A stretch of DNA of 64,000 nt. It comes from a virus. Lineage: Duplodnaviria; Heunggongvirae; Uroviricota; Caudoviricetes. Location: positions 184,333-248,332 of the IMG/VR virus record IMGVR_UViG_3300028260_000001, one strand, 5' to 3'. The position numbers and the translations under genes were made by a program. Below, piece by piece: positions 1-64,000 of this stretch. The notes under the pieces are model-generated. The model was given only the letters and a program-made list of their open reading frames with translations, ran no database searches and was not told the origin of the DNA. Each line of letters starts with the position of its first letter. The first letter of the stretch is position 1.

Positions 1-2757
<2,757 letters not shown>

Positions 2758-2792
2758 AAAGAAAATAAAGAGTGAGCCCGAAGGCTCACTGA

Positions 2793-3419
2793 TTATACAC
2801 GTGGCAGAACGATCTTGGCTTCCTGGTTGTTGTACTTGCCTTTACGGTCAGAGTACGACGTCTCAGGGTCTTGATCGAGTTTGTGGAATACCAGCTGCAG
2901 ACAACCTTCTTCAGCGTAGAAGATATTCGGTCGGTCTGTAGTGTTCTGGAACTCCAACGTAATGTAACCATCCCAACCTGGTTCGATCGGGGTACACAAA
3001 CAGTTCCAACCTGCACGGGCAATGGTAGACTTACCAATACAAATCGCGACAACATCGCGAGGCATATTGACGTACTCCATACTACGTGCCAGCAAGAAAC
3101 CACCCGGTGGTACTACAACCTGACGACCGTTGACTTTGTCAAACATGTCGGGGGTGATTTCTTTATAGCTCAATGGACTTACCGGTTTCGGCTTGCCAGT
3201 GAACAGATGTTTGAGGCGTTCCCACAACGAGTACTTGATCGGTTTAAAGATCATGAACTCTTGGGCTGCTCGGATATCGTATCCGGCAGTGGACAGACCA
3301 TAGCTTGCAACTTTTTCACCCCGCACTTCTTTTACGGAACGACCGTAGAAAGGCGAGATCATTGGAACTTCAGCATCTTGACAGAGGCTGCGAATTGATT
3401 TGTCAGAAAGAACAGACAT
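2793..3419 (-). CDS. dcd: dCTP deaminase
   Basis: SYGLSTAGYDIR, GKSTIARAG, TPIEPGWDGYITLEF, EGCLQLVF, Y.DRKGKY motifs. Confidence 0.96.
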   Translation of the reverse strand: MSVLSDKSIRSLCQDAEVPMISPFYGRSVKEVRGEKVASYGLSTAGYDIRAAQEFMIFKPIKYSLWERLKHLFTGKPKPVSPLSYKEITPDMFDKVNGRQVVVPPGGFLLARSMEYVNMPRDVVAICIGKSTIARAGWNCLCTPIEPGWDGYITLEFQNTTDRPNIFYAEEGCLQLVFHKLDQDPETSYSDRKGKYNNQEAKIVLPRV

Positions 3420-3449
3420 TGAAATACTCCTGGGTAGACATTACATTGA

Positions 3450-3737
3450 CTACCGGCGTAGAATTTTGTCTAGTTCTTTATCGAAGTCTGGATGACTGAT
3501 TTCGTACATAGGTCCGATTGCAGTCTGAGCCGTGCTATTTGCAATCTTCACGCATTCTTCGATCTTGCTGTGTATACCACTGATGGTTTGCGCTTTCCAG
3601 AAGTTCGGAACAGGTGCAATGTCATTGCTATTGACACCCCCGTATACCGCAGAGTTGATCCGATTCGAACGACGGTTCAGTGCCAGCTTACGGAACAACT
3701 TAGATTGACCAGTTTTCATTTCTATCCTTAACGACAA
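3450..3737 (-). CDS. hypothetical protein
   Basis: 95 aa ORF between terminator 3741-3758 and dcd. Confidence 0.6.
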   Translation of the reverse strand: MSLRIEMKTGQSKLFRKLALNRRSNRINSAVYGGVNSNDIAPVPNFWKAQTISGIHSKIEECVKIANSTAQTAIGPMYEISHPDFDKELDKILRR

Positions 3738-3740
3738 AAT

Positions 3741-3758
3741 GGCTACCCGAAGGTAGCC
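3741..3758 (-). terminator. hairpin terminator, UUCG loop
   Basis: Minus strand GGCTACC-TTCG-GGTAGCC directly after the stop of 3767..4330. Confidence 0.85.
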
Positions 3759-3766
3759 GTCTTTAT

Positions 3767-4330
3767 TCAGTCAGACCAGTTCGAGCTACCAGAATCATCC
3801 CAGGAACTCGAACGAGAGCCGGAGTCATCGAACGAACTGGAGCGAGTATCGTCGAAGCGAGTAGACGACTCCGGTTCAGCTGGTTGAGAAGCTTGTTCAC
3901 GTGCAGTGTTGTAAGCATTCTCAGAACGTACGCGTTCTTCATGATCGCCCCAACCAACCGTACGCGCAGGCTCTGGTTGGGGATCAGTCTTTAGCAGATC
4001 GCTAATGATGTCGGTGACAGCATCGACGGCCAGTACTGTGGTGACCGTATCCAGTAGACTATCGCTCCGATCAACTACTGGAGAACTTACAGCTGCACGG
4101 GATGGACGATGTACTTGTTGCTGTGCCACGTAAGCAGGTTGCCGAGAGACACTGGCTACACCTGTACTGAATGCAGCAATATTGCGATCACGGATTTCCG
4201 ATTCCCCTGCAGAGCGAACCGGAGTAGAGCGTCCCAGACTGATAACAATATCAGTACGTGGTGGTCGTGCAGGCGTTACTTGTTTTGGTTTGAAACCGAA
4301 CCAGCTTTTGATGCGTTGCCACAGAGTCAT
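3767..4330 (-). CDS. hypothetical protein with Ser/Asp-rich low-complexity C-terminus
   Basis: 187 aa ORF, tail SSSFDDSGSRSSSWDDSGSSNWSD. Confidence 0.8.
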   Translation of the reverse strand: MTLWQRIKSWFGFKPKQVTPARPPRTDIVISLGRSTPVRSAGESEIRDRNIAAFSTGVASVSRQPAYVAQQQVHRPSRAAVSSPVVDRSDSLLDTVTTVLAVDAVTDIISDLLKTDPQPEPARTVGWGDHEERVRSENAYNTAREQASQPAEPESSTRFDDTRSSSFDDSGSRSSSWDDSGSSNWSD

Positions 4331-5001
4331 TCGAATTCCTTTAAACGGGGATCAGTCGGTTTATGAATTTGGTGCCAATCAATATCGATGTACGGGTAAT
4401 CGAGTTCATGCTCCTCCAGCCATGCTTCGACTTCCTCAACGACTTTGGCATCGTACAGATTCTTAATGATCGGTACGTTTGCTTTCTTTGCTAATTGCAG
4501 GGCAGTGTTAGTACCACCATGTACTTTCGATTTACCATTAGGTTCAGCATAAAAGTAAATCGCCGATACAAGTGAAGCTAGATCAGCTCCATGGATTTGA
4601 TACACGTTCCGCGTATGGAGTTGTACACCACCAGGGTTCAATCCCCATAAACCACCACGAGCCAATGTAGCCAGGTTCAATGCGGTAGTTTGCGTGTTTG
4701 CATCAAACAATGAAGCATCGTAGTAAAATGGATTATCTTTAACCCATCTACCGTTGGTTCCGTCTTTATGTAGAAAGACTCTCGCGCCAATCTCTTGGTA
4801 TCGTTTCGACTGTGCAGCGCCATAAAGGAACGCACGGTCTGAATCCCATGCGTCCCCTGATGACATTTGATACCCTAGATCCGTATAGGTTCGACCCAAC
4901 CGGATCATGAGCTCTAATGCCCACTCTGGAACTTCACGTGAACCGACTCCCGCGATATAGCCTTTAATCAGTACAACCACCTGATGACAGAGGGAATTCA
5001 A
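4327..5001 (-). CDS. DprA/Smf-like SLOG-superfamily nucleotide-binding protein
   Basis: YIAGVGSR, SSGDAWDSDRAF, HTRNVYQIHG, HGGTNTALQLA match the SLOG/DprA Rossmann-like pattern; start uncertain (GTG at 4980 possible). Confidence 0.7.
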   Translation of the reverse strand: MNSLCHQVVVLIKGYIAGVGSREVPEWALELMIRLGRTYTDLGYQMSSGDAWDSDRAFLYGAAQSKRYQEIGARVFLHKDGTNGRWVKDNPFYYDASLFDANTQTTALNLATLARGGLWGLNPGGVQLHTRNVYQIHGADLASLVSAIYFYAEPNGKSKVHGGTNTALQLAKKANVPIIKNLYDAKVVEEVEAWLEEHELDYPYIDIDWHQIHKPTDPRLKEFE

Positions 5002-5362
5002 GGTAATAAAGATGGCGACGATTTACGGGTTCAAACACAACTTCCTTGACGATCCAACCAACTTTCGACAAAGCTTTCTTGGTTTGTTCCACTTCCTCGT
5101 CAGTCAGATAACGGCAAGCGGGTATACGAATACAACCACTGCTCAACATGAATGCACGTACTTGCTCAGCTTCACTGAGTAGCTCTGTCATCACGTTAAG
5201 CACGATGACAACGTTGTCTGTATATGCCTCAAGTGCTCGACGAACTTGGTGCGGTGCCGGAATTGATTTCAGTACTGGCGTAACGCGCTCACCGAGAATT
5301 TCAGCAGCCGGTGTACCATATTCACTGTGATTCCACCAACGCTTCAACCAATCAGGAACCAT
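4964..5362 (-). CDS. hypothetical protein
   Basis: 132 aa ORF in tightly packed early operon. Confidence 0.75.
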   Translation of the reverse strand: MVPDWLKRWWNHSEYGTPAAEILGERVTPVLKSIPAPHQVRRALEAYTDNVVIVLNVMTELLSEAEQVRAFMLSSGCIRIPACRYLTDEEVEQTKKALSKVGWIVKEVVFEPVNRRHLYYLEFPLSSGGCTD

Positions 5363-5705
5363 CGAGAATACCTCGAGTCATGTCACGTTCACGGTCTACG
5401 GTAGTGAAGCCATAGGCCACGAGCAACCCATGAATGAAACCCATCCATCGATGTTTCTTGGTGATGGATTGTTCGAAGTTGGTTTTGATTTCTTCAAGCA
5501 TCCATTTCAGATGTCCTAGAGAGGTCTTTGGACCGAAGCGATCTTCGTTCCAATCACGATCATGGTCAACACGCAACATTGCAAGATAACGTGGAACCAT
5601 CACTTGGGCTAGTTTGATGTATTCACAAAAGTCTTCATCACAGGTGTAGACTTCACGAGCGCGTGCTAATCGAACGTTCTGTTCTTCGTGTAGGGAAGAA
5701 ATCAA
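5352..5705 (-). CDS. hypothetical protein
   Basis: 117 aa ORF overlapping both neighbours. Confidence 0.75.
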   Translation of the reverse strand: MISSLHEEQNVRLARAREVYTCDEDFCEYIKLAQVMVPRYLAMLRVDHDRDWNEDRFGPKTSLGHLKWMLEEIKTNFEQSITKKHRWMGFIHGLLVAYGFTTVDRERDMTRGILDGS

Positions 5706-6220
5706 GGGAAGATTACCTTCAGCGTAGTAGTGGTAGGGCTACCCTGAGTAAAGGTAACGGTTTTCCAACCAGCGTCCAGATACTTCTGCTTGACGATATC
5801 AGTAACACGACCACTCAATACCGCGGCGATGGTTACTTCCAAGAAACTACCCAGTGCAGAAGCAACAGGTTTTGCTTTGATCAGTTCAGCTTCGAACTTC
5901 ATTACAGCATCAAAAGCAGCTTGATGAGTAAAGCGGTCCATAAATACTTCGGGGGTTACAACATCAGGTAGGTCATGATTACCTACGCCATGTGGCTCGT
6001 GCGCACATGGGATTTCAGTTCCACTCATTGCTCTTTCCTCGCGTTTCTCACGCAGTGCTTTCAATACAGGATCTTCGATTAGAGGTAATTCCCGTATCGC
6101 TTTCATAAATTGTTCTTCTGCTTCTCGTTCAGCAGGAGATCGGATGATACCTGGACCGATACGACCAACAAAGCAATTGCCTGGGCGTTCGTATCGATTC
6201 GAGTGAATGATGCTTGACAT
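5702..6220 (-). CDS. hypothetical protein
   Basis: ORF track 5702..6265; likelier start ATG 6220 (MSSIIH) after AAAGGGAG SD. Confidence 0.75.
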   Translation of the reverse strand: MSSIIHSNRYERPGNCFVGRIGPGIIRSPAEREAEEQFMKAIRELPLIEDPVLKALREKREERAMSGTEIPCAHEPHGVGNHDLPDVVTPEVFMDRFTHQAAFDAVMKFEAELIKAKPVASALGSFLEVTIAAVLSGRVTDIVKQKYLDAGWKTVTFTQGSPTTTTLKVIFP

Positions 6221-6295
6221 GGTTGCTCCCTTTAAATAGCTCGTGGGGCACGATGTACCCCACAAACTATTGTTCCGATAGTATTTACTTCGGAC

Positions 6296-7036
6296 TTAAC
6301 GGGTCATCAACGCGCTATCAACAGCACGGATGGTGCCACTCAATTTAGCTTGAGCAGCCTCGCTAAGTTGCTGCGGTACTGCAACGATTGGATACATACG
6401 GGCCAGTTCATCGCAGTCTGCTTTGTGCAGTTCTGCGTTATACGAACCATCCGCATTCAACCAAACGGGACGCTGTGCTTCTACTTCTTCAGGAGTAGGC
6501 AACCAATCCAACCCCGCTCGAGCAAGGTGTTTCAGTTGTTCATCCTTTTCTACTTCCAGCTCATCCGGTACCGACTGGACGAGATCTGGATTGCTTCCGA
6601 AGAATTCAATACCTGCAAGAGTGTCTTCGATGTGCACATCCGCACTGGTGGATGCAACTTCGATGAGGTCAACACTCTTTTCCAACATGCACATATTGAA
6701 TACCTTCAGTTCTTGGTTATGATCCACGATGTTCCACCCAAAGCCTTCCACGCCGAAATCACGGCATGTAAACCAAGGGTATTCCAAAAAGCGTTCGGTC
6801 CACGACAAATGTGTGACGTAGAACCGACCTTGCTTTGTTGCCTTCACGTAATAGGTACTGTTTATCAGAAACCCTTTTCCTTCCTTGAAACTTACAACTC
6901 CTTCATTAAACCACTTGGCGATCTGTGCCGCCTCCCCTGTAGTCGCCCGGTCAATCTGAAAGCTACGTTTCTCCCGATCGTAGATAACAGTTGCCGAGTG
7001 TAGTTGAAGGTCAATTCCATCCATTGTGGAAATCAT
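6296..7036 (-). CDS. hypothetical protein
   Basis: 246 aa ORF, GGGATG context at start. Confidence 0.75.
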   Translation of the reverse strand: MISTMDGIDLQLHSATVIYDREKRSFQIDRATTGEAAQIAKWFNEGVVSFKEGKGFLINSTYYVKATKQGRFYVTHLSWTERFLEYPWFTCRDFGVEGFGWNIVDHNQELKVFNMCMLEKSVDLIEVASTSADVHIEDTLAGIEFFGSNPDLVQSVPDELEVEKDEQLKHLARAGLDWLPTPEEVEAQRPVWLNADGSYNAELHKADCDELARMYPIVAVPQQLSEAAQAKLSGTIRAVDSALMTR

Positions 7037-7138
7037 AACATCCCCGTAGTAAATAAAATGCCGGTTTCATACCAGCGCTCCAGTGCTTGTATTGCTATTT
7101 TTATTACAGCTCCTGCTTGCACGCAGGCTTACAACCCT

Positions 7139-7627
7139 CTAGTTTTTGATCTTAGCCACAAAGATGCGGTTCAGATCTTGATGCAGCGGGGCTTTCTCAG
7201 AGCTAACTATCATTATCCGATTTTGAACATCCGGATTGAAGAAGTTAGTACTGTGGGTCAACCGGAACGTATTGTCCGGTAGTTCATCGAAGTGATAAAA
7301 CGGCTCGATGTTCATTGGCGTCAGTACAGTGTACCTCGTTACAATGAGTGGTCGTCCATCACCTAGGATAAAGTGGGGGAAATAACGCTTACCTTCTTCA
7401 TGGCGAATTACCTGGATATCGGTTTCATCCGGGATATCGCCATCGAAGAATGTCCCTTCGGTATGCAGCAGAATCCATTGGTTGCCTTTGCGCTCTAGGT
7501 GACAAAACTTCTTGTTACCTGGTTGCAGAGGAATGGATTTGTAGATCACGTTGTCACACAGAATCGTTTCGCCAGTGTCCAATACGAAGAACACTTTTAG
7601 CTTAACGGGTGGTTGCTTCTTTGCCAT
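7139..7627 (-). CDS. hypothetical protein
   Basis: 162 aa ORF coupled to upstream gene. Confidence 0.75.
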   Translation of the reverse strand: MAKKQPPVKLKVFFVLDTGETILCDNVIYKSIPLQPGNKKFCHLERKGNQWILLHTEGTFFDGDIPDETDIQVIRHEEGKRYFPHFILGDGRPLIVTRYTVLTPMNIEPFYHFDELPDNTFRLTHSTNFFNPDVQNRIMIVSSEKAPLHQDLNRIFVAKIKN

Positions 7628-8058
7628 CAGTACAGATGCTCCGAGAACAGAGTTCCGTCAGGACCTCCATCAGGTAATAGTTTGCGCCCTTGTGCAGCGC
7701 ACAGATCCCATGCTTCTTTACGGGTGTAGTACGTACCGAACTGATCGATGAAGCCTTGATCATATTCGTTACCAGCGTAAGCACGCAATGCGTCCATGCC
7801 TACGAGTTTGATAGTCATCGTCATCGATACAGAATAGTGACGACTACCGGTGACAATGAAATCGCCGTAGCGATTAGCAGCACAGACGATCACACGGGTG
7901 GACTTATACTTGTCCCAACGCCATCCCGTGAAACCATCCTCATCTTTCTCAATCCAGCAGCGATCCATGTATTCTTTATTCGCATAAGCAGCAGCTTCAC
8001 GAATGAGATCAACACGGGTTTCTAGTGGGATCTTCTTGAGGGTAGGGTTACGCTCCAC
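7627..8058 (-). CDS. conserved phage hypothetical protein (CAAN...GSRH...QGFIDQFG..YTRKEAW family)
   Basis: Motif pattern recalled from small proteins of many large phages; function unknown. Confidence 0.75.
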   Translation of the reverse strand: MERNPTLKKIPLETRVDLIREAAAYANKEYMDRCWIEKDEDGFTGWRWDKYKSTRVIVCAANRYGDFIVTGSRHYSVSMTMTIKLVGMDALRAYAGNEYDQGFIDQFGTYYTRKEAWDLCAAQGRKLLPDGGPDGTLFSEHLY

Positions 8059-8542
8059 ACAGTGCCTCGTAGTTAGGGATCAGCGTGAAGATGGTGTAGG
8101 TGTTGCCTTCGCTACTGACTTGCATTTTCGGTAGCATCATGTGGCCTGCATCTTGAGCGAAAATATACAATGCCATCATCTGGTCAGCTGGAATCATACC
8201 AGCCAACGAGATCGAGATACCTTTGAAGACTTTGTCGCTTTCTGGATTCGGATCATCCACATTACCGTATCGACGTTGACCAGAACCGAAGATCGCTTCA
8301 CATGCTTGCAGTGCATGGAACGTGTCTTCATCAGTGAAAGCTTTGTGCACGTCCAGATACGTCAGCGTGGTGATCGACTGGATCGAGAAGAACTGGCGAG
8401 GGAATGCTGGGTATTGCGCATCGTTGTCAACATCGACGCTGAACTCAACTGTACCGCAACCAACTTGTGCCATGACGGGAATGTTTTTGCCGTCAGCTGT
8501 TTTCAGCGACATGCGTGGAATAGGCTGTAACTCTTGAGACAT
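8048..8542 (-). CDS. hypothetical early protein, first gene of the operon
   Basis: 164 aa ORF, GGAG SD, 29 nt downstream of TATATTAC. Confidence 0.8.
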   Translation of the reverse strand: MSQELQPIPRMSLKTADGKNIPVMAQVGCGTVEFSVDVDNDAQYPAFPRQFFSIQSITTLTYLDVHKAFTDEDTFHALQACEAIFGSGQRRYGNVDDPNPESDKVFKGISISLAGMIPADQMMALYIFAQDAGHMMLPKMQVSSEGNTYTIFTLIPNYEALCGA

Positions 8543-8570
8543 TTAAAAACTCCAGTTGGAATGCAATAAC

Positions 8571-8590
8571 GTAATATAGATTTGAGATTT
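8571..8590 (-). promoter_or_regulatory. phiKZ-type early (virion RNAP) promoter
   Basis: Minus strand AAATCTCAAATCTATATTAC; TATATTAC is the established phiKZ early consensus. Confidence 0.8.
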
Positions 8591-8599
8591 CTTAGAAAC

Positions 8600-8771
8600 G
8601 ACATAATGGTTACCCGAAGGTAACCACCAGAGGTCAGGCTCTAATAGACAAGGTACGTGTATGAGCATTCGTTGCTTCTCAGCAATAATGGTCACGCTCA
8701 TGGGTGCAACTAGGCTGGATCACCTCCTCATGGACTGCGCTTAAGCGCGGGCCTCGTCTATACTATCATGC
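8600..8771 (-). ncRNA. candidate structured small RNA carrying a 16-nt complement of the 16S rRNA 3' end
   Basis: Own UUCG terminator (8607-8626), nested stems with GAGA tetraloop (8661-8701), AGGAGGTGATCCAGCC at 8728-8713, no plausible ORF; ends inferred. Confidence 0.45.
8607..8626 (-). terminator. hairpin terminator, UUCG loop
   Basis: TGGTTACC-TTCG-GGTAACCA then TTATGTC on the minus strand; no annotated gene ends here. Confidence 0.75.
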
Positions 8772-8836
8772 ATAAAGTATTTTATTTCTGATCGGGGCTA
8801 ATCTTATGACTTCTAATAAAGAACAAGGGCTCAACC

Positions 8837-10957
8837 ATGCAAAGCTATTTCCGACGTTTGATGGGCGTCGTAGTTGCTAAAGAACAAGGCAACGAAATCA
8901 TCCTCTCCGGTGTAAACGGGAATCATCTCGTTCGGGACATTTCCAAGTATTGGAAGACTTCACGTATTGCGGCCAACATCTTCAACCACGCTTCATCTAC
9001 AGAACTTCGGTTCTATAAGTTCTTTGCTCCTGACTTCTTGTACATCCTCAACAGCGTGATGAACTACCGTTCCCGATTCATCTCGGTACGAACGGCAGCT
9101 GCTATCCGTGAAGCAATGCTGACATCTACATGGGTTGGTAAAGCGTTTGCTAAACCTGAGCCTAACGCGGTAGGTCGCCTGGACTTCTCCAAACTAAACA
9201 ACCTGAAGTTCTCGGCTAAGCAACCACAGATGGAATACTTCCAGTCGTACAATACTCGACTGGATCAATGGAACCTTGTGGGCGATCTGCTACACGCGGA
9301 ACCTGGTACTGGCAAGACCTACATGTGTACAGCTATCGGTGAGATGCTCGGTGCTGACAAGATGGTATTCTTCTGTGAGAAACGAGCAGTTGAAGTTGTG
9401 TGGGAAGCCTCGATGGATGAGATGTACCATCAGAAGCAAACTGTGTGGTCCTCAGCAATGGGCAGACCTTACAATGGTGAGCGGATTATCATTGTTCACT
9501 ATCAATGGCTATCGAACTTCCTCGACCTAGTACAGACCGGTGTGTTTAAAGGCCAGAAGATCTTCACTGCGCTTGATGAATGTCACAACATGAACGACCC
9601 TAAGTCCATGCAAACGCAGCTCTATATCGCGTGCGTTAAGGCCCTAGGCTCACAAGACAACATCTTGGCTTCTGGTACTCCAGTTAAAGCACTGGGTGCT
9701 GAATTGATCACGTTGATGACTGTATCCGATCCATTGTTCACTCCTGAAGTGGAAGCTAGGTTCCGGTTGATCTACGGGAAAGAAGGTGGTAAGGGTCTGG
9801 ACATTATCCGACATCGAATGGGCTTCATGTCATTCTTCATCGCTAAGACTGAGAAAGACACTGGTCTCAAACCACCGATCAACAAACCCTACAAGATCCA
9901 GATCCCGAATGGTAACGACTTCACACTCCCGGCTATTAAGGTAGTGATGGAAGCGTTCATTAAAGAGCGTGTCAAGTACTACAAAGATCGGAAACCACAG
10001 GATGAGAAATACTGGGCCGAATGCTTACGGTTACACGAAGCTACCCTCCGTACAAAAGAACAGACTGCTGCTTATAACGAATATCGTCGTGTACTGAAGA
10101 TCGTTATCGCTAACCCAGATCCACGATTCACGGGTGAAGAGATCAAGGCTACTAACAAATACGAGAAGCTCGTGTTCGGTCCATCGTTACCACAGTCGAT
10201 GATTCATGAGTTCCGTGATGTTAAGTCGGCTATCAAATACGTGATGCTGAAGATCCAAGGTGAAACCCTCGGACGTATCCTGGGTGGTAAGCGTATTGAA
10301 TGTCACGTAGCTATGGTTCCACATGTTGACTGGGTTGGTATCGTGGAATCCACTCAGAAGAAGACGATCATGTTTACTTCGTTCGTGGAAGCACTAGAAG
10401 CCTCGGATTCCCATACCCGTAAACTCGGTATGACTCCAATTGCTGTCTACGGCAAAACGTCTAACGAGCTGTCTTCGATTGTAGGTCGTTTCGATAAAGA
10501 TCCTAAGCTGAACCCGCTACTCGCTACTTACGCGTCCCTTGCAACTGCTGTGCGCCTAACCATGGCTGACACCATGTTGATTCTGAACTCGCCATTCCGT
10601 AGCTATATCCTAGAACAGGCTATTGCCCGTATCTGGCGTATTGGTCAGGATTCTCAGTGTGTGGTTTACACCGCTGTGTTGGATACTGGTGACGTACCTA
10701 ACATCTCGACCCGTTCGGCTGACATCTTGGCTTGGTCTCAAGCAATGGTTGAAGAGATCACTGGCGTCAAATCTCCATTCGAACAGAAGGAAGCATTTGA
10801 ATCCTACCTGGCTAACCAACCAAAAGAGTTTGATGAAAACAAGATGTTCTATGCGGTACTACAGAAATCAATGGAAGCCTACGATCTAACCGTAGACCAA
10901 AAAGAATTCGAAGTACCTAAATACACAGCCAACCGAGTCCCTGGATGGATGAGATAA
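8837..10957 (+). CDS. SNF2/DEAD-like superfamily 2 helicase
   Basis: Walker A AEPGTGKT, LDECH, ASGTP, QAIARIWRIGQ. Confidence 0.9.
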   Translation: MQSYFRRLMGVVVAKEQGNEIILSGVNGNHLVRDISKYWKTSRIAANIFNHASSTELRFYKFFAPDFLYILNSVMNYRSRFISVRTAAAIREAMLTSTWVGKAFAKPEPNAVGRLDFSKLNNLKFSAKQPQMEYFQSYNTRLDQWNLVGDLLHAEPGTGKTYMCTAIGEMLGADKMVFFCEKRAVEVVWEASMDEMYHQKQTVWSSAMGRPYNGERIIIVHYQWLSNFLDLVQTGVFKGQKIFTALDECHNMNDPKSMQTQLYIACVKALGSQDNILASGTPVKALGAELITLMTVSDPLFTPEVEARFRLIYGKEGGKGLDIIRHRMGFMSFFIAKTEKDTGLKPPINKPYKIQIPNGNDFTLPAIKVVMEAFIKERVKYYKDRKPQDEKYWAECLRLHEATLRTKEQTAAYNEYRRVLKIVIANPDPRFTGEEIKATNKYEKLVFGPSLPQSMIHEFRDVKSAIKYVMLKIQGETLGRILGGKRIECHVAMVPHVDWVGIVESTQKKTIMFTSFVEALEASDSHTRKLGMTPIAVYGKTSNELSSIVGRFDKDPKLNPLLATYASLATAVRLTMADTMLILNSPFRSYILEQAIARIWRIGQDSQCVVYTAVLDTGDVPNISTRSADILAWSQAMVEEITGVKSPFEQKEAFESYLANQPKEFDENKMFYAVLQKSMEAYDLTVDQKEFEVPKYTANRVPGWMR

Positions 10958-10958
10958 A

Positions 10959-13808
10959 ATGAGTCTTAACTTCAATACCGAAAACTCGATTGCTTTCGAA
11001 CTCCTGGATATGAATGGTTCAGAGACTGTGCGTGCTGCGCAGTCTTTTGCTTTCGATGAACGGGCGAAGATCTGCTATGCCACACTAGACGGGGCTATTA
11101 ACCGATACGAACTGAAAGGTGGTGTTGGTCTACGTAGCCTAGATCGATCATTGATCAACGGTACAGCCGTAGGTCACCAAGGCTTAGCGATCGAATACCT
11201 ACCAACAGGTATCCGTCTATGGACTACGTCGAACGTAGACCGGCGTGCTGCTACCCGTATCGAATACCAAGCAGGTGTGGCAATTAACACAGGGGAAGAG
11301 TATCGACTGTTCCCTAACACCACGCACAAGAACTCCATTCAAACCACCCCGACAGTTAGCCTTGATAACAAATGGCTGGTTGCTCAGGGCATGAAAGCAG
11401 ATTCAACTACAACACTTGTACGTGTGTTCAACCTAGCTACATTAGTAGCAGGCGGACCTGGTAACTATACCAACGCATGGACCTATGAATTCGAAGTACC
11501 TGGCTTAACGGATGAAAACAATCCGATGCAGGGTATGGCGTGTTGTGGTAGTTATGTTTATCTGGTAGCTGGTGGTACTGGCGTTGATGCAACGGTAAAC
11601 AAACGACTACACGTTTACACGATCGATGGTTTGATGGTGGAGCAAGAGAACAACTTGCTTATTGGTAAAGACAAAGCTATGTCTGTACCTAACTACCGAG
11701 CCTGGGAACCAGAAGGCATGTCAATGCGTATTGGTGATGACGGTAAGTATTATCTCTACGTAGGGATCATGTATGCTTACCCAGATCGTCGGTATGACAT
11801 CTATCGATTGAACGCGCATCGTCCATACCCTTTACCAAAAGTGAGTATTCCAATGCCCGACAAACATTTAGGTGGATCTAAGTCCACACTCCGTTACGAC
11901 TTACAAGCTGTTAACGGTTCTACCATTACTCGGGGTGCTCAGGCATTCACGTTTGATGAAAGACAACGACACCTCTACATTTCTGAAGCAGGGGCGATCA
12001 ACCGCTATCCGATGGATGGTGGTATCAAAGTCAATCCAATCGATCAGACTTTGATTAATGGTGCAGCTATTGGCCACCAAGGACTAAGTACTGAATACCT
12101 AGCGTCAACGATTAAGCTCTGGACTACTTCTAGTGTTGTTGGTCGATCAGCAGCTCGATTTAGTTATACTCCGGGTGTTGCGATTGATACGGCAGAAGTA
12201 TTTGAACTGTTCCCTACGGGTACGTTTGCGAATAGCACGTCATGTACACCAACCGTCAGTTCGGATGGCAAGTATCTGATTGCCCATGGCATGCGCTTTG
12301 GTACAACTCGATCGGTAGTACGGGTATTCGATCTGGCTACATTAGTAGCAGGTGGTGCAGGTAATTACACGACACGTCATCTGTACGAATGGGAAACCGA
12401 TGATCTTTATGATCCATCTAACCCATTACAAGGTCTGGCTAGCGATGGTCGTTACGTGTACATGGTTGCTGGTGGTACTGGTTTCACACCAGACGTAAAC
12501 AAACGATTCCATATCTACGATCTGATCACTGGCGAACCTGTCTATAAAGACAACAACCTAAATGCTGGTCGTATTGCCGCTGCTATGGAAGCCACTGCTG
12601 TTCGGTATGAACCAGAAGGCTTAGCCATTGCTATCGGTCAAGATGGTCATCCGGAGTTGTTGGTAGGTATCCTATCAGGAGATCCTTCTAACCGTCGATT
12701 CCGTATGTATCAGCTGAATGAAGATCTGCCAGCGTATGTACCGAACCGTAAGACACAGATGACCTCTGGGCTAAACACATTTGCTGAGACTGTGAGTAAG
12801 AGCATTACTGTGCCGGTCAACAAAATGAACACGGTGTTGGTAACTGATGCTGACGGTAAGTTCGATGGTCGTCATATCTTCATGCCTTGCTCGATCGTAG
12901 AAAACGATACCGATCTGGAAACACAGAAAGGTGCAAGTGAAACGTTTGAATCCGTATTCAAATGGTGGAAACGAATCAGTCGTGGGGGTAGTACTTACAC
13001 TGACGAATTCAACCTAACTGAGTTGGATACATGGGCATACGACGCTAATACGGATTCCATTCGAAGCACGATCAACTCTGCATCGGTATTAGGTTTCGTG
13101 TCTCCTGAGAAATATGAAGACTACGTGTTTGAAGTACAGGTGTCTTCTACGGGTAACGACGATGACTTTGCTGGTGTCATTGCAGCTTATGCCTTGGACA
13201 AATCGGATAACACCACACACATCCTCACCGTACAACGTGCGGGTAATGGTCGTGCTCCATTAGTGATCGATAAAGACTTCAATGGATACAACATTGCTCG
13301 TTATCCAATCGATGCTGTTCTTGATGGATTGACGTGGACGAACGGTACAGTTGCTACTGGTCCTGGCGTTAACGGTGCGAACGGTTTGTGGCCTGCTGCT
13401 AACCCACTGGGTGCACGGATTAAAGTAACACGTCAGAAGAACATCCTCACCGTAGAGACTTCTCAATTCGGTAGCGATGTTTACTTCGAACCAGCTAAGC
13501 GTGTCATTGACTTGGCAGCTGATCCACAACTGGCGGTGTTCCTTGGACCACAGTCGTTTGGTTACACAGCTACCTCTCAGCCGAATGCTACATGGAAAGT
13601 ATTCCAACGACCAGAATCTCGTTTACCAATCATTGATGTTCGTGATTGGTCTAAATGGGTATTCGCTAATAACGCTTGGACGAAAGTCGCAAGTACTAAA
13701 GCTAACCTAATCGCTGAAGGACTACTGGCATTGGAGTGGACACACCACAACATGACAACCGGTAAGTTCTACTATGTCGATTCTGAATCGCGGGTATATC
13801 GACTGTGA
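10959..13808 (+). CDS. tail fibre / receptor-binding protein with two tandem beta-propeller-like repeats
   Basis: Internal duplication (AQSFAFDE/AQAFTFDE, GHQGL x2, MQG/LQG, WEPEG/YEPEG); C-terminal beta-sandwich-like domain; first gene of the fibre cassette. Confidence 0.7.
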   Translation: MSLNFNTENSIAFELLDMNGSETVRAAQSFAFDERAKICYATLDGAINRYELKGGVGLRSLDRSLINGTAVGHQGLAIEYLPTGIRLWTTSNVDRRAATRIEYQAGVAINTGEEYRLFPNTTHKNSIQTTPTVSLDNKWLVAQGMKADSTTTLVRVFNLATLVAGGPGNYTNAWTYEFEVPGLTDENNPMQGMACCGSYVYLVAGGTGVDATVNKRLHVYTIDGLMVEQENNLLIGKDKAMSVPNYRAWEPEGMSMRIGDDGKYYLYVGIMYAYPDRRYDIYRLNAHRPYPLPKVSIPMPDKHLGGSKSTLRYDLQAVNGSTITRGAQAFTFDERQRHLYISEAGAINRYPMDGGIKVNPIDQTLINGAAIGHQGLSTEYLASTIKLWTTSSVVGRSAARFSYTPGVAIDTAEVFELFPTGTFANSTSCTPTVSSDGKYLIAHGMRFGTTRSVVRVFDLATLVAGGAGNYTTRHLYEWETDDLYDPSNPLQGLASDGRYVYMVAGGTGFTPDVNKRFHIYDLITGEPVYKDNNLNAGRIAAAMEATAVRYEPEGLAIAIGQDGHPELLVGILSGDPSNRRFRMYQLNEDLPAYVPNRKTQMTSGLNTFAETVSKSITVPVNKMNTVLVTDADGKFDGRHIFMPCSIVENDTDLETQKGASETFESVFKWWKRISRGGSTYTDEFNLTELDTWAYDANTDSIRSTINSASVLGFVSPEKYEDYVFEVQVSSTGNDDDFAGVIAAYALDKSDNTTHILTVQRAGNGRAPLVIDKDFNGYNIARYPIDAVLDGLTWTNGTVATGPGVNGANGLWPAANPLGARIKVTRQKNILTVETSQFGSDVYFEPAKRVIDLAADPQLAVFLGPQSFGYTATSQPNATWKVFQRPESRLPIIDVRDWSKWVFANNAWTKVASTKANLIAEGLLALEWTHHNMTTGKFYYVDSESRVYRL

Positions 13809-14206
13809 GCATGACTAAACAAGAGATGATCGATTACTCGGTAGCGTGGTTAAAACGCGTTACCGATTTGATCTTAGCTGTTCCTAAAAGGACTGCTGTG
13901 TTCTCCACGGATACGAATCCAAAAGGCATGCAGTTCTATGCTGGGATGCCAATGAGTATCTTCAACCTCGCTACTACTGCCGCTGAAGCTACAACGCTTC
14001 AGGCAGGCACTGTGGACTACCTAGATACGCGTACGTCTACGTATTGGACCAAAGCTAGTGGTTCGTGGGTATCGACCCCATACGTGGGCGGAAGGGCCTT
14101 CCTGCGTAAATACACATTGGTACTTGGACGCAACAACGGTAAAGTCTTTCTGCATGGGGAACCTGGAGCATTACATGCAGTGGATACCACTATTCCAACT
14201 CCATAG
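13805..14206 (+). CDS. small tail-fibre-associated protein (paralog 1)
   Basis: 133 aa, N-terminal TKxxMxxY motif shared with the next two genes. Confidence 0.65.
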   Translation: MSMTKQEMIDYSVAWLKRVTDLILAVPKRTAVFSTDTNPKGMQFYAGMPMSIFNLATTAAEATTLQAGTVDYLDTRTSTYWTKASGSWVSTPYVGGRAFLRKYTLVLGRNNGKVFLHGEPGALHAVDTTIPTP

Positions 14207-14213
14207 GTGATTT

Positions 14214-14648
14214 ATGGCTACTAAGGCTTCAATGCTTTCATACATCAACGCTTTCATTACTCGGACGATTAACGCTTTCGCTAGATCGAAGGCGTATCGA
14301 GATCAAGTATTGTTCATTGATAACAATGAAGGCGTGTTTTCATTCAAACCGGAGTCTGCTGTTAGTATTCTCCAAATTGCAACAACTGCAAACGAAGTGG
14401 CAATAGCGAAACAATCATTAATCAACAACTACCCTAACGGTGGTAATGAACTGATTAATGCTTTCACTCGCCAAATCGAAACGTATGATCCAGATGCAGG
14501 GACATGGACAGCTACATCTACTGGATACTTTGATAAAATCCGTCAACGTCGAGTCTACTTCAGTTCGTGGAGCGGACGGGTTCATGTAGCTGACGGTTAT
14601 GGGGATCTGAAAAGATTCATGACCACAGGACTCACGCAAATTGGCTAA
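14214..14648 (+). CDS. small tail-fibre-associated protein (paralog 2)
   Basis: 144 aa, shares N-terminal motif and SIxxxATTAxE with 13805..14206. Confidence 0.65.
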   Translation: MATKASMLSYINAFITRTINAFARSKAYRDQVLFIDNNEGVFSFKPESAVSILQIATTANEVAIAKQSLINNYPNGGNELINAFTRQIETYDPDAGTWTATSTGYFDKIRQRRVYFSSWSGRVHVADGYGDLKRFMTTGLTQIG

Positions 14649-14657
14649 GGTGATAAA

Positions 14658-15020
14658 ATGGCTGCTATGACAAAAGAACAAATGCTTGGTTACATCCAGG
14701 CATGGTTCGATAAAATTGAAGAGGGAGGTGTCGGTGCTGGTGGACGATTCCGTTACATTACTGGCAGCGTGCCTGCTAACGGTAGCGTGGTTTATGATGC
14801 CCCTGGTATTATTGGATACACGTCAACTACTCACAACATCTATTCCGTAGGGGTTGAACTACGAATGGTTGATCCATTTGTTACCCCTAACCCACCTGTG
14901 ATTCTTGCAACTGCGGTATTGGACTTTGCTATTGCTGCGGATGGTAAGATCACTATCCGTAATAACCACACGGCTGCTGTAACGTACCACGCACGTATTA
15001 CAGAACCTGTTAAGAAGTGA
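14658..15020 (+). CDS. small virion/tail-associated protein (paralog 3)
   Basis: 120 aa, MTKEQMLGYIQAW N-terminus, beta-rich body. Confidence 0.65.
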   Translation: MAAMTKEQMLGYIQAWFDKIEEGGVGAGGRFRYITGSVPANGSVVYDAPGIIGYTSTTHNIYSVGVELRMVDPFVTPNPPVILATAVLDFAIAADGKITIRNNHTAAVTYHARITEPVKK

Positions 15021-15027
15021 GTGAACA

Positions 15028-16977
15028 ATGGCTGAGATTATTACAAGTCTAGATCCAGGGCAATACACTGGTGCACAGACTCTAACCGTTACATTCCCAG
15101 CCAATACCCGGAAGGCGATCATTACTCGTGATGATCGTTCTCCTGTGTTGACTGAGATCTTGGCATACGACCGAGGTTATATCCAACCCATTCCGTCTAA
15201 CCCTGATCCAGCTATTGGTGAAGGACCGATTGTAGATCGTCCATTCCTAGCAGTAACGCAAGACGGTCGTGGCAACGTTATCTACGATGGTGGTTTCCCT
15301 AAGTTCTATAACTCACACATCCGCGTAGCGAATGGTGGCACATACCCAGCTACATTGCCAACTACTTTAGCAGGTTTGGCTCCGGCTTGTCGGTATCTGT
15401 TAAACGCACTGTCATTTATCGCTAACCCACGGAAAGTTGCTCAAGGTAACCGTAAGATCTTGTTCCTGAACAACACCACACGAACAGGGCAATACAACAT
15501 CTTAAAGTCGCATTACAATCCTGATCCACAGCAGAACAATGCTGGCGATGATGGATTCCGCGATACGTTTGATGCGGTATGTAATATCGGTGGTTGGATT
15601 CCAACATACTTCGATGCTACTCACCAAGGGAATGCACCTATTGATGTTTCCCTGGCGACCATGGAACAATACAGTGCTATTGTTTTCCTAGCTAGCCGTG
15701 GCGAGAACCAGGCAGGTCAGCATTGGATCACCGCTAACTGTACTTCTAACATTGCTCAGTTCCGTGCAGCCGGTAGCGGTGTAGCCATCATTACTGACCA
15801 CTGTAGCGATAACTACAATAACCTACAAGATGCTATTGATCGCGGTGCTATTTTCGGTGGTGATGCAACTCAAGTAGCCCAGCATTTCGGTGCTTACTTT
15901 TCTGGTGACGTTGGACGAAGTTCTGTGTTGGTTAGTGAGATCCGTAGACAGATCGGTTTGCCAGGTCCACCTGCAGACCACCCACTATTGGCTGGCATGG
16001 CTGATTCGGATTACATCTTTGCTGGTGGGTCGGAATCTTTGATCGTACCAGAACTTTACCCAGCTGACCAAGTCAATCCAGATCAACCCTACACGCTCAA
16101 CATGTCTACTGCTGGCACTTACCGAGTTAACGTTTTGATTCAGTTGGATGACGGTACAATCATTACCCGTCCATTGAAGTACATCATCATTAACCCTAGT
16201 GACGTAAACCTACGGGACAGTTTCAATAACATCGTAGGTAATTCGTATAGCACGTACATGGGTAGCGTTGAATACAATGTGGATGGGACGTCGTCAACCC
16301 AAACGTTGTTAGGTAAGATCGAAGTAAATGGTGTATTGGCTGCTTTCTTCCGAGCTACTCCAAATGGCTCAGGTGGTTGGTCAACCGTGTACTATCCATT
16401 CGGTGGTGTAGGTTCAGCTGTTCCTATCAAATCGGGGCAGACCATGAAATTCACCATTACTGATCCGTTTGAATACACGATCAGTCGAGTGGTAACGATT
16501 CCTGATCCTGCACCATACTTGGCTGAGTCGGGTAGTATTCCGATGTTTGCTAAGAAACTCATTACTCATCCGTACTTCTCAGGTAAAACAGCTACTGTTG
16601 CTATTGCTGATATTCTGAACTTTGTTAGCAAGTACTACGCCAAAGCTAAAGACTTAGGTCTGGCTGCACAATCGCATTGGTGGCGAACGATGGGTAAAGC
16701 ACGGATTCCATTTACGACTGCTGAATTGAATCCGGCTAACCTACGTGTATACACCAACAACGCTGCTTGGGTTGCGGGTAAGCCTACATTCGGCAACATC
16801 GGTGATGCAGTAGTTATTGCTGATACCAACATCGTTCATTATTGGGATGACATTCCCATGGTGTGGCGACAACACACGGCTAAGGCAGATGTTATCCTTA
16901 CCCTAGGTCGTAAAGTGAATAACACACTTGATGGCACTAAGTGGGTAGTTAACGCTACAAACACTACCAAGGTATAA
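15028..16977 (+). CDS. putative tail fibre / virion structural protein
   Basis: 649 aa, Gly/Thr/Asn-rich beta composition, last gene of the fibre cassette before the terminator. Confidence 0.6.
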   Translation: MAEIITSLDPGQYTGAQTLTVTFPANTRKAIITRDDRSPVLTEILAYDRGYIQPIPSNPDPAIGEGPIVDRPFLAVTQDGRGNVIYDGGFPKFYNSHIRVANGGTYPATLPTTLAGLAPACRYLLNALSFIANPRKVAQGNRKILFLNNTTRTGQYNILKSHYNPDPQQNNAGDDGFRDTFDAVCNIGGWIPTYFDATHQGNAPIDVSLATMEQYSAIVFLASRGENQAGQHWITANCTSNIAQFRAAGSGVAIITDHCSDNYNNLQDAIDRGAIFGGDATQVAQHFGAYFSGDVGRSSVLVSEIRRQIGLPGPPADHPLLAGMADSDYIFAGGSESLIVPELYPADQVNPDQPYTLNMSTAGTYRVNVLIQLDDGTIITRPLKYIIINPSDVNLRDSFNNIVGNSYSTYMGSVEYNVDGTSSTQTLLGKIEVNGVLAAFFRATPNGSGGWSTVYYPFGGVGSAVPIKSGQTMKFTITDPFEYTISRVVTIPDPAPYLAESGSIPMFAKKLITHPYFSGKTATVAIADILNFVSKYYAKAKDLGLAAQSHWWRTMGKARIPFTTAELNPANLRVYTNNAAWVAGKPTFGNIGDAVVIADTNIVHYWDDIPMVWRQHTAKADVILTLGRKVNNTLDGTKWVVNATNTTKV

Positions 16978-16986
16978 CGGCATATT

Positions 16987-17006
16987 GCCTCTCCCTAGGG
17001 AGAGGT
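16987..17006. terminator. bidirectional hairpin terminator
   Basis: GCCTCTCCC-TA-GGGAGAGGT between convergent genes, TATG on both flanks. Confidence 0.8.
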
Positions 17007-17013
17007 ATTTATG

Positions 17014-17667
17014 TCATTTCAAACTGCGCTGTTGATCGAACAACAGAATCGTATTGTGGGTAAGCACAACATGGAACCGAGTCTTAGCTAGCGATGCCGT
17101 TAGCATGGCTACAGCAGTACGATGATCGATAATCTCTTCCGTAGCAGGTACTTCCGTATTACCGAGCTTAGCATTACCTTTCGAAGTAGGTCGTTGCCGC
17201 AGTCGCCACTTACGATCCGTACGAATGTTGTCTTGCTGTGCCTTACGGAACATCAATACTAATTCTTCAGCTAGTGAATCAATGTTCTCCAGCATAGCGT
17301 CAGCAGAGGTCAGGTGGAAAGCAACACGAGCTAATTCTACATGGGTAGAGTTATTGTCGATGACTTCACGCACAGATGGATCGAAGTCTAATGCACGCAG
17401 TACGATTGTAACTTGATCTTTGTTACGGAGAATCTCAACGGTACGGATAAAGTCAGTCATACCAAACTGACGTTCTACTGCTGTCATCTCATCAGCAATA
17501 GTGTCGAGTTCTTCTTGATCTGCTGGTCCCGAATGTCGAGAGAAAGCGAACATCAAATCAGCTAAGGTGGAATGTGGGTACGAGGTAGACATCAGTAACC
17601 GTAGCAAAGTCTCAGGACGATTCTTTCGGTTAGGTCGAGAGGTCATGCGGTTGTAGTTGTTAGACAT
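17014..17667 (-). CDS. hypothetical protein
   Basis: 217 aa ORF. Confidence 0.75.
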   Translation of the reverse strand: MSNNYNRMTSRPNRKNRPETLLRLLMSTSYPHSTLADLMFAFSRHSGPADQEELDTIADEMTAVERQFGMTDFIRTVEILRNKDQVTIVLRALDFDPSVREVIDNNSTHVELARVAFHLTSADAMLENIDSLAEELVLMFRKAQQDNIRTDRKWRLRQRPTSKGNAKLGNTEVPATEEIIDHRTAVAMLTASLAKTRFHVVLTHNTILLFDQQRSLK

Positions 17668-17685
17668 GGTAAGGTTCCATAGTGG

Positions 17686-18156
17686 TTAGTCCAACCCTTC
17701 CTTTTTCAGGAATGAGTCACGAATAGCACGCGCATCAAAAAGGGCGTTGTGTAAAATCTTTGACTTCTTAGCGGATAGATCTCGGTCGACAATAAATGTC
17801 AATGGTTGGATCTTAATCCAATCACCCTCGCCCAAGTCTAGAGCGCGGCTGAAGTATGCTGTGTCATTAATGTGGTCCGAATAGATCGTCATGCCTGGGA
17901 ACTGATCAACAAAAGTTTTCAGCTTGGCATTGAATTGCTCGGTTGTGATTGGTGCTTTCTGAAGGATTGGAATAACGTTCGCCTTTACCCACTCGTCTGT
18001 AACTAGAGAGTGCGGTAAGACTTCGTAGAACTCACGTTGTCCATCTTCACTTACCAGCCCAACAGAAATGAGAGTGCGAGTTGCATCTTCAAACTCGCAA
18101 TCGAGGAAAAAGTTCATGATTGTTTTCTCTTGATTGAATACATACCTATTGGGCAA
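17686..18156 (-). CDS. DEDDh-type 3'-5' exonuclease (Rv2179c-like)
   Basis: FFLDCEF, LISVGLV, FYEV, HNALFDARAI; start may be ATG 18117. Confidence 0.8.
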   Translation of the reverse strand: MPNRYVFNQEKTIMNFFLDCEFEDATRTLISVGLVSEDGQREFYEVLPHSLVTDEWVKANVIPILQKAPITTEQFNAKLKTFVDQFPGMTIYSDHINDTAYFSRALDLGEGDWIKIQPLTFIVDRDLSAKKSKILHNALFDARAIRDSFLKKEGLD

Positions 18157-18162
18157 AATAAA

Positions 18163-18180
18163 CCCTCCCCGAAGGGAGGG
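18163..18180 (-). terminator. hairpin terminator, UUCG loop
   Basis: CCCTCCC-TTCG-GGGAGGG after 18186..18668. Confidence 0.85.
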
Positions 18181-18185
18181 CTATT

Positions 18186-18668
18186 TCATTGTGCTAACAA
18201 ATTTTTAAGGATCTGACATCCCGCTAACACCTTGCCTCGAGTGCTACGTGTATAGATATTGTACTTCTCGCCAACTTTCTTAGGGTTGTTGCTGGCTAGC
18301 ATTTTATCTAAAACGTACTCGTCCATTTTGAGGTTGTTCAATACAAACAACGCTACCTCGTGGTCCCACTTACGACTCACCACCGTACTTGCACGAATGT
18401 ATCGAACTGCTAGATCGTGATCGAAACCAAGAGCTTTCAGCCAAGTCATTCGTCCTTCCATGTAGATAATGCGAGTCCTAGCATTTGATGGTACGGCAAC
18501 GATCAAACCACAACCTGGGTGGCGTGAGTCACCGATGGCGCGAAGGTTCCAATCGCCCAACATCCTCGGCATAACCGACATATCGTCTTGCCGACCATAA
18601 TAACCGATCCCGCAGCCCGTTTTGACCTGCGCATCAATTTCCTGAACCGTGTTATATGAGATTACCAT
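18186..18668 (-). CDS. hypothetical protein
   Basis: 160 aa ORF with strong AAGGAGG SD. Confidence 0.8.
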   Translation of the reverse strand: MVISYNTVQEIDAQVKTGCGIGYYGRQDDMSVMPRMLGDWNLRAIGDSRHPGCGLIVAVPSNARTRIIYMEGRMTWLKALGFDHDLAVRYIRASTVVSRKWDHEVALFVLNNLKMDEYVLDKMLASNNPKKVGEKYNIYTRSTRGKVLAGCQILKNLLAQ

Positions 18669-18750
18669 AACCCCCTCCTTATTGGGGATACTACTATGCT
18701 ACATGAGATTGAACAGGATTAACCAATCATGTAAATAGAAGGAGTCCTGT

Positions 18751-18966
18751 ATGATACCAAAACCCGAGTCATGGTTTAAAAGAAATCTACCTATGGTAGC
18801 AGCTACTGTCGCATTAATAGGTGGAGCTTTCGTAGTAAAGAATCTCTCAGATCAAATAGCTGATCTGGAAGAACGACTAAACAATTCTACTGAGTGGTTG
18901 TTAGATGAAGTCATTGCTGTCGGAGACGAAGTTAAAGATATTCGTGATGAACTAGACAATCAATGA
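18751..18966 (+). CDS. small membrane-anchored coiled-coil protein
   Basis: AAGGAG SD; hydrophobic MVAATVALIGGAFVV then acidic heptads. Confidence 0.7.
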   Translation: MIPKPESWFKRNLPMVAATVALIGGAFVVKNLSDQIADLEERLNNSTEWLLDEVIAVGDEVKDIRDELDNQ

Positions 18967-18985
18967 AAAAAAAAATAAGGTGAAT

Positions 18986-19005
18986 GCCAGCCCCGAAGGG
19001 CTGGC
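18986..19005. terminator. bidirectional hairpin terminator
   Basis: GCCAGCCC-CGAA-GGGCTGGC between convergent genes. Confidence 0.85.
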
Positions 19006-19014
19006 TTTATGTTG

Positions 19015-19383
19015 TTACAGTCGGCATTCTTTGAACCGCTCGAACAACACGTCGAGTTCTTTTGCTACCTCGGCTTTGATGTGATCCGAGTAATGCGATG
19101 CATTAAGTTCCACCAGGCACTGGCCGTAAACCACAGCCGAGATGCCTTCTTCCCACAGTTGCTGCTTGTTTTCTTTTTCATGCAGTACATCCATTGTGAG
19201 GGTCACAATGGCGTACTCGACCTTCTGATAGTAGCGACCATCCAGAAGGGCGATGATATCTTTTTCTTGCCGCTTAGCATTATTGAGCATCACCACATCT
19301 TTTTCCATATCCTTGATGCTTTTGATAGCGATGCCAACCACAACGCCAACAGCCAGGGTGAAACCGGTTTTGATGAACGACAT
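19015..19383 (-). CDS. hypothetical protein with N-terminal membrane anchor
   Basis: AAGGAG SD; GFTLAVGVVVGIAI segment. Confidence 0.75.
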   Translation of the reverse strand: MSFIKTGFTLAVGVVVGIAIKSIKDMEKDVVMLNNAKRQEKDIIALLDGRYYQKVEYAIVTLTMDVLHEKENKQQLWEEGISAVVYGQCLVELNASHYSDHIKAEVAKELDVLFERFKECRL

Positions 19384-19421
19384 GTGCAGCTCCTTAAATT
19401 CAGGGGGATGTATTCACGATT

Positions 19422-19429
19422 GTTATATA
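19422..19429 (-). promoter_or_regulatory. early promoter variant TATATAAC
   Basis: One mismatch to TATATTAC, 38 nt upstream of 19383, just downstream of a terminator. Confidence 0.55.
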
Positions 19430-19468
19430 GGGCTTTGATAGTTTTAAATAAAAGAAAATACGGCATAA

Positions 19469-19488
19469 GGCTCTCCCGAAGGAGAGCC
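19469..19488 (-). terminator. hairpin terminator, UUCG loop
   Basis: GGCTCTCC-TTCG-GGAGAGCC then TTATGCC. Confidence 0.85.
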
Positions 19489-19497
19489 ATTATATCG

Positions 19498-19800
19498 TTA
19501 CAACGCTCTGCGATGAGATTCGAAGTTATCTCGATGTTTATCGAGCAACTTTATTTGGTGATTAACCCATGGATCCAGTGAAATCGGATTAGGGTCCTTC
19601 GCTGTCACGTGTACGCACTCATCAGGGAATACCGGATTCGATGTACTGCCGTCTTCCCAGACAATGTGCAAAGACATTTCGAATTGGCGACCATATGCAC
19701 GTACGGAAATCTTTTCGATTGTTCCTTTCTTACCGTGCAATCTAGTCACCCAATTTTCTTCGGTCGACAACAACGGGAACGGTACTTCAGACAACTTCAT
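19498..19800 (-). CDS. hypothetical protein
   Basis: 100 aa ORF, AAGGAG SD. Confidence 0.7.
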   Translation of the reverse strand: MKLSEVPFPLLSTEENWVTRLHGKKGTIEKISVRAYGRQFEMSLHIVWEDGSTSNPVFPDECVHVTAKDPNPISLDPWVNHQIKLLDKHRDNFESHRRAL

Positions 19801-19809
19801 GCTTACTCC

Positions 19810-20175
19810 TTATTCAGCCAACAAAGGTAGTTCCATTGCCAACAGAACTACCCACAGGACTTTACAACCAATGTGCAGCAATTGATCAGTGTTAAAGCCA
19901 ATCTTTCCATCGCACTTGAGGTAATCGATTACTGAGTGACACACGAACTCAGCCACGGCCAACACAAAGGAACCTGTTACTACGTACACGGGCAGAGCAT
20001 GCATCAAGCCGTGTGATGGTAGTACCCACTTCCAGAACACTCGACCCAAATCAGTTGTGTGGTTTTTAGCAGTTGCAATGAAATCGTTTTGCATCGCATA
20101 ATCCGCAACAGCGTGACCGATGCACAACAAGAAGAAGAGTTCGAAGTAAGGGACTAGCGAGAGGAAGGTTTCCAT
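19810..20175 (-). CDS. DUF3307-like integral membrane protein
   Basis: GHAVADYAMQ, HGLMH, HSVIDYLK, DQLLH His/Asp pattern in hydrophobic helices. Confidence 0.8.
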   Translation of the reverse strand: METFLSLVPYFELFFLLCIGHAVADYAMQNDFIATAKNHTTDLGRVFWKWVLPSHGLMHALPVYVVTGSFVLAVAEFVCHSVIDYLKCDGKIGFNTDQLLHIGCKVLWVVLLAMELPLLAE

Positions 20176-20183
20176 TGTGGTAC

Positions 20184-20858
20184 TCAGAGAGGGGTCTTTG
20201 GATTAATGCCGACGATTTGTTGTTCAGGGTTATAGCAGAAAAACTTATCGCAATTCACAGTCATGACTGTAGAAATGTAACGCTTGAGTTCAGTAAAGGG
20301 CATCACACGTCCCATGTATTCGCAGTCCAAAGCTGGATTGCAATGCACGTAGTAAACGCCCTCAGCTTGCTCTTCAGGGATGTATTCGCCATCAGGTACG
20401 TCATTGTACTCTGGCAAGATCTTAACGCCACGAATGGGGTAAGAACTCGCTCTAGGGCCATTGCCGTACTTAACCGCGGTAGTCTCACCGGATAACGTAG
20501 CCAAGTAAAATCCTTTTGGGATATACCAGTACGAGACTTCGTTGGATTCGGTGTACCCTCGAGATTCCCCATAGTTCGTTTGGCAGATTGTACCTATACA
20601 AACTACTTCATCGTAGAGGCGAACGTTAAATGCCTCGGTTACATCACCTGATGTAGTGGTTACACCAACTTCTCCTTCCTCAGGATAATTAGCCCAGCCA
20701 CAGAAACCATATTGTACCTTTTCGTTGTACGTGCAATGTGCAAGCTTCGGCACGAACTTCGAATAGAACACAGGAACCCCAACATAACGCAGAGGTTCAG
20801 CAGCATACGACACTGCGCAGATGAACAGCATTGCAATCAGAGCGAGTACGCGCATCAT
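20184..20858 (-). CDS. secreted/periplasmic Cys-rich protein
   Basis: Sec-type signal peptide MMRVLALIAMLFICAVSYA-A; paired Cys motifs. Confidence 0.75.
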   Translation of the reverse strand: MMRVLALIAMLFICAVSYAAEPLRYVGVPVFYSKFVPKLAHCTYNEKVQYGFCGWANYPEEGEVGVTTTSGDVTEAFNVRLYDEVVCIGTICQTNYGESRGYTESNEVSYWYIPKGFYLATLSGETTAVKYGNGPRASSYPIRGVKILPEYNDVPDGEYIPEEQAEGVYYVHCNPALDCEYMGRVMPFTELKRYISTVMTVNCDKFFCYNPEQQIVGINPKTPL

Positions 20859-21259
20859 TCAGCCTTAACCAGTTTAGTGTTACCTTCAACACGGATCACT
20901 TGGAATGCCTCGATCCGACCATTCTTACGGCAACCACAAACGTTACCGTCTTCCACACAGAACCAATTGGTAATAGCACTGGCTACTTCCAAATATTCTT
21001 CAGCATCATTGATCTTGATGATACCTGGGATGTCTTCATCGAGTGATTGCAGTTCCACTACGATGGTATTTGTTTGCATGCCGTTAGCCAACCGGGCAAT
21101 GCGACGTTTCTTCCGATCTTTGAATACGAATCCGTGATCACCGATCGTCAGGTCAACGACAGAACCGTTACCGAAGTTACCAGCACCCATCCCCATTGCA
21201 TTAACACGAAGGATAACTTCTTCCAGTGTCTTCAACCGTTCACATTTGAATACGATCAT
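20855..21259 (-). CDS. hypothetical protein
   Basis: 134 aa ORF, coupled overlaps. Confidence 0.7.
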   Translation of the reverse strand: MIVFKCERLKTLEEVILRVNAMGMGAGNFGNGSVVDLTIGDHGFVFKDRKKRRIARLANGMQTNTIVVELQSLDEDIPGIIKINDAEEYLEVASAITNWFCVEDGNVCGCRKNGRIEAFQVIRVEGNTKLVKAE

Positions 21260-21534
21260 AATGCCAGTTCCCCAGGGTTAGCTACACCAATAGATTTCTT
21301 TTTATGCCGGAAGGTCATCAAGTAGACTTCCTTAGCATGTGAGTTCATTGTCTTGAGAGGTGGAGTGAACAATTTCCACCCAATGCCTTCCATGTAATCG
21401 TAGAACGATGCCAATGGTGGATAAGACATCGACAATGACGCGTATCGTCCTCTTAGGTTCATTACATAACCAGCGCCAGTTAAGCCACCACCGACATGGG
21501 TATCGCGTTTCAGAATCAAATGTTTCGACATCAC
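21256..21534 (-). CDS. hypothetical protein
   Basis: 92 aa ORF, GAGG SD. Confidence 0.65.
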   Translation of the reverse strand: MMSKHLILKRDTHVGGGLTGAGYVMNLRGRYASLSMSYPPLASFYDYMEGIGWKLFTPPLKTMNSHAKEVYLMTFRHKKKSIGVANPGELAL

Positions 21535-21550
21535 AACCTCACGAAATAAA

Positions 21551-21568
21551 GCAGCCCCGAAGGGCTGC
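21551..21568 (-). terminator. hairpin terminator, UUCG loop
   Basis: GCAGCCC-TTCG-GGGCTGC then TTTATTT. Confidence 0.85.
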
Positions 21569-21570
21569 CA

Positions 21571-21819
21571 TTATTCTGTTTCAACTTTGACTGTGCGCAG
21601 CAAGCAGTAATACTTACGGAACTTAGCCTGTGAAATAGTAAACCGATCAGCTCGTTCTTCTTTAGCGAAGGCGAGTTGTACATCCCGGTTAGTGACCTTC
21701 TCCAGCGTAACTAGAGTTTCACGATTGTTCTTCTTGGTACTGAAGGTACGGTTGAGGAATTCGTTAAGGTCTCCTAGTTCAGTGGCAGGTACGTGAATGG
21801 TTTTCTTACTGACTTGCAT
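21571..21819 (-). CDS. hypothetical small basic protein
   Basis: 82 aa ORF, AAGGA SD. Confidence 0.7.
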   Translation of the reverse strand: MQVSKKTIHVPATELGDLNEFLNRTFSTKKNNRETLVTLEKVTNRDVQLAFAKEERADRFTISQAKFRKYYCLLRTVKVETE

Positions 21820-21831
21820 TGGTTATCCTTG

Positions 21832-22902
21832 TTATTCGGCTACAGCTTCAGCAGTTTCGGCTGGGGTGTTTTGACGTTCACGGATGAGATCCATCTGGTG
21901 ACCGTAGTGGAAGATGCTGTGCATGTTGGTACGCAGTTGTGCACGGTTCTGACCGAGGAACAGACCAGGATCTTGGATCTGGTTGAAGATCGACAGTACA
22001 TAGGATCGTGCGACTGGCAGGTAACGTTCAACTTGTTCTGAGTCATGGTTGAACAGAGCAGGTACTAGGTTCTCAGCCAGGAAACCTTCAACAGCTTCTT
22101 CCAGGTTGAAAGGTGCTTCTTCTTTCACTGGCTCAGCGGCAACACCACCATCCAGTTCGCGGAGCTCTTCTGGGATCTCGATCCCTTGTTCAGCAGCCGC
22201 AGTAGCTTCTTCACGTTTTGCTTCTTGCTCAGCGAATTCACGGGCTTGTTCTTTTGCTTGTTTCAGTTGAGCTTCGATACGCTCGACGATGTGATCGGCC
22301 AGTTCATCTGGAGACTTGGTAGCGTCGAGGGTAATGCTGGCAGGATGTTTCTGGAACATCTTGTAAGCATTCGAAGTTGCTTGCAGTTCTTCTGGAGTAC
22401 GGGACTCGTAGAAGTCCAGTTCACGGTCAGTCAGACGAGCTTTACGAACAGCTTCGTCTTCGATATCCAGGATTACGCTGACTGGTTCGATGACGGTGCT
22501 ACCGATGTACGGCATGGTATCCATGAACAGTTGATAGAGTTCAGGATTGGTTTCCATGTACGGCATCACGTTCAGTGCCAGAGTCGACATGAAGAAGCGC
22601 TCGCACAGAACAACTTTACCAGCGTACAGTGCTGGGAGAATAACTTTCTCGATGTGTTCTTTGCGGTAAGCTTGGTGCAGCAGGATGTGTGTAACGTGCT
22701 CCAGTGGTTGCTCGCGTTTCAGCAGCAGTTGTTGACGCAGAACTTCGCCGAGTTCGGTACCACCTGGTTCACGGGTATGGACGAATTCAATACCTTTGGC
22801 AGTCAGCTTTTGAACTACCTTTTTTGCTACGGTGCCTTTGCCAGTACCTTCATCACCTTCCAGGACAAAGAAAGGAGCGACGAATTGAACATCTTGAGTC
22901 AT
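21832..22902 (-). CDS. tmk: thymidylate kinase with C-terminal extension
   Basis: LEGDEGTGKGT P-loop, TREPGGT, VLCERFFMST; about 150 extra C-terminal residues. Confidence 0.92.
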   Translation of the reverse strand: MTQDVQFVAPFFVLEGDEGTGKGTVAKKVVQKLTAKGIEFVHTREPGGTELGEVLRQQLLLKREQPLEHVTHILLHQAYRKEHIEKVILPALYAGKVVLCERFFMSTLALNVMPYMETNPELYQLFMDTMPYIGSTVIEPVSVILDIEDEAVRKARLTDRELDFYESRTPEELQATSNAYKMFQKHPASITLDATKSPDELADHIVERIEAQLKQAKEQAREFAEQEAKREEATAAAEQGIEIPEELRELDGGVAAEPVKEEAPFNLEEAVEGFLAENLVPALFNHDSEQVERYLPVARSYVLSIFNQIQDPGLFLGQNRAQLRTNMHSIFHYGHQMDLIRERQNTPAETAEAVAE

Positions 22903-22938
22903 CTATTTACAGCCTCTTGAATAAAAAAGAATTGAGCA

Positions 22939-22958
22939 TTGGGTCCCGAAGGACCCAA
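22939..22958 (-). terminator. hairpin terminator, UUCG loop
   Basis: TTGGGTCC-TTCG-GGACCCAA with downstream T-rich tract. Confidence 0.85.
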
Positions 22959-22992
22959 GCTTTGCAGCGGTGTTCCTATTCCATTATAGGAA

Positions 22993-23409
22993 TCAGTATT
23001 TTTCCATAGCGCCACCGACCATGCGGTGACGACCATTCTTGGTTTCAGGCTTCTTGTAGCTCAGCGCCGACTTGTTGTAGTCAGGGAAGGCACGCTTGAC
23101 GTTGTCACGCAGGAGGTAAAGAACTTGTGCATCTTCGATGCTACGGGACTTACTCAGCATCGAACCAAAACGATCGGTACCGTTGTAGACGAGTTTATCA
23201 CGTCCGTTGTAGTAAGCGTACAGGGAAGTAGAGCCCAGTTTGATTTCGAGTTCGATAGCACCGCTCTTACGAACTTGTGCACGAATCTCACGACCGTGTA
23301 CTGCGACGTTACGTACGACGTTACCAGAACTACCAGTGGTAACACGCCACAGGTGTTGACGCAGTTTCAGCAGCAGCTTTTCAACAGACAGGTTTTTGCA
23401 AGAACTCAT
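22993..23409 (-). CDS. hypothetical basic protein (paralog of 23423..23842)
   Basis: 138 aa; shared motifs, see findings. Confidence 0.75.
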   Translation of the reverse strand: MSSCKNLSVEKLLLKLRQHLWRVTTGSSGNVVRNVAVHGREIRAQVRKSGAIELEIKLGSTSLYAYYNGRDKLVYNGTDRFGSMLSKSRSIEDAQVLYLLRDNVKRAFPDYNKSALSYKKPETKNGRHRMVGGAMEKY

Positions 23410-23422
23410 TGTGTTTCCTTAC

Positions 23423-23842
23423 TTAACTAATCCGAACGGGTGGTACCCATTCGGCTCGAGGTTCGGTATAACCAGGAAAATTGTGTTTGAGGGCTTTACG
23501 CAGGTACTTCAATACCGCAGGTTGAGACAGCTTTAGGGAACGGGTAATTCCCAAAAAGGTCTCTCGACGCGTACCTTCCATCATAACCTTATCGCCATTG
23601 ATGCGAACATCCAGGAGATAAGGATCGGTTTCGTAGAACCCACGCCCAGCTACGCATACCCGTACCCAACCACGCTTGGACACTTCAACATGCAGTGTAT
23701 GGGTATGTCTTTCTAAGTGGCGTGTCACTCGCCCATCGGTGCGGGAGCTCTCATGTCGCAGGTAATTGCGCAAGAGTGTAAGGTTCTTTATGAGTGCCTT
23801 TTCCGTCAACGTTAAAGCCTGTGGTGATGTTTTCTTCGCCAT
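23423..23842 (-). CDS. hypothetical basic protein (paralog of 22993..23409)
   Basis: 139 aa. Confidence 0.7.
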   Translation of the reverse strand: MAKKTSPQALTLTEKALIKNLTLLRNYLRHESSRTDGRVTRHLERHTHTLHVEVSKRGWVRVCVAGRGFYETDPYLLDVRINGDKVMMEGTRRETFLGITRSLKLSQPAVLKYLRKALKHNFPGYTEPRAEWVPPVRIS

Positions 23843-24272
23843 CTTTACATCTTCCTACTTGACAAGCGATGTTCCATGGACGACCCGGTGCAGAGATCAT
23901 CACATGTCCACCATTCCAATGTACGATTACTTCAAGAGGTGCGCCAATCGGCACATGGAAGTGTGCATGGTAAACGTTACCATAGATTCGTTTAAGCGGG
24001 AACTGACCAGGCAGCTTAAATGGTTCGTACCCGTCTTTACGCGAATAGATGTAAACATCCCACACATACAACGGTTGTTCTTTATGCGCTACATGAACCT
24101 TGGTGATGCCATGAGAACGTCGAGCAAGTATAGCCTGTTTGCGCTTTAACTGTGCCTCAGTCACCAGTGCCAAACATTCAATAGCATCACGTTGGAGCAA
24201 CAGCTTCTCGCGAAAACCGTTACTCACTTGCTTTTGTACGCTTGGTAACAACAACCTGCACGAGGTTGCCAT
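23751..24272 (-). CDS. hypothetical protein
   Basis: 173 aa ORF; start uncertain; overlaps both neighbours. Confidence 0.6.
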   Translation of the reverse strand: MATSCRLLLPSVQKQVSNGFREKLLLQRDAIECLALVTEAQLKRKQAILARRSHGITKVHVAHKEQPLYVWDVYIYSRKDGYEPFKLPGQFPLKRIYGNVYHAHFHVPIGAPLEVIVHWNGGHVMISAPGRPWNIACQVGRCKDGEENITTGFNVDGKGTHKEPYTLAQLPAT

Positions 24273-24387
24273 GGCTGATGCGTTTAGCTACACGCTCGGC
24301 TGCATCGATGCTGTGGTTGTCACAGTTCATGATGATTGCACCGTGTTTGTCTACGAACAGCTTAAATGGACGTGCTTCTTGAAACAT
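24220..24387 (-). CDS. small hypothetical protein (55 aa, MFQEARPF...)
   Basis: Trimmed from ORF 24220..24564; ATG 24387 follows AAGGAA SD and the upstream stop. Confidence 0.6.
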   Translation of the reverse strand: MFQEARPFKLFVDKHGAIIMNCDNHSIDAAERVAKRISHGNLVQVVVTKRTKASE

Positions 24388-24397
24388 GGGAAGTTCC

Positions 24398-24838
24398 TTA
24401 GAAATCGAGTTTATTGAATTCTGGATGCTCTTGACGCCAACCGCCGCGTGCTTGCCATGCGCGGTGTTCACGCTCAAGTTTGTCGTGGTATTCTTTATCC
24501 TTAGCCTGTTTGTAAGCCAGCGCGTTCCGGTAGACAAAGCTGTTAACAATCGGACCAGTAACACGTACAGCTACAATACAGGTCTTTACCAAACGCGATA
24601 CAAGATCCAGCTGTGGTTTACGATGACCTTCCGGTAGAGGTGCAAATACTGGTATAAGTCGATCCACCTTGTAACGCACAGGCATGGATGAGTATGACAT
24701 CTTCAGATCAGGATAACGGTAGAGGTTGTACCAGATACCGTGGCCTTCGGGAAGCATATTCTGTTCTTGCTTGAGGACATGTTGAATATGGAAAGATGCG
24801 CGTTGACGATCCATCCCACTGATATCTGGCAACTTCAT
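24398..24838 (-). CDS. hypothetical protein
   Basis: 146 aa ORF, AAGGA SD. Confidence 0.75.
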   Translation of the reverse strand: MKLPDISGMDRQRASFHIQHVLKQEQNMLPEGHGIWYNLYRYPDLKMSYSSMPVRYKVDRLIPVFAPLPEGHRKPQLDLVSRLVKTCIVAVRVTGPIVNSFVYRNALAYKQAKDKEYHDKLEREHRAWQARGGWRQEHPEFNKLDF

Positions 24839-24847
24839 TACGAATCC

Positions 24848-25270
24848 TTACGAGTTGATGTTTGCGAACTGGTCACCCAGGTACGACAGCACACGCTTCA
24901 CGTCTGCGGTCTTGTGTTTGGTTTCAACTGCCACTACGGTGTGGTCTTTTGCATCACGGTTGAACAGCACGCTGACGCTGGTGGAATTGCCTTGCTGATA
25001 GTTGAAGCCAACTTCCACTGCATCTGGATTGGCCTTGAAGTGATCGACTGCCAGTTCGCCACCAACATAAATCATACCACCCAGCAGCTTGGCGTCTTCT
25101 TTCTCGATCTTACCGTAGGTTTCAGCCGAAACACCCAGCGGATCGAGGACCAGCACTTGACGAATGTCAGCTGGGATCGTGTACAGGCCAGCGTCGTTGA
25201 TCGAAATCTTGGCGCGCAGGTCGTTCTTCTCGGCGTAAGATACAGCTTGAATCTTGGATACATCGGACAT
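24848..25270 (-). CDS. hypothetical early protein, probably highly expressed
   Basis: 140 aa, strongly biased codons, directly after an early promoter. Confidence 0.8.
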   Translation of the reverse strand: MSDVSKIQAVSYAEKNDLRAKISINDAGLYTIPADIRQVLVLDPLGVSAETYGKIEKEDAKLLGGMIYVGGELAVDHFKANPDAVEVGFNYQQGNSTSVSVLFNRDAKDHTVVAVETKHKTADVKRVLSYLGDQFANINS

Positions 25271-25303
25271 TACAGGTATTTCCCTTTTGTGGATTGCAGT
25301 ACA

Positions 25304-25323
25304 GTTATATAGATCTGAGTTTG
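25304..25323 (-). promoter_or_regulatory. early promoter variant
   Basis: AAACTCAGATCTATATAAC, near-identical to the 26725 and 51277 copies. Confidence 0.7.
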
Positions 25324-25326
25324 TTT

Positions 25327-25821
25327 CTACTTGCCGATGTACGGATAGCCGACAATATCAGCTACCTTATCGATCTTTTCCAACCACTCTGGATCGGTGA
25401 GCTGATTGGAGTTTTGGTACACGATGCCATTTTCCAGCTTGATGAGTTCGATACCGATACGGCTACTGTGTGCAGCGTATTTATCGGTGAGTTCATCATA
25501 GCCAACGCGATAGCCTCGGTTAATACCGATTACCAGTTCGTCGAGCTCGACAGAAACCCACATGCGGCGTTCGTGTGAAAGCCCATGAGTTTGGATCTTA
25601 CAATCGCAACCGAAGACTTCTTTGACGACTTGCTTGAAGTAGTTACGGCGTGCTGCGAATGGACCGGTTAGGTTCATGTTGTTCAGCACGTGAATCAACC
25701 ACGAGGCACGATCGATACGATCGCGTGGATTACCGATCTTTTCATCAGTAATTGCCTGGATTTCCAGGTCGTATTCCTTATGGGATGGATTGATACGCAG
25801 ATCAGGAATAGACTGTTGCAT
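25327..25821 (-). CDS. hypothetical protein
   Basis: 164 aa ORF, AAGGAA SD. Confidence 0.75.
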   Translation of the reverse strand: MQQSIPDLRINPSHKEYDLEIQAITDEKIGNPRDRIDRASWLIHVLNNMNLTGPFAARRNYFKQVVKEVFGCDCKIQTHGLSHERRMWVSVELDELVIGINRGYRVGYDELTDKYAAHSSRIGIELIKLENGIVYQNSNQLTDPEWLEKIDKVADIVGYPYIGK

Positions 25822-25830
25822 TTTGATTCC

Positions 25831-26691
25831 TTAGATAGTGCGGAGGTTAACGGAGATTTCGAGGACAGTGTCGCTGGCTGTTGCTGTGGGGGTAACAGTA
25901 TACCCTTTATCCACTAACGAATTCTTCAACAACTTGCGAATTACTTGTTGTACACCTTTAGCCAGGTGGCTGTCAGAATAACTGAACGTCATTACTGGAT
26001 CTTTATTGTCATCGATATCGAAAGTCCAGCTATTGGCATCAACGAGTTTGGCGAAAAGATCCCGGCGAACTTGGTTGTAGTCTGCCACACCTTGTACACC
26101 TAAGAGCGTATGCAACAAACCTTCGGCTGTACCGAAGTTAGAACTACGCTGGCCAGTGCCGGAAGAGTATTGGGTTTGCTGACCAAAACCAGGACGAATC
26201 ATTTGTGGATCATGCCACTGGAACAACCCAGGCATACCAGGGCCAGGATGGAATGGCGAATCCCCAGGCCTCATCCAACCGGGATGGACGTTAATTGGTG
26301 TACCACATACATGTTGACGAACCAGTCCACGACCCTGGTTATAGCTGTTCAATACAGCGCCTGCGGGCTGCGCACCACCTGGGAAATGAATTAGACCCAT
26401 CGGGTCATAGAACACGAAGTCACCATAGCTGCACATCTCGGTAATCGAGAACATGCGATTCATATTGGAACGACGGAGATCATCTGGAGTCCAGTTACGA
26501 CCTTCCATACCCCAGATGTGCCAGATGCCTTTGTTGGTTTCCACGTCCATACAGACCATGTGGTGCAACGTGGCATGACCATCGAAATACGTATCGTATT
26601 TGAAGTTATAACCTTCATAGTTCACGGCACGTTTAGCACGCAAAAGTTGGAAGGCTTCGATAACGTTCATTACATTAAAATTAGATTGCAT
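25831..26691 (-). CDS. hypothetical early protein with Pro/Gly-rich linker
   Basis: 286 aa ORF downstream of an early promoter. Confidence 0.8.
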   Translation of the reverse strand: MQSNFNVMNVIEAFQLLRAKRAVNYEGYNFKYDTYFDGHATLHHMVCMDVETNKGIWHIWGMEGRNWTPDDLRRSNMNRMFSITEMCSYGDFVFYDPMGLIHFPGGAQPAGAVLNSYNQGRGLVRQHVCGTPINVHPGWMRPGDSPFHPGPGMPGLFQWHDPQMIRPGFGQQTQYSSGTGQRSSNFGTAEGLLHTLLGVQGVADYNQVRRDLFAKLVDANSWTFDIDDNKDPVMTFSYSDSHLAKGVQQVIRKLLKNSLVDKGYTVTPTATASDTVLEISVNLRTI

Positions 26692-26724
26692 CTGTATCTG
26701 ACCATGCTAGTTAATATCAATGTA

Positions 26725-26744
26725 GTAATATAGATCTGAGATTT
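26725..26744 (-). promoter_or_regulatory. early promoter
   Basis: AAATCTCAGATCTATATTAC. Confidence 0.8.
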
Positions 26745-26760
26745 TATTAAAACATCATAA

Positions 26761-26780
26761 GAGTTCCCCGAAGGGAACTC
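26761..26780 (-). terminator. hairpin terminator, UUCG loop
   Basis: GAGTTCCC-TTCG-GGGAACTC then TTATG. Confidence 0.85.
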
Positions 26781-27057
26781 ACGTATGTCCGTAAAGTCCT
26801 TGCAGTGACATCCAACGTCCGTTAGTCCAAACCCAGTAAACATCCCGTACTTGGTAACCTTCTCCTTCCTTTGGATCCTTTGGTAGATCCGCAGTAGAAA
26901 TCAAAGTACGCATACCGCCTTTAGCGACTGGTTCGTTGTCTTCCCAAATCGTAGCCCCCTGTGGATCTAACGGTTTGTTTACGAGTTGATCTTTCTCTTC
27001 TTCGGTGTAATGTACTTGTTCGTTTGATGCTAGCCATCTAGATAATGATCGGTTCAT
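26779..27057 (-). CDS. hypothetical protein
   Basis: 92 aa ORF, AAGGAG SD. Confidence 0.75.
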   Translation of the reverse strand: MNRSLSRWLASNEQVHYTEEEKDQLVNKPLDPQGATIWEDNEPVAKGGMRTLISTADLPKDPKEGEGYQVRDVYWVWTNGRWMSLQGLYGHT

Positions 27058-27084
27058 GTGGTGATCTCCTTAACACATCATAAA

Positions 27085-27104
27085 GGCTATCCCGAAGGAT
27101 AGCC
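27085..27104 (-). terminator. hairpin terminator, UUCG loop
   Basis: GGCTATCC-TTCG-GGATAGCC then TTTATG. Confidence 0.85.
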
Positions 27105-27111
27105 GATAAGA

Positions 27112-27549
27112 TTAATCGCGGATCAGTTGAACTGCCAGTTCGATAACCAGTTGTTCTTGGGACTTGCTCAAGCCCAGTTCTTTCTCGCGGATAGCGCGCA
27201 GAACTGCAGCCTTCTTCTTCATGAAGCCTTCACCGGATTCTTCAGCTACACGGGCAGCTTCTGTGATGGAGTAGGCAACCTGGTAGTTATCACCGACCAG
27301 GCTGAGGAGCAGGGCAGACGTTACTTGGTTAGAGCCAGCACGGGCACGGGCGCGCAGGGTGTCATGGAAGAAAGTTTCCAGGCGGCTAGCGCCAACCATA
27401 AGACTCAGTGGTTGTTCACGTAGTGCGGTGGCGTGTTCATCTTCAACGGTTTTACGGGTCAGGTCAACGACTTCACCTTTGATAGCAGCCAGAGCATCGG
27501 TGCCCAGCAGTTTCAGACCGAGGTTTTGCAGGAAGGACAGTTTAGACAT
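27112..27549 (-). CDS. hypothetical protein
   Basis: 145 aa, optimised codon usage. Confidence 0.8.
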   Translation of the reverse strand: MSKLSFLQNLGLKLLGTDALAAIKGEVVDLTRKTVEDEHATALREQPLSLMVGASRLETFFHDTLRARARAGSNQVTSALLLSLVGDNYQVAYSITEAARVAEESGEGFMKKKAAVLRAIREKELGLSKSQEQLVIELAVQLIRD

Positions 27550-27589
27550 TGCAGAATTCCACTTGAGGTTTTTGGGAAGGACACGATAG

Positions 27590-27618
27590 TGTCTACATTA
27601 GATCACTACCGCGAGTAT
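27590..27618 (-). promoter_or_regulatory. candidate (middle?) promoter, copy 1
   Basis: Plus strand TGTCTACATTAGATC-N8-GAGTAT, identical to 54505-54533. Confidence 0.45.
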
Positions 27619-27627
27619 TCTTTTCCA

Positions 27628-29607
27628 TTAGAACCGATCAGTAGAAGCCGCGAATGCAGCGATAGTTCGAGCAACATCACCATCCAATACCCATGACATG
27701 AAGTTAGACGGACTACGCCAGGATTGGAATGCTTGAACTTGTTTAGCAATGTTCAGGTTCAGTCGTTTGCCAGCGTAATAGAAATCTGCCCAGGATTGAG
27801 AAGTCAACGTAGCGGTGTAATCGTTGAACAACGATTGTTCATCCCACACTGCACCGTTGGTTAAAGCAGTAACCGTATTCAGTGTAGATTCACCAACCAT
27901 CTCAGCAGCCGTAGCAGCTGCACCACGAACAGCTGTACCCAACCACGATGCCGAAGCAAAGCCAGCTTTCAATGGAATGTGCATGATCTTCGACAAGTCT
28001 TTCACGGAGATCTGAACTTCACAGTTTAACATTTCGTTATCTGCGTTCCAACCTACGTGACCAGTACCTCGACGGATTGTCAACGAATCGATAATCGCGA
28101 GTTGCTTTTGGTTACGACCTTGGTGGAACAACTGACAGATAAATGGAGCAGTGTATGCAGAGCGACCAGCTGAACGCGGTAGCGCCATTGGCAGGATCAT
28201 AGCCAGCGGTAGATAGATGTTCAAGAACCTCGACATCTTGTTACCATGAGCACACACGAGAGGAATCGTGTAAGATGCCGTTGGCAGAGAAGCCATTGAG
28301 GATTCCCAGTATTCCGGTACGTCAACGAATGCAGAGCCTGCCAGTGTTGCAAGACCTGACATGTTCACCATGTCGAGTGCACCACCTACAAAACTCGATA
28401 CCGCTTGGAATGCACCACCGATAAGATCTGTGACGTTACCTTGCATGAAGTTGAACTGAGCTGCACGACCTTCCGTTACTTTCGTGTTCAGTGTTTGAGC
28501 AACACCTACCGACGTAGTGGACGATGTAAAGGATTCCGATTGTTCTCCGTTAAAGTCTGCACGCAATGTGACGAACTGCATGCCATCTCGTTGTGCACCC
28601 GTAATGAAGTTGTAGACCTTCGACAGATCACCCCATTCACTAAACTTCTCAGAGTCGATGACTGCTGATTCCCCTACTGGGTCAGCTTCCAGGTATTTAA
28701 GGAAGTATTCACGAGTCGACATGTTTGGTGTCGGGTCTTTGTAATACTTCGATAGCTCCGTGTTCATACCTGCACGGAGTTCTTGAATGTTCCGTGCTTT
28801 CTCAGCCATAGCTTCCCAAGCCTTACGAGCTTCGTCAGCTTTACGTTGAGCACGACCCGCTAGAGCCATTACGTCAACACCCCCATTCGGAGTAAACAAA
28901 CCTGGCATCAATGTGTGCCAACGCTTCATGTCTTCTACTGTTACGGTCTGACCAGGATCTGCCATCTGGGATTGGGAATCTGGATCAGTATATAGCCGAG
29001 GTTGTAGACCCATGTTAATAGCGAACTCGTTAGCGAGTGTATTAACAGCAGACCAATACGCATGCATCGTTGGTTTGAAATAGAACCACTTCGATGGAGA
29101 TGATTTCGATAGGAACGACAGTACACGAGATACTGCAGTGATACCAATAATGAATGGCTGTACTGGTAAGGACACTACGAACGACAATGTGTTACCCAGG
29201 TTGTACCACAGGTCAGTAGTCTTACCTGAGTTAGCAAAGGTAGCTGCAGAACGGTCGTAGAAGTTAGTGAAGAAAGATGCCCAGCTAGAGAATCGGGGAA
29301 CACCAAACGACATGTGTAGCTTTTGTGCTAAGTCGTCATGTGCTTCCGAATAGTATCGTCCCATACCGAGACGTTTGTTTTCCGCAGTACGACCACGACC
29401 AGGCTGACGAATATCAGCATGACGGGTATACTGAGGTAAGTTGTTAATGGTAAAGTTACCACCGGGTGTAGTGTTTGTAAATTTGAAAGCTGCAGAGTTT
29501 GCAAAGCGACGACGGGTTTCAGAACCGAACGATACTTGGTTAGTAGACGTTGGTAACAGGAATGCTTGTCGTAGCCAAATTGGTGTATCAACTGTTGGAG
29601 TTGCCAT
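27628..29607 (-). CDS. virion structural protein (phiKZ gp182-like, tail/baseplate)
   Basis: Real start MATPTVD at 29607; the ORF-track extension crosses a terminator and another gene; syntenic with the tail lysozyme gene. Confidence 0.75.
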
Positions 29608-29631
29608 ATTGGAACCTTTAGACAAAATAAA

Positions 29632-29649
29632 GCCTACCCGAAGGTAGGC
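29632..29649 (-). terminator. hairpin terminator, UUCG loop
   Basis: GCCTACC-TTCG-GGTAGGC after the 2334 aa gene. Confidence 0.85.
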
Positions 29650-29656
29650 CCTAGAT

Positions 29657-32600
29657 TTAGACTGGAACAGGGTAAGCAGACTTGTTGGCCTGACGACTCT
29701 GTTGCTGGGGCATACTATTGCCCTGGCTCGGAGTGCCCTTACCCACCAGTGTATGCAGTGCCGCCAACATTTGCTTCTGTACTTCAAGTTGTTCTTGTTG
29801 TACAGACATGATAGCAGCGTCCTGTTTAGTGGACTGTTGTACTTGCTGTGCCCGTTGCTGATCGCGTGCAGCTGAAGCTGCTGCCGCGGCATCCGCCACT
29901 GGGTTATTACTCGCGTTAGCCTGACCACTCGAAGGTGCGGCTTCAGCTGGAGCATTAGCGCTAGGAGCCATCACACCCACAGGAGCAGTAGATGCGCCTG
30001 CTGGGGCTTGAGTCGCAGCACTCAGAGCAGTGGACAATGAAGGACCACCAGAACCAGTGTTGGTTGGAGTAGAACCTGTAGCGGAAGGACCACCAGGCAT
30101 TGCCGATACACCAGGAATGAACTTGTCATCCTTCTTGGCTTCGCCCTCTGCTGCTTTCGCTTTAGCAGCGGCTTCCGCTTTCTCAACATCCTCCACTTTC
30201 AACGGAACTGCTGCACCATTGGCAGTACCAGCCGATGCCATTGCACGGAACTTTTCCATACGCTTATCGAACGATGCTTCGATCTGTGCCAGAGTCCGCT
30301 GTTGACCAGACGCCTTGTCTTTAAAGATAGACGGGTTGGCTGCAGCTTCTTTCGGGAACGCGTATGAACCGATGGTGTTCTTAGGCAACTTGAGCCACTT
30401 AACTGCAGTACCAGGACCGAGGAAGTGAGCCAGGTAAAGGTCGATATCAGTCGGGTCCTTACCGGTTGCCTTCTTGATAACGTTCATCGAGTACTTCATG
30501 TACTCCGCACCCATCAGTGCGTTGATCCGTGGATCCAAGCGTAGACGACGACCAACGTCAGCTGGCAAGCCGTACTTCTTGGAATGCTGTTGCAGCATCC
30601 AATCCCACGTCGAGTTGATGAACTGGAACCAACCTGTAGCTGAACCACCTGCACCTGCTTTAATGGTCCAGTCGAAACCAGATTCCATTGCACAGAAGAT
30701 CATCAGGTATTCAACAGGTACACCGACCATCTGGGAAACAACTTCCATGGTCTTCCGAGAACCTTTAGCATCTTTCGATGTAGGCATCGGAACTTGTTCC
30801 CATGAACCGCCATTACCTTCAGACACGTAACCATAGGACTTGCCGGTTACAGCCTCGTATGCAGCCCCATAGGCCGATACAGCGCCAGCAGCAACCGCAC
30901 TACCTGCCGATTGAACTGCGCCACCTACAGTCGATGCAGCGCTACTCAGAGCACTACCCACACGGTCAGCTGCACCACTAACGGCATTAGTAACCGCGTT
31001 GAATGCACCCGACACTTTATCCACTACGCCATCAAAGAACGACTTACCGGATTCAGCATTGGTAGCACCAGCAGCTTGTGCACCTGCCGACAGAGTCGGT
31101 GAGGACAACACAGCAGCAGCTTGTTTCTCGAGATACATCACGTCCCAATCAGCCATCTGCTTCAAGCCTTTCAGATCACCCTTGATAGGGAAGATTGAAG
31201 GAGTAGACCAAACAGATTGTCCATTGGTATTGGTAGAACCCATGACGCCTTTAGCAACACGGACTTGGTCACCCAGTTTCATCTGAGTAGAAGCCATCTC
31301 CGGTTTACCACGATACGTAGAACGAGCCATTGTCAGGAACATTTCAGCAACAGGAATGAAACGATCTGTCAACCAGTTCACAAACTTAACACGGTCAGTA
31401 CCATGGTCGGCTGTGTTCATACCAAACAGTGGACCAGCAGCAACAATGAATTTCTCCATGTCGCCATTAAACTTCACGATGCCGGATTGGTCTGTCTTAG
31501 ACTGAAGGTCCAGACGAGTTTCCATCGCGATCAACGATTCCATTTGGTTCTTGTTCAGTACTTCCATACCGTAGGCACGAGCACGGATAGCATCGAGAGC
31601 AGCCAGTTCTTGAGCAGCAATTGGTTTAGGCATGATACCGTTAGCAACTGCCGAAGCACTTACTGCAACACCAGCAACCTTAGCCATGTTCTGAACTTTC
31701 TGCTGTACGGTTTTAGCTGCCTGGTCTTGAGACTCTTGGTTCTTCTTACCAATAGCCTTAGCCTCTTGAGCAGCCTTAGTAGCAACAGCCGAAGCTGTAG
31801 CAGCTACAACAGCAGCGCCTTTCTCTTTGTTCTCCTTGGCTTCTTCGGAAGGTTCGGTAGCTTTAGGTTTATTACCCGGAAGTGCAGCCTTCTCCTTTTC
31901 AGGATCGATCTTGTACTTCTCAGACAACTCCTTAATGCGTTCCTTAGTTTCCTCGATAGTGTCGTCTAGCGGTTCGTCATCACCGAATGGGTTATCCCGG
32001 CAAGCGAACGGACCACCATCACCGTATTCCATGGTGATCTCTTTGACCAACGTACCTTTCAGTGCATCATCGACTTTCTCTTCGATATCGGTTAACGACA
32101 ACTGAGTCTTGCCGATAGTGTCAATACCTTTCAGCCACTGACAGAACACTGGTTTGAAACGCAAGTCCATCCAACGAGCAAAGCGATGAATAGCAGCTTC
32201 GTCATTCTTATCAAAGCCCATGATATCCAGGATGGCTTTACCACCCGCAGCACCAATGTTCATCTGTGGGGATTGGCCACGTAGAGCGGTTTTCTCCAAC
32301 AGTTGTTCCAGGGCTAGGATCTTGTGACGTTGACGTGTAGACGTGATACCGTACTGTAGCATACGAACCGACATGAACTCGCCTTTAACACCAGCGAAGT
32401 ACTTGTAAGTAAAGTAACTAGCTACACCGACACCACCCACTACAGCTGCACCAATCAACACAGGAGCTGACACGAGAGCAGCCAACGAAGAACCAACCAT
32501 CATTGCCCCACGAGCAGCCATCTGGCCACCAGCTGTCGCCATGAAACGACCACCTTGTGCAGCAGCAAATTTACCTACTCGAGAACCAGCAATCTTACGA

Positions 32601-35600
32601 CCAATGCGACCCAGTCGACCTCTACCACGACGACCTTCACCGCCGCCACCCAACAGATCTTTAGCATCTGCTGCAGTACCCAGTGCGTCTTGAGCTGTGT
32701 CTAACAACCCACCGCCTTCTTCGTCCTCCTCCTGTTCACCTTTCTTCTTGCCACGCATCTTATCCCAGAGTCCACCGAGTGCTGCAGTCATACGACCGAA
32801 CATCCCTTTGGATTCTTTAGACTCATCGTTCTTCCCTGCTGTGGACTTCTTCTCTTCCTGGTCCTTCTCCGCTTTCTCCATCCAGCTACCCTTCCGATTT
32901 TTCTTCGGTACGGTTTCACGAATGGCATCACGGATCTGTACGAGTACTTGATCAGTAGTAGACAGGTTAGCAAGTTGGCGTTTAGAGAAACTACCCATTG
33001 GAGCCAGGATAGTCTTAGCGCCAGCGATGGCATCATTACCGAACTCTTTACCGAGCTGACGGTAATAAGCTTTGGTCATGTTCCAATAGCCTTTAACAGC
33101 GCCACGAACCACACGACGGATCAGACCTTGGTTCTTAGCAATCGAATGCTTCTTACCGTTGGTATCTACGAGGTCTTTGAGTTCCTTCTTATCCAACAAT
33201 GGTTCACCAGTAGTTACATCGAACACTGGACCATTGATATCACCAAAGGACTTAATGACTTTGCCATCAACATCTTGGTACAACCCTTCTTTCAGTTTCT
33301 CAACTGTAAGGACTGGTTTGACTTCACCTGGAAGATAAGCATCACGTTCACCCGTCATTCGAGCAAAGGTGTTACGTGCCAGAGTCCAAGCAAACTTACC
33401 TGCCATCTTCATACCAGCAAACACGTTCTGTGTAGAGTTACCACGCCACAGTTGTTGTGCCAGTTTAGATGCGCGAGCCTTGACGTCCTGCATGTCGTAT
33501 TTCTTACCGTCAACCGAACGCAGACCACGACCCAGTTCTTGAGCAGTAGCCACCAGGTTACCATACCGGTCAGAAATGTTACCTTTGATGTCGTCGAGCG
33601 AGTAGATCGGTTCACCAGATTCTTCATCAATCAAGTTACCTTCTAACAGGTCCTTGGCTTTGATGATAACTTGGTCAGTACCTTCTAAGCACCAGTCTTT
33701 CAGATCGTCAGCTTTCTCTTTAGCAACAGCAGCAGCTTTCGTAGCATGCTGGGAGATAATAGCTTGTACTCGATCCATATGGCCTTTGGCTTTATGGACC
33801 AGTTCACCACGGTCATTATACAACCCGCGAGCAACTTCACCAGCCGAGACTACAACTTGGTTCATCTCGTTACGAACTTCACCAGTAATGTCAGTAACCT
33901 TTTGGATTACCTTACCAGTGTTGACGTCAACCAACTTACCCTGAACAATGTCTTGTGCTTTGATGACTGCATCATTAGCTGCTTCCAGCTTCAGATCCAA
34001 CACACCCATTGCTTCAGACTTCTTGATCTGGTCGATTTTGTCATGGCCCAGAGCCAGAACTTGGTTACCAGCAGCAACTGCCTTTTGTCCTTGTTCTGTA
34101 GCAAGCAGAGCCTGCCCTTTCTCTTTACCCGTTTCGATCGAGTTGATGATCGTCTGTGCTAATTGCAAACGAGCTTCCCGCATAGCAGGAGGTTCTTTGT
34201 CAATGACGTTGTTCAGCAGAGCTTTAGCGAAGTCCAGTTTCTCTTGAGCAGAGAAGTGCTCCATCACCGCTGGAAGACCACCACCTTTAGCTGCATCAAC
34301 TGCAGCGGTAGCAGAATCCTTGAGGTTCTGTACACGTCCTTTAGCAGCAGTAGAACCAGCATCGTACTGATCCCGCATGAACTGCATTGGGTCAGACTTA
34401 AACTGATCCATCAAGTCACGAGCATTACCGAAACCACGCTTAGCTGCATCCTTAGCCCGTTGAGCTTGAGGGCCATCTAAGAATCTAGCAGCTACCGATT
34501 GGGCACGAGCAGAGAACTGACCTGGATATTGTGGACCAACGAAATGAGCCGAAGTGGTATCACCCGAAGCATCATGATAACTAGCACCTGCCCCCGCATG
34601 ACGCATGTTTACGTCAGACGACATCATCTGCCAAAGCATCGGGTAGTTAATCCGGTCTTGGCCTTCGATGGTTTGGACAATACCGAGTTCACGAAGTTCG
34701 TCAGTTTTACCTGCTTCGATCAGTCGATGGATTTCCTGTGCTGGGTCACGTGATACGTTACGGATGTTCAAGAACGAATCGGACATTCGTTTACGCTTTT
34801 CATGGTTAGCTGCAGTATCTGCAAACTTACCTTTCTCATCGCGTTCGAATTGCCCTTTGAAGAAGTCTTCAAGTTCTTGCAGGGTTTCCTTAGAGGTCCC
34901 GTCTTTATACCCGTACTTCGAGCCGTACCGCATTGGATCAAAGCGTTTGTTGGTAGACGCATCACGCAACAGTCGTTCAGACAATGCCCGACGTGCACCA
35001 GTCGACAGCTTGTTATCCGCATCGATAGTATCGAGGGTTTCAGAGATCTGACCCGATACCATCCGAGTGGTACCTTTCGATACGATTCGGTCTTTCTGGT
35101 TAGCCAACGATTCCTTAGAAGTAGTGAACACACCTTTGGTGATATCGAACACTTCCATTGCTACGTTTTCATTACCTGTACGCAACATGCGCAGTTCACG
35201 TAAGATACGAGCTTGGAATCCTGGGAGGATCTCAGTCAACGAACGCTGGGTAAGTTGGTTGAAGACTTGATGCTGGCCAATTGTTTGATAGTTACTCGCC
35301 TTAGTTGCGGTATCCAAACCAAACTGCGGAACAAACGGACGGAGCATGTCTTGCAACACGCCCTTGGCACCATAAGAGTTCTGGTAGTTGTTCACGTATT
35401 CCTGCATAAAGGCAGGAACGTTATCCAGTGCATAACCGACTTGGTTGTGTTTACCACGACCATGTTTGTTAGACATCCGAGTAAGGGCAGGGCGAGCCAT
35501 ACGACCTAGAATCGGAGCAACTGTATTGCGTGCTAGACCATGAACGCCATCTGCTGCTAAGTTACCAGCCAGCATGTATCGTTGGTCCCAGAAGTCAGAC

Positions 35601-36661
35601 ATCGACTCACCGGTTTGTAGACCTTGTACGATACCACTCAGTGCACTTGAAGCACGACTGTTCACACGGCCCTGTGCTGTAGCCCCGTAGTTACCCAAGA
35701 ACCCAGACAACGTTCGACCAGCCATCGAAGTACCAGCGGTGGCAATGCCTTGCCGCATGTTCATCGACATCAGGTCTTTCATTGAAGACTTGAGGTGATC
35801 GGGTAATCCAGTGTTACGGACCAATGCTTGGAAAGCTTTGTTCTGCATCTCCAGCTGTGCTTCTGCCAGCTTGGACATGTCACGCAATGCTTGATAAGAA
35901 CGGAACTGCAGTTCTAAGCCTTTGCGTTTGAAATCGTAATCGACCTGTTCAGCGTAACTAGCCATGCGAGTCAATGAATCGACTGCCTGTGCAAGCCCAC
36001 GTGCTACGGTCTGATGGTGTTTGTTATCGACCTGGTCTCTTAGGCCACGTTCGATACGATCAAGGTCCCATCGCTTCTGATCGGCTTCCTGACCCATGTT
36101 GAACAAACTACGTTGAACAACTGTACCTTGGTCAACAGCACTACGGAGATCATCACCCAAACCTTGTTTGATCGTTTCTTCGTCTTGGGCACGCTGACGA
36201 CGAATGGCTAATTTAGCCTGATCTTGGTTTGCTTCGATTTGGTATTTGTACTGGTCAGCCTTATTGGATAGAGCCGTGTTGATCCGATCATACGTACTAT
36301 CCGACATCTTTCCTTTTAAGGAAGGCAGGAATGACTCAGCACGTTTGAAAAGATATTGCAGATCACCAGGGTTTGTTTTCTCCAGGTGATCCTTTACGGA
36401 TACTACCGAATCCTTCATTTGGTCATAAGCGCCGAACAAGCGGTCATAACCCTTAGGGACGCCGTTAGTTAGAAACGACTTCAGAAGACTTTTATTTTTG
36501 CCTTTATCCAGGATGCCGTCTTTGAATCCAGCCATGAACTCTTGGACAGGAGATTTCTTTTTCCCGCCAATGTCATCATCAAAGAAGCTATCAAAGTCAT
36601 CATCAAAATCAAATGCTGACTTATTACCGGCATCCGCCAATTTTGTTTTATTGCTTGCCAT
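29657..36661 (-). CDS. giant tail protein with C-terminal lytic transglycosylase (phiKZ gp181-like, tape-measure/cell-puncturing)
   Basis: 2334 aa; SLT motifs [27 protein letters not shown]; hydrophobic membrane segment; divergent from vRNAP beta'. Confidence 0.9.
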
Positions 36662-36714
36662 GGTTGTACTCCAGACATGAACTTCATATCGTTAACCCCA
36701 AAAGGACCCCAAAG

Positions 36715-38367
36715 ATGAAAAAGGCCCTATTACCTTTCAATATCTCACTACTCGTACCCGACAGAGATTTACTCGGTCGTATCGGTCGCGTTAAGTCTCA
36801 TGAAATCTTCGTAGGCAATGGTGGCAACTTCCATGAAGAAGGTTTGTTCTCCGTTTCTATTTTTGGACGGGTGGGTAGCCAAGAACGTGAAAGTAACTTC
36901 GGTTACATCAAGTTGGGTCTTCCTGTAATCCATCCCTTGGTTTACCGTAACATCCTGAAGTTGAAAGGCTTCTATGAGGACATCATCCTCGGTCGTCAAT
37001 ATGCCGTGTATGACGAAGAAACAAAAGACTTCGTTAAAGCGTCAGAACTCGATGGCCAAACAGGCTATACCTTTTTCTTTGACAATTGGAAGCGCGTTGA
37101 GTTCAAAGAAACTGATTCGGACATTCGTCGTGTTCGACTGAAGCTTGTAAATGAAAACCGTGATCGCTCTGAACTAAGTGCAATGCTGGTAATCCCAGCC
37201 GCTTATCGTGAAGCAGAACCTAACCCTGATGGTCGAATTGAATATGACGAAATCAACGATGTATACCGCGTCTTGCTCCAGCAGTCTACAGGTATCCCCG
37301 AACATTTTGGTCCTAATGCCGACCTTTCGATGTATGACAAGCGTCGCGTCGCTATGCAACTTCGTGTACAGGAAATCTACGACCACTACGAGAAACTAAT
37401 CTCGGGTAAGTCTGGTTACGTACAATCGAAGTGGGCATCCCGTCGAGTATTCAACGGCACACGTAACGTTATTTCTTCGATGGATACTAACGCAGCTGAC
37501 TTGGGTGAACCTAACCGTCCTAAGTTTAAAGACTGTGTGATTGGTATTCACCAAGCTAGCCGTGGTGCAGCTCCTAAGACTATCTACGGTCTACGGAACT
37601 CTGTCGTGGGCGAGATCTTTGAAACCATGTCTAACCGGGTTGAACTGGTTAACAAGAAGACGTTGGTTAAAGAATGGGTAGACGTGTCGGTTGACGATAT
37701 GGACACATGGTCTACGCCACAAGGCTTGGAACGTGTAATGAACGAACTCGAGGTTATCGACAAGCGTTCACGCGCCGTAGAGATCGCTGGACATTATCTG
37801 GCACTCGTCTATCTCGATGACAAAAAGAACTATCGGATCATCCGTGACATCAATGAGATCCCACCAGGCTTTGACCAGAAGTGGGCTCGACCAATCACGT
37901 ACTCAGAACTCGTATACCTCAGCGGTTTAGATATGTGGTATAAACTGCGTGGATTCGTAACTCGTTACCCCGTAGAGAACTACAACAGTTCTATTCCAGT
38001 CTCTATCTACGTCAAGACCACAGTTACTGGTGAACTGCGTTACCCACTCGGTCCAGATTTCAAACGAGATCCACATGGACCTGTAGCGTTGGAATACCCA
38101 ATGCTGGAAGTAGGTAAGACAGCCCAATGGCACGACTCTACTTCGGTATCGCCAACTATCCTTTCGCCACTCGGCGCTGACTTCGACGGTGACACCGTAT
38201 CGGTTAACATCGTTTACTCGAAAGAATCGCTTGAGGAAATGGATAAGTTCTTCCGCTCCCGTATTGCATATATCGATGCTACTGGCGGACTGGCATTCAG
38301 TTCTACTATCCACACTGTGAACCTCGTACTCCGGTATATGACTGGCGATCCAAAACCAAGGACTTAA
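36715..38367 (+). CDS. virion RNA polymerase beta' subunit fragment (phiKZ gp180-like)
   Basis: Catalytic GADFDGD, GLFS..IFG, FGYIKL; start trimmed to MKKALL at 36715. Confidence 0.92.
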   Translation: MKKALLPFNISLLVPDRDLLGRIGRVKSHEIFVGNGGNFHEEGLFSVSIFGRVGSQERESNFGYIKLGLPVIHPLVYRNILKLKGFYEDIILGRQYAVYDEETKDFVKASELDGQTGYTFFFDNWKRVEFKETDSDIRRVRLKLVNENRDRSELSAMLVIPAAYREAEPNPDGRIEYDEINDVYRVLLQQSTGIPEHFGPNADLSMYDKRRVAMQLRVQEIYDHYEKLISGKSGYVQSKWASRRVFNGTRNVISSMDTNAADLGEPNRPKFKDCVIGIHQASRGAAPKTIYGLRNSVVGEIFETMSNRVELVNKKTLVKEWVDVSVDDMDTWSTPQGLERVMNELEVIDKRSRAVEIAGHYLALVYLDDKKNYRIIRDINEIPPGFDQKWARPITYSELVYLSGLDMWYKLRGFVTRYPVENYNSSIPVSIYVKTTVTGELRYPLGPDFKRDPHGPVALEYPMLEVGKTAQWHDSTSVSPTILSPLGADFDGDTVSVNIVYSKESLEEMDKFFRSRIAYIDATGGLAFSSTIHTVNLVLRYMTGDPKPRT

Positions 38368-38370
38368 TCA

Positions 38371-41300
38371 ATGCGCTTACAGATCGAACAATTTCGGAAG
38401 CAGTATACTGTTTTCGAACAAGGTAAACTTCAACAACCCAAGCTGCATCTGCTGAACAAGTTCCATCTCCCACAGAGATCGATCGTTCACTTCTCTGATC
38501 CTAACTCGGCGGTCCGCGGACCGTCGCAGTCCGATCCGATGTTCAACAAGGCCACAGGTAAAGTGTACATCGAACATGTACTCAACCTCGTGTCCTTGGA
38601 GGGCAACCCACGTAAGTCTGCGCTGACTGGTAACAAGCTACAAGCTGAGTTCCGTCAGCATCATGCATTCTTCAAACCACTGACTAAAGATGAGGCGTTG
38701 GCTATCAACCCTCTCAACATCATGGTGTTCAACTATAACCTGTTGGACCCACAGTGGATCTACCAGCCTAACTTCAAAGCACAGTACATGCGTTGGTGTA
38801 ACAACCAGCGTACGTTCTGGCAAAACGTAGCGGCTTCGCATCGTCGCTTTGGTTGGGAACAGTTCGTAGAAATCCACCTGCCTGAGAACATGCCAGATCT
38901 GGCTTCGTTCAAACGCATGGCGGATAACCAGAACCAAACCATGCTGGACATCTTTACCACACCACAACAGTTCTCTATCTGGGACCTGTATCGTTGGTTG
39001 GGTCCAATGCGTGAACAATCGATGATGTCGGTTGTGCAACCAGAGATGTATTCGAAAGTATGGTTCTTGATCCGTGCTCGTGACCGGTTCGTTGTACTGA
39101 ACATGGGTGCTCTGGACGAATGGCGTGACGGTTCCAAAGACGCAGCTATCTCGGTAGAACAATTCCTGCAAGACTTCGGTCGTGATGCATTCAATGTAAG
39201 TCAGGAAAGTGTTTGTGCTGGTGAAGAGTTCGCCTTTAACCACATCCAACAAGTCATGCAAGATTACGGTCTGCATAACCAAGTGGCTTTGGAGTCGTTC
39301 ATTAATACGCTGGGTATGGAAGCATTCTTCCCTCCAGCAGTAATGCAACGCCGTGTGTTGTCTCTGTTGACTGCATTGACTGAGTACAGTCATCAGGCTG
39401 AAGCTCTGTCTAACGTTATCGATCACTCGAATCTGGTTGACGTTGTAGACGAGGATAAAGAGGAAAAGAAAGATGTCGAGGAAGAAGACGAAGCCGAGTA
39501 CAACGACAGTGGTGATGAGACCGAGAATGGTTCGGTCGACAGTGCACAATCCGAAGACTCGCTCGACCTCCCAGCCTTTAGTATCCCTAGTCTCGATTTC
39601 TCCGAAGATGGAGCAACTTATAACCCGCCGGATGCAGAGCTCTTCACAACGAAGCTCCAGATTGAAAGTGATCCTGAACTGGTTAATCGGCCACGGGAGC
39701 TTAAGGTCGAAACTCAACGCGTGGATGCCATCCCTCCAGAAGTGGCTGAAGCAGTCCCGCTAGTTGCTGGGGTTGCTCAACCTGCTTACGATTTGTACAA
39801 GCTCGGTATCATTGCTCCACGTACGTTCGAACAAGCTGTACAAGATGCGCAGTCGTTCAAGACAATCAAAGATCCATTCGGTACTGGGTTGTCTATGGAA
39901 GAAGCCATGGAGTATAAGCAAGAAGACTACGTGTTGCCTGCCGATACTCAACTGGCTGACTCGGATACCATTCTCGATAAGTCGATGTTGGGTTCTAAGC
40001 TGAAAGCAATGCAACGCAAGTATCAGTCTACACTGCGGAACAAAGACTTGATGCAAGCGGTGTTGTCGGTACAGAAGCAAGGTACAGCGGTAACGAACTA
40101 CGAAGTGGAAGAAGTGCGTAACGCAATGAACCACTACGAGATCCACAAAGTTACCCTGAAGCCTATTCGTGGTAAACCTGGTACTGTGTACTTCCGTATC
40201 CCAGTTGTCGATCGTGATGGTCGGTATATGTCGAACGGTGTTACTTACCGGATGCGTATGCAACGTGCTGACTTGCCTATCCGTAAGGTGAAGCCTGATG
40301 CCGTAGCAATGACGTCGTATTACAACAAAACGTTTGTAACGCGTTCACATTTGGCTGCACACAACTACGATGCTTGGATCACTCGTCAAATCCGTGAACG
40401 TGCTCTGGATCCAGAAGACGATCGGGTTACTGGTGTACTCTACGCAGAGCTTGACCAATCGGCTTATGCACTGCCACGAGTTTATACTCAGCTCGGTTCT
40501 GCATTCCGTGGTTTCACTTCGGGTCCATTGTTCCTATACTTCAAGTTCGACGATCATGTTGAATACTTCCAAACCAAGTACAAGATCGATGCAACTAAAC
40601 ACGAAACCAATAAGCTTACGCTTGTAGGTGTTCACAATGACAAGCTGCCGGTATTGGTAGACAAGGTTGGTCAGTTCTATGTTAAGGACAATGACAATCT
40701 TGAGCCACTCGGTTCGATTGTAGAACTGCTCGGCTTGGATCAGTCTAAGGCTCCACTCGAAGCTGCCTTCATGAACGTTGGTTCGAAAGAACTGCCGTTG
40801 GCATTTGTGTTGGGTTACAAGTACGGTCTGACTGCAACACTGAAACGACTGAACGCTAAGTTCACACGACACCATCGTGGTGAGCGTATCCCGTTGACTG
40901 CTGACAACTACGTATTGGCTTTCCAAGACGAAGTGTTGGTATTCGATCGTAGTGACTATCGCACACAGCTCGTACTCGGGGGCATGCGTAAGTATGCTAA
41001 GCTGATGCCTAACTTCTCGATCTATGACTTTGACAAGCCTGACGTGTATCAACGTCTGTTGCTGGAAACGGGTATGACTGCTCGCTTCACCAAAGAGATC
41101 GATGCATTGTTCTCTGCATGGGTTGACCCGATTACTGAAGGTCTCCTGAAACAGATGGGTGAACCTACTACGTTTGATGGCTTGCTGTATCGAGCTGTAG
41201 ACATGCTGCTGATCGATTGGTCGCCTTCCGAGGTAGATGGTGCTTTCATGCGCTATCGTGGCTATGAGCGTATGGCAGGGGCTGTATACAACGAACTGAA

Positions 41301-42852
41301 CAAAGCCGTTAAGCGTTTCAACAATGCTACTGGTTCTGCTGCTGTTCAAGTACAGATGGACCCATCGGTTGTATGGAAGAAGATCGCTCAAGATCCTACC
41401 GTGATGGTTGTGGAAGACTCTAACCCACTGGCTAACATCCGTGAACAAGAGTCCATGACTTATCGTGGTGATGGTGGTCGTTCTACTACCTCGATGGTTG
41501 CACGTACGCGGGTGTATGGTCAGGCTGACGTTGGTGTGGTATCGGAATCTACCGTTGACTCCGGTGACGTAGGTGTAATTGCTTACTTGACTCCAGATGC
41601 TAACTTCGATTCGATGCGTGGCACTACTCGTCCATTCGATCCTACCAAAGATGGTCCTGCTCGACAACTGTCGACATGTGCACTGTTGGGTGTGGCTACG
41701 ACTAACGACGACACCAAGCGTATTAACTTTATCTCGATTCAGCAACAACAAGGGATTTATGCTGATGGATATGAACCCACTCCACTACGTACAGGCTACG
41801 AGCAAATTGTTGCTCAGCGGACTAGCTCAATCTTTGCTTCTGCGGCGGAAGACGACGGTAAGGTCATTGCCGTTGATGAGTATGGGATTACTGTCGAGTA
41901 CGCTAATGGTGAAACTACGTCGTACCAAATGGGCAAGATCCACGGATCAGCTGCAGGTACCCACTACCCACACTCCATCATCTCCGACCTGAAGGTTGGT
42001 GAGACTTTCAAACGTGGGCAAACCCTGGCGTACAACGAGAAGTACTTCACACCAGATCGCATGACTCCTGGTCAGGTAATTTGGAAAGCTGGCATCAATA
42101 CTGTTGTTGCTTTCAGTGACAACTTGGATACCCTAGAAGACGGATCAGTTATTTCCGAACGCTGTGCTATTAAAATGAACACTCAGACTACCAAGATCAA
42201 ATCGATCGGGGTTAAGTTCGAGCAAGCCATCGAAAACATGGTTAAAGTCGGCGATCACGTGGACTTGGATTCAATTCTATGTACGATTAAAGACCCCGAC
42301 TCGGGTGGTGGCTCAGTGTTTGACGAAGTATCGCGTGAAACTCTCGCGAAGCTGTCTAACTATTCCCCTCGTGCGAAGGTCGTTGGCGTAGTGTCTAAGA
42401 TCGAAGTCTTCTATCACGGTGATCGTGATGAGATGTCGGATTCGCTACGTAAGATCGCTTATGAATCGGATAAGGTTCGTGAGGCTGAAGCTAAGTCTCG
42501 TGGACAACAGTTCTTCAGTGGTGAAGTCGATCATGAATACCGTGTACGCGGTAATGGTCTTGAACCACAGTCTCTGATTATCAACGTTTACATCGATCAC
42601 GATATCCCTTGTGGTGTTGGTGACAAAGGTGTAGTTGCTAACCAGATGAAGACTGTATTCTCCCGAGTCATGCGCGGTACTAACCAAACTAAATCTGGTT
42701 TGGATATCGACTTGATCTTCGGTAACACATCCGTAGAAGAGCGGATGGTACTGAGTCCTAAACTGATCGGAACCACAACTATTCTTCTTGCTGAATTGTC
42801 CAAGCACCTGGTAGGTGTCTACAGAGGAACCGCAAATGCAAAATCTAAGTAA
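38371..42852 (+). CDS. virion RNA polymerase beta subunit fragment (phiKZ gp178-like)
   Basis: ESTVDSGDVG, NFISIQ, EDGSVIS, GDKGVVANQMK, D.IF RpoB-like motifs; acidic N-terminal region. Confidence 0.92.
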   Translation: MRLQIEQFRKQYTVFEQGKLQQPKLHLLNKFHLPQRSIVHFSDPNSAVRGPSQSDPMFNKATGKVYIEHVLNLVSLEGNPRKSALTGNKLQAEFRQHHAFFKPLTKDEALAINPLNIMVFNYNLLDPQWIYQPNFKAQYMRWCNNQRTFWQNVAASHRRFGWEQFVEIHLPENMPDLASFKRMADNQNQTMLDIFTTPQQFSIWDLYRWLGPMREQSMMSVVQPEMYSKVWFLIRARDRFVVLNMGALDEWRDGSKDAAISVEQFLQDFGRDAFNVSQESVCAGEEFAFNHIQQVMQDYGLHNQVALESFINTLGMEAFFPPAVMQRRVLSLLTALTEYSHQAEALSNVIDHSNLVDVVDEDKEEKKDVEEEDEAEYNDSGDETENGSVDSAQSEDSLDLPAFSIPSLDFSEDGATYNPPDAELFTTKLQIESDPELVNRPRELKVETQRVDAIPPEVAEAVPLVAGVAQPAYDLYKLGIIAPRTFEQAVQDAQSFKTIKDPFGTGLSMEEAMEYKQEDYVLPADTQLADSDTILDKSMLGSKLKAMQRKYQSTLRNKDLMQAVLSVQKQGTAVTNYEVEEVRNAMNHYEIHKVTLKPIRGKPGTVYFRIPVVDRDGRYMSNGVTYRMRMQRADLPIRKVKPDAVAMTSYYNKTFVTRSHLAAHNYDAWITRQIRERALDPEDDRVTGVLYAELDQSAYALPRVYTQLGSAFRGFTSGPLFLYFKFDDHVEYFQTKYKIDATKHETNKLTLVGVHNDKLPVLVDKVGQFYVKDNDNLEPLGSIVELLGLDQSKAPLEAAFMNVGSKELPLAFVLGYKYGLTATLKRLNAKFTRHHRGERIPLTADNYVLAFQDEVLVFDRSDYRTQLVLGGMRKYAKLMPNFSIYDFDKPDVYQRLLLETGMTARFTKEIDALFSAWVDPITEGLLKQMGEPTTFDGLLYRAVDMLLIDWSPSEVDGAFMRYRGYERMAGAVYNELNKAVKRFNNATGSAAVQVQMDPSVVWKKIAQDPTVMVVEDSNPLANIREQESMTYRGDGGRSTTSMVARTRVYGQADVGVVSESTVDSGDVGVIAYLTPDANFDSMRGTTRPFDPTKDGPARQLSTCALLGVATTNDDTKRINFISIQQQQGIYADGYEPTPLRTGYEQIVAQRTSSIFASAAEDDGKVIAVDEYGITVEYANGETTSYQMGKIHGSAAGTHYPHSIISDLKVGETFKRGQTLAYNEKYFTPDRMTPGQVIWKAGINTVVAFSDNLDTLEDGSVISERCAIKMNTQTTKIKSIGVKFEQAIENMVKVGDHVDLDSILCTIKDPDSGGGSVFDEVSRETLAKLSNYSPRAKVVGVVSKIEVFYHGDRDEMSDSLRKIAYESDKVREAEAKSRGQQFFSGEVDHEYRVRGNGLEPQSLIINVYIDHDIPCGVGDKGVVANQMKTVFSRVMRGTNQTKSGLDIDLIFGNTSVEERMVLSPKLIGTTTILLAELSKHLVGVYRGTANAKSK

Positions 42853-43033
42853 CAACGTCGCACACGGGCAGAATGTCTCCATTCTGTCTGCCGCTGTCGA
42901 ACTGGGCGCTGAAGCAATTCAGCGCATCCTCGGCACGGAACATACCTCTTCCACACTGAACGGGGTATTCCTAACCAAGCAAGACATCCAGGAAGCCCTG
43001 GCTGCCCGTATCGCAAAACAACTCGCAATCTAA
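42836..43033 (+). CDS. small hypothetical protein
   Basis: ATG 42836 after GAGGAA SD, fills the gap between vRNAP beta and the next gene. Confidence 0.65.
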   Translation: MQNLSNNVAHGQNVSILSAAVELGAEAIQRILGTEHTSSTLNGVFLTKQDIQEALAARIAKQLAI

Positions 43034-43043
43034 AGGAAACATC

Positions 43044-44672
43044 ATGTCTGATATCGCCACTACCGTGCAGTCTGTTAAGCTGATTGCACAGCAACTGACT
43101 GAAGCCAGTCAAGTTCTGGTCGTTCCGAATCCTGAGTTTCCTATTGCTCAGTTCGCCAGCGGTTACGCTGTAGACCAAGCCCCAAGTGCTGCCCCAGTCT
43201 CTGAAGAACTTACCGCCTCTGTCGAAGAACACTTCGAAGAGATGAACGAAGAACAACCGATCCATGTAGAAGAAGACCAAGCTGACCTGATCGGGTTGGT
43301 AGCTGCTGCTCTGGGCAAGATTCAGTACAACGTAGCTAACGTCGTTATCCCAGGTGTGGATTCGATGGTTCGTGATTTCAACGAGCGTCAGAAAGTATCT
43401 ACTGCTGCTGACGTACGTGCTGATTACTTCCGTTACGATGCTGTTCACTCGGAACCACGTCTGACTTCGCATCTGCAAAATTACGCTAACGTCAACCCAC
43501 AGCCTAACTACCGGACTTTCATCCTGGAAGCTAAAGGTGTTGAACAGATCATCGAAATGGTCTCGATCAATAACCCACATGCTGATCGTGAGCAAGTTAC
43601 CGAGTGGTTGCTGAAAGTAGATCCAGAAACCATTAGCCGTACTTATGCAGATCTGTTCAACCGTCACAAAGCACTGACTGTTGGTGAGCTGTCGTTTGTT
43701 GTTGGCACTAATGCACCGTTCAACGTTGATGCTCTGCTGCTGGCATATTTCCTGTGTGGTCATCTGGGTGAGAACCCATGTGAACCAGTCGGTGAATCGG
43801 TATCCTACGAAGAGTGGGTACACGTCATGCGCATGCTCCACGAGATGCTTGGTGCTTACCTGCTGCGTGCTTATCAGCGTCGTGCTGAAGATCAACGCAA
43901 CGGTGTATTCATCCTGCGTTCGGAAGCCGCTAATGCGGTTGAGAATCGTCGTCTGGTCGTATGGCTGAACGGTGACTGCGAAGCACAATGGAAAGCTGCT
44001 AATGGTGATCTGTCTGCTGTCCTGGGTTCTGCTCTGGAAGCTGAAGGTTCTCAAACCATCGCTCGCCTGGAAGAACGCAAAGCTTACTTCATTCAGAAGT
44101 TCCAAGCTGTGTATCCACTGATCCAGCAAGCTGCTGCTGACAACGCTGAACGTAGCCGTCGTAAGGACATGGTCGAAGCCTTCTTCGAACAAGCCCAACA
44201 AGGCACTATGGCTGAGATGCAGGTAGATGGTCTGCGTGAGAAGATCGTTGATGCTATCCGTAAGGTTCGTCCTGAGCAACTGGATAACGAATTCCTGGCC
44301 TTTGGTAATCTGATTTGCCAACTGTACTTCCCTGAGTCTATCTACTGGGAATACATGTGCCTGATGGATCAGTTCAGTCAGCAAGATTCGACCATGTCTT
44401 CACGTGAGATGTCGACTCAAGCTCTGCTGTCGCTGTACGCTGCATGGGCTGCATCGCAGATCCAAGTAGATCGCTTCAAACCAGATGCTGCTGAACTACC
44501 AGCACAACCACTGGAAGAACCTACTGGTGGTGAAGCTGAATCGGCTATTGCTGATGCTTCGACTGGTGAAGGTCCATTGGTTGAGGAAACTGATCCTGAG
44601 ATGGAAGCTGCCGATGCAGCTGACGCTGAAGGTGAATCGACTGAAGATCCAGAACACGAACAACAAGTCTAA
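43044..44672 (+). CDS. virion/head-associated protein (phiKZ gp177-like position)
   Basis: 542 aa, strong codon bias, acidic termini, synteny. Confidence 0.75.
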   Translation: MSDIATTVQSVKLIAQQLTEASQVLVVPNPEFPIAQFASGYAVDQAPSAAPVSEELTASVEEHFEEMNEEQPIHVEEDQADLIGLVAAALGKIQYNVANVVIPGVDSMVRDFNERQKVSTAADVRADYFRYDAVHSEPRLTSHLQNYANVNPQPNYRTFILEAKGVEQIIEMVSINNPHADREQVTEWLLKVDPETISRTYADLFNRHKALTVGELSFVVGTNAPFNVDALLLAYFLCGHLGENPCEPVGESVSYEEWVHVMRMLHEMLGAYLLRAYQRRAEDQRNGVFILRSEAANAVENRRLVVWLNGDCEAQWKAANGDLSAVLGSALEAEGSQTIARLEERKAYFIQKFQAVYPLIQQAAADNAERSRRKDMVEAFFEQAQQGTMAEMQVDGLREKIVDAIRKVRPEQLDNEFLAFGNLICQLYFPESIYWEYMCLMDQFSQQDSTMSSREMSTQALLSLYAAWAASQIQVDRFKPDAAELPAQPLEEPTGGEAESAIADASTGEGPLVEETDPEMEAADAADAEGESTEDPEHEQQV

Positions 44673-44682
44673 GAGGTGATAC

Positions 44683-45396
44683 ATGGAGCTGAAGCGTAAC
44701 GCAGCTCGTGTATTCGAACACTTGCATCGTCAAGATAATGGGAGCACTATTACAGATGCTCCCTGCAAGATTCATGTCCCCGTACGATTTCAGAATAAGG
44801 ACCTAGCGATCCTAGGTTCTGAAGTCTTTATCGTCGGTTTCTATGCGATCATCATAAACGACGAATACTACGGTGTCGACAACACGATTGCAATGATGCA
44901 GATCCGTCCTAGTTCTACAAACAAAGTTACCGTTCGAGGAACCGATTATTTCGAGTTCTCTTTCGAACCAGGTGATGTAGTGTTTGTGAATAACCACCTT
45001 GTAGTGAACGATACCTTGACTTATTACCTTTACGACGAACTCGTTGCTAAAGGGAACATTCCTTGGTATATGAACTACTACGACATGTCGAAGATGTTTG
45101 ACACTGCGTCTTATCACGCTGGTGTTAACTTGGGTTCTCGAGCTATTCTGGAACTGATTATCTCAACGACTGCTCGTGACAAAGATGACTTAACGCGACT
45201 GTATCGTCATATTCTCAATCGACATGAAGATGTTGTTGAGAACCCACCAAAAGTTATTCCCTTCCGCTCGGTAGTTTGGAACACCTCTGACACTACTAGC
45301 CGGTTGAACGGTGCTTACTTCTCTGACGCTATTAACACAGCGGTAGTGAACCCTAGTGAGTCCGTAGAACTGATTGAAGAAATCCTCCGTACATAA
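44683..45396 (+). CDS. conserved structural/morphogenesis protein (gp176-like position)
   Basis: 237 aa, synteny with the protease gene. Confidence 0.7.
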   Translation: MELKRNAARVFEHLHRQDNGSTITDAPCKIHVPVRFQNKDLAILGSEVFIVGFYAIIINDEYYGVDNTIAMMQIRPSSTNKVTVRGTDYFEFSFEPGDVVFVNNHLVVNDTLTYYLYDELVAKGNIPWYMNYYDMSKMFDTASYHAGVNLGSRAILELIISTTARDKDDLTRLYRHILNRHEDVVENPPKVIPFRSVVWNTSDTTSRLNGAYFSDAINTAVVNPSESVELIEEILRT

Positions 45397-45407
45397 GGAA
45401 CACCACT

Positions 45408-46244
45408 ATGGGCGCAGCTCAAGATTTATTCGGTGTCCAAAAGCAAGCCGGTAACCAAGTACGTATCAGTGGCAGTCTCCTGACTGCCGGTGGTAAGAAA
45501 GGTATCCTGACCCCCGATGCAGATGGTTACTTTACTCTGTGCGTCGGTGCTTATGGCACCCACAACTCCGCCGGTATGTTTTATGATGCCGCTTCCGGTG
45601 TATCGATGTTCGAACCCGGTTCTCCATTGATGCGACGTTTGCTGAAGCAAGTGCTGTACATGGAATTCAAACACCCAGAGCCATGGGAATGGGTTCTGAA
45701 AGATGGTGAGAAATGCAAACGCTACATGGACGATCGTGAATACCTAAACCGTATTCGTAAGATCGACGATGATCGTGTATGTGCTCACATCCGTGCTCTG
45801 ACTATCGTTGATGGTAAAGACGAACAAGGTCGTCCTTGTAAGTTGGTAATCGCTGAAGTTCGACCACATGGTCCTTTTGCTAAAGTCTTCTTAGACTCTG
45901 TTACTAACCCACACATCAACACTTATTGCTCCGTACGTTCGATCACACAAGACGACGTAATGCGTGGCATTAAGTACACCCGTGAGATCTCTACTTGGGA
46001 CTTCGTAGGTGAAGGTGGTATCTACGTTGCTGGTAAGCACAACTCTCCAGCACTGGAAGGCTTTAAAGAAGCTGAAACCGAGATGACCATCAACCCAACT
46101 ACTCTGTGGGCAATGCAAGATGAAGCTGAGAAGCGTAAGCGACTGGGCTTGGAATCTGCTGAGCAACTAGATGTTTCGGATCTGATCCGTAACCTAGGTT
46201 GGGAACGTCGTCCTGCTACCCGTCGTCCGGGTTACATGCGATAA
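45408..46244 (+). CDS. prohead (head maturation) serine protease, phiKZ gp175-like
   Basis: CAHIR (His), V.P.GP, CSVRS (Ser), TWDFV.EGGI, C-terminal ALE/GLE autocleavage-type sites. Confidence 0.85.
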   Translation: MGAAQDLFGVQKQAGNQVRISGSLLTAGGKKGILTPDADGYFTLCVGAYGTHNSAGMFYDAASGVSMFEPGSPLMRRLLKQVLYMEFKHPEPWEWVLKDGEKCKRYMDDREYLNRIRKIDDDRVCAHIRALTIVDGKDEQGRPCKLVIAEVRPHGPFAKVFLDSVTNPHINTYCSVRSITQDDVMRGIKYTREISTWDFVGEGGIYVAGKHNSPALEGFKEAETEMTINPTTLWAMQDEAEKRKRLGLESAEQLDVSDLIRNLGWERRPATRRPGYMR

Positions 46245-46261
46245 AAAAAAATACAGCATAG

Positions 46262-46281
46262 GGCTACCCCGAAGGGTAGCC
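46262..46281. terminator. bidirectional hairpin terminator
   Basis: GGCTACCC-CGAA-GGGTAGCC between convergent genes, TATG on both flanks. Confidence 0.85.
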
Positions 46282-46290
46282 ATTATGTCG

Positions 46291-46569
46291 TCATGCAGCT
46301 TTAAGGATGTCGTGAGAGGCATCCTCTATGACATCGTGTACGATATCACAACCGTAGTTATTCAGGGTAGTGGAACCCTTACGGCTACGGACATCGTAGC
46401 TAATAACCTTACGCCCTTTTGCAACTACTATAAACATACCGGTAGCAGGATCATACGTGACCTTGTTCAGTCCACGCTCAATCTCGAAACCGTTAGCTGC
46501 TTCTGGTTTTGCGATCAATGCATGGATCATATCTGCTACACGTGCAAAGTTACCCATTTCAAACTCCAT
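46291..46569 (-). CDS. hypothetical early protein (monocistronic)
   Basis: 92 aa between an early promoter and a terminator. Confidence 0.75.
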   Translation of the reverse strand: MEFEMGNFARVADMIHALIAKPEAANGFEIERGLNKVTYDPATGMFIVVAKGRKVISYDVRSRKGSTTLNNYGCDIVHDVIEDASHDILKAA

Positions 46570-46590
46570 GATGGTTGTTTTATCACAAGA

Positions 46591-46598
46591 GTAATATA
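46591..46598 (-). promoter_or_regulatory. early promoter core TATATTAC
   Basis: Exact consensus 21 nt upstream of 46569. Confidence 0.75.
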
Positions 46599-46627
46599 GG
46601 CTTGTAGGAAAGTCTAATGCAGCATAA

Positions 46628-46645
46628 AGCCTCCCGAAGGAGACT
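46628..46645 (-). terminator. short UUCG hairpin terminator
   Basis: CTCC-TTCG-GGAG core then TTTATGC at the stop of the upstream gene. Confidence 0.65.
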
Positions 46646-47738
46646 ATGCTGTTGTTGTCAGAGGGTACATTGTGTTAACCAGTTCTTCGACTCGCATTGG
46701 AACGTAGAAAGGGGCAGTGAGGATAGCGTCTCTGTAAACATCGCTCGACAAGAACAACGTCACAGCGTCTTCAGAAGCAGTGCACAGTGTGCCTAGGTTC
46801 CATACACGGTCATTGTTACGGCTAGTCCAGAACCAATCTGGTTTTAACATGTCCATTAGTTGAACAAGCTTAGTCAGTTGTGACGGGTAATCAGCTACTG
46901 TGATTCCTTCTACGAACGCGAAGTTCGATAGTACCTTGGTAGCGAAGTCTGGTGTGTTTGCATTGAGAGCATTAGCACCGATGTTCTGGTAGATCTTCTC
47001 GCATTCTATGCCAGTACCCTCACCAGTCCCAGCTTTGCACGTATACGAACTAGAGTTCACATTAGCGTAAGCCAACAGCACATCCAAAGAACTAGATGCA
47101 GAGATTCGCTCGGCTGAACGTTTGATTACCGTGTACTTAGTACGATCGGGTTGATCCTTAAGTACGGTATCGATGAGGGACGGTACACCCCATGCAGATA
47201 CTTCTTCTACTACACCACGCAGTACAGCTGCTTCTGCACCCAAGTCAAACATCTTGAGCATTGGGGTATTAGTTAGGTCAGAGATGAAACCAACCATTGC
47301 ACTGACTTGGTTATAACCACCATTCTTAAACGAGTCGATTACTACTCGTCCTTCGGAGGTCATCAGTTCAATCGTGCGTGCCATATCGGTAGCAGTCTTG
47401 ACGTAGTTGGTACTCTTGTCAGTGCCAGTCAGCTCGCCCATGATCATCTTTTCAGTAGACGTGGCCAGTTTCACAATGTCAGCACGAGAACCCTTCAGAA
47501 CGCCTTGTACACGCCTTAACGCCGATGGTAGATCGATTGTGTCGGTACGGAGCTTCTCACCAATGCCTTTTGTGATACTTACAGCTTTATCAAACGCGTC
47601 ACCTAGACCTGATGTAAACGAATCGATCTTAGATGACAATGCCGTACGGAGTTCCGATGAAGTTTCTCCATAAGCATCTACTACTTTGGTTAGGTCCTCA
47701 GGAGAACCCAAGAATGAAGGTAAAGCTAATGCTGCCAT
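46644..47738 (-). CDS. virion structural protein (gp174-like position)
   Basis: Start trimmed to MAALALP at 47738 after AAGGAA SD; synteny. Confidence 0.7.
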   Translation of the reverse strand: MAALALPSFLGSPEDLTKVVDAYGETSSELRTALSSKIDSFTSGLGDAFDKAVSITKGIGEKLRTDTIDLPSALRRVQGVLKGSRADIVKLATSTEKMIMGELTGTDKSTNYVKTATDMARTIELMTSEGRVVIDSFKNGGYNQVSAMVGFISDLTNTPMLKMFDLGAEAAVLRGVVEEVSAWGVPSLIDTVLKDQPDRTKYTVIKRSAERISASSSLDVLLAYANVNSSSYTCKAGTGEGTGIECEKIYQNIGANALNANTPDFATKVLSNFAFVEGITVADYPSQLTKLVQLMDMLKPDWFWTSRNNDRVWNLGTLCTASEDAVTLFLSSDVYRDAILTAPFYVPMRVEELVNTMYPLTTTA

Positions 47739-47793
47739 GTTTACGTTCCTTGAAAAAAAAAAAAATAAGAGGTTCATAAGATCAGGCATAGCA

Positions 47794-47811
47794 GCCTCCC
47801 CGAAGGGAGGC
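47794..47811 (-). terminator. hairpin terminator, UUCG loop
   Basis: GCCTCCC-TTCG-GGGAGGC then TGCTATGCC. Confidence 0.85.
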
Positions 47812-47818
47812 CACTGTT

Positions 47819-48205
47819 TTACAACGATTCTACAACTTCACGGACAATGCTCAGCCATTCCAGATCAGCCGAATTCGCTTTATCCCCGATGACGACCGAA
47901 GTCTTTCGGTTAGCGACCAGTTTGATCATTGGACGATTTGCAACATCTCGAACGAGTGCACCTTTCAAGATATCCTTCAAATCACGGACGAACACATAAG
48001 GCGCTTGCTTCTGCTGCAATGTTTCGAAATCGTGCGGGTATACCGCTCGCAACCAAGCTGGGTCCGAAGACCCAGTGATCAAGTACATACGCAAACCGCG
48101 ATAAGTACGGAAGTTCAAACCTGTGGCTGTTTGTTTGGGGGTTTGGTTGTCAATCGAGAAAGGGTTATCTCGAGTGATCTTGCTCAGGTCCAGAACTTTT
48201 TGCAT
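47819..48205 (-). CDS. hypothetical protein
   Basis: 128 aa, coupled to upstream gene. Confidence 0.75.
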   Translation of the reverse strand: MQKVLDLSKITRDNPFSIDNQTPKQTATGLNFRTYRGLRMYLITGSSDPAWLRAVYPHDFETLQQKQAPYVFVRDLKDILKGALVRDVANRPMIKLVANRKTSVVIGDKANSADLEWLSIVREVVESL

Positions 48206-48963
48206 TACGCGATCTCGCTGTACGGATTTTCGATAGTAGCAGAATACTCAGCATCAGGCATACTGAGGATCAAGTGCGGATCATCTGTCCACTTCAACTT
48301 CAGGGTGTACACTTCTTTTTGTGGTTTCAACAACAGGATGCCACGTCGGAATACGTTCCACGAAAGCTTTCCATCCAAAAGCGCTCGTTTCATCATGCTG
48401 ATGGTCGAGTTAAGTTCCGACTTCTTAACGCCGACATTGTTTACTGGATTATCGGAATAGTCCTGGAACAGTTGCTCCCACTTGGCTTCATCGACACCCT
48501 CACGAGCTACGATGTGTCGGAACAAATATGCCAGAGTCGATACCGGTTTCTTGGCTTTACTGAATACGCTACAATCTGCGTACGTGAAGACGTCCTTATA
48601 CTGCTTAGATTCATCAGCAGCGGGATCGATCAAGATCTCGTACGTAGTGCTACTGCCGTCACGCCAGGTATATTCCATCACCAGCTTTGCTTCCATTGGT
48701 GACAGGAAGTCCATCGCTTTCTTGAACCCAGCCCAAGGCAGATCGTCGTTCAACAATGCCTTGTTGAGATTCCCCTTATCGGGTTTCTCTTGGTTATGGG
48801 GTTTCTCGAAATACGCGGTCAGTCGCTTGTTCCAAACGATCTGATTCACACGACGCCACAACAGTACTTCCCGGAACAGGAAGCACAATACGCCTTGTGC
48901 ACGGTTTTTACCTTTGAGTGGATCGGTCAGTAGATCTTTTACGGATTCCATGTTGCTTCGCAC
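48205..48963 (-). CDS. hypothetical protein built from two internal repeats
   Basis: 252 aa; LxxLFR...W...ALL...W..F repeated twice. Confidence 0.8.
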   Translation of the reverse strand: MRSNMESVKDLLTDPLKGKNRAQGVLCFLFREVLLWRRVNQIVWNKRLTAYFEKPHNQEKPDKGNLNKALLNDDLPWAGFKKAMDFLSPMEAKLVMEYTWRDGSSTTYEILIDPAADESKQYKDVFTYADCSVFSKAKKPVSTLAYLFRHIVAREGVDEAKWEQLFQDYSDNPVNNVGVKKSELNSTISMMKRALLDGKLSWNVFRRGILLLKPQKEVYTLKLKWTDDPHLILSMPDAEYSATIENPYSEIA

Positions 48964-49006
48964 CTACGGTGTACATTGAAAAGGGTTTGATATTGCTAAA
49001 ACCATT

Positions 49007-49558
49007 TTAACTGGATTGGGCTTCTCCTTGGTCGTGAAGGATTTCAATGATCAGGTCCGACAACGTATAGATGTCGAAGTACACATGCAGCATCTTGCGT
49101 TGACCATAAGTACCCTCGATGTTCTCCAGGATACCACAGTGCGCTTGTAGCAGTTGACGCAGTTGTTCCAGACACTCTTTGATGTTCAAGTGTCCATGGA
49201 TTGGATCGTAGAAGTAATTATCCAGATCAACGTCGGCTTGGTGCATAACACCCGTGCGCGTAACGTATTCAATCCGAGAGTCTTGCTCATTAGCGATTGC
49301 GTCATTTGCATCCAATAGTACTTGATGCAGCTGAGCAAAATTCCGATGCCGCAGTTGTCCGACATGACCCATCACATCACGAATAGCTAAGCCATCCAGT
49401 AATGACATATCAAACAACCGCCAGAATTCTTTGAGTTTGACGGGGTAGTCTTCAGGTTTGCAGTTTGCCCCGTCGATGCTGTCGAGGATATCCGCATAAC
49501 TTTCAAGCAGGTTATTACGGCGCCAACGCCTGTAATAGTTGATGATCTTCGAGAACAT
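49007..49558 (-). CDS. hypothetical protein
   Basis: 183 aa, GGAG SD. Confidence 0.75.
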   Translation of the reverse strand: MFSKIINYYRRWRRNNLLESYADILDSIDGANCKPEDYPVKLKEFWRLFDMSLLDGLAIRDVMGHVGQLRHRNFAQLHQVLLDANDAIANEQDSRIEYVTRTGVMHQADVDLDNYFYDPIHGHLNIKECLEQLRQLLQAHCGILENIEGTYGQRKMLHVYFDIYTLSDLIIEILHDQGEAQSS

Positions 49559-49641
49559 CTTATGAACTCCAGAATGCCGATTACGGTATATTGTTAATCA
49601 GTTGAGTATTCATTTACTCGCAAAGAATAAGGAACACTGCC

Positions 49642-50097
49642 ATGACTCATGCTGCTACCGCAATGACTATCGATGAACAAATTGCATGGGGCCAGGAAAT
49701 CCGTGAGACCATCGTAATCGAGAAGATGTCTCAAGGTATCGCCAATTGTGACAAAGACGATATTGACATCATCTTGAAGGCGACTAAAGATCACACGCAA
49801 GCCGCCATTCAGAACCGTCGTAACCAGATCGAAGAGCAAGGCAACAAATCTAACAGCGATCTGTTGGGTGCCATGGCTGAGATGATCCGACTACAGAAGA
49901 ACCGTAACCCATTCGAACGTGCACCGGAAGAAGCCAGCACTGTCTCGGAAGGCCAAGTCCCTGACGTTAAGCTTGAGGACCTGGGTGATTACACTCACGC
50001 TACCGGTGAAGATCACATTGGTTTGGTGAATGAAACTTCTGATCAATTCCAAGAGCGTATGAAAGCTCTACGGGAAGCTCAGGATAATGCGGAATAA
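49642..50097 (+). CDS. hypothetical acidic protein
   Basis: 151 aa, AAGGAA SD. Confidence 0.8.
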
Positions 50098-50114
50098 AAA
50101 GAAAATTGATACTA

Positions 50115-50141
50115 GCCCCTCTCCTTTTTAGGGAGAGGGGC
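50115..50141. terminator. bidirectional hairpin terminator
   Basis: GCCCCTCTCC...GGAGAGGGGC between convergent genes. Confidence 0.85.
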
Positions 50142-50147
50142 AGTATG

Positions 50148-50309
50148 TCATTCTGCGGCTTTTTCTGCTTCCGGGGCTGGCAGCAACTGAGGTTCTTTCA
50201 CTTCTTCGAATTCTGCATCAACAACAGTGGTATTGCCATTGATGTAGCGATACGCCAGGTAACCGATTGCAACCAGACCAGTAACGCCAGCAATGGTGGA
50301 AAGCTTCAT
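50148..50309 (-). CDS. 53 aa single-pass membrane microprotein (MKLSTIAGVTGLVAIGYLAYRY...)
   Basis: Translated by hand; AGGAG SD; below the ORF-track length cutoff. Confidence 0.75.
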   Translation of the reverse strand: MKLSTIAGVTGLVAIGYLAYRYINGNTTVVDAEFEEVKEPQLLPAPEAEKAAE

Positions 50310-50326
50310 CTACAACTCCTAGTGGT

Positions 50327-50494
50327 TTATTTGTTACGCAGATAGTCAACAGCGATCGCAGTAGCAACAACCCCGATCGCAATGTATGCAGCATGGTGCC
50401 AGCTTGGGTCAGACTTCTTGATCGTGCGACGATCAACATTGACCTTGCCAGTTTTGGTATTAAACGAGACTTTGCCAATTTTAATCGTAGCCAT
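50327..50494 (-). CDS. 55 aa microprotein with C-terminal membrane segment (MATIKIGKVSF...IAIGVVATAIAVDYLRNK)
   Basis: Translated by hand; GAGGAA SD; first gene after the early promoter. Confidence 0.75.
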   Translation of the reverse strand: MATIKIGKVSFNTKTGKVNVDRRTIKKSDPSWHHAAYIAIGVVATAIAVDYLRNK

Positions 50495-50547
50495 GATCAT
50501 TTCCTCAGAAGAGTAGAAGTCCGAATTCTTTCACTATATTCACGGTT

Positions 50548-50555
50548 GTAATATA
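50548..50555 (-). promoter_or_regulatory. early promoter core TATATTAC
   Basis: Exact consensus upstream of two microprotein genes. Confidence 0.75.
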
Positions 50556-50574
50556 GCTGTTTAAAAGTTTTAAA

Positions 50575-50817
50575 TCAACCTACGCTGCCACCACGGGGGA
50601 TGTCTGGCACAGGATCTTTCAATTCGATCTTTACATTTGGAACAGTTTCACCATTCATGTTCGACCATTCAATGGACAGACTGGTTACACGGGACAACAA
50701 TGTTGGATTACGTTCAACCAAAGCATCTGCACTCGCCAACAATGCATTCAGTTTGTCGGTCGCCTTACTGTGAGTTGGGCGAGTCAGGTTGTACAGCTGG
50801 CTTGCAAGTTGCGACAT
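50575..50817 (-). CDS. hypothetical protein
   Basis: 80 aa ORF. Confidence 0.7.
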   Translation of the reverse strand: MSQLASQLYNLTRPTHSKATDKLNALLASADALVERNPTLLSRVTSLSIEWSNMNGETVPNVKIELKDPVPDIPRGGSVG

Positions 50818-50820
50818 GAT

Positions 50821-51234
50821 TCAGCCTTTCAAGTTACGGATTTCTTCGTAGATGTAACCGTCCCACAGGGAACGCTCACGGAAGTCTGGTTCGGTGATAA
50901 TGCCAATCTCACGAATCCGATTGTCGCTATCCAGAGTTCGTTGGTAATCGGTAAAGTGTACACGATCACTACCCAGTGCGTGCGCACGATAGATCCATGC
51001 ATCTCGTTGATCCGTGAAGAAATGCACCTCTTCTTGGAACACGTTGGTTAGGTCTTGTTTATCGCAGTGCTCAACCTTAACAGCGAAGAACCACTTGGAT
51101 CGATCCATCGAGTCATCGAAAGAACAAACCCACATGGTTACATGTCGATCAGTTTCTGGTTCGCGACAGATTCCAGCCAAAGCAACAGGCGTACGGAACT
51201 CAGGGAGTTTCTCTTTGAAATAGTTGCGTTCCAT
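50821..51234 (-). CDS. hypothetical early protein
   Basis: 137 aa, downstream of promoter 51277. Confidence 0.75.
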   Translation of the reverse strand: MERNYFKEKLPEFRTPVALAGICREPETDRHVTMWVCSFDDSMDRSKWFFAVKVEHCDKQDLTNVFQEEVHFFTDQRDAWIYRAHALGSDRVHFTDYQRTLDSDNRIREIGIITEPDFRERSLWDGYIYEEIRNLKG

Positions 51235-51276
51235 TATTACCTACGTTTCCTCTTTGTTCGTCTATATACCAAAATA

Positions 51277-51296
51277 GTAATATAGATCTGAGATTT
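51277..51296 (-). promoter_or_regulatory. early promoter
   Basis: AAATCTCAGATCTATATTAC, identical to 26725-26744. Confidence 0.8.
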
Positions 51297-51321
51297 AATG
51301 GAGTTGACAAAAAGGCCATCC

Positions 51322-51954
51322 TTAAAGGATGAACCAATTAGGCCACTTATCGGAACGACATCTATCTAGGGTAGACTGTACGGATAATCCGACAGCTTTA
51401 GCTGCATCTGACCCGCTTCTATATTCTACACCATCGATGGACATTCGCCGACAATTGTGCTTACCCAACTTCGCTTTATGTTCAGGTGAGAACTTCCGAC
51501 CTTTACGGGTAGCTGACATCTTTGCACGTGTTTCTTCGGTGTGTCCAAGACCCATGTGTGAGGCAGACATCTGCGCTCTAGTTTCTAGTGATTTAACCCT
51601 ACCTGTATTTGCTTTACTAATCCTCGCTAAACCATCGTCAGTAATCTGGCAACCATTACCCAACTGATTGATGAGATATGGATTACCAGAGTGGGCTTGA
51701 ATAAAGGTGTTCTCTAAATAACGTGCATTCTGTATATGTTCGACGAACATAGTTTCCCATTCGAGATTAGGGTCATCGTTATACAGATCTTGAAGATTGC
51801 TGTTGTCGTGCACGCCTTTACGAAGCTGTGCAAGATGTTGTCTTTTGCGACGTTTAAAATCAGTGGTAGATCCAAAATAAAACTTTTTTGTTTTAGTGTG
51901 GATCACAGTGTATACACAATTCACAGTGACTCCAATTACTAGGGTATTTGACAC
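51322..51954 (-). mobile_element. free-standing GIY-YIG homing endonuclease with NUMOD3 repeats and C-terminal HTH
   Basis: CVY-x10-FYFGST, R...H..., E..FI...LIN; SLETRAQMS/HTEETRAKMS repeats; AT-richer codon usage; likely start GTG 51924. Confidence 0.88.
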
Positions 51955-51977
51955 CCTAGTAATGTAGATGTCAAAGG

Positions 51978-54470
51978 TTATTCAATACGCATGTTTTTGT
52001 TATAAGCTTCAGGAACAGTTACGTTGGTTGGATCGAGTACTACGAACTCAGCTTGGTTGAAAGCACCATGTGTAGATACGTAGTGAGAGATGTAGAAGAT
52101 CTGTTGGTATTGACCCAGTTCAATCAGACGACCAATAAACGGCACGAGGTTAACTCGGTGTTGTTCATCGAACGTACGACCGAATTCATCCAGCATCAAT
52201 GGGTAGTCATCGAAGCCCATGAACTTCAACAGTGCTACACGGAATGCAAAGTTTACAATCTCTTTCTGCGAGTCAGAACCCATATCAATGTCAGTAGGTT
52301 CAACCGCACCATTACCTACGTTGAGAGGGAACTTGTAATCCAGGTCATCACGATCGATCTTAGACGGCAAGACTTCCATTGGGTAAGTCCATACATCATC
52401 GATCACCGTGTTAACGAGTTTCGTTACACCTTGCAAGAAGCCCAACATGTACTGACCAATCAATCCACCTTTCGGCGACAGAGCTTTGGCCAACAGTTGG
52501 AAATCGGTGTGAGCATCAGCAGCATCAGCTACTGTTTCTTCCAACAGTTTGATCTCAGTATCACGACGTTCAGCTTCACGCAGTCGATTACCGACGTGTG
52601 CCAGTTGTTGGTGAGTAGCATCGATCTCAGATTCGAATGCTTGATCCAGCAACCATTCAGCATGTTGCAATGCACGTGTACGCCATTGTTCGAACTTAGT
52701 TAAGCAGCCTTCTACCTGACCAATGAACTTATCTACTTCGTTACCCGAGTGAATGTAAGCTTCGATTGCATCACGAGTCGATTGTTGCGTCAGCAGTTTG
52801 TTGTTGACTTCTGTTTCCAGTTCAGTTGCACGTTGCAGCATGTAACCAGCAGCATCGAAGTCAATTGCTTCGATTGCTTTCAAACGTGCTTCGATTTGTT
52901 TGCTGTGTTCCAGTTGGATCTCAGCTTCAATCATCATCTGCTGTGCATCATGCCAACGTACTACATCCGTAGCAATCAGCTTAGGTGAACGGAATAGTCG
53001 ATTGTCGGCAGTCATCCATTCCCACACTTGTTGGAAGTCTCGGTGGTCACGAGTGATCTGTTGGAACTGCTGTACGTAACCAGCGTATTCAGTAAACCGC
53101 TCTAACCATTCTTCGATCGATTTGATTTCATTCTGGAAATGCTTCTCAGCTTCTGAAGCTTTACGCAGTTTCTCTTCCAGTCGAGGAATGTCAGTAGGAT
53201 CTACACCTGGGATAAACGTGTGTTGGCAGTTAGGACACTGTACGTGATCACAACCTTTCAACGTAGCAATCCGTCGCATGGTTTCTGAGATGAACTCTTC
53301 TACCGAACGAAGCTTCTGCTTAGATTCAGCCAGCTGCACTTTACGAGCTTGTGCATTAACCATAGACAGATCCCCATCTTCGTTGTTAGGGATTGTTACT
53401 ACGATTGTGTAAGCTCGATCAAATGCATCTTCCAGTCGAGCGAGTTGATCACCAAACAACCCCGTACGACACAGCGGGATTTCCCCTTGATACGCTTTAA
53501 CGATAGCTGTACGTGATTCGATGATATCCAGGTGATGTGCTAACCGATCTTTCAGTTCTTGGATTTCTTCAGGAGAAACCTTCTCGATCTGTGATGGTGT
53601 AGTTGCGCGGATGGTTTCCAGTTCTTCCAGCAGTCGATCAATTACGGCTTGTGATGCTTGAATACTAGCCAACCGTTGGTTAACGATCTGGTTGTATTCG
53701 CCTTTATCTGCAACACGAACGTTGTCATTCAGTCGTGGGTATTGACGCAACAACCACTTCGCATCATGAATGATTGCATCCAGTTCTTCTTTAGCTGCAC
53801 CGTTATGAGCAAAGCCACGTTTGATAGTGGGATTGCGATGCAAGAACAATGTGTTAACACGATCGGTCAAACGTTGACGTTCTTGACGCATCCGAGAAAT
53901 CTCAGAGTCATCCAGCATATCAATGTTCTCGTTCGCTAGACGTTTCGTCATGTGATCGATAACGTTCTTCTGAGCACGTGCTGCATCATTAACACGAGCT
54001 AACAGATTGATAGCATACCCGAGATCTACTGGCGATGCACGAGTCAACCAATCACGCCGTTTGTTTACTGCCAATTGCGAGAACTTAGTACGACCTGTAA
54101 TAAGGTCTTGAATGTCCTGCTGCAATCCGAATTCTTGTTTGCACAGATCGAGTTGGATCTGATAGGTACCACCTTCGTTGAGTTCTTGTCCATTACGGAT
54201 GAACGAGTGGTGACCGGTGCCTTTATCGTATACTGAAGTCAGAACGTATTCTGCACCCTTATGGGAACAGTGTACTGTCTTCGAACCATTCTTATCGAAT
54301 TGAGAATGGTGAGATGGCAATGGACTCAGCTCGTCGAGAAGTGAGGACTTACCCGATCCGTTCGAACCGATGATGACCATGAGGTTCTTGGTCGGAGTCC
54401 ATTCGAGAGATTGGATATTGGACAACATCAAACGCTTGTAACGTTTGAGTTGTACTAGTCTTAAATACAC
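51978..54470 (-). CDS. sbcC: SbcC/Rad50-like SMC ATPase (phiKZ gp165-like)
   Basis: GSNGSGKSS Walker A, CPNC hook between coiled coils, signature-like GSDSQKE, LMLDEFG Walker B, ISH. Confidence 0.93.
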   Translation of the reverse strand: MYLRLVQLKRYKRLMLSNIQSLEWTPTKNLMVIIGSNGSGKSSLLDELSPLPSHHSQFDKNGSKTVHCSHKGAEYVLTSVYDKGTGHHSFIRNGQELNEGGTYQIQLDLCKQEFGLQQDIQDLITGRTKFSQLAVNKRRDWLTRASPVDLGYAINLLARVNDAARAQKNVIDHMTKRLANENIDMLDDSEISRMRQERQRLTDRVNTLFLHRNPTIKRGFAHNGAAKEELDAIIHDAKWLLRQYPRLNDNVRVADKGEYNQIVNQRLASIQASQAVIDRLLEELETIRATTPSQIEKVSPEEIQELKDRLAHHLDIIESRTAIVKAYQGEIPLCRTGLFGDQLARLEDAFDRAYTIVVTIPNNEDGDLSMVNAQARKVQLAESKQKLRSVEEFISETMRRIATLKGCDHVQCPNCQHTFIPGVDPTDIPRLEEKLRKASEAEKHFQNEIKSIEEWLERFTEYAGYVQQFQQITRDHRDFQQVWEWMTADNRLFRSPKLIATDVVRWHDAQQMMIEAEIQLEHSKQIEARLKAIEAIDFDAAGYMLQRATELETEVNNKLLTQQSTRDAIEAYIHSGNEVDKFIGQVEGCLTKFEQWRTRALQHAEWLLDQAFESEIDATHQQLAHVGNRLREAERRDTEIKLLEETVADAADAHTDFQLLAKALSPKGGLIGQYMLGFLQGVTKLVNTVIDDVWTYPMEVLPSKIDRDDLDYKFPLNVGNGAVEPTDIDMGSDSQKEIVNFAFRVALLKFMGFDDYPLMLDEFGRTFDEQHRVNLVPFIGRLIELGQYQQIFYISHYVSTHGAFNQAEFVVLDPTNVTVPEAYNKNMRIE

Positions 54471-54504
54471 AGTAAAAAGCCCCCTTCCTTATTCTTAGCG
54501 CTGT

Positions 54505-54533
54505 TGTCTACATTAGATCTAGCACTAGAGTAT
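54505..54533 (-). promoter_or_regulatory. candidate (middle?) promoter, copy 2
   Basis: TGTCTACATTAGATC-N8-GAGTAT on the plus strand, upstream of sbcC. Confidence 0.45.
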
Positions 54534-54552
54534 ATTTTTCAAGGAATACCAA

Positions 54553-55419
54553 ATGGAACAAGCTCCACCAAAACCAATAAGCGGCCAAGCCGTATCCATG
54601 TTCCGATTAGTTTCGATCGGTACGTCAAAAGAAAACAAACCACGTAATTCAACAACGCTGAACGTTCTCATGAACGAGAAGGCAATGGCTACTGACGGGG
54701 AGATTAAGTTTAACCCTCAGGAAAGCATCCGTGAGTTCCAAGACTCATCGGGAGCTACCCATCAGGTAAAGACCACAGCTGAACGGTCTGTGCCTTGTGA
54801 ATGGCTTCCCTCGGAGGATAACCGAGCTACTCCACCTGACATCATGCGGAACGAGATCGTTGAAGTATGGCGGTTAGGTGACTCGGATAAATACTTCTGG
54901 CGTTCACTCGCTATGAAGAACGGCTTACGTGCTTTGGAATCTGTTGTTTATACCTGGAACGCTTCACCTAATCCTGGTGGTGCTGGTATTGACTTCAATA
55001 CGTGTTACTACATGGCTATCTCGGCTCATGACAAGTTGTTCACTATCGGTACGTCTAAAGCGAATGGTGAACCCTATGCTTGGACCATGCAATTCAACAC
55101 AGGTACGGGAGAGTTCACATTAACTGATGACATTGGTAACGAATTCGAAATCGTATCTCGTGACAATCGTCTCCAACTCAAAAACCCCGACGGTACATAT
55201 CTCAAGCTAGAGAAACAGATCATCGAGATGTCAGCTAATGAGTCCATTGAACTGATCGTGGGTGGAACGCGCTATAAGCTCACTCCTGACACGGTTGACA
55301 CTAAGACTACCAATGTGATCAGTACGTCGGAAACCGTTCGGATAAGCGCTCCTGACGTCATTATCGGTGGTGGTAGGGTTGTTATGAATGCACCTGGTGG
55401 ATTTGCTATTGTGGGGTAA
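54553..55419 (+). CDS. baseplate central spike protein (gp5/VgrG-like, phiKZ gp164-like)
   Basis: OB-like N-terminus, beta-helix-like C-terminus, immediately upstream of the PAAR gene. Confidence 0.75.
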   Translation: MEQAPPKPISGQAVSMFRLVSIGTSKENKPRNSTTLNVLMNEKAMATDGEIKFNPQESIREFQDSSGATHQVKTTAERSVPCEWLPSEDNRATPPDIMRNEIVEVWRLGDSDKYFWRSLAMKNGLRALESVVYTWNASPNPGGAGIDFNTCYYMAISAHDKLFTIGTSKANGEPYAWTMQFNTGTGEFTLTDDIGNEFEIVSRDNRLQLKNPDGTYLKLEKQIIEMSANESIELIVGGTRYKLTPDTVDTKTTNVISTSETVRISAPDVIIGGGRVVMNAPGGFAIVG

Positions 55420-55422
55420 CGT

Positions 55423-55689
55423 ATGCCTGGTATTGCAAGAGTAGGTATTGATAGTGCTGGTGGTGTAATCACCGGTGGGATGCAAGGATTAGTAACAATT
55501 AACGGGGCTCCAGTGTCTGTAGTAGGCGACGATGTCGCAGGTCACGGCACAGGGTCTCACGCAGGCCCTAAGATGGCCCAAGGAAGCTCTCTGTTCACGA
55601 TTAACGGCATACCGGTATGTCTGGCAGGACATCGTGCTTCGTGCGGTCACGAGGCTTCTGGAGACGCTAAGCACACGTGTTCCAGATGA
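55423..55689 (+). CDS. PAAR-repeat spike tip protein
   Basis: IARVG, INGAPV..VGD...H, INGIPV..AGH.A.CGH Zn-ligand pattern. Confidence 0.92.
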   Translation: MPGIARVGIDSAGGVITGGMQGLVTINGAPVSVVGDDVAGHGTGSHAGPKMAQGSSLFTINGIPVCLAGHRASCGHEASGDAKHTCSR

Positions 55690-55700
55690 ACCGGCATAAA

Positions 55701-55720
55701 GCCTTCCCGGAGGGGAAGGC
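55701..55720. terminator. bidirectional hairpin terminator
   Basis: GCCTTCCC-GGAG-GGGAAGGC between convergent genes, TATG on both flanks. Confidence 0.85.
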
Positions 55721-55730
55721 TAATATGTCG

Positions 55731-56900
55731 TTACTCTTCGTCTTTCTTGCGACCTGTGACAGAGTCAATTGTTTCTGTCAGGTAATGCAACTCTGTGGAG
55801 AGTGCACGAGAGACCCATTTGTTACCGCTAGTCAGAACCGTACTGAGACGTTGGATAACCATACCGACAACGTTACCGATGGTGTTGGTAGCAGTGCTCT
55901 CAGATTGAGACAGCTTACCTGCAATCGATTCAATGTTCTTTACGGCCTTCTCCAACTTCCGTGACTGGGATGCGTCATTGCTATTCCAGTACTCGGCTGT
56001 TTCAGTGATCAACGAGTTGATTTGTTTCAAATGGTCAGCACCAGGATAAGGTAGCTTGTCACCAACAAATTCTTTCTTGGTGTTGTATTCGACAACATCA
56101 ATCTTGAGATACTGTTGGATCTTCTCCACACCCTGAGGGAATACGGTAGCTGCTGCCGCAGGATCAAACATCACCAAACCAAAGTCACCGAGCATTGGAA
56201 CAGTACGCAAGGTATGTTCTTTGTCAGTATCGAACTCTGGTGCGTAATCTTCGGTAGCTCCTTTAACGCCTGGGAAATGAATGGAACTACCAATCAAGGA
56301 ACCCAGTGCCTTCAGGAATGCTTCTGGCGATTCATCAGTCATGTGCTGTGTAACCAGCTTCTCTGTACCTTCCAACACACGAATAAAACCATTGATGTAA
56401 TCAGTGATCAACCAACGTACAAACTTCGATGCGATGTGAGCATGTTCCATTTCATGGCCAACAAACTCACCTGCAATACACAGCTGGTTTATATTGAACT
56501 TGAAGGTACCTGCTTCAGCTTCGCCTTTCAACAGAGCTACTTGGTCTGACGACATTGCTTTGATGCGTTTATCGTTCTTACGTCCAGCTTCACCAAGACG
56601 CTGCATGCCCTGACCAATCTTCTCAATCAACTTACCGATGGTACGTAGTAACCACTGGATGATGTTTCTGAGAGTGATGCCGACTTTCTTGATGCCGGTC
56701 ACGAGGTCTTTACCAGTTACGCCTTTGTTTTCCGATTGGTCAACTTCAGCGTCCTCCAAGGCGATGCGCATTGCCATCGCCGTTGGACCAGTAACTACTT
56801 CACGACCTTGCATCACTCGCTGAAAGCCTTCCAGCGCCAGATTATACTGGTGCAGTCGTGCCAGGTCAGCGCCAACCTGTGCTAAAGTGATATCGGTCAT
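55731..56900 (-). CDS. internal head (inner body/ejection) protein, phiKZ gp162/163-type paralog
   Basis: ALE sites then amphipathic helix, PMLGDF motif shared with neighbours. Confidence 0.8.
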   Translation of the reverse strand: MTDITLAQVGADLARLHQYNLALEGFQRVMQGREVVTGPTAMAMRIALEDAEVDQSENKGVTGKDLVTGIKKVGITLRNIIQWLLRTIGKLIEKIGQGMQRLGEAGRKNDKRIKAMSSDQVALLKGEAEAGTFKFNINQLCIAGEFVGHEMEHAHIASKFVRWLITDYINGFIRVLEGTEKLVTQHMTDESPEAFLKALGSLIGSSIHFPGVKGATEDYAPEFDTDKEHTLRTVPMLGDFGLVMFDPAAAATVFPQGVEKIQQYLKIDVVEYNTKKEFVGDKLPYPGADHLKQINSLITETAEYWNSNDASQSRKLEKAVKNIESIAGKLSQSESTATNTIGNVVGMVIQRLSTVLTSGNKWVSRALSTELHYLTETIDSVTGRKKDEE

Positions 56901-56909
56901 GATTGTACC

Positions 56910-58664
56910 TTACTGAGTGGAGACTACAGAATCATCTTCGTGGTCTTTGGTTTTGCCGTCAGTCTTAGCTGCAGCGTTGTTTTCACGGATAGCAACTTCA
57001 GTAGACGAACCACCTTTGTTGGATACTTCGTTGTAGAAACCGATGTAGGCTTTAACCAACGAGGTCAGATAACCCATGAATGCACGGTGTTGCATCAGAG
57101 CAGCAGATACCGCACCTTGACCAACCTTGTTATCTGAACCAACCGACTTACGCAGTTGCTTCAGAGCAGCCATCGAAGTGTCTTTACCAATCAGGTTAGC
57201 AACGATACCTTTGACGGCATTCAGAGAAGCGATAGCGCGTTCTTTGGATGGGATCTTAACGGCTTCAACACCACCTTCAGCATCACCCACAGAAGCGAAA
57301 TCAAACTTCATGAATGCCTTACCGCTGGCTACGTTCTCAGAAGCGTTGGTGCCATCATTGATACCAATGAACATTGCCTTGTTACCAGGCATGATTGGCG
57401 AACGAGTGATGATCGAGTAAGAGCTCAGGCTAGATGGAGCTTCACCCGAATCGACTTGTTTGAACTGAGCGAAGGTAGCTTCCAGTGCAGCTTGAGCAGC
57501 ATCTTCGATACGGTTCTCAACACTGGAGTCTTCGGTAGCGACTACTTGAGTCTTACCAGCATTCTGGGTAGTACCAACCAGTTTGATCAGAGCTTGTGGC
57601 CATTCAACCAACAGTTCTTGTGCAGTCTTCTCAACGTTGCGAACAACTTCAACGGAGTCACCCACAAAGTTACCATTGATCATCAGACGACCACTACCTT
57701 TCGACTGTACTTCTTTACCAGCGTCGAGGTCTTTGGCCTGGATAGACTTGATGGTCTTGTCCAGTTCTTCGATCAGTTTCGGGGTATCACGACGGAAATG
57801 GTTCCATGCGTCCATGATCATTTCGATCAGACGAGCGATGGCGTTACCTGCAGCAGCACCCAGTTCTTTCAGCTTACCACCGATGGCCGATTCCAGACCT
57901 TTAGCCGCAACCAGTTGGGTGTCAACACGACCGATGTCTTCCAGTGAGGCAACAACAGGACGGAAGAATGAACGGTCATGAGATTCCAAGGCGATACGGA
58001 CAGCTTGAGCGAACTCACGAGTAGGCTTCTTACCAGCCTTGCGCATACCAACAAGCATGGTCTGGTATTGTTCCAGAGCAGCTTCGACCTTGTTGATGTT
58101 CTCCAGGTCGTTACCAACAGCTTCAGCCTTTTGCAGGGCAGAATCGGAACCAACGGTAATACCTTGGTTCTCAAGATCTTCTACAGCTTGCTCAACGTTC
58201 ATTACCGAATCGTCAGCTTCTTTTGGCTCGATGTGTTCTGCTTCATTCGCTTCGATAGCGTCTTCTTGAGAAACAACACCAGTGGTAAGATCTTTTTCGC
58301 CAGCCGATACAGCGTCAGGAGTCTTGTTAGTAACAGCATCTTCTTCACCTGCGTTACCAGCGTCGGTGGTTTCCTTAACGGACACTTTACCAACGTCTTG
58401 GGTCTGTGCGGTACCGTCTTGGGTGGTGTCTTTCAGTTCTTTAGTCGGGGTATTCGAAACAGAAGCATCTACTTCTTCATTCGGTTTGACCGACTCGGTA
58501 ATTTCGATCTTGACGTCCTTCTGCACAGGAGCGTCAACGGAAACTTTCTTGTCTTCGGCGATGGCTACAGATTCCATCGAGGCCAGAAGACCCATTGCAT
58601 CTTGAAAACGTTTTTTGACAGCAGGCTTCTTAGCTGCTGGTTTTTTAGTTACTGGCTTAGCCAT
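56910..58664 (-). CDS. internal head protein paralog with long acidic propeptide
   Basis: SME/ALE/SLE/GLE sites, KLKE..amphipathic helix, PIMPGNK. Confidence 0.8.
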   Translation of the reverse strand: MAKPVTKKPAAKKPAVKKRFQDAMGLLASMESVAIAEDKKVSVDAPVQKDVKIEITESVKPNEEVDASVSNTPTKELKDTTQDGTAQTQDVGKVSVKETTDAGNAGEEDAVTNKTPDAVSAGEKDLTTGVVSQEDAIEANEAEHIEPKEADDSVMNVEQAVEDLENQGITVGSDSALQKAEAVGNDLENINKVEAALEQYQTMLVGMRKAGKKPTREFAQAVRIALESHDRSFFRPVVASLEDIGRVDTQLVAAKGLESAIGGKLKELGAAAGNAIARLIEMIMDAWNHFRRDTPKLIEELDKTIKSIQAKDLDAGKEVQSKGSGRLMINGNFVGDSVEVVRNVEKTAQELLVEWPQALIKLVGTTQNAGKTQVVATEDSSVENRIEDAAQAALEATFAQFKQVDSGEAPSSLSSYSIITRSPIMPGNKAMFIGINDGTNASENVASGKAFMKFDFASVGDAEGGVEAVKIPSKERAIASLNAVKGIVANLIGKDTSMAALKQLRKSVGSDNKVGQGAVSAALMQHRAFMGYLTSLVKAYIGFYNEVSNKGGSSTEVAIRENNAAAKTDGKTKDHEDDSVVSTQ

Positions 58665-58724
58665 GTGGTGTTACTCCGCGGATTAAAGTTACATAAGGTT
58701 GGTACCAGAGGCACCAACCAAACG

Positions 58725-59066
58725 TTAAAGGGTTTTGAGCTGTTTCAGCATTTGAGGCGTGACGATCTTTGCTGGAATGGTTTTACGCTTTTCCTGCCAA
58801 GCCGCTTTAATGACTCGGTGGTAACCATCCAACGTAACCCATTCACCTGTAGGAAGCTGTGTGACAATAATCGGAATACTCGTGTCAGCAGCACGCATGC
58901 GTTTGACATCGTAGTCGTCATCGATCATCCACGTAACCTGACGGAGATCGAAATCAACTACGGGAGTGCTCCTTGTCAGGTCCAGTAAGGCATCCACACT
59001 GTAGGTATTACCCATATGCGTAAATGTGCTTTCGGGTCCCTCACTGTAAGCTTCGTTAGATGGGAT
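58725..59066 (-). CDS. ParB/Sulfiredoxin-like N-terminal domain protein
   Basis: PIIV...LDGYHR motif; frame open 17-18 codons upstream of ATG 59015, probable ATC start at 59066 (see findings). Confidence 0.7.
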   Translation of the reverse strand: MPSNEAYSEGPESTFTHMGNTYSVDALLDLTRSTPVVDFDLRQVTWMIDDDYDVKRMRAADTSIPIIVTQLPTGEWVTLDGYHRVIKAAWQEKRKTIPAKIVTPQMLKQLKTL

Positions 59067-60487
59067 TACTTTTCGCCTTTCAACGAGTTACCAGCGATGT
59101 GTGCACGAGTACACGAATCGATAGCCCACAGACGCTGTTGGATCACACGTTGAGTATGGTTGGTCAGAGTCCAAAGGTTTGTACGAATGTAAGTTGGGAA
59201 CAGAATCCAATTACTTACACTGTTAGTGAACTTAGACTTGTTGGTCTCCAGCCATTTAGTGAACTCTTCCAGTGCTTCAGTAGCTTTCTTGGAAGCTTCA
59301 CTAACATCGTCAGCTTTGTCCATGATGTCGGCAGCGGCGTCGTTCCACTTTTCGAGTTCTTGTTTCGATGGCAGTGGGATGGTCTTGGTAGATTCACCCG
59401 ATTCGCCTTCGGCCTTGAACGACCAGAAACCAGCGCCACGTTCACCTTCAACAAATTTGCTACCACCGTATTCAAACGTCGGCAGTGCAACCTTACCTAC
59501 AGTGCTACTGATAATCTCATCAATTGCAGCTTTGTCACCTGCGTTATCGAACGTGCCTTCCCGTGGATTATCCATCAACTGCTTCAATGCAGCCATCGAT
59601 TTATCAACAGCAGGTTTGACTTGTGCACAGTAGGCAATGAAGAAGTCAAGAGCTTCGACTGGTTTAGTCGAGTCATCAAGAACAACTTCACCATCGATAG
59701 TCAACAGGTTAGTTGGGTCTAGGGTAACTTCGGCAGGTGGCTTAGCAACTGGTTCTTTCGAAGCAGCAGCTTTCTTCAAAGCTTCGCCAGCTTTAGTGCC
59801 AGCTGTCAGTGACAGAGTAGCTTTTACTGGTTGGCCAGGAGCAGGCAGTGCTTTGATAACTTGTTTCAGTTCATCAGACTTAGCCTTATCCCCTTTGATC
59901 GCCTCTTTGACCTTGGTATAGGCTTGCTTGATCTTAGCGAAGAATTCACGCATGATTGTCAAGAATTTCTCAATGACACCCTTAGCGGTTTCTTTCAGTT
60001 TAGCCAAACGACCAGTAGCTTCTTTCTCAGCTTCTTTGGTGTGACCGATACGCAGTTGCCCAGCATCGTCATCAATAGCTTCCAACGAAGTGGTCAACTT
60101 AGAGAAGAACTTCGGATACATGCCTTTCAGATCGTGAGCGATTACCGAAGCGGTAGCGGACTCCAGACCGAAACGGGTAGAGCCACGCAAGATCCCGATG
60201 TATGCTTCAGTAGAAGCACATGCTTCTTCCAAGCGCTCCAGTTTCTTATGGATCGCTTCACCTTGACGCTTGGATGCTTCGTCGATAGCAGTAAAGTCTT
60301 TACCGTCTACTTCTACTTCAAAAGCAGCTTCAGCAACATCACCTTTGCCAGAACCATCATCGGCTACATCTTGCACTTCTTTTGGACCCAGTTCAGAACT
60401 GGTTTCTTTTACATCGACTGGACGGGCTACGCCGTCCTCCGATTCGATGCTCGCCAACAGTTTGGTGAGTTTTACTTTCTTAGCCAT
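59066..60487 (-). CDS. internal head protein paralog
   Basis: SIE/GLE/SLE sites, KLKE helix, IPLPSKQEL. Confidence 0.8.
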   Translation of the reverse strand: MAKKVKLTKLLASIESEDGVARPVDVKETSSELGPKEVQDVADDGSGKGDVAEAAFEVEVDGKDFTAIDEASKRQGEAIHKKLERLEEACASTEAYIGILRGSTRFGLESATASVIAHDLKGMYPKFFSKLTTSLEAIDDDAGQLRIGHTKEAEKEATGRLAKLKETAKGVIEKFLTIMREFFAKIKQAYTKVKEAIKGDKAKSDELKQVIKALPAPGQPVKATLSLTAGTKAGEALKKAAASKEPVAKPPAEVTLDPTNLLTIDGEVVLDDSTKPVEALDFFIAYCAQVKPAVDKSMAALKQLMDNPREGTFDNAGDKAAIDEIISSTVGKVALPTFEYGGSKFVEGERGAGFWSFKAEGESGESTKTIPLPSKQELEKWNDAAADIMDKADDVSEASKKATEALEEFTKWLETNKSKFTNSVSNWILFPTYIRTNLWTLTNHTQRVIQQRLWAIDSCTRAHIAGNSLKGEK

Positions 60488-60496
60488 GATGGTTCC

Positions 60497-61870
60497 TTAT
60501 TCGGCTTTGCCAGCGGTAGCGGCGACGTTCTCGTAGTAGCCTACGAGTGCTTTAGATGTGGTGTTGAGATAACCCAGGTAACTGACGGAGAAACCAAGGG
60601 CGGCAAGTACGTAGGACATCATGAACTGACCGAATGGGGTGCCTTCTTGAGTAATGTCGTAAATGAACTCACGCAGCTTATCGGCTACTTCTGCACGACG
60701 ATTACCGATGTCCAACAGCTTCTTAGTGCGATCAATACCAGCTGCCAGTTCTTGTGCACTTGGGACGGCGACGTCAGCCGATGGAGCATCAGCACCTTCG
60801 ACTTGGGACAGTTTAACTACCAGTGCACTTGCCAGGTTGGAAGCTACCAGATTACCATCTGACAATTTGTCATTGTGGTAAGTCAAAGAAACTTCACGGT
60901 TACCAGGCAGTGGAGGAGTCTTAACAATCGACTGGCCGCTTGGATCGCGTTGAACCGCAATATCGAGACCATTGAAGCAGTCTTTGAAACTTGCACCCAA
61001 AGTACTGAACAGGGTTTGAACCATAGCGCGCATTTGTTCTTCGTCGTTTGTGTCCATACCTGTAGCTTTCTTCTTAGCCCCTTCAACGATCTGAAGGATA
61101 CGGCTTGGCCAAGTAATCATCAGACCTTCTGAAGCGGAAAGCAGAGTCGTTACTGTTGTCCCATCGGAACCAGCAATCGCACCGTTCATGGTCAGGGACT
61201 TCAGACCACCGTAGTTGATGGTTGCGCCTTCTTTCAAACCACCCGCTTTGATGATCTTCTCAGCAGCTTGCAAACGCTTCAGCAATTCTTCCCGGTTGGT
61301 TGACATGAAGTTCCAGGCATTCATGATATTTTCGATCAGTTTCTTGATCGCGGCAACAATGCCTTTACCTACCGATTTAGCGCCTTCCTTCAGTTTGTCC
61401 AACAGTTCCAGAGACACAGTCATACGACCGACTGGAGCATCGAACGATTCCAGGGAAGGTACTGTCCGAGCAAAGAAGTTAGCATCATGACGACGCAGGC
61501 TTACTTGGATAGCTTTGGCCAGAGAACTAGGAACCGATTCGTTACGGTTGATGTAGGCTTCTACGTGACCGATGTGGTGTTCCAGGGCAGCTTTACAAGC
61601 TTCCATCTTGGTGATGTCTTCACCGACTTGGACGCCTTCATTGATAGCGTCTTGGATAGCGGGAGTAACACCATCACTATCACCGGCTTTAACGGTATCA
61701 GCAGCAGTGGCAGCTTCGCCTTTCGAATCAGCTTCAGCGGTAGGTGCTTCTGGATGATCTTTGGTGGCAGATGCCGAAGCATTGGTTACATCTACTTGGC
61801 GTGCTACGCCATCGCTGTCTTCTAGGCTAGCGAGCATAGACGAAAGCTTATGGGTTTTGAAATAAGTCAT
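60497..61870 (-). CDS. internal head protein paralog
   Basis: SLE/ALE sites, KLKE helix, PPLPGNR, VAVPSAQEL. Confidence 0.8.
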   Translation of the reverse strand: MTYFKTHKLSSMLASLEDSDGVARQVDVTNASASATKDHPEAPTAEADSKGEAATAADTVKAGDSDGVTPAIQDAINEGVQVGEDITKMEACKAALEHHIGHVEAYINRNESVPSSLAKAIQVSLRRHDANFFARTVPSLESFDAPVGRMTVSLELLDKLKEGAKSVGKGIVAAIKKLIENIMNAWNFMSTNREELLKRLQAAEKIIKAGGLKEGATINYGGLKSLTMNGAIAGSDGTTVTTLLSASEGLMITWPSRILQIVEGAKKKATGMDTNDEEQMRAMVQTLFSTLGASFKDCFNGLDIAVQRDPSGQSIVKTPPLPGNREVSLTYHNDKLSDGNLVASNLASALVVKLSQVEGADAPSADVAVPSAQELAAGIDRTKKLLDIGNRRAEVADKLREFIYDITQEGTPFGQFMMSYVLAALGFSVSYLGYLNTTSKALVGYYENVAATAGKAE

Positions 61871-61880
61871 ACGAACTCCG

Positions 61881-62516
61881 TTAAGGGATCAAGCCTTGAT
61901 CTTTCAGTTTCTTGATGATTTGCTCAGCAACTGCCAAGCGTTGAGTGAGAGCTAGATTCTTTTGTTGCTCTTCAGCAAGCCGAGCGTAATCAGTCGTACG
62001 ATTGGAAATCGCAGCTTCACGTTTAGCTTCGTTGGTTTCGTGTTGCTCTGGAGTAACCACACTCAACAGAGGAACTACACCAATGTTGATCGTAGGTTCA
62101 ACACCGATTGTATCCGAGATAACTTTCGCTACTTGAGTCGTCAAGAAATCTAAAGATACCGTAACAGGTAAAGCACCGCACGATGCAGACAACACAACGT
62201 GGTGATAAGCTTTCGAATCCAATGAAGGATAAGCTGTTACAAAAGAAGAAGGGATGTAGATAGGTGCATCGGTATCTGACAACAGTGTCAGGATCATTAC
62301 ACCATTACGACGGTCTTCAGTGTATACTGAATTGGCAATAGCCATCGGACCGTAATATGTTTCGAATACGTTCTCGCCTTTGTTCTCAAGGTCGATGAAC
62401 GAACGGATTGCACCGAGTGTATAAAGGAGACCTGGTTTCGTCACGAAAGGGTTCTTGACCTCCCAGCGTCCTTTGATTCCAATTTGCGGGATTACGTTAG
62501 CCATGACAGCGCCCAT
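61881..62516 (-). CDS. virion structural protein (conserved in phiKZ-like phages)
   Basis: 211 aa, late-operon context; start may be ATG 62504. Confidence 0.7.
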   Translation of the reverse strand: MGAVMANVIPQIGIKGRWEVKNPFVTKPGLLYTLGAIRSFIDLENKGENVFETYYGPMAIANSVYTEDRRNGVMILTLLSDTDAPIYIPSSFVTAYPSLDSKAYHHVVLSASCGALPVTVSLDFLTTQVAKVISDTIGVEPTINIGVVPLLSVVTPEQHETNEAKREAAISNRTTDYARLAEEQQKNLALTQRLAVAEQIIKKLKDQGLIP

Positions 62517-62548
62517 GTGGATTGATTAATCATCAGATTGGGCATAAA

Positions 62549-62563
62549 GGAGCCCGAAGGCCC
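62549..62563 (-). terminator. imperfect UUCG hairpin terminator
   Basis: GGGGCC-TTCG-GGCTCC then TTTATGCC. Confidence 0.6.
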
Positions 62564-62566
62564 CTG

Positions 62567-63880
62567 TTATGTAAACTCTTCTACGGACGACTTAGTAACG
62601 ACCAGATAATTCACGCGTTGGAACACTGCCGATGCATAAACTACACCATCACGAATCATACGCGATACACCCAGTGGTACTGAAGTGTAACGGTCCATGG
62701 TTTCTGCAACCTTCAACAGGTTAGCAAACACCAGCAACCATTCACCTGTAGTTTCTGGATCCAGTCGATCAAAGTCAGCTGTGTTGTTCGTTACCAACAT
62801 GTAGTCTGGGAACTGCTTCGAGAACCGTACAATGCCACCGCGGTTCTGCGGGTTACCAACAACACCGAAAGCCACAGACTTGTAAGTATGCGATGCCAGT
62901 TCGTATTGAGCGTTAACCCAAGCTGTGGTGTAAGCTGGACCACGAGCAGTACGACGTAGCAATACAACTTCAGTACGTGGGTCTACAATCGGGCTATAGA
63001 AACCTGCACCTAAGATACCTGCTTCTACCGAGTACTTATGCCAGAACGGAGTGATAATGAACTCGGTCTTCTTAAAAAGGTCCGGTAGAATCGCTTCCCA
63101 CTCTTCACGAGTATGTGTGGTATTAGCCATGATATCAGCAATGATCTTGTCATTGATGAAGTCTTGGTTGTCAGCAGCTACACCGTACAGCAATGCCATC
63201 CAGCGAGCTGGGTAACGCTGTGTAGTGTCACGTGAGTTAACGTAGTCGTAGGTTAACGACTTCAGTTGAGTATACGGATACTCTGCACGCTTAGCTTGAA
63301 CCTCAGCGAGTTTCTCATCGAGGTCGTAGGCTTTCAACGCTTCGATAACAACCAGCGGATCTTTGAAGAAGTCATCGTACGGAATCAACGGGTGAACGAT
63401 GTCGATGAAGTATTCATCATACTGACCAGCAAACGATTCATCTGCGTACCAGAGTTGGACGCGGTTAGTTTCGGCTGGAGCAGACATCTCGAAGACAACA
63501 TACTCTGGCAACCAGATCGTGTTGTTGGTAAGCATCTTACCAGTCGAGAAAGATTTAAGTAATGGACCGAATTCGGCCAGAACGAGTTGACGAACGACTT
63601 GTGGATCAGAAGTGATCGAACCAGCGATAGCACGGTCCAGTAGATATTTAGACAGCTTGAGGACCAGGTCCTTGGTTGCTGCATCAACATCTACCTTGGT
63701 TTCATCCCTTACGCTATGAAAGGAAAAAAACACTGTATTCGGTACTGGCGTGCTGGTGTGGGTCGTTACGTCTTTTGCATAGGTGAGACTGTTTTTAGAA
63801 ATCTCACCGAATTTCGCAACTTGGTCAGGTACGTTACTGACCATGGAAGGGTATCCAATGAAACCTTTCAAGTTATACAT
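62567..63880 (-). CDS. virion structural protein (conserved in phiKZ-like phages)
   Basis: 437 aa, GAGGA SD, late-operon context. Confidence 0.75.
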   Translation of the reverse strand: MYNLKGFIGYPSMVSNVPDQVAKFGEISKNSLTYAKDVTTHTSTPVPNTVFFSFHSVRDETKVDVDAATKDLVLKLSKYLLDRAIAGSITSDPQVVRQLVLAEFGPLLKSFSTGKMLTNNTIWLPEYVVFEMSAPAETNRVQLWYADESFAGQYDEYFIDIVHPLIPYDDFFKDPLVVIEALKAYDLDEKLAEVQAKRAEYPYTQLKSLTYDYVNSRDTTQRYPARWMALLYGVAADNQDFINDKIIADIMANTTHTREEWEAILPDLFKKTEFIITPFWHKYSVEAGILGAGFYSPIVDPRTEVVLLRRTARGPAYTTAWVNAQYELASHTYKSVAFGVVGNPQNRGGIVRFSKQFPDYMLVTNNTADFDRLDPETTGEWLLVFANLLKVAETMDRYTSVPLGVSRMIRDGVVYASAVFQRVNYLVVTKSSVEEFT

Positions 63881-64000
63881 TTAACGGTCCTCATGAGCGG
63901 GCGATGGTAATCCATCTATAAAATTGATAGTCCCGCTTGTGTTAACGATAAACGCCATGGTAGAGTGGGGAGTTCCCCATGGGAATGTTGTCTACCGTTT

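Follow-up and report, generated by a model that had tools for sequence, protein, structure and literature searches.

A structured non-coding RNA of about 160–175 nucleotides is encoded by a free-standing gene on the minus strand of window positions 8773–8597, the window being the whole 64,000-nucleotide stretch of viral DNA that was analysed. The RNA belongs to a previously undescribed phage RNA family, and the conserved face of the molecule is, as read from the aligned sequences, antisense to the 3′ end of 16S rRNA. A discrete, structured minus-strand RNA with its own terminator had been proposed at this site in the initial annotation; both covariation and the existence of homologues support that proposal, and the gene is conserved. 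The sequence points strongly to this molecular partner, and pairing with the 16S tail is judged rather likely to be the working principle of the RNA. Binding to the 30S subunit, and the consequence of that binding, are what we infer from the complementarity.

The source virus is represented by a record of 305 kb with terminal repeats. Its closest named kin are the Pseudomonas syringae phages D6 and Psa21 and phage RVTF4, all of which are phiKZ-like jumbo phages. The RNA gene is located between two divergent genes with starts at 8542 (minus strand) and 8837 (helicase), and the intergenic space was re-measured as 294 nt, the length originally given. The plus-strand neighbor (8837–10957) is an SNF2 helicase gene homologous to phiKZ gp203, and the minus-strand neighbor is the first gene of a gp204-type operon. 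The features previously noted in this gap were recovered from the sequence: the 16-mer GGCTGGATCACCTCCT on the plus strand at 8713–8728 with 0 mismatches, the minus-strand UUCG terminator hairpin followed by AUUAUGUC, the AUGAGC/GCUCAU stem with its UUGCU-GAGA-AGCAA tip, and the GCGC-UUAA-GCGC hairpin. The TATG regarded as a late-promoter core is present at 8774–8771; the conserved promoter-like element, however, is ATAGTATAG instead. The positions of all elements are collected in Table 1.

Table 1. Elements of the RNA gene and its boundaries in the window
Element	Position	Strand	Remarks
Whole RNA gene	8597..8773	-	Bounds from covariance model; a few promoter-proximal bases included
Promoter-like element ATAGTATAG, phiKZ late type	8758..8766	-	Conserved before P1
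P1 5′ strand AUAGACGAGG	8752..8761	-	Pairs with 8653-8644
P2 hairpin GCGC-UUAA-GCGC	8737..8748	-	Compensatory changes, e.g. GCAC/GUGC, CGUGC/GCACG
16S-tail complement UGAGGAGGUGAUCCAGCC	8713..8730	-	Complementary to last 18 nt of 16S with one G·U; unpaired P2-P3 junction
P3 stem	8661..8701	-	Internal loop; GNRA-capped tip hairpin 8672-8685, loop GAGA
J3/1 (ACACGUA) and P1 3′ strand CCUUGUCUAU	8644..8660	-	Contains candidate second 16S-complementary block
Intrinsic terminator	8597..8629	-	C(UUCG)G-loop hairpin 8629-8604, then AUUAUGUCGUU
Early-type promoter TCTATATTAC (boundary, outside RNA)	8571..8580	-	Serves operon starting at 8542
Helicase late promoter GGCTAATCTTATG (boundary, outside RNA)	8796..8808	+	Putative TSS ~8808

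The window copy of the RNA was scored by the covariance model at 211.6 bits (E = 5e-51), and the mature RNA probably extends from about 8759 to about 8600. Either AATAnTATAG or TGTATG appears ahead of P1 in every homologue. The ATAGTATAG-type element resembles mapped phiKZ late promoters, which end in AATACTATA or ATACTATG. The RNA gene is probably transcribed from such a late-type promoter; by analogy, its transcription start site (TSS) would coincide with the first pair of P1, near 8759/8758.

The fold, as modelled from the alignment, is a three-way junction in which P1 closes the molecule at the 5′ end and P2 and P3 flank the unpaired junction that bears the motif. The outer pairs of P1 covary and the inner AAGG/CCUU pairs are almost invariant; the 5′ strand of this helix contains an ACAAGG-like core similar to 16S nt 1500–1505. 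Changes on both sides were observed for 13/13 pairs of P3, the tip of which is closed by GAGA, GGGA, GCGA or GUGA. Every member of the family is closed by a hairpin followed by UUAUG(U/C)C, a signature that also appears at other terminators in the window. A conserved motif has been reported to be shared by 61 phiKZ terminators.

The flanking promoters lie outside the RNA. The TCTATATTAC motif occurs 9 times in the window compared with 3 expected, and it matches mapped phiKZ early promoters, in which ..TATATTAC.. is found just before the TSS; the layout in phiKZ is equivalent. This early promoter is located 3′ of the RNA terminator, and the next operon therefore has its own promoter. On the opposite flank, GCTAATCTTATG at 8797–8808 corresponds to the 3′ end of phiKZ promoter P107 (TSS 212808, late, validated), upstream of PHIKZ203. 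The helicase promoter is conserved in the alignment of the region and fires away from the RNA element.

The covariance model identified 20 homologues among phiKZ-like Pseudomonas jumbo phages, including phiKZ, PhiPA3, 201phi2-1, PS119XW, Psa21 and pPa_SNUABM_DT01 (DT01). The first model was constructed from five sequences and then provided full-length matches in phiKZ, PhiPA3 and PS119XW. This model then added 201phi2-1, PA7 and eight more IMG/VR jumbo contigs, and DT01, with a helicase identity of just 38%, was reached by the second covariance model. A motif-free pattern scan (TATAG.CAAGG...CTACG..CCTTG) returned 4 viral and 69 metagenome matches, from which one new member, the metagenome sequence L386, was confirmed by the model. 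The family extends over at least five ICTV phage genera and additional unclassified lineages.

Outside the Pseudomonas jumbo phages the family is rare, as judged from these searches. Searches of the more distant relatives OBP, EL, Erwinia RAY and Ralstonia RP12, and of five IMG/VR jumbo records with a helicase identity of 40% or less, gave no match at this sensitivity. A permissive scan of 7500–10000 against Rfam 15 up to E = 10 returned nothing overlapping 8597–8773. The scan of IMG/VR with the 15-mer CTGGATCACCTCCTC gave more than 117 matches, among which Psa21 and one contig (L021) were recognised as homologues; the 15-mer by itself is not diagnostic of the family. A scan with CTCTAATAGACAAGG yielded mostly chance matches, and the matches L009 and L025 are unrelated.

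Conservation of the element across the phiKZ-like phages is accompanied by covariation in helices P1–P3. The nucleotide identities of the RNA region to D6, RVTF4 and Psa21 are 96.6, 89.9 and 77.3%, respectively. The helicase reaches 88, 71 and 73% in the same comparisons, and the minus-strand gene 70, 59 and 61%; the RNA gene thus exceeds both flanking coding sequences in conservation in this alignment. The differences among the window, D6, RVTF4 and Psa21 are located in stems and are compensatory. When 18 sequences were aligned, 92.6% of the helix cells were paired, compared with 71% for shuffles and 33–42% when the partners were slid; fitting of this alignment to the model introduces some bias toward structure, and the margin is still large. 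Changes on both sides were observed in 30 of the 38 pairs. Because the homologues are related to one another, this and the other tallies taken over the family are not independent.

The strand of the RNA was assigned from the same alignment. The helix cells contain 48 G·U against 17 A·C combinations, and the GNRA loop at the tip of P3 and the UNCG loop of the terminator read correctly on the minus strand only. The TSS of the phiKZ helicase promoter P107 falls outside the RNA element. The alternative suggestion of a plus-strand anti-Shine–Dalgarno (anti-SD) decoy is contradicted by these three observations. A sequencing or primer artefact, raised earlier as a possible source of the 16S-like segment, is ruled out because 20 phage genomes and contigs, each sequenced independently, have the motif embedded in a structure that covaries.

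The position of the gene relative to its neighbors varies across the family. Both in the window and in phiKZ the RNA gene precedes the gp204-type operon, and in PhiPA3 it is inverted and located upstream of the helicase. In PS119XW it is antisense to both neighbors. The distance from the helicase is 1.5 kb in 201phi2-1 and about 30 kb in DT01, where the RNA gene lies between unrelated genes. These differences in position and orientation argue against a purely cis-acting leader.

In phiKZ the homologue occupies plus-strand positions 212844–213042. According to the ONT-cappable-seq tables published for this phage, transcription terminates at 213001 (+), a site named T095. This site falls inside the homologue, just past its first 3′ hairpin and on the predicted strand, which means that phiKZ makes an RNA of that strand with its 3′ end at this point. 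The tables link T095 to no TSS, to no transcription unit and to no ncRNA candidate, and the RNA is not reported in the Grad-seq study of phiKZ at 10 min. Nor was a description of the RNA found in the literature searched on the phiKZ transcriptome, in a transposon-mutagenesis preprint on phiKZ and a second one with a passage on Serratia phage PCH45, in the ChmC paper or in a 2026 review of jumbo phages.

The sole invariant run in the alignment is AGG-R-GGUGAUCCAG (also written AGG-R-GGTGATCCAG), which is present in 20/20 homologues; invariant columns elsewhere are single bases. In the window this motif occupies 8728–8715, and the consensus structure places it, unpaired, at the P2–P3 junction. 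Conservation of the 16S complement reaches well past AGGAGG, contrary to a refuting outcome named in the initial annotation: GGRGGUGAUCCAG is retained unchanged by each of the 20 homologues, and no other block is. Pairing is kept at the variable positions of the motif, where GGAGG to GGGGG gives a G·U pair and CCAGCC to CCAGUC gives a U·G pair. Some lineages lengthen the match to the terminal UUA or deeper into helix 45. This pattern suggests that the motif is the functional core of the RNA.

The complement in the window covers 18 nt once one G·U pair is counted. The longest other Watson–Crick complement to the last 23 nt of 16S in the 64-kb window is 9 nt, compared with 16 nt for the motif, and chance does not account for the match. 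The GGCUGG form of the 16S 3′ end had been described as the Pseudomonas type. This form is present in many Pseudomonas genomes, but it is also found in Acinetobacter, Halomonas and others. Complementarity ends at the mature 3′ end of 16S, and none was detected between the RNA and the pre-16S 3′ trailer or spacer (z ~0).

The duplex predicted for the motif and 16S contains 15–21 bp, with energies of −30 to −38 kcal/mol. Predicted co-folding with the 16S 3′ domain provides a net gain of 15–30 kcal/mol after internal structure is opened. In thermodynamic folding of the RNA the motif is unpaired at a mean probability of 0.3–0.55, and the competing predicted pairings are not conserved. Masking of the motif by an ACCUCU segment, as a switch, had been suggested; this segment was found in the Psa21-like and phiKZ groups only and is absent from 201phi2-1, PhiPA3, PS119XW and DT01, and the suggestion was abandoned.

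The motif resembles an orphan Shine–Dalgarno (SD) sequence, with no start codon at functional spacing. The readings of the minus strand made previously were reproduced: the ATG at 8731–8729 gives M-R-R-stop, the TTG at 8709–8707 gives 3 codons, and the next ATG (8701) opens a 52-aa frame (8543–8701) that crosses the terminator and a promoter. The genes of the phage itself are preceded by short SDs of 4–5 nt (e.g., AAGG, GGAG, GAGG).

The following mechanism is proposed. The junction motif would base-pair with the single-stranded 3′ tail of 16S (nt ~1527–1542, the anti-SD region) of the host 30S subunit. The resulting helix would be far longer than any mRNA ribosome-binding site of the phage and would occupy the mRNA docking site, and the RNA may thereby hold translation initiation in check, as a competitor or a clamp. 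Because the SDs of the phage are just 4–5 nt, the RNA would out-compete any mRNA for a subunit. For the same reason a global block of the anti-SD would also affect phage translation unless it is limited by dose or timing. Candidate gains for the phage are shut-off, parking or tethering of ribosomes, and protection of the 16S end.

Co-folding revealed a second potential contact with 16S. The CUACG of J3/1, which is the other single-stranded stretch that is conserved, and the CCUUGU of the inner P1 3′ strand are predicted to pair with CGUAG and ACAAGG of 16S, respectively, and an additional ACGAC of PS119XW and DT01 with GUCGU. This second block covers 16S nt ~1493–1515, directly 5′ of the tail site, and the order of the blocks is collinear. 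Pairing of the second segment was scored in each of the 1522 windows of an actual 16S, that of P. viridiflava. The region of nt ~1493–1515 ranked 1/1522 for 11 of the 20 members, including the outgroup DT01 and one member found without using the motif; the ranks for the other members were between 6 and 141. The window copy is weaker (ACACG, rank 59/1522), and it keeps an 8-bp match of UACCUUGU (8655–8648) with ACAAGGUA of 16S (nt ~1500–1507). A gap-tolerant alignment of the post-motif region against antisense 16S was weakly significant (z of 0.3–3.1), and the case for the second site rests on the window-rank test rather than on this alignment.

Taken as a whole, the RNA resembles the final ~50 nt of 16S in antisense, P3 standing where the apex of helix 45 would be. 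Invasion of helix 45, an idea contained in the initial annotation, gains support from the collinear second complementarity. With the tail as a toehold, the second block could extend pairing into helix 45 and the linker between h44 and h45. This spread is less certain than pairing with the tail, as helix 45 and the linker are structured in mature subunits. The 16S nt 1493–1529 are structured and largely buried in the mature 30S, and the second site may therefore be unusable on intact subunits. It is put forward tentatively, and with some doubt, that the molecule is an antisense-to-rRNA RNA that strand-invades helix 45 and the linker (nt ~1493–1529) and unfolds the 16S 3′ minor domain. P1 of the RNA would open to supply the last block, and the 3′ minor domain would be unfolded beside the decoding center.

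The partner of the RNA could instead be a free or exposed 16S 3′ domain, present in late assembly intermediates or in a toxin-released 3′ fragment, rather than the intact 30S. The RNA would then block ribosome maturation or serve as a sponge or counter-defence device. Colicin E3-type rRNases cut 16S at A1493/G1494, and MazF-type cuts fall near A1500. The collinear blocks over nt ~1493–1542 have roughly the span of such toxin fragments, the inner blocks are buried in the mature 30S, and jumbo phages have been noted to carry RNA ligases and other functions of the RNA-repair type. However, pairing halts exactly at the mature 3′ end, and the lack of complementarity to the precursor trailer argues against a precursor-specific target. 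Neither cleavage site is bridged by complementarity in most members, and no RNA-repair gene is linked to the locus. An exposed 3′ domain is thus considered an unlikely partner.

Action through a protein or another partner is similarly improbable. The likeness to 16S would in that case be a captured rDNA relic, or a mimic of a ribosome-binding site that titrates a protein which binds such sites. The 16S-like blocks of the plus strand appear in the order of 16S, ACAAGGTA at 8648–8655 and then the 16-mer, and phage RNA-binding proteins such as ChmC exist. A relic would decay, but among lineages with helicase identities of just 38–58% no block other than the tail complement has stayed invariant, and the substitutions within the motif preserve pairing. 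The phiKZ-type AGGGGG is without the GGA core of Rsm/CsrA sites.

A docking site for 30S that protects the RNA, or a read-through transcript, from decay would make the orphan SD a STAB-SD-like stabiliser or standby site. STAB-SD, which has no start codon, binds the 16S 3′ end and stabilises RNA (PMC4113751), and in the window, phiKZ and PhiPA3 the phage RNA precedes a gene that shares its strand. The 5′UTR location that is typical of STAB-SD was nevertheless not found: the RNA has its own terminator, a separate early promoter stands between it and the next gene, and the RNA of PS119XW points into the antisense of a neighboring gene. Stabilisation is achieved with 5–9 nt, compared with an invariant 13 nt and a putative second block in the phage RNA. 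STAB-SD acts by blocking the 5′–3′ exonuclease RNase J1 and has been described in Gram-positive bacteria (PMC4113751). A stabilising role of this kind is accordingly quite unlikely.

Control of the downstream operon by a cis-acting riboswitch or attenuator is very improbable. The arrangement of a structured domain followed by a terminator upstream of an operon would fit such a device, and many phiKZ terminators located in 5′UTRs yield short RNAs. Neither the terminator sequence nor the linker (~10–60 nt) is conserved, however, and no conserved alternative antiterminator pairing was found. A separate promoter follows the terminator, the genomic context varies, and there is no match in Rfam. An ordinary strong ribosome-binding site of a small protein is extremely unlikely: short frames do follow the motif in some members (e.g., RVTF4, with 25 codons after a TTG, and 201phi2-1, with 15 after a GTG), but across the 20 homologues no start codon, spacing or frame is conserved, 5 of them have no start codon in range, the others vary in spacing, frame and length, the indels are not multiples of three, and the helices covary as RNA.

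Phage mRNAs were also considered as targets. The phage genome contains 13 sites complementary to the motif, each with at least 2 mismatches, compared with 6 for the control, and none stands out; a trans-acting sRNA directed at mRNAs of the phage itself was rejected. Pairing of the RNA with the helicase 5′UTR, which was apparent by eye, was rejected because the duplex energies equal those of shuffles (z ~0).

If pairing with the 16S tail operates as proposed, no RNA of a phage has previously been found to be directed at the anti-SD end of 16S rRNA. By strand invasion of helix 45, a phage could switch off, park or re-purpose ribosomes with RNA alone. Real binding would provide a natural RNA tool to block or tag the 30S, would make rRNA a new target class for regulatory RNAs, and would explain an intergenic region that is more conserved than the surrounding genes. 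A homologue with a published 3′ end is available at ~212853–213001 (+) of phiKZ, the jumbo phage that has been studied best. Should the proposed role at the ribosome prove wrong, a covarying RNA family that is new and has no Rfam entry has still been defined.

To our knowledge, the control of host ribosomes by nucleus-forming jumbo phages has so far implicated phage proteins alone, such as PHIKZ014. Synthetic oligonucleotides against the 16S 3′ end block initiation in vitro, and phage-encoded copies of bS21 probably tune it, likewise at the anti-SD region. The former are artificial and the latter is protein, unlike a natural structured RNA that acts in trans. No description of a trans-acting antisense RNA against mature rRNA was found for bacteria or phages.

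The ncRNA candidates reported for phiKZ and 201phi2-1 share their phages of origin and their approximate size with the present RNA, and their boundaries are phage promoters and the conserved terminator motif of the phage (PMC8545117, PMC10914365, PMC11512511). These candidates are located elsewhere, in the 3′UTR of PHIKZ298, in the 5′UTRs of p40, PHIKZ221 and PHIKZ302, and upstream of gp182/gp277, and none has been reported to match 16S (PMC8545117, PMC10914365, PMC11512511).

The STAB-SD of B. thuringiensis cry3A is an orphan SD that binds the 30S without initiating translation (PMC4113751). Both STAB-SD and the phage motif are SD-like, have no usable start codon and are complementary to the 16S 3′ end. 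STAB-SD, however, is a short cis motif in an mRNA 5′UTR and acts on the stability of that mRNA (PMC4113751). The phage RNA differs in having 13 invariant nt, a predicted pairing of 15–21 bp, a free-standing, structured and terminated gene, and a putative second block complementary to 16S nt ~1493–1515.

The Val-tRF of archaea, a tRNA fragment associated with ribosomes, attaches to the small subunit, where it perturbs h44, h45 and the anti-SD and prevents both initiation and the joining of subunits (PMC11009984). Val-tRF is a cellular, stress-induced RNA that binds by shape and by contacts with the decoding center, whereas the phage RNA would bind by long antisense pairing. It provides a precedent for the binding of the small subunit by a short RNA that encodes no protein (PMC11009984), a mode of action that is proposed here for the phage RNA.

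The published phiKZ 3′ end T095 (NC_004629.1, position 213001, plus strand) was assigned to no promoter, transcription unit or ncRNA (10.1101/2023.10.13.562163). This position lies within the phiKZ homologue of the RNA and maps 3′ of an extra hairpin that has ACCUCU as its 5′ arm. The ACCUCU stretch is restricted to part of the RNA family and is not family-wide. The coordinates of the features are presented in the table.

At gene ends in the window, UUAUG(U/C)C repeatedly follows a hairpin whose loop is C(UUCG)G, a combination that looks like a phage-specific terminator signature. The terminator stem of the RNA also contains GGUUACCUU, which can pair by complementarity, including one U·G, with 16S AAGGUAGCC (nucleotides ~1503-1511) and is a possible third 16S-pairing stretch. 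Since terminator sequences differ in the other members, this complementarity is confined to the window/Psa21 group, and it may therefore be a coincidence.

Features of the RNA gene and its surroundings
Feature	Location	Strand	Remark
ACCUCU	window 8629-8634	-	immediately 5′ of the terminator of the RNA
Extra hairpin with ACCUCU	phiKZ sequence L154:1633-1654		ACCUCU is the 5′ arm
C(UUCG)G hairpin and UUAUG(U/C)C	window 8600-8619, 19462-19481, 62541-62559	-	
Two further terminator-type matches	window 3730-3828, 29621-29725	-	3′ part of the RNA model only
GGUUACCUU	window 8618-8626	-	terminator stem, 5′ arm
52-aa ORF	window 8543-8701	-	spans P3, terminator and putative early promoter
PA10_00263	MW735835.1 229921-230043 (pPa_SNUABM_DT01)		annotated 40-aa CDS, antisense over RNA homologue
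Helicase gene	PhiPA3 sequence L148 2989-6159		
Helicase gene	PS119XW sequence L149 3001-6150		
TCTATATTAC	window 8571-8580, 26725-26734, 51277-51286	-	motif sites

The 52-aa ORF and PA10_00263 are probably both spurious calls over the RNA gene. The SNF2 helicase genes of PhiPA3 and PS119XW are approximately 1 kb longer than that of phiKZ or the window, and the tblastn match to them is split into two pieces, which together suggest that a segment, for example an intein, an intron or an extra domain, has been inserted.

The motif TCTATATTAC occurs at nine sites in the window (the three in the table and six with one mismatch) versus approximately three expected, and eight of the nine are on the minus strand. 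It probably marks early promoters of this phage, because it agrees with TATATTAC, the core of the mapped phiKZ early promoters.
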